Origin: Thermostichus sp. DRC_bins_24 | GTDB taxonomy: Bacteria > Cyanobacteriota > Cyanobacteriia > Thermostichales > Thermostichaceae | Reading direction: 5' to 3' | Length of the DNA stretch: 19,387 nt | Assembly: GCA_039794845.1 (NCBI GenBank) | Contig: JAUQVK010000074.1 | Span: 1 to 19,387, forward strand | Shown: positions 1-19,387 of the stretch, in pieces | Layout of the letters: each line of letters starts with the position of its first letter | Numbering within the stretch: the stretch's first letter is position 1 | The notes under the pieces: model-generated | The model's database searches: none | Told to the model about the DNA's origin: nothing | The model's input: the letters and a program-made list of their open reading frames with translations, nothing else | Made by a program: the position numbers and the translations under genes

Positions 1-296
1 CCTTTCCTGGAAGGAGGCGTTGGTTTGGGCTTGTTGTTCTAGGGCGCGGTTCAGGCGTTCTTCCTGTTGCCGCATGGATTCTCGGAAAGCCTCGTTCACC
101 CCTTCCTGATGTTGGATGAACTGTTGCAAAGAGACGTTGGTTTGGGCTTGCTGTTCTAGGGTGCGATCCAACCTTTCCTGGAAGGAGGCGTTGGTTTGGG
201 CTTGCTGTTCCAGGGCGCGATTCAGGTGTTCTTCCTGTTGCCGCATGGATTCTCGAAAAGCCTCGTTTACTCCTTCCTGGTTTTGAACAAACTCTC
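1..296. repeat. Imperfect coding tandem repeat, 171-nt (57-aa) period with a nested sub-repeat
   Basis: cctttcctggaaggaggcgttggtttgggcttg begins at both 1 and 172. The sub-motif ttggtttgggcttg recurs at about 20, 137 and 191 (spacings 117 and 54, both multiples of 3). Confidence 0.9.
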
Positions 297-474
297 GGAA
301 GATCTGGTTCGCCTGAGTTTCTGCTTCGATGCGGCGATCCAACCGCTGCAGGGTTTCTTCCTGTCCGGCTAGGCGGGCATCATGGCGCTGCATCGACTCG
401 GTCAGGGAGCGATTGATTTCGGCCTGGCTGCGCATAAACTGCGCCAATATCGACCTCAGTTCTTCATCGGACAT
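1..474 (-). CDS. Gln/Glu-rich coiled-coil repeat protein, 3'-truncated by the window edge
   Basis: Not in the ORF track because it has no stop in the window. Manual translation from ATG 474 is open for 158 codons: MSDEELRSILAQFMRSQAEINRSLTESMQRHDARL...NRALEQQAQTNASFQER. It starts 38 nt downstream of moaA on the same strand and has in-frame internal repeats. Confidence 0.85.
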   Translation of the reverse strand, partial: MSDEELRSILAQFMRSQAEINRSLTESMQRHDARLAGQEETLQRLDRRIEAETQANQIFREFVQNQEGVNEAFRESMRQQEEHLNRALEQQAQTNASFQERLDRTLEQQAQTNVSLQQFIQHQEGVNEAFRESMRQQEERLNRALEQQAQTNASFQER

Positions 475-512
475 GGAGCCTGGCTCAAGCTGCTCTGCTT
501 ACTCTAACTTGG

Positions 513-1490
513 CTAACCGCCGATCTGAGACATGGTGCGGTGGTAGGATCCCTGGCTGCCTTTATCACGCCCTTTGAAGTTGATTTCCGGCTTGATCTCC
601 AGCAGCGCTTGCACCTGATGCCGCAGTTGCTCGGCAGGGATCCCGGCTCGTAGCGGATCCCGTAGGTTAATTTGGCCCGATTCATTCAGGAGGCAAGGGC
701 GTAGCCAACCATCGCTGGACAGGCGCATGCGGTTGCACCGATCACAAAAGCACTCCGACATCTGACTAATGAAGCCCAGGGTGCCTTTTGCCCCCGGGAT
801 CCGAAACACATCCGCCGGCCCATTGCCTGCCACAAACCCTTCTTCCAGGCCAAAACGGGCGCGAATTCGTTGTCGTAAGGTTTCAGAATCCACCCAACCG
901 ATGTGGGTAAAGAGGGTTTCGTTGCCGATGGGCATAAACTCGATAAAGCGTACATGCCACTGCCGATCCAGGGTGAGGGCGGCCAGATCTTCCACTTCCG
1001 ATTCGTTAACCCCAGGGATGACCACCACATTCAATTTGAGGGGATCGAACCCCACTTGGTGAGCCGCCTGGATCCCTGCCCAAACCTGTGGCCAGCGATC
1101 CCGTCCGGTCAGTTGCCGAAAGGTTTCGCGGTCGAGGGAGTCAAGGCTGATGTTGATGCGTCGCAAGCCGGCTGCGTAGAGCAGTTGGGCCTTCTCGGCC
1201 AGGTTAAAGCCGTTGGTGGTGAGGGCGACATCTTTTACCCCAGGTAGGCTGCACAGGGCTTGGATCAAATGCTCTAGCCCCGGTCGCAGTAGGGGTTCCC
1301 CACCCGTGAGGCGAAAGCAATTGATCCCCAGCGGCAAAAACACCTCTCGAATCAGGGTGAGGATTTCCGCATCGGTTAAACGCTCCGGAGTTTGCAGCCA
1401 AGCCAACTCCGCTTCGCTGGGCATGCAGTATTGGCAGCGGAAATTGCAACGGTCGATCAAACTGATGCGCAAATAGTTGACGGTGGGCAT
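513..1490 (-). CDS. moaA: GTP 3',8-cyclase MoaA (molybdenum cofactor biosynthesis, radical SAM)
   Basis: [19 protein letters not shown] (CxxxCxxC), [11 protein letters not shown]-terminal [10 protein letters not shown]...PCL cluster and the MSQIGG end. ATG 1490 preferred over the track start at 1550 because the family signature begins right after it. Confidence 0.97.
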
Positions 1491-1655
1491 GGCAAGCTTG
1501 GCCAAAGAAGAGGACTTCAGAAAGAACACAAGGGATCTGGGCTGCTCCATGCCTTCGGCTGTTCCATTCTTAGGGAATGGGATCCCAGCTGGGGTGAGGC
1601 TCCGATTAAGATCATTTTAAGATCATTGGTAGGTTTAACTTTTGGGGTCGTTGGG

Positions 1656-2576
1656 ATGGAGCACGCTGCCGCCAGCCTATACTTGGTGGCCACCCCGATC
1701 GGCAACCGCGAAGACATCACCCTCCGGGCACTGCGGGTTTTGCAGGAAGTGAACTGGGTGGCGGCTGAAGATACCCGCCATTCTGGCCAGTTGCTCAAGC
1801 ATTTTCAGATCTCCACCCGCCTAATCAGCTACCACGAGCACAATGTTGCCCAGCGGATCCCGGAGTTGTTGGAGTACCTGTCGGTGGGGCAGTCGGGGGC
1901 TTTGATCAGCGATGCCGGTACACCGGCCATTTCCGACCCGGGAGAAGAATTGGTACGGGCCTGTATTCAAGCTGGGATCCCGGTGGTGCCAATCCCGGGG
2001 CCGGTGGCTGCCATAACGGCTTTGATCGCCTCTGGGTTATCGACGCGGCAGTTTGTGTTTGAGGGGTTTTTGCCCGGCAAACCCGGCCAACGACAAGCCC
2101 GCCTCAGACAATTGGCCCAAGAGCCGCGCACTTTGATCCTGTACGAAGCGCCGCACCGCCTTGGCCAAACCCTTGAGGAGCTGATCGCCTACTGTGGCCC
2201 GGAGCGTCGGGTGGTACTGGCCCGCGAGCTAACCAAACTGCACGAGCAATTTTGGCGTGGATCCCTGGCAGCAGCCCTAGAGCACCTCAAAACCCAGCCC
2301 CCCCGGGGGGAGTTCACCCTCTTGATCGAGGGGTATACCCACTCAGACCCTGGCTTGAGACAACCCCTCTCCGAAGCTGAAATTCGCCAGGAACTGGCTC
2401 AGTTGTTGGCAGAGGGTTTGTCTCGTTCTGCAGCCAGCCGTCAATTGGCCCAGAGTTTGCAGGGATCCCTCGGTTGGACAAGGCGCCGCCTTTACGACCT
2501 GTCTTTGCAAATCGAGGGTTCCGATGTTGAACCGATCCCCCCAGAAAGTAATGATGCGGATTTTGCTGGTGGATGA
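1656..2576 (+). CDS. rsmI: 16S rRNA (cytidine1402-2'-O)-methyltransferase RsmI
   Basis: LYLVATPIGNREDIT, AAEDTRHS, LISDAGTPAISDPG, YEAPHRL, RELTKLHE. ATG 1656 chosen because the track start (1392) overlaps moaA. Confidence 0.96.
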   Translation: MEHAAASLYLVATPIGNREDITLRALRVLQEVNWVAAEDTRHSGQLLKHFQISTRLISYHEHNVAQRIPELLEYLSVGQSGALISDAGTPAISDPGEELVRACIQAGIPVVPIPGPVAAITALIASGLSTRQFVFEGFLPGKPGQRQARLRQLAQEPRTLILYEAPHRLGQTLEELIAYCGPERRVVLARELTKLHEQFWRGSLAAALEHLKTQPPRGEFTLLIEGYTHSDPGLRQPLSEAEIRQELAQLLAEGLSRSAASRQLAQSLQGSLGWTRRRLYDLSLQIEGSDVEPIPPESNDADFAGG

Positions 2577-3282
2577 CGAGGTGGAGCTGGCGGATTCGTT
2601 GGCCCAGCAGTTGACCCGCGAGGGCTATGCGGTGGATGTGGCCTATGAGGGCGGGCGGGCTTGGGAGCTGCTCCAGAAAACGGGCTCCCTTGGGGACACC
2701 CAGACCTCCTCCTCCGTTCTTCCCTACGATCTGCTGGTGTTGGATTGGATGTTGCCAGGACTGTCGGGGCTGTCTCTCTGCCAACGGGTGCGGCAGGTGG
2801 ATCGAGCCACCCCGATTCTGTTTCTGACGGCCAAAGATACCCTGGATGACCGGGTTGAAGGGTTGGATGCGGGGGCGGACGATTATCTGGTGAAACCCTT
2901 TGAGTTGCGGGAGCTGTTGGCGCGGGTGCGGGCTTTGTTGCGGCGGGCCTCAGGCTCAGGAGACGGGATCCCACGCTTGCGCCTGGGGGATTTGGAGTTG
3001 GATCGGGAGAACCAGGCCGCCTATCGACAAGGGCGGATGATCAACCTGTCGCAAAAAGAGTTTCGCCTGCTGGAGTATTTCATGACCCATCCGGGACAGT
3101 TGCTCACCCATGACCAGATTTATGAGCGGGTGTGGGCGGGAGAGGATCCCCCCAGCAGCAACGTTTTGGCCGCCCAAGTGCGTTTGTTGCGGCGTCGCCT
3201 GCGCCTACCCGGATCCCCAGAATTGATTCATGCCGTGTATGGCAAGGGATATCGCTTTGGGCTGATGGGAGAAGGGCAGTGA
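2551..3282 (+). CDS. manR: OmpR/PhoB-family response regulator, closest in my recollection to cyanobacterial ManR (Mn sensing)
   Basis: Receiver domain RILLVDDE...LDWMLPG...FLTAKD...DDYLVKPF and winged helix ending PPSSNVLAAQVRLLRR...VYGKGYRF. The family is certain; ManR orthology rests on recalled similarity. Start at ATG 2551 or 2554, overlapping the rsmI 3' end. Confidence 0.8.
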   Translation: MMRILLVDDEVELADSLAQQLTREGYAVDVAYEGGRAWELLQKTGSLGDTQTSSSVLPYDLLVLDWMLPGLSGLSLCQRVRQVDRATPILFLTAKDTLDDRVEGLDAGADDYLVKPFELRELLARVRALLRRASGSGDGIPRLRLGDLELDRENQAAYRQGRMINLSQKEFRLLEYFMTHPGQLLTHDQIYERVWAGEDPPSSNVLAAQVRLLRRRLRLPGSPELIHAVYGKGYRFGLMGEGQ

Positions 3283-3358
3283 AGTCTTAGGCGAACATCC
3301 GCCATTGAGAAGGGGGATTCCCAAATCGGGATCGATTTGGAGCTCCAGGGGACTGACG

Positions 3359-4819
3359 CTAACGTCCGCCGACGGTGATCGAGTCCACCTTGATGTGGGG
3401 CTGGCCGACGGTGACGTAAATGCTGCCACTGACAGAGCCGCAGAACCCGGCGGCCAAACTGAGGTCTTTGGAGCACATGGAAATTTTGGTCATGATGTCT
3501 TTGGCCTCTCCGATCAGGGTGGCCCCCTTCAGGGGCTTGGTGATTTTGCCGTTTTCGATGAGGTAGGCTTCTTCTACCCCGAAGTTGAATTGTCCGGTCG
3601 GCCCCACGCTGCCGCCCCCCATACGTTTGCAGTAAATGCCTTTGTCGATCGAGGCAAACAGATCCTCTAGCTCCGCATCTCCGGGAGCAATGTAGGTGTT
3701 GCGCATACGACTGGCGGCTGCGAAGGTGTAGTTTTGGCGACGACCACTGCCGGTGCGCGGATGGCCGGTGCGCATGGATCCAGCCCGATCCGACAGGAAG
3801 TTTTTCAAGATACCCTTCTCAATCAGCAGGGTGCGCTGAACCGGCATGCCTTCGTCGTCCACATCCAAACTGCCAAAGGCGCTTCCAGACATGCCCTCAT
3901 CCCAAGCGGTGAGGTTTTTGTGGGCGATTTTCTGGCCTTTTTTGTCGGCAAAGGGGGTGGTTTTGCGCTCAATTTGGGTGGTTTCTAGCAAATGACCGCA
4001 GGCTTCGTGGAAGATCACCCCGCCAAAGGCATTGGCCATCACGATTGGGTAGGTGCCGGATTCCACATAGTCGGCATAGAGCATTTGTCCGGCGGCTTCC
4101 GCCAGTTCTTCGCTATCGGCTTGAAAATCCCAGAGGCGCAAAAAGGCAGGATCCCCAGTGCTCCCGGAACGCTTGCTGATGGAAGCACGATGGGATCCAT
4201 CGGCACACAACAGTGTAGAACCCACCGATTGTGTCAGGCGCACATCCCGCACAAAGGTGCCATCGCTACAGGCCACCATCATCTCTTGCCAATCCCGGAA
4301 GTAGGTGGAGCGGCGAGACTGCACGTGTTGGGCCTGTCGGTGCAGTTGGTCGTTGGCCCCCAGCAAAATCTCTCCCATTTCTGCAATGGAGCTACAGTCG
4401 CTCAGCCAGGCGTCTTTTTGGCGACGCTCGGCGTAGTCCTGCAACATCTGCAAGTTGACGGCAGAGACCAGCGCTGTGGGGCTGGGGGGAGTGAGGCCCA
4501 TCAGCAATAGGCCTTTTTCCAGAGCAGCCTTTAACCCTGCAAACGAAAGGTCGTTGGTGCTGACGTAACAATCCGCCTGGCCCCGAAACACACGCACCCC
4601 TGCCCCCGTTGACAACCGTGGGGTAATGCTGGTGATGGCATCGTCTTCGGCTAGGCAGCTAATGTAGTTGCCCCGTTCCAGAAAAATTTCCACCAAATCG
4701 GCTCCGGCAGCTCGCCCCCAACCCAACAGGGTAGAGAGGGGATCCCGCCAATCTTGGTCAAAACGTTGCGGGGTAGGGTGGTAATTCAGGGTGGGCAGCT
4801 CTTTGGACAGTAACAGCAT
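3359..4819 (-). CDS. tldD: TldD-family metalloprotease
   Basis: HEACGH metal-binding motif, [16 protein letters not shown] and the [14 protein letters not shown] terminus. Start may be 4819 or 4852. Confidence 0.93.
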
Positions 4820-5014
4820 GGCGGGCCTGCAGGAGGAAGAAAGCAAGGGCACCCTGCCAGAAAGAGGTGGTTGCCCCGGTCAGCCAAGGGGATCCCTTGT
4901 TTCATCAGTTTAACAAGATGTAAAGGCTCAACACTGGCCGAGGGTTTGGCCCTGTAACTTGACAAGCGTGGGGGGGCAACCGAAGATTGCTGCACAAGGG
5001 AACCGCAACTTGCA

Positions 5015-5761
5015 ATGGCTGCCAAAAAAACACCGTCGGAGATTCAGCCCAGCTTATTCGGAGACGAGCCCGAACTGCTTGCTCCTGTTGAGGAGACGGT
5101 TCCCCCATTGGAGCAGATCCCGTTGTCGGGTCAGGTGCCGATCCCGCCCGGTACCTATGCCAATCTGGAGCAACTGAAGCAGCACTGTTTGGTCTGTCAG
5201 CGCTGTGAGCTGGCTGCCGGTCGTACCCATGTGGTGGTGGAGCGGGGTAACCCCAAGGCGAAGATCCTGATCATCGGGGAAGGGCCGGGGGAAAACGAAG
5301 ACCTACAAGGGCTACCGTTTGTGGGCAAGTCTGGACAATTGCTGGATAAAATCCTTGCTTCTGTGGGGTTGGATCCCGAGCGCGACACGTATATTTGCAA
5401 CGCGGTGAAATGTCGCCCCCCCAACAATCGTGTGCCCACCGCAGAGGAAATGGAGGCTTGTCGGCCCTACTTGTTGGAGCAGATTCGCTTGGTGGATCCG
5501 GCGATCATTTTGCTGACGGGGGCAACCTCGGTTCGTTCCATTTTGGGAGACAAACGCGGCATTACCAAAATTCGAGGGGAATGGATCCAGTGGCAGGGGC
5601 GCTGGTGTATGCCCATTTTTCATCCGGCTTACTTGTTGCGCAATCAGGCCCGTACTCCCGGTAGCCCCAAGTGGCTAATGTGGCAAGATATTCAGGCCGT
5701 GAAGCAAAAGTATGTGGAACTGACCGGCGCAACGGGCTCGGAAGAGGAACTGGATTTTTAA
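5015..5761 (+). CDS. Uracil-DNA glycosylase, family 4 (4Fe-4S)
   Basis: CLVCQRC, IGEGPG motif A, PFVGKSG, KCRPPNNR, FHPAYLLRN motif B. Confidence 0.95.
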   Translation: MAAKKTPSEIQPSLFGDEPELLAPVEETVPPLEQIPLSGQVPIPPGTYANLEQLKQHCLVCQRCELAAGRTHVVVERGNPKAKILIIGEGPGENEDLQGLPFVGKSGQLLDKILASVGLDPERDTYICNAVKCRPPNNRVPTAEEMEACRPYLLEQIRLVDPAIILLTGATSVRSILGDKRGITKIRGEWIQWQGRWCMPIFHPAYLLRNQARTPGSPKWLMWQDIQAVKQKYVELTGATGSEEELDF

Positions 5762-5878
5762 GGGCCAATCCTTTGGGATGAGGGGATCCCCAGCCCCAGG
5801 GATCCGATTGGCCTGTTCAAGTGCTGCCAAATTGCCTCAGCGTCTGTTCGATCATGTTCAATCTGTCATTGAGACAGG

Positions 5879-6727
5879 CTACGGCTGGGGTTTGAAGCCA
5901 CTCAGTAGACCAAAGCGCACCAAACCACCGGCATAACCCCGGCGCATCAACCCTAACCCAAGCGCACCCCGGATCGTTCCCCAGCCACTGCGCAGCAAAG
6001 CCGGGATCCAACGCCAATCAAGGGCAGAGGCGATCACCTCATCCCAAAAAGGGGCCACCTGTTCTGACCAATCGGCCTGGCGAATTTGCGCAAACCCCAC
6101 CTGTTGAGCCAAGTGAACGTACTCTGACAGGCTGATCACATAGGGCAGGCAGTAGACGTCGTAGATCTTTTGCAGCAGCTGCTGATCCTGCCGGCTTAGG
6201 GATCCTTCGCGGTGGCACCAGGTAACCAATACCAGCTGTCCGCCCGGTCGCAGAACCCGCCAACACTCCGCCAAAAACTGTTGTTTATCGGGCATGTGTT
6301 CGCCGCTTTCCAAAGACCACACCAGGTCGAAGGTGCCCGACTCAAACGGCATCTGTAGGGCATCCGCCACCTGAAACTGTACCTGCTGTCTCAATCCGGC
6401 GGCCTCGGCCCGTTCTTGGGCCCGTTTCGCCTGTACCGGACTCAAGGTAATGCCCATCACTTTGGCCCCGAAGCGTTGGGCCAGCTCCAAGCTACTCCCC
6501 CCAATGCCACAGCCCAGATCGAGAATGTGTTGGGGCGAGAAGGGATCCCCAAGCTTGCCCCACTGAATTACTTGCTCGATCAGGTCAATCTGGGCTTGTC
6601 GGCGCCCCTTGCCGGTCCGTCCCCCTTCGTAATAGCCATGGTGCATGTGTTCCCCCCACACCTGCTCCCACAGGCCGGAGGAGGCATCGTAAAACTTGCG
6701 AATGCGTTGGTTGAGGGTGGAGGTCAT
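5879..6727 (-). CDS. SAM-dependent methyltransferase, gamma-tocopherol methyltransferase (VTE4-like)
   Basis: FYDASSGLWEQVWGEHMHHGYY, ILDLGCGIGGS, DLVWSLESGEHMPDK, TWCHR. Start at 6727 or 6745. Confidence 0.9.
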   Translation of the reverse strand: MTSTLNQRIRKFYDASSGLWEQVWGEHMHHGYYEGGRTGKGRRQAQIDLIEQVIQWGKLGDPFSPQHILDLGCGIGGSSLELAQRFGAKVMGITLSPVQAKRAQERAEAAGLRQQVQFQVADALQMPFESGTFDLVWSLESGEHMPDKQQFLAECWRVLRPGGQLVLVTWCHREGSLSRQDQQLLQKIYDVYCLPYVISLSEYVHLAQQVGFAQIRQADWSEQVAPFWDEVIASALDWRWIPALLRSGWGTIRGALGLGLMRRGYAGGLVRFGLLSGFKPQP

Positions 6728-6853
6728 GGGTGGGCTCCTGGGCATCCGTACCGATTCTGAACGATTCTGCCATTTGGAGGTCTCCCGATACTCCGACTAA
6801 GGTGAGAAAGCAGACGCATCGAACCAGACTTGAACCCTCAATAACAGGATCCC

Positions 6854-8461
6854 TTGGCCACCTTGGAATTTGACTTGGAACAACTGCTGTTTACCCCGGC
6901 CACCCCGGATGCCGAGGCGGTACGGGTGGTCTATGCCTTTCCCAATACCTACTCCGTGGGCATTACCAGCCTGGGTTATCAGGTGATCTGGAGCCTGTTG
7001 GCCGGCCGTGCCGATGTGGCGGTATCGCGCTTGTTTACCGATCTGTCGGAGCCTTTGCCCCAGCAGCCGGAGCTTTTTGGCTTTTCGGTATCGTGGGAGC
7101 TGGATTACGTCAATATCCTGGCTCTGCTGGAGCAGCACGGGATCCCGATGGAGGCTCATGCCCGTGGCGAATCGGATCCCCTCATTTTTGGCGGCGGCCC
7201 TGTGTTGACGGCCAATCCTGAGCCTTTTGCCGAGTTTTTCGACCTGATTTTGTTGGGAGATGGGGAAGGCTTGCTGGAGGCACTGATTCAAGCCTATCAA
7301 CAGGTGCGCCAGGGATCCCGTGCCCAAAAATTGCAGGCTCTGGCGCAAGTGCCGGGGATCTACGTGCCCAGCCTCTACGAACCCTGCTACCGCGATCCGA
7401 CAGGCCCAGTCGAGAAGGTTATCCCCCGGGTATCGGGGATCCCGGACAGGATTCGCAAACACACCTTTCGCGGCAATACCCTTTCGGTCTCGACGGTGGT
7501 CACCCCCAAAGCCGCCTGGGAAAGCATCTACATGGTGGAGGTGGTGCGCAGTTGCCCGGAAATGTGCCGTTTTTGCCTGGCCAGCTACCTGACCTTGCCC
7601 TTTCGCGTTGCGGATGTGGAGGGGCATTTGATCCCGGCGGTGGAACGGGGGCTGCAGGTGACCCAGCGGATTGGGTTGCTGGGGGCTTCGGTCACCCAAC
7701 ACCCGCAGTTTGAGCAGCTGCTGGACTACCTGGCCCAGGATCGCTTTGAGCAAGTGCGCCTGAGTCTGGCCTCGGTACGGACGGGCACCGTTACCCCTCG
7801 CTTGGCACAAGTCTTGGCCAGTCGGGGCAGTAAATCCATCACGGTGGCCATCGAAAGTGGCTCGGAGCGGCTGCGGCAAATCGTCAACAAAAAGTTGACC
7901 AACTCTGAAATTTTGGCAGCAGCAGCCCATGCCCAATCCGGCGGATTAAGTGGCATTAAGTTCTACGGCATGACCGGGATCCCAGCGGAAACCCAGGCGG
8001 ACTTGGAAGCAACAGTGGCCCTCTTCAAGGAGCTGAAACAGGTAGCCCCTAAGTTGCGCTTTACCTTTGGCTGTAGCACCTTTGTGCCCAAAGCCCACAC
8101 GCCTTTTCAGTGGTACGGGGTGGATCCCAAAGCAGAAAAGAAACTGCAGTTTTTCCAGAAACAATTGCGCCCCTTGGGGATCGACTTTCGTCCAGAAAGC
8201 TACAGTTGGTCGGTGATTCAAGCCCTCATCTCACGGGGGGATCGCCGAGTGGGGAAAGTATTGACCTTAGCACGGGATTTTGGCGAATCTTTGGGGAGTT
8301 ACAAACGCGCCTTTAAGGAGCTCAAGGGGCAACTGCCCCCTCTGGAGTACTACGTTCACAGCCATTGGCTCCCGGGGGATCCCTTGCCCTGGAACCACCT
8401 AGAAGGCCCCCTCACCCCAGAGCGACTGCTGCAACATCGGCAAGAGGCCCTTCCCGTTTAG
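6854..8461 (+). CDS. Radical SAM protein with N-terminal B12-binding-like domain, function unknown
   Basis: FPNTYSVGITSLGYQ N-terminus, GGPVLTANPEP, EVVRSCPEMCRFC (CxxxCxxC), FVPKAHTPFQW. TTG start. Confidence 0.9.
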   Translation: MATLEFDLEQLLFTPATPDAEAVRVVYAFPNTYSVGITSLGYQVIWSLLAGRADVAVSRLFTDLSEPLPQQPELFGFSVSWELDYVNILALLEQHGIPMEAHARGESDPLIFGGGPVLTANPEPFAEFFDLILLGDGEGLLEALIQAYQQVRQGSRAQKLQALAQVPGIYVPSLYEPCYRDPTGPVEKVIPRVSGIPDRIRKHTFRGNTLSVSTVVTPKAAWESIYMVEVVRSCPEMCRFCLASYLTLPFRVADVEGHLIPAVERGLQVTQRIGLLGASVTQHPQFEQLLDYLAQDRFEQVRLSLASVRTGTVTPRLAQVLASRGSKSITVAIESGSERLRQIVNKKLTNSEILAAAAHAQSGGLSGIKFYGMTGIPAETQADLEATVALFKELKQVAPKLRFTFGCSTFVPKAHTPFQWYGVDPKAEKKLQFFQKQLRPLGIDFRPESYSWSVIQALISRGDRRVGKVLTLARDFGESLGSYKRAFKELKGQLPPLEYYVHSHWLPGDPLPWNHLEGPLTPERLLQHRQEALPV

Positions 8462-8480
8462 GCAGGCCTCTTATCCGATT

Positions 8481-8566
8481 CAGGCTACCGTCGCAGGAGC
8501 CCCGCACTGTAGCGCTCTCGCTACGCGAGGTGCGGAGCACTATGACGTCAGCGTCGGGTAGTTTAC
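8481..8566. repeat. Palindrome-rich intergenic element, possibly a REP/MITE-like remnant of an IS200/IS605 end; may terminate the convergent flanking genes
   Basis: Hairpins ctcgc-tac-gcgag (8517-8529) and gtgc-gga-gcac (8530-8540) sit inside an imperfect outer stem cccgcactg...cagcgtcggg (8501-8558), followed by tagtttac. Confidence 0.45.
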
Positions 8567-8568
8567 GC

Positions 8569-9045
8569 TTAATCCTCTCCCGACTTGGACTGAGGTTTGG
8601 CCCGCCGTACCAACCAATAGCTGACCGAGAGTGCCAACGTGGCGGCCCCCAACCCAATCAAATCCAGGCCCCCCAGCTTTTCAAAATCGAAAATAATGAT
8701 CTTTCGGGCCACGGCAATCAAGGAGGTGATGATTACCAGCTCCACCTGAACCACCTGCTTTTGCAGATAGGCGGTGATGTTCTCCAAAATCTCCAGCGCA
8801 ATCAAAATATTCAAAAAGAGCCCGAAAATCTCGATCAGGGTGGTGGAAAAAAATCCGGTTGGCTCCATGAGCAAATCCGTCACCAAAAACCGGGCCAGAT
8901 CCACCACTGCCACCAGGATCAAGCCGATCATCAACACTGAAAGCAACTTCGAGATCAGGCTTTCCAGGCGGGTGATGCCCCGCAAAAAGGGATCCTCCTC
9001 CGCCGTTTCGTGGGGATTGTGCAACAGCCACTTGAGAAACCGCAT
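8569..9045 (-). CDS. Phosphate-starvation-inducible PsiE-family membrane protein
   Basis: Four hydrophobic segments, with IFGLFLNILIALEILENITAYL and SLIAVARKIIIFD signatures. Confidence 0.88.
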   Translation of the reverse strand: MRFLKWLLHNPHETAEEDPFLRGITRLESLISKLLSVLMIGLILVAVVDLARFLVTDLLMEPTGFFSTTLIEIFGLFLNILIALEILENITAYLQKQVVQVELVIITSLIAVARKIIIFDFEKLGGLDLIGLGAATLALSVSYWLVRRAKPQSKSGED

Positions 9046-9091
9046 CGCCACCCCCCCGCTCGGCCCCTAGGCACAGGTCTTGATGCTGGTA

Positions 9092-9271
9092 TTATCCATC
9101 CCAACGGTTTGGGTCGGAAGAACGCTGGGAAGGGCGATGATTGCGACAACGATTCGAACAGTACTTTACCTCGGGCCAGCAGTCGGCCCATTTCTTGCGC
9201 CAGGTGAAGGGTCTTTGGCAGGTGACACAAATTTTGCTAGGCAAATCCGATTTCTTCCGTTGGCGCGCCAT
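9092..9271 (-). CDS. DUF2256 small Cys-rich protein
   Basis: KSDLPSKICVTCQRPFTWRKKWADCWPEVKYCSNRCR is the typical DUF2256 pattern. Confidence 0.9.
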   Translation of the reverse strand: MARQRKKSDLPSKICVTCQRPFTWRKKWADCWPEVKYCSNRCRNHRPSQRSSDPNRWDG

Positions 9272-9580
9272 GGTGTTCTGCAAAACAAAGGCCGACTCTG
9301 TAGTCAGCTTAACAATCCTGTCGGGAGGCTGACCGTTACCATCACGGCAGTGATCACGGCAGTGTTTGATCCGTGCCTTACCTTAGCAAAAGCTGAATTT
9401 TAAATCTTCTGGGAGGGAAATCGGGTAGGCTCTTGAAATCAAGTGAGGTTTCTGTACGTGAGATCTCTATGGATGAGTGCAGAGGTTCCCGATTGAGATT
9501 TGTATCATTGGGAATGGATATCTAGCTCGTCGTTTAAGGATAAGGAAGCTCTTTTGCCCGCTGTGGGGCTCTAAGTTGGT

Positions 9581-10546
9581 ATGAAATCGAAATCGCAACA
9601 GGATGTGATGGATGTGGCTGTTCAGAGTTCTCCCACCGCACTGAAACGGGTTGAGGTACGGCTGCCGGAGAGCAAGACCCAGAACCGAGCCACTCAAGCC
9701 CCGCTTTCAGAAGACTCTGTGGGCATGTTTTTGCGGGAAATGGCTCGCTACCCACTCCTCAATTCTGAACAGGAGGTGAAGCTGGGGCGGCTGATCGCCG
9801 AGGGTGGGGCCTCTGGAGAAGAGGCGAAACGAGAGCTGGTGCGAGCCAATCTGCGCCTGGTGGTCTCTATTGCCAAAAAGTATCTGAATCGTGGTGTGCC
9901 GTTTCTGGATTTGATCCAGGAGGGCACCATTGGCCTGATCCGAGCCGCAGAGAAATTCGAGTACGAACGGGGCTACAAGTTCTCCACCTACGCCTACTGG
10001 TGGATTCGCCAGGGGATCACCCGCGCTGTGGCCAATCAAGCTCGTCTGGTGCGGATCCCGGTGCATATGGTGGAAAAGCTGAACCAGGTGAAGCGGGTGC
10101 GGCGGGAGCTAACCGAAGCCTTGAATCGGCGGCCTACCCAGGCGGAAATTGCCGAAGCCCTAGAGGTTTCCCCCGACAAGCTAGATGCCATTTTGGAAGC
10201 CGGTCGCCAAACCCTTTCGCTGCACGCACGGGTGGGCAAGGAGGAAGATACAGAGCTGATGCAGCTGATCGAGGCTCCTAGCGGCCCTACTCCCGAATCG
10301 CAAATGGATCTACACCTGCTGTCTGCCCGACTGGAAGAATTGCTTAAGCAGCTCAGCCCGCGGGAGCAGGAAATTCTTAGGTTGCGCTATGGTCTGAAAG
10401 ATGGCCACCTGCACACCCTTTCGGAAATTGGGCAGCTTTTCGGCCTGTCTCGGGAGCGTGTTCGGCAAATTCAAGCACGGGCTATGCGCAAACTGCGCCA
10501 TCCCCGCCGCCAAGAAACCCTAGAAGACTGGATGATCTCGCTGTGA
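9581..10546 (+). CDS. Sigma-70 family RNA polymerase sigma factor (RpoD-like, probably group 2)
   Basis: Region 1.2 [16 protein letters not shown], region 2 [13 protein letters not shown]...DLIQEG...[19 protein letters not shown], region 4 [10 protein letters not shown]. Confidence 0.95.
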
Positions 10547-10565
10547 TTTCTTGCTGCTGCCCAGC

Positions 10566-11954
10566 TTAAGCCTTCCAGCCTGTCACCTCCAGCTCCAAGC
10601 CAGCTTTGCCAGCAGGATCCTTGGGGCTAGCCGTGCTCAGTTTGCCAGGGTTGAGCAAGTTATAGGGATCCATGCGCTGCTTAAAGGCTTGCTCTTCGGG
10701 ATCCACTGTTTTGAAGCCGCTTTCTTCGATGAGATACGTGTGGCTGTTGCGCACATGCACGCCCTCTGCCTCCATATCCCGAATCACTTGAATCATGTGC
10801 TCATTGCTGACGAAATTGAAGACCGGGGATCCCTGCGCCATCACCCCTCGTCCATCCATGCGCTTCATTTCCAGGCAAAGGGGCCCCAAGGTTTGAAAGC
10901 GCCGCCAAACCCGCTCAATCGAACCCAGGAGATCCTGAGGGGGAAACAGCCCTAGCGCATAGGACAAAGCAATGCCCGCCTTGATCGCGTACAGACCTGT
11001 ATGTCCCCAGGTGTACTCGTAAAGGGGGCCAAATTCGCCCAGTCCAGCGGCTTTGCAGTAGGTGATCTGCCCGCGATGATCCTCCGCCAGCCAACGCAGC
11101 GCCTCCTCATTTTCTGCCGCCACCATGGTCAACACGGTGGAGCGGTGGGCGGGAATATGGGCAGCCAACGGTTTGAAATAGCTAGGCACCGGCCATTCAC
11201 AGAGGGAAATCACCTTTTTGGCGATGCCATCTGCCTGTCCCAACGCCACCGCAAACCCTGCCCCATCCATGAAGTGTTCAAAGCAGAGAATCACCTCCAA
11301 CCACTCCTGCGCCGGGGCGAGGGGCAGTTCCACCTCCAGGATGATGCCGTTGGTGCCGTAGGCATGGTGCACCCAGTTCACGTGGCGACCACGGATTTCG
11401 TGAATGTGCGGCTCTTCCTCCACACTCAAGACCTTCAAGCCGAGAATGTTGCCGGGATCCCGCAAAATGCCGTAGGTCACCGCCCCAATGCCGGCATGGC
11501 CGCCCCCCACAAACCCCCCGACGGTGGCGGTACGCAAAGTAGAAGGATGAATGCGCAACTCCCCCCCCACGGCTTTGGCCGCGGTATCCAGAGATTCCAA
11601 AATGGCTCCTGCCTCCGCCCGCACCCGCCGACCCTGCACCCACAACACTCGCTTGAGCCCGGTCATATCCAAGATCACTCCGCCAAAGAGCGGGATCGCC
11701 TGGCCAAAATTGCCGGTGCCAGCCCCACGGGGCAGCAAGGGGATCCGACGGCGAGCACAAGCCGCTACCACCCGAATCACCTCCGCTTGGCTGCGGGGGG
11801 TGACCACCACTTCTGCCGATTTGCCCTGTAAGTCTTGCTTGAGGATCGGGCTGAAACTCAAGGTCATATCCCGGCTTTTGGCCCGCACCTGGCTGAGGTG
11901 GGTCGAGTAAGGGATCCCTTCTAGATCAACCAGCAGTGCAGTGATATCGTGCAT
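10566..11954 (-). CDS. FAD-binding oxidoreductase (GlcD/VAO-type FAD-linked oxidase)
   Basis: PRGAGTGNFGQAIP FAD-binding loop, ATVGGFVGGG, HAYGTNGIILE, and C-terminal DPYNLLNPGK. Confidence 0.9.
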   Translation of the reverse strand: MHDITALLVDLEGIPYSTHLSQVRAKSRDMTLSFSPILKQDLQGKSAEVVVTPRSQAEVIRVVAACARRRIPLLPRGAGTGNFGQAIPLFGGVILDMTGLKRVLWVQGRRVRAEAGAILESLDTAAKAVGGELRIHPSTLRTATVGGFVGGGHAGIGAVTYGILRDPGNILGLKVLSVEEEPHIHEIRGRHVNWVHHAYGTNGIILEVELPLAPAQEWLEVILCFEHFMDGAGFAVALGQADGIAKKVISLCEWPVPSYFKPLAAHIPAHRSTVLTMVAAENEEALRWLAEDHRGQITYCKAAGLGEFGPLYEYTWGHTGLYAIKAGIALSYALGLFPPQDLLGSIERVWRRFQTLGPLCLEMKRMDGRGVMAQGSPVFNFVSNEHMIQVIRDMEAEGVHVRNSHTYLIEESGFKTVDPEEQAFKQRMDPYNLLNPGKLSTASPKDPAGKAGLELEVTGWKA

Positions 11955-12044
11955 CAATCCGGGATCCTCTTGAACAGACAGGCTTATTCTTCCCTGATGA
12001 GGATCTGCGGACTGGTATTCGTCAATACCAAAATACCAACTGGC

Positions 12045-12554
12045 CTATTGGTAGGTGTTGCAAGAGTTGCGCAAGTCGTAGCCGGAAACCAAAACCTCAG
12101 CTCGCCGATCCCCAAGGCCGATGTCGCAGCGCAAGGGATCCCCGTTGCTGATCACATAGGTATAGGCTTCGGTCATCCAACGAATGCCCGTCAAATTGAG
12201 ATTGGGAGGCACGACTTCAGGAAGCCGATAGTTGGGGGCCTGCCAAGGGTCGTTCAAATAGCGATCTTCGTGAATACCACCGAATTCAATGTCTGTATAG
12301 TCGGAGGGATAAACGGTAAAATCCATGCGATAAACCTCCGAGCCACGGCTGATGGCGGTCAGGGCCGTTTGGGCTTCGGCAACCTTGGAGCGACGAATGT
12401 GGGTGAGCAGACTGGGAATGGCCACGGCGCTGAGAATGCCGACGATCACGATCACCACCAACAGTTCGATTAGCGTCATACCGTGGGAGGTTGCAGCGGC
12501 TCGCTGAAAGAGCATCTTCTTCAGGTAGGCTTCATGAATGGAAAGCTTCTTCAT
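12045..12554 (-). CDS. Type IV pilin-like protein (prepilin N-terminal cleavage/methylation domain)
   Basis: Basic leader, then G^MTLIELLVVIVIVGILSAVAIP (Gly-1, Glu+5), and two C-terminal Cys. ATG 12554 preferred over 12716. Confidence 0.9.
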   Translation of the reverse strand: MKKLSIHEAYLKKMLFQRAAATSHGMTLIELLVVIVIVGILSAVAIPSLLTHIRRSKVAEAQTALTAISRGSEVYRMDFTVYPSDYTDIEFGGIHEDRYLNDPWQAPNYRLPEVVPPNLNLTGIRWMTEAYTYVISNGDPLRCDIGLGDRRAEVLVSGYDLRNSCNTYQ

Positions 12555-12620
12555 GATAAAGACAACCCCAACTTTTCCGCGATATTTTGCCGTGATAATT
12601 AGCCTTCTTCCTGGGCTTAG

Positions 12621-12627
12621 ATTACCC
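12621..12627 (-). promoter_or_regulatory. Candidate SigF-type promoter element GGGTAAT upstream of the pilin
   Basis: The minus strand reads GAAGGGTAATCT about 70 nt upstream of the pilin ATG. GGGTAA is the known SigF element of cyanobacterial pilA promoters. Confidence 0.45.
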
Positions 12628-12831
12628 TTCAAGACCGTGCTATTCTCTCCGTTAAATTGCGTAGGTTTCCAAATTGAGAGGCATTTGATGGGCGTGAATT
12701 TCATGAAATCGATCACAAATTAAGAAGAGATAAAGCTGAGTTCATAGTGGACAATTTCTGGCTTCATGAATTCCTCATCTGTGAATATTTGTTATGAGGC
12801 TGACTGTAGCAGTTCGGAGTAGATTACCCAA

Positions 12832-13572
12832 ATGGTCGAGGGGTGGGTTTGCCTGATCCTATTTTTGGCCACCTTCACCCATGGGCTGTCGGGTTTTGGC
12901 TTGGCTCTGGTGGCGGTGCCGCTGTTGCAACTGGTGGTTGGCTTACGGGTTGCCACCCCCTTGATCTCTTTGGTCTCGGGCATGACGGTGGTGGCCATGG
13001 CTCTGTGCTACCGACGTGCCTTGGAGTGGCGATCCCTTATACGCCTGGCAGTTGGAGCTACCCTGACGATTCCTTTGGGAGTGTGGGCGGCAGCTCGTTG
13101 GGATGAATGCTGGATAACCCTAATTTTGGGGATCCTGCTGGTGTTGTATGCCGCTTATGGATTGATGGGCTTGCGGTTGCCAGAGTTGGGATCCCCCCAC
13201 TGGGCCTGGTTGTTCGGCGGATTGTCGGGTTTTCTTTCCGGTATGGCCAACATTGGCGGCCCCCCAGCCATTGTTTACGCCAATTGTCGCCGTTGGGATC
13301 CAGAACAGTTTAAGGGCAATTTACAGGGTTTGTTTCTGAGCAATCTGGGCACCGTCATACTCAGCCATACGCTTCAGGGCAATTACACACCGCAAGTGTG
13401 GCAGCTGCTAGGGTTGGGGCTACCGGCGATTATCCTTGGTTTCCTCACCGGGATTTGGCTTGCCCGTTTTGTCAGCCCTGTACAGTTTCGTCGGTTGGTG
13501 CTGGTGTCGTTAGTGGGGATTGGGTTGATGCTCCTGTGGAGAGCCCTCTGGGCAACTTTTGGTGAGGGATGA
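12832..13572 (+). CDS. Sulfite exporter TauE/SafE-family membrane protein
   Basis: THGLSGFGLALVAVPLL and GFLSGMANIGGPP repeats; about 8 hydrophobic segments. Confidence 0.88.
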   Translation: MVEGWVCLILFLATFTHGLSGFGLALVAVPLLQLVVGLRVATPLISLVSGMTVVAMALCYRRALEWRSLIRLAVGATLTIPLGVWAAARWDECWITLILGILLVLYAAYGLMGLRLPELGSPHWAWLFGGLSGFLSGMANIGGPPAIVYANCRRWDPEQFKGNLQGLFLSNLGTVILSHTLQGNYTPQVWQLLGLGLPAIILGFLTGIWLARFVSPVQFRRLVLVSLVGIGLMLLWRALWATFGEG

Positions 13573-13648
13573 GTAAGCCTCAAGTGTGTTGTTGCTCCCC
13601 TCAACCTTTGCAACCTATCGACTCATTCCTCACAAGGCTCACACATCC

Positions 13649-13677
13649 TGGACATTCTTGTAGCAACAGTGTAGTAT
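13649..13677 (+). promoter_or_regulatory. Sigma70-type promoter for the leader region
   Basis: TGGACA (13649-13654), 17-nt spacer, TAGTAT (13672-13677). Confidence 0.55.
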
Positions 13678-13754
13678 GCTAGTCAGTCAGGGATCCTCCG
13701 GGTCGTAGAGGTGTTCCTTCCCTGCCTATCTTTGTTCCGATAGGAGTCAAAACT

Positions 13755-14069
13755 GTGTTTCATCCCGCCGTCCTACTACTGATGCCTTCTGGTCGCCCGT
13801 TTGGGTGGCTGGTGGATTCACTGCGGGCCGGTTTTGGCTTGCTCTATGGGGGTGACCTCTTCGATGTCGCTCAGCCCGCAATTTCTCAAGGCTCCCTGGC
13901 TGCTCTGCTGTCCGGCATTCGCCGTCGTAGTTCTGCAGCATTACCCATTCTCTTGATTGCACCCTCTAAAAACTCCACCCAGCAAGGGAGCCTCTCCGAA
14001 ACCATTCATGGCATGTTCCATAACCACCGAAGCCGTCGGTATAGGGCCAGATTAGCTGTACCCCTCTGA
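13755..14069 (+). CDS. Hypothetical 104-aa protein, candidate leader peptide with Arg-rich C-terminus RSRRYRARLAVPL
   Basis: AGGAG at 13742-13746 ahead of GTG 13755, with a promoter upstream and an intrinsic terminator 20 nt after the stop. An in-frame ATG at 14013 would give an 18-aa alternative. Confidence 0.55.
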   Translation: MFHPAVLLLMPSGRPFGWLVDSLRAGFGLLYGGDLFDVAQPAISQGSLAALLSGIRRRSSAALPILLIAPSKNSTQQGSLSETIHGMFHNHRSRRYRARLAVPL

Positions 14070-14088
14070 GGAAACCTTCCTTCCACCG

Positions 14089-14121
14089 ACCCCGCTTCAA
14101 ACTCCAGAGGCGGGGTTTTTT
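14089..14121 (+). terminator. Rho-independent terminator upstream of the alr0857-family gene
   Basis: Stem accccgcttc (14089-14098) / gaggcggggt (14107-14116), 10 bp with one G-U pair, 8-nt loop, T-run to 14121. Confidence 0.85.
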
Positions 14122-14198
14122 AGTGCATCCATTTCCATTCTTGTCTTCATTCCTGGCCGCTGACTGCTCAATCCATTGCTCATCAAAGGGCTTATCTC

Positions 14199-14561
14199 AT
14201 GTTGAAACTGATCTACGGCGATACCGGAGTGTATCTGGAACGGGTGGCTCAAACCCAAGAGGCTTGGCTGCAGCAACAACTGCACTTGGCGGCCTGCGCA
14301 GGAGAAACTCTGTGGCAAGAAATCGCCATCGGTACTTTGCTGCTGCCGCTTGACTGTGCTGGGCAACTGCCCCCGGAGCTGGATTGGATCCCTTGTGACG
14401 ATGCCTGGCTGGAGGTGGAACTGACGGGCTTGTGGCTGGCCGCCAACTCACAGGTGGATACGGGCACCCTGGCCACCGAGCAGGAACCGGAATGGGAAGC
14501 GTTACTGTATCGCCTTTGGCAAGAACAAGAACGGATGCCACAGCCTCCAGAGCCGGTTTAA
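14199..14561 (+). CDS. Conserved cyanobacterial protein, alr0857 family (function unknown)
   Basis: MLKLIYGDTGVYLERVAQTQEAW...CDDAWLEVELTGLWL...LLYRLWQE matches my recollection of the family pattern (MLKLxY...LERL...EV.L.G.W...LY.LWQE). Confidence 0.75.
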   Translation: MLKLIYGDTGVYLERVAQTQEAWLQQQLHLAACAGETLWQEIAIGTLLLPLDCAGQLPPELDWIPCDDAWLEVELTGLWLAANSQVDTGTLATEQEPEWEALLYRLWQEQERMPQPPEPV

Positions 14562-14588
14562 CCCCCAAAAGCTGCGGCAAAACAGCCA

Positions 14589-14617
14589 TTGACGAGACTA
14601 TAATACAACTGTATTAT
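14589..14617 (+). promoter_or_regulatory. Near-consensus sigma70 promoter overlapped by a palindromic operator
   Basis: TTGACG (14589-14594), 17 nt, TATTAT (14612-14617). Perfect inverted repeat ATAATACA-ac-TGTATTAT at 14600-14617. Confidence 0.75.
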
Positions 14618-14644
14618 TTATGTAGCATCGAAAGGAGTGAGGTC

Positions 14645-14869
14645 ATGTTGTTAAGCCATTACTACGTCCGGTCAGAGGAGGTGCTGCGCCACAGTTGGCC
14701 TCGCGGTGAAATCGAAGCGGGGCCGAGTCAGTTGACCCAAGCAGCGGAAGATCTGGAACAGGAGATCCTAGCTATGGCTCACCGCATCGAGTTGGAACAG
14801 GCGAAACTGGCCCAAGAGCGCAGTCTACATCGTTGGGAGTACTGGATGCGCCGCCCTGGATTCTTGTGA
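14645..14869 (+). CDS. Small hypothetical protein (74 aa) with a predicted helical/coiled segment
   Basis: AAGGAG at 14632-14637 before ATG 14645, directly behind a strong promoter. Sequence MLLSHYYVRSEEVLRHSW...WEYWMRRPGFL. Confidence 0.75.
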   Translation: MLLSHYYVRSEEVLRHSWPRGEIEAGPSQLTQAAEDLEQEILAMAHRIELEQAKLAQERSLHRWEYWMRRPGFL

Positions 14870-14972
14870 GGCCCGATAAGGGCTCTGTTAAGGTCTGTAA
14901 AGCACCCCGCTGACGGAGAGCAGCGGCGTTGCAGATGACGGATTGGATCCCTTTGGGGCTTTCAAAAACTTC

Positions 14973-17900
14973 TCAAGCCAAATCCCCCGGCCGCCGTAAC
15001 CCTAAAAAGGGATCCCCTGGACTGATTTTGTAACTCGGATAGGTGTTTTCTGCTGCTGCTGTGCTCTCAAGCCAGGTGGGATGCTCATCTGTCCAGAGGG
15101 GATGGCGAAAGATACGCATCTTTTTGGATCTGCCCTGCTTCAGGTAGCCAGTTAGGGATCCCAGTTGAACTGCTGTTTTGTAGCCCAACTGCCCCATCAG
15201 AGTGGGGATGGGAGCCTGGGATCCCTGCATCAGCCGCTGCCAGGGGTTAGTTCGGGATCCCCAAGGGGTTTGCAGGTCTAGGGGGTGCTGGGGATTGGCA
15301 AGCAGGTGAGCCATGTCGAGGGCTAATCGCCAATCCAACAGGCTGTGATAGGACAAGTTGATGTAGTCCCGCAGGCAGGCATTGCAGGAGCTATCGCACT
15401 GGGACTCGTGTCCGGGATCCAGCCACTGAGCTGCTAGGGTTTGGCTTTGGGTGGGATTCAACTGCTGCAAAAGCGTTGGAAAGATGTCTTCTTTGGCTAG
15501 GTGGGCACAGTAGCCAGCCCCGTTTTCCAAGCTATCTGCCAGAAAAGCTTGGCCAATGACTTGATGGGTCACAGGATCGATGGTGGTGCGAAATCCGGCT
15601 TGCAACTCTGAGGGATCGATATCGAGATAGACGGCAGCCGACAGACGCAGCCAAAAAGCTAATGAATACCAAGCGGCCCGGCCCGTGACGGTGGTGGGAT
15701 CGGCAAAAACACCCTGGGGCCACTGCTGGATCCCAACCAAAAGCACATCTGTTTTGCGATGGGCAAGAAGAGCAATGCGATGGGTGGATCCCCGTGTGGT
15801 TAGGCCCTTGTCTTGATTATTTGTATTGTTTGAAGTTCTGAGTTCTGAGGCTACAACATAAGCTCCCTCAATAGATTTGCCATAGTATGAAACTTGAGTA
15901 GAAAAATCAAATCCGCCATCCCCACCATGATCGTTAATAGTGTAAATATCCTCAGATGGTGCTCCGATGATCGCAGCATTAGCGATCATCTTTGGGTTGG
16001 TCAAATGTTCACTCTTAAAACTGATGGTAGGACGAGTAGAGCGGGGTTGCCATTCAAAGTTGCCATCAAAATCTTCGGGGCTAAAGTTGGTCATAAACCC
16101 TTTGGGTTCACGGGCATCGGGGCAGCGGAGGCTTTTTTCTCGATGACAAACGGGACAGGTCTCTTTGGGTGGCTGCTTACCGGGTTGGGGTTTAGGAATG
16201 AGGGTGTGCGGGTAGACGACTGCTTGACAGTTTTCACAGATACCAATGGTTTGGTTGCCCTCTGTCAGGGGTGGGTAAAACCCTGGCTTGCTGATCCCTT
16301 GGGGTAGAAACTCAACGACTCCACAGGCTTTGTGCACAGCTTTATCTTTGACGATTTCCGATCCGGGTGCAAACTGGCTGATGGCTACATCGAGGTTGCG
16401 ATCAATCGTGCCTGTCTCTGGAGGCCAACTCTTGGACCTAGAGGGTTTGCGGGTATACAACAGCCGCACCCGGGTTGGGAAACCAAACATCGGCAGCCAC
16501 CCGGCATTGGCCATGCGCTCACTGAGAGAATCCTGAGTGTAGGTGGGATCCGACACAATTTGGTCAATAATACTAACCAATTCATTCTGAATAAAGTGGA
16601 TCCAATCCCTTGACGGCAGATTTGTCTGAACTTGTAGAGCTTGCAAAATAGCCCTTATTTGACTTTGGCTCTGGGGATCCCCAATCCATTTTGCTAATTC
16701 AGGTTTGATCTGTGGCCAGTCCTTGACTTGACCGAATTCTCCATGGACATTGTCAACTGCAGCAAAGGCATCTTCTTTGAATTCCTCTCGGATAGATATA
16801 AAAGCTTGACGGAGAACTTCTTTGATAAAAACTCGCCGAAAAATAGCTTCTTGCCGCATATCCACATAGGGTGTCGGCGGGGGATCCCCGGTCATTTTTT
16901 CGGGATGCTGGAAGTAGTAATCATCGTGGCTGCGGCCCCGACAGAAGGTGACCGCCAAAGAAAGACTGGATCCCCGGCGCCCGGCGCGCCCCACACGTTG
17001 TTGATAGTTAAACCGACGGGGGGGCATATTCCCTAACATTACTGCCAAGAGGGATCCAATATCTACCCCTGCCTCCATGGTGGTGGTAACACTGAGCAAA
17101 TCAATCCCTAAAACGTGTTGATCCTTTTTTTCCTTGGGCGCGAACCTCTCCTGAAACCAACGCTGCCTTTTGGTACGCTCATTTTTATCTGTTTGCCCAG
17201 TTAACTCAGCCGCATTCATGCGAAAGGGATCCCCGGATTGTTCAACTAGGTAGGAGTAGTAATCAAAGTCTGAGCTGACTTGGCTGGGCTTTAGGCGAGC
17301 ACAGCATTCGGGGCAGTAACCGCCAGCAGGATGTAGGTAAAAGGCATTGCAGCGTTCACAGCGATAACCTGAGATTTGATTGTTTTCGGAATCTTTAAGC
17401 GGTAAGTTTAGGTATAAGAAGTTGGGATTAAGCGCCAGTCCGCTGCTAGATGGAATAAAAGCTTCAGCCTTCTCTAAAATATCTCTGATCTCCTGTTCTT
17501 TAATCTCAAGCTGGCTTAGATATTTTATATATTGTCTAAGGAGCTTATCATCCGTACCAGAAAAGAAAAACTTGCTGTAGTTGTAACGAAAACGAATGCC
17601 AAGCATACGAATGCCGGCATCAATCGCCTGAATAATTTGATCACGGATCCCGTTTTTAACTTTGCAGGTGACCCAACCTCGTCCAAGACTTTCTAAAGTT
17701 CTAACGGAGTGGGGAAAGAGGACGTACATAATCTCAGAGATCAGCTTATCTCTTAGTTTCTTGACATGATCTGCTTGTTCTTTAGCTTGGTTGTTGTCAG
17801 AGTGAGATGTTATGGGCATATTCTGCCATTCAAAGCATTCCCACCAATCATTTTGTCTTTCATTACCAATCCTAAACTTCAAGCTCGAATGCTCTGTACC

Positions 17901-19387
17901 ACCAGGACAAATGCCCAAATTGAGCAATTTTTGAAAGGTTTCATCTCGCAGATAGCTAAGAGGGATCTGACCTGGATAGCGTTTTAGTAAATCTAGCCAC
18001 TCTTCTCGAGCGGAGGCGTTAGCTACGGGTAGTCCTGCCATCCAGCTTTGTGCTTCTGTGACCAATTGAGAGTTTTGCCCACTGAAGCGTTGATAGGCTT
18101 CTAAATCAGCTTTATCATCCTGTTGGGCTTGAATCTGCTCAGCCAGTTGAGGATTGATCTCGGCGATACGCTCTATCAGGCTTGGAGTATTCTTATTCAA
18201 GACCCGTAAATATCCAATTAAGTTCTGCCAATAGGTTGTTAATGACTGCACCAAGAGTAGCCTGGTCATATCCCGATAGTGATCCCGCTCCATACCGGCT
18301 GCGAGTTTGGCGGCATCTTGACGGCTATCGGTAAATACAACCAGCTTGCGCTGAGACTTTCTCAAGTTGTTGCTAAAACTTCCAATCTCCCTAAGCAATC
18401 CACCTGCAATGACCTGGCATGATTTTTGAAAACCTGTGCGATGAATCCTCAAGGGAGTGTCGTAGGGGGGATCCCGCCTCGTATAGTCAGCATCACATCT
18501 TGGGCATTTGCTGGGCAAGGCTCGAATATTATCTGAACGAATATTATCTGAACTTGAAGCATCCACATGATAGAGCCATCCCAGAACCCCATTGGAGTCA
18601 GCAGCACTAGTTTCTTGCAGAACTCCATTGAGAGGATTGAGCTTTGCCCTTTTCCAGCTACGTTTGACTTTATCCTGAGTCCACTCTAGATCAACAGGTT
18701 GAGTTTGCCAGGGGCCATCATTTTTCGGTAAGGGCCAAAATACCCTGTAGTTTTCATATTTCTGCTGCACCACCACCTGATCCGGGATCCCTTCTAGTTC
18801 AGGCTGATCAGGAGTCATTATTATCATTTTCTCGTCTTTGGAAATGTATCCACCCAATAAAACCTCTCCACAAACCTCACAGACAATTAAATCCAACACT
18901 CGGGATCCACAGCTACAGGTTAGCCGACTGGTGGCATGTAGGGATCCAATCGGGACTTTGGCTCCCCCATTTTGACGAAGCTGTTGATTAATACTTTGAT
19001 CCGTACAGTCAGGATTGGAACAAGTCCAGACATTCTGGAGATTATGAAAGAAGTAGTGCCCACGAATGGGCTGTAGAGCGCGATTTTGGTCATCTTTCGC
19101 CATGCCTAAAGCTAATAAATAGCCCCTTAATGCATCCGATACCGTCGGCTGAGAGTCTGTAGCTAAAGTAGGGAAGAAAATGGGGTCAAGCTTTTTAACA
19201 GATGTTGCTCGAATCTGTCCTTGATTGGCAATTTGGCAAGCCTCACGAATGGCATCCCCTGCATGGATCATGTTTAGGGCTTGCCCCAACTGCTGTGCGG
19301 GATCCCCTGCTTGGCTAGTTGGACTAATCTCTTGGGCAAGTTGACGCATAGCAACCTTTACCTTCTCATGTTCTGGATTGGGTGGCT
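14973..19387 (-). CDS. Large SF2 (DEAD/DEAH-box) helicase with C-terminal DUF1998 Zn domain, Druantia DruE-like; 5'-truncated by the window edge
   Basis: Motif IV KLVVFTDSRQDAA, ELTGQT, motif V SVTTTMEAGVDIG, motif VI NYQQRVGRAGRRG, DUF1998 FLADSLENGAGY...CDSSCNACL, and many CxxC pairs. The frame stays open from 19349 to the window end (..PPNPEHEKVKVA-MRQL), so motifs I/II should lie upstream. Confidence 0.9.
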   Translation of the reverse strand, partial: PPNPEHEKVKVAMRQLAQEISPTSQAGDPAQQLGQALNMIHAGDAIREACQIANQGQIRATSVKKLDPIFFPTLATDSQPTVSDALRGYLLALGMAKDDQNRALQPIRGHYFFHNLQNVWTCSNPDCTDQSINQQLRQNGGAKVPIGSLHATSRLTCSCGSRVLDLIVCEVCGEVLLGGYISKDEKMIIMTPDQPELEGIPDQVVVQQKYENYRVFWPLPKNDGPWQTQPVDLEWTQDKVKRSWKRAKLNPLNGVLQETSAADSNGVLGWLYHVDASSSDNIRSDNIRALPSKCPRCDADYTRRDPPYDTPLRIHRTGFQKSCQVIAGGLLREIGSFSNNLRKSQRKLVVFTDSRQDAAKLAAGMERDHYRDMTRLLLVQSLTTYWQNLIGYLRVLNKNTPSLIERIAEINPQLAEQIQAQQDDKADLEAYQRFSGQNSQLVTEAQSWMAGLPVANASAREEWLDLLKRYPGQIPLSYLRDETFQKLLNLGICPGGTEHSSLKFRIGNERQNDWWECFEWQNMPITSHSDNNQAKEQADHVKKLRDKLISEIMYVLFPHSVRTLESLGRGWVTCKVKNGIRDQIIQAIDAGIRMLGIRFRYNYSKFFFSGTDDKLLRQYIKYLSQLEIKEQEIRDILEKAEAFIPSSSGLALNPNFLYLNLPLKDSENNQISGYRCERCNAFYLHPAGGYCPECCARLKPSQVSSDFDYYSYLVEQSGDPFRMNAAELTGQTDKNERTKRQRWFQERFAPKEKKDQHVLGIDLLSVTTTMEAGVDIGSLLAVMLGNMPPRRFNYQQRVGRAGRRGSSLSLAVTFCRGRSHDDYYFQHPEKMTGDPPPTPYVDMRQEAIFRRVFIKEVLRQAFISIREEFKEDAFAAVDNVHGEFGQVKDWPQIKPELAKWIGDPQSQSQIRAILQALQVQTNLPSRDWIHFIQNELVSIIDQIVSDPTYTQDSLSERMANAGWLPMFGFPTRVRLLYTRKPSRSKSWPPETGTIDRNLDVAISQFAPGSEIVKDKAVHKACGVVEFLPQGISKPGFYPPLTEGNQTIGICENCQAVVYPHTLIPKPQPGKQPPKETCPVCHREKSLRCPDAREPKGFMTNFSPEDFDGNFEWQPRSTRPTISFKSEHLTNPKMIANAAIIGAPSEDIYTINDHGGDGGFDFSTQVSYYGKSIEGAYVVASELRTSNNTNNQDKGLTTRGSTHRIALLAHRKTDVLLVGIQQWPQGVFADPTTVTGRAAWYSLAFWLRLSAAVYLDIDPSELQAGFRTTIDPVTHQVIGQAFLADSLENGAGYCAHLAKEDIFPTLLQQLNPTQSQTLAAQWLDPGHESQCDSSCNACLRDYINLSYHSLLDWRLALDMAHLLANPQHPLDLQTPWGSRTNPWQRLMQGSQAPIPTLMGQLGYKTAVQLGSLTGYLKQGRSKKMRIFRHPLWTDEHPTWLESTAAAENTYPSYKISPGDPFLGLRRPGDLA

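Follow-up and report, generated by a model that had tools for sequence, protein, structure and literature searches.

Judged by sequence comparison, a region of the 19,387-nucleotide stretch of Thermostichus sp. DRC_bins_24 DNA analysed here (the window), which comes from the genome of an uncultured hot-spring organism, represents the asr0855-(alr0856)-alr0857 transcription unit of cyanobacteria in a local, diverged form; its leader, likewise diverged, is of a type found in about half of cyanobacteria. The unit is probably controlled in two layers, by TrcR repression at the promoter and by a ribosome-coupled attenuator that would terminate transcription if translation keeps pace and permit read-through if it lags. 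The order of parts is TrcR-type promoter, open frame, conserved box, hairpin P1, stop codon, hairpin P2 and terminator, followed by an HNH gene and/or alr0857. Taken by themselves, none of the features in the window is clearly above chance, and the argument rests on other genomes.

The promoter is located at 13649..13678 of the forward strand, on which all features of the window given below also lie. Its −35 box TGGACA (13649-13654) and −10 box TAGTAT (13672-13677) are 17 nt apart and match 9 of 12 positions (13649-13677) in a site scan of the window, which found two promoter-like sites (1.5 ± 1.5 expected by chance). Two 9-nt direct repeats with a spacing of 2 nt, TGTAGCAAC (13659-13667) and TGTAGTATG (13670-13678), overlap the −10 box. 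They match the reverse complement of the TrcR motif published in PMC10272220 at 14 of 18 positions, and their layout agrees with that of the TrcR-type operators described in PMC8421152. The segment 13649-13678 is a TrcR-type operator and promoter with predicted binding of TrcR, and a TrcR-type box is present upstream of the leader in other lineages, too. The repressor has a homologue in the same genome (G000:C65:459-791, minus strand, E 8.7e-42), encoded with its own repeat box on a separate contig and unlinked to the leader. Since the promoter is a TrcR-box promoter, control would have two layers. The transcript is predicted to start about 7 nt past the −10 box, which gives a 5′ UTR from 13684 to 13754 with 66% identity to each of two congeners.

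A Shine-Dalgarno sequence, AGGAG (13742-13746), is located 8 nt upstream of a GTG start codon, which opens a leader ORF of 104 codons (13755..14069) with a TGA stop codon at 14067-14069. Between this ORF and the next gene, an intrinsic terminator is predicted at 14088..14121. Its stem (14088-14117) consists of 11 pairs, of which 7 are G-C, with an 8-nt loop, and the terminator ends in six T (14116-14121), the first two of which are counted in the stem by the scan. Four terminator-like sites were detected in the window, compared with 3.3 ± 1.9 expected.

The end of the leader (14025..14123) is a full-length match to covariance model R1 (59.7 bits, E 1.5e-9) and its sole copy in the genome. It comprises box, P1, stop codon, P2 and terminator and is the best-conserved segment within the genus, with 94% and 90% identity among three species, whereas the remainder of the ORF has 85% and 70%. 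The family box (G)AAGCGGG, the AGCGGG of which mimics the 3′ arm of the terminator, has a form of its own in this genus, GAAGCCGUCGGU (14029..14040), which serves as 5′ strand of the predicted antiterminator. The 3′ strand is ACCGACCCCGCUUC (14085..14098), of which 14088-14098 is common to the 5′ arm of the terminator. GAAGC and GUCGGU of the box, separated by one C, are complementary to ACCGAC and GCUUC of the 3′ strand, separated by CCC. The box is the best duplex partner of 14085-14098 in the whole leader (−15.4 kcal/mol), and the pairing is part of the minimum-energy fold of a transcript ending before the 3′ arm of the terminator. When the 397-nt leader was shuffled, 84 of 300 sequences gave a duplex of this quality; when its last 66 nt were shuffled, 21 of 1000 did.

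Hairpin P1 (14038..14062; GGUAUAG pairing with CUGUACC, 11-nt loop) is homologous to the P1 of the family, and its base overlaps the extended antiterminator in the genus of the window. The pair U14040-A14060 in P1 is U-G in both congeners; in the family alignment, P1 pair 20-50 is AU in 31 sequences, GC in 13, GU in 3 and UA and UG in one each. In hairpin P2 (14068..14082) GAGGAA pairs with UUCCUU, and the final two bases of the stop codon belong to its 5′ arm. Most family members have a P2 hairpin at the same place, with a sequence that varies. The earlier note, made from the letters of this DNA, had listed the promoter at 13649-13677, the ribosome binding site and GTG leader ORF, a terminator at 14089-14121 and the pairing of 14029-14040 with 14085-14098. 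All these parts are present as listed, while the two TrcR-type repeats and the hairpins P1 and P2 on either side of the stop codon had been missed.

In total, 68 of 151 genomes of the cyanobacterial class, representing 47 of 80 genera, contain a match to the covariance model. The link to the downstream genes was found in both search directions. With alr0857 proteins as the starting point, upstream DNA was available for 29 loci, of which 26 carry the module on the same strand; with only the RNA pattern as the starting point, alr0857 is located downstream in 27 of 34 cyanobacterial loci and an HNH gene in 18. Of the 80 loci of this pattern scan, for which about 55 chance matches are expected by our own estimate, the 36 with cyanobacterial or sister-group titles were considered and the 44 from other phyla were left out. 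Two loci were dropped by eye, L043 due to its resemblance to a tRNA end followed by a terminator and L077 because the hairpins are missing. The module is present in the Nostocales loci in which a divergent TrcR gene is followed by leader, HNH gene and alr0857. In 15 of the 18 loci with an HNH gene, its frame, counted from the first possible start codon, opens 2-37 nt past the terminator stem, so that the downstream genes seem to depend on read-through. The genus of the window has lost the HNH gene, carries a diverged box (AGCCGU for AGCGGG) and has re-registered the antiterminator. Since several other lineages also have no HNH gene, it is not obligatory between leader and alr0857.

None of the families of Rfam 15 matched the window at the gathering threshold, the region 13550-14250 gave nothing credible at E values up to 10, and in 20 related loci only tRNAs were reported. 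RNase P RNA, tmRNA, 6S RNA and known sRNAs were rejected, as Rfam and ARAGORN found none of them. The HNH gene suggested a HEARO/IscB omega-RNA, which was discarded because the 20 loci gave no Rfam match and the HNH proteins are only about 140-200 residues long. A scan of genome and metagenome contigs for exact words of the genus-specific 3′ segment, from which near relatives may be left out, gave no match.

Folded up to the 3′ arm of the terminator, all 51 non-redundant copies form a three-way junction closed by the antiterminator stem, the 6-bp core of which is present in every sequence (contiguous 5-10 bp). These truncated folds and the pairing in the window agree with the claim of the earlier note that antiterminator and terminator exclude each other, although the covariation of the antiterminator is weak. 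P1 and terminator together are 90.4% paired in the alignment, compared with 42-51% if the partners are slid, and their covariation score is 0.191, compared with 0.142 ± 0.007 for shuffled alignments (none of 500 as high). The arms of the terminator are conserved in the family, with 93% of cells paired. Covariation, which the earlier note had proposed to look for in both helices, is thus seen for P1 and terminator together, but hardly for the antiterminator, whose strands are almost invariant and therefore covary little. Only 4 G-C swaps occur at antiterminator pair 6-111 among the 51 sequences, and locus-specific covariation is absent, with 7.28 bp for strands of the same locus and 7.04 bp across loci. 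As 28 of the 51 aligned rows were found by a pattern requiring box and terminator arms, their invariance is partly given by construction. The stop codon of 38 of 51 copies lies between P1 and P2 in the junction or else within the 5′ arm of P2.

The fold of the full-length module is 5-20 kcal/mol (typically 9-17) lower than that of the truncated one, the terminator hairpin alone being worth 15-26 kcal/mol. The terminator wins at equilibrium, and the junction may thus need a stabilising factor. This would make sense if the junction were a riboswitch-like or protein-binding element, in which the antiterminator stem is stabilised or opened by a small molecule, a tRNA or a protein (candidates are a ribosomal factor, TrcR, alr0857 and the HNH protein) and the open frame is secondary, e.g., for protecting or delivering the RNA. 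The compact fold of a closing stem and two hairpins, with a median z-score of −3.5 and 43 of 51 copies below −2, resembles aptamers in which one strand is common to the closing stem and a terminator, and the A after the box and the AUA before the stop codon are conserved junction nucleotides. We nevertheless consider such an element unlikely, as it leaves unexplained a frame of 50-182 codons that is free of peptide constraint and open in 56 of 58 modules, as well as the TAG, TAA or TGA at the junction. Furthermore, no Rfam family matches, and the P1 loops and all of P2 vary in sequence and length, which leaves few candidate ligand contacts.

The substitution pattern of the leader is that of a frame which is kept open irrespective of its peptide. 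Across the three congeneric species the start codon is GTG, GTG and ATG, and indels, of 12 and 3 nt, preserve the frame. The three codon positions differ to a similar extent, with 15/11/17, 35/21/33 and 24/24/26 for the pairs within the genus and 1312/1164/1317 in Nostocales, where 2148 non-synonymous and 588 synonymous changes were counted over pairs. In the same comparison within the genus, the alr0857-family gene has 17/15/47, 13/10/43 and 8/6/15 differences, i.e., about 2- to 4-fold more changes at the third position than at the first or second, a bias that the leader does not have. Gap runs among the Nostocales leaders are multiples of three in 96 of 96 pairwise cases, which trace back to about four independent events. 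Upstream of the box, its frame has 60 or more open codons in 56 of 58 modules, with a median open length of 80.5 codons compared with 7 and 12 in the other frames, and extends over 50-182 codons from the first start codon. Stop codons are found at the same place across the modules, with TAG in 31, TAA in 19 and TGA in 8. The frame is kept open, although its codon positions change to an equal extent.

No Pfam or NCBIfam family was assigned to the product of the leader ORF, and between orders the peptides have no similarity outside a C-terminal motif, which results from translating box and P1 (AGC, or its variant GGC, is the serine codon in every case). Neither a conserved peptide nor a codon run of an amino-acid-specific attenuator was found between lineages. 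A conventional small protein was rejected for the leader ORF because of the flat substitutions and the missing family. We infer that the frame is translated and that its openness and the position of its stop codon matter, while its amino-acid sequence does not. The earlier note had likened the layout to translation-sensing attenuators such as B. subtilis bmrB-bmrCD and Listeria rli53-lmo0919; 104 codons without a conserved peptide are unlike short antibiotic-sensing leaders.

That the ORF encodes a real small protein of the asr0855 type, with the hairpin as a constitutive leaky terminator that sets the ratio of leader to downstream transcripts without any switch, is less probable still than a ligand- or protein-binding element. 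In Anabaena, the annotation of asr0855 is that of a hypothetical protein, and deletion of trcR induces it together with alr0856 and alr0857 to a similar extent (PMC10272220); peptide segments also look alike within Nostocales. The equal change of codon positions and the excess of non-synonymous over synonymous changes speak against a protein, as do the lack of similarity between orders beyond a C-terminal motif that is itself translated box and P1, and the covariation of P1 as RNA. A fixed terminator would also need no conserved mimic of its own 3′ arm.

The predicted target of the control, the alr0857-family gene (14199..14561, 120 aa), matches NF045647 alr0857_fam with 83.7 bits (cut-off 75) and has a substitution pattern of the coding type. 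It begins after a spacer of 77 nt past the terminator, and the scan found no promoter-like site in 14122-14198, as the earlier note had assumed in seeing no promoter of its own. The AlphaFold model of the protein has a pLDDT of 95.2; a Foldseek search against the PDB gave no match at E values up to 0.001, and the best Z in a wide VIA-align comparison was 3.4, which is neither a functional lead nor proof of a new fold.

It is very improbable that promoter to terminator form a stand-alone gene of a trans-acting non-coding RNA, with alr0857 transcribed from its own promoter in 14122-14198: conservation within the genus does begin at the promoter and stop at the terminator, the 77-nt spacer could hide an unrecognised promoter and attenuator-derived trans-acting RNAs such as rnTrpL are described elsewhere, but the scan found no promoter-like site in the spacer, whose identity between species is only 56%, the distance from the terminator stem to the opening of the next gene is 2-37 nt in 15 of 18 loci of other lineages, the module is tightly linked to alr0857/HNH in both search directions, and the open frame would be unexplained.

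A second TrcR-like promoter with an ORF is located further downstream (14589..14869; TTGACG-17-TATTAT). Its repeats TGTATTATT (14610-14618) and TGTAGCATC (14621-14629) agree with the TrcR motif at 15 of 18 positions. The ORF of 74 codons (14645..14869) has tblastn matches in the same three species only, and its roughly 2-fold third-position bias suggests a real gene. It was rejected as TrcR, as it has no similarity to this protein, the actual homologue of which is on another contig.

The anatomy of the leader, its conservation, the maintenance of its open frame and the covariation of P1 are seen directly in the genomes compared. Termination and read-through are predicted from them as follows. 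By homology to published work, TrcR would sit on the two direct repeats over the −10 box and let go upon impaired translation. The transcript would then begin with the long reading frame, and once the polymerase has passed it, the RNA could fold into the three-way junction, in which the antiterminator is formed by the box upstream of P1 and the 5′ arm of the terminator. A lead ribosome following closely would unwind box and P1 and halt on the codon between P1 and P2. Here it would occupy both hairpins and block the junction, so that the terminator could fold and the transcript would end near 14121. With ribosomes lagging or missing, as under elongation inhibitors, starvation or ribosome damage, the junction would close first and the polymerase would read through into alr0857, or HNH-alr0857 in other lineages. 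The direction of the switch would accordingly be from termination under rapid translation to expression under slow translation.

The core of the earlier note, a translated leader with mutually exclusive antiterminator and terminator gating alr0857, is thus supported by comparison across genomes. It had further proposed that a ribosome reaching the 3′ end of the leader masks 14029-14040. Such a ribosome would indeed permit termination, but the stop codon is located 27-38 nt downstream of the box (and 15-18 nt upstream of the 3′ strand of the antiterminator), which leaves the box uncovered. A ribosome at the stop codon would occupy P1 and P2 and in this way keep the junction from closing.

More tentatively, the long unconstrained frame may act in cis as a speedometer for the ribosome, sensing the global rate of translation elongation, with the junction as readout. 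The gap between polymerase and first ribosome would add up over 50-180 codons. To our knowledge, transcription-translation coupling is not established for cyanobacteria. If this possibility holds, about half of cyanobacteria would have conserved the sensor, which would control an HNH nuclease and alr0857, perhaps also the spare tRNA arrays that are located downstream on the same strand in some lineages, and would be part of the connection still missing between translational stress and the TrcR response.

Rho, the termination factor, is as far as we know absent from cyanobacteria, and documented attenuators are few in this phylum. The design would be unusual for an attenuator, due to the very long frame without peptide constraint and the stop codon within a three-way junction. 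Hypothetical proteins of the asr0855 type would be better annotated as leader ORFs of an RNA element that is absent from Rfam. In cyanobacteria with impaired translation, spare tRNAs, RNA-repair genes and asr0855-alr0857 are switched on; how the impairment is sensed is left open by both studies (PMC10272220, PMC8421152), and according to Wang et al. 2023 (PMC10272220) it is not yet understood by what signalling TrcR is controlled. A second and direct layer of sensing would be provided by a conserved leader in which read-through depends on the progress of the ribosome.

The closest known system is the unit of Anabaena sp. PCC 7120, compared here by its published description. It has the same downstream family (NF045647) and the same kind of promoter, with 9-nt repeats over the −10 box (PMC10272220, PMC8421152); a TrcR homologue is likewise found in the genome of the window, and the leader ORF sits where asr0855 is annotated. 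Unlike this unit, the genus of the window has no HNH gene, an unlinked trcR and a diverged box. PMC10272220 already places asr0855-alr0856-alr0857 in the TrcR translational-stress regulon and reports upregulation of asr0855 and alr0857 under chloramphenicol, so that the role of alr0857 as a translation-stress gene, suggested in the earlier note, was already published for Anabaena. Upon deletion of trcR, asr0855, alr0856 and alr0857 increased 9.2-, 7.2- and 8.5-fold, respectively (PMC10272220). The similar rise of leader and downstream genes indicates no change of read-through, but in cells that were unstressed. The words terminator and leader are absent from the main texts of PMC10272220 and PMC8421152, which therefore do not describe the attenuator layer; one supplementary file of PMC8421152, possibly incomplete, has no mention of asr0855, alr0856, alr0857 or all0854. 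In the literature, no description of an attenuator before alr0857 was found.

Bacillus subtilis bmrB-bmrCD (Reilman et al. 2014, PMC4191407), as reported there, also combines a promoter-level regulator with attenuation. Its translated leader is fairly long (53 codons) and has no amino-acid-specific control codons, it forms alternative terminator and antiterminator folds, and the system is induced by several ribosome-targeting antibiotics, with slower leader translation favouring the antiterminator. In bmrB, the coding region itself contains terminator and alternative folds, whereas the leaders of the family described here stop 18-42 nt before the terminator (in the window, at 14069 with the terminator stem from 14088). 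The frames (53 and 50-182 codons) have no sequence homology, and the target of bmrB is a transporter (PMC4191407), that predicted for the present leader an HNH/alr0857 operon.

The enterobacterial trp, his, leu and thr attenuators follow the logic proposed here, in which a ribosome at the leader stop allows the terminator and one held upstream allows read-through. They differ from the present module, which has no regulatory codon runs or conserved peptide, a leader 5-10 times longer and an antiterminator that closes a three-way junction; its presumed signal is the overall rate of translation instead of one charged tRNA. In ON-type transcriptional riboswitches with a three-way junction, such as the pbuE adenine riboswitch, one strand serves both the stem that closes the two hairpins, as its 3′ strand, and the terminator, as its 5′ arm, and the junction must form first for read-through. 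In contrast to these, the module implies no ligand, has no Rfam match and carries a reading frame that passes the 5′ strand and P1 before it ends within the junction.

The putative attenuator of the window lies on the forward strand. It starts with a promoter-like sequence (TGGACA-17-TAGTAT, 13649-13677), followed by a Shine-Dalgarno sequence (AGGAG) located 8 nt before a GTG start codon at 13755, a leader ORF of 104 codons ending with a TGA stop codon at 14067-14069, a terminator-like hairpin (14088-14117) and, after a gap of 77 nt, an alr0857-family gene of 120 codons (14199-14561; NCBIfam NF045647, 83.7 bits, cut-off 75). The hairpin runs into six T residues at 14116-14121, the first two of which are counted within the stem. 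All features from which the earlier note had proposed a ribosome-coupled attenuator are present in the sequence, and the complementarity it described between 14029-14040 and 14085-14098 is genuine (-15.4 kcal/mol), no better partner for this segment being found anywhere in the leader. Shuffling the whole leader gave a duplex of equal quality in 84 of 300 trials, and shuffling only the last 66 nt did so in 21 of 1000. The counts of promoter-like and terminator-like sites in the window equal those of shuffled sequences, and no known RNA was detected in it using Rfam and ARAGORN. By themselves, none of the window features goes beyond chance. A 44-nt stretch directly upstream of the promoter (13606-13649) recurs with 89% identity on a different contig of this genome (G000:C72:10446-10489) and may be a short dispersed repeat.

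Within the genus, the block 13648-14126 was found again in only two of 11 other species (84% and 76% identity), where it also precedes alr0857. The upstream neighbours in the window, which encode a type IV pilin-like protein bearing an N-terminal methylation motif (12045-12716, reverse strand) and a TauE/SafE family exporter (12832-13572, forward strand), differ from those in both congeners, so that conservation starts exactly at the promoter. The best conserved leader segment among the three species comprises the final 99 nt (14025-14123), with identities of 94% and 90% to the congeners G004 and G008 respectively, compared to 85% and 70% for the remainder of the leader ORF, 66% each for the 5′ untranslated region and 56% each for the spacer to alr0857. 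All three species have an open leader frame (start codons GTG, GTG and ATG), two indels of 12 nt and 3 nt are both in frame, and the TGA stop codon is changed to TAA in one species. However, the leader differences are spread evenly over the codon positions (15/11/17, 35/21/33 and 24/24/26), whereas alr0857 displays the usual third-position excess in the same species (17/15/47, 13/10/43 and 8/6/15). This comparison indicates that in the genus the frame is maintained and the peptide is not.

The conserved segment represents a module that is common upstream of alr0857 genes, which were found in 30 of 61 related genomes. It consists of the box (G)AAGCGGG forming the 5′ strand of the antiterminator (14029-14040 in the window), a hairpin P1 immediately 3′ of the box (GGUACAG and CUGUACC as consensus arms around a loop), a stop codon, a further hairpin P2 whose sequence is free, and a terminator whose arms are near-identical everywhere (CCCCCGCUUCU, loop, AGAAGCGGGGG, then U's). 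Of the 29 loci having upstream DNA, 26 carry the module ahead of alr0857 in the same orientation. This count leaves aside L039, which has none; the module was undetected in L028, L032 and L033. The distance to alr0857 is 50-200 nt, or about 600-900 nt with an intervening gene of 170-210 codons. An exact-pattern scan with one genome per species matched at least 120 stretches, and 80 loci were retrieved. Among these, 36 had cyanobacterial or sister-group titles and 44 from other phyla were left out; L043 and L077 were removed by eye. Among the matches listed, alr0857 is located downstream in 27 of the 34 remaining loci and 18 have a gene for a small HNH endonuclease behind the terminator; four have the HNH gene only and three have neither within 1.5 kb. 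A covariance model built on P1 and the terminator matches 14025-14123 over its full length (59.7 bits, E = 1.5e-9), the sole copy in this genome, and identified the module in 68 of 151 sampled genomes of the class (47 of 80 genera), five copies being the most in any one genome. Eight of 11 retrieved extra copies could be located by a simple pattern for inspection, five preceding alr0857, one an HNH gene and two other genes. The few copies ahead of other genes (L048, L165, L166) include one for which an RtcB-family gene with an intein begins 1.1 kb further on, one ahead of a threo-3-hydroxy-aspartate ammonia-lyase-like gene, and others preceding unknown small ORFs.

For the structural analysis, 51 non-redundant modules were aligned. 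P1 and the terminator are paired to 90.4%, versus 42-51% with the partners slid by one to three columns, and their covariation score of 0.191 exceeds that of shuffles (0.142 ± 0.007; none of 500 as high). The P1 pair of columns 20-50, for example, is AU in 31, GC in 13, GU in three, UA in one and UG in one module. The six-pair core of the antiterminator, formed by the box and the terminator 5′ arm, is near-invariant (AU 50, GC 51, CG 51, GC 49, GC 51 and GC 41 of 51) in this set, 28 rows of which came from a pattern in which AGCGG and both terminator arms were mandatory. The box of the 24 protein-anchored rows reads AGCGG (18), GGCGG (3) or AGCCG (3), the last in the genus of the window. One to four more pairs follow the core (the next is AU in 31, GC in four and GU in four); contiguous pairing covers 5-10 bp with a median of 7. 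Strands of the same locus do not pair over a greater length than strands of different loci (7.28 versus 7.04 bp). For the near-invariant antiterminator, the support hence comes from conservation and mimicry of the terminator 3′ arm, not from covariation. In the window, AGCGGG is changed to AGCCGU and the helix is retained through a new GUCGGU/ACCGAC pairing beside GAAGC/GCUUC; in the predicted fold, the lengthened helix reaches into the base of P1. In transcripts truncated immediately ahead of the terminator 3′ arm, the 5′ arm pairs with the box in all 51 minimum-energy folds, and 42 of these are junctions with at least two inner helices. In 38 of 51 modules the stop codon is placed either in the P1/P2 junction (17) or on the P2 5′ arm (21), and in three it falls within P1. 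Compared to shuffles, the median z of the junction fold energy is -3.5, and 43 of 51 values are below -2.

The leader frame was defined in 58 modules by reading AGC of the box as a codon. Upstream of the box it runs for 60 or more codons without a stop in 56 of them (median 80.5), the exceptions being L048 (53 codons) and L079 (9 codons), compared to medians of 7 and 12 codons and four modules each with at least 60 codons for the other two frames. Many of the carrier genomes are AT-rich, a composition in which chance does not produce frames of this length. The frame begins no more than a few tens of bases from the -10 box and, in 55 of 58 modules, ends 27-51 nt past the box start and 18-42 nt before the terminator, with TAG (31), TAA (19) and TGA (8) as stop codons. 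In Nostocales leaders, 96 of 96 pairwise gap runs, deriving from about four independent internal events (3, 6, 6 and 24 nt), are divisible by three. Between orders, the only common residues of the peptides are those resulting from the box and P1 (apparent motif SGRYR..AVP), and the Nostocales substitutions are flat by codon position (1312/1164/1317), with 2148 non-synonymous and 588 synonymous codon differences. The long open frame points to translation, but its changes give no sign of selection as a protein.

In Anabaena, all0854 (trcR) is described as a ribbon-helix-helix repressor that has a binding motif across the -10 box and is lost under elongation inhibitors; deletion of trcR increased asr0855 9.2-fold, alr0856 (HNH endonuclease) 7.2-fold and alr0857 8.5-fold, and upregulation under chloramphenicol is reported for asr0855 and alr0857 (Wang et al., 2023, PMC10272220). 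For Anabaena, this bears out the earlier suggestion that alr0857 is a translation-stress gene. The co-regulated genes are reported to carry a pair of 9-nt direct repeats with a spacing of 2-3 nt across the -10 box and start site (Santamaria-Gomez et al., 2021, PMC8421152). The window promoter contains repeats of exactly this type (TGTAGCAAC, AG, TGTAGTATG), a putative operator by sequence match, as 14 of 18 positions agree with the TrcR motif. A TrcR-type box also lies ahead of the leader in other lineages, and in many loci a divergent trcR homologue adjoins it. The homologue of this genome (E = 8.7e-42) is located on another contig (G000:C65 459-791, minus strand; locus L162, G000:C65:1-2279) and carries a repeat box of its own, TGTATTACT-CC-TGTAGTATA. 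Divergent from this homologue are an ORF (900-1238) and a long membrane-protein ORF, which by eye resemble an ArsR-type regulator and a MATE-type exporter, respectively. The tRNA genes found on the same strand downstream of alr0857 in seven of 20 loci by an Rfam scan (arrays in L010, L018, L023, L026 and L019, single tRNAs in L021 and L013) place the leader-HNH-alr0857 unit often just upstream of long tRNA arrays, which agrees with the HNH gene conserved upstream of such arrays described in PMC8421152. The words "terminator" and "leader" are absent from the main text of both articles, and no paper describing an attenuator at asr0855/alr0857 in cyanobacteria was found within the literature collection searched. 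The attenuator layer hence appears undescribed in print, as the earlier note had supposed, although the unit itself belongs to a published stress regulon.

The alr0857 protein of the window was modeled by AlphaFold with very high confidence (pLDDT 95.2, pTM 0.84) and contains strands and three helices; no solved structural relative was found by Foldseek at E ≤ 0.001, and the best Z of a wide VIA-align search was 3.4. The alr0857 gene is followed by a 74-codon ORF with its own promoter and TrcR-like direct repeats (14589-14869, forward strand; TrcR motif matched at 15 of 18 positions), found only in the same three species. Its differences per codon position (7/9/18, 18/19/33 and 15/14/25) suggest that it changes as a genuine coding gene would; its product could be assigned to no family of Pfam, NCBIfam or PADLOC. 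Convergent with it lies a large helicase gene (14973-19387, reverse strand) whose product matches PADLOC PDLC00051 (DruE of the Druantia anti-phage system; 1121.8 bits). The match covers profile positions 414-1786 of 1829, the first approximately 400 codons lying past the window end.

The order of transcription is box, P1, stop codon, P2 and terminator 5′ arm. Without a ribosome, the truncated folds predict that the junction closes before the terminator 3′ arm is made. A ribosome tight behind the polymerase would melt the box and P1 and then halt between P1 and P2, occupying both hairpins and leaving the terminator 5′ arm free for its 3′ partner. We infer that good translation would lead to termination and impaired translation to read-through, a direction that agrees with the published stress induction of the unit. 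The HNH frame opens, if the first possible start codon is used, at most 37 nt past the terminator stem in 15 of 18 loci; this distance leaves little room for a promoter of its own, so that downstream expression seems to result from read-through. Against such coupling, the terminator is far more stable than the junction in the predicted folds, and a ribosome at the stop codon would leave the box uncovered, so that masking of 14029-14040 by a ribosome at the leader 3′ end, as originally suggested, would not hold. The compact junction could equally well serve as a binding site for a ligand or protein. In many loci (e.g., L010, L012, L021 and L047) the HNH frame begins 2-37 nt after the terminator stem. 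The G-rich terminator 3′ arm may double as, or hide, the HNH ribosome-binding site, and this closeness hints at a translational layer upon the same switch.

The reading as a ribosome-coupled attenuator is upheld in substance, with the corrections that the gene belongs to a published stress regulon, that the RNA is predicted to form a conserved three-way junction and that the long leader has no conserved peptide. The putative attenuator layer is widespread in cyanobacteria and directly testable. In its anatomy, the leader agrees with ribosome-coupled attenuators such as bmrB-bmrCD of B. subtilis, for which a promoter-level regulator combined with a translated leader lacking control codons is described, slowed leader translation favouring the antiterminator (PMC4191407).
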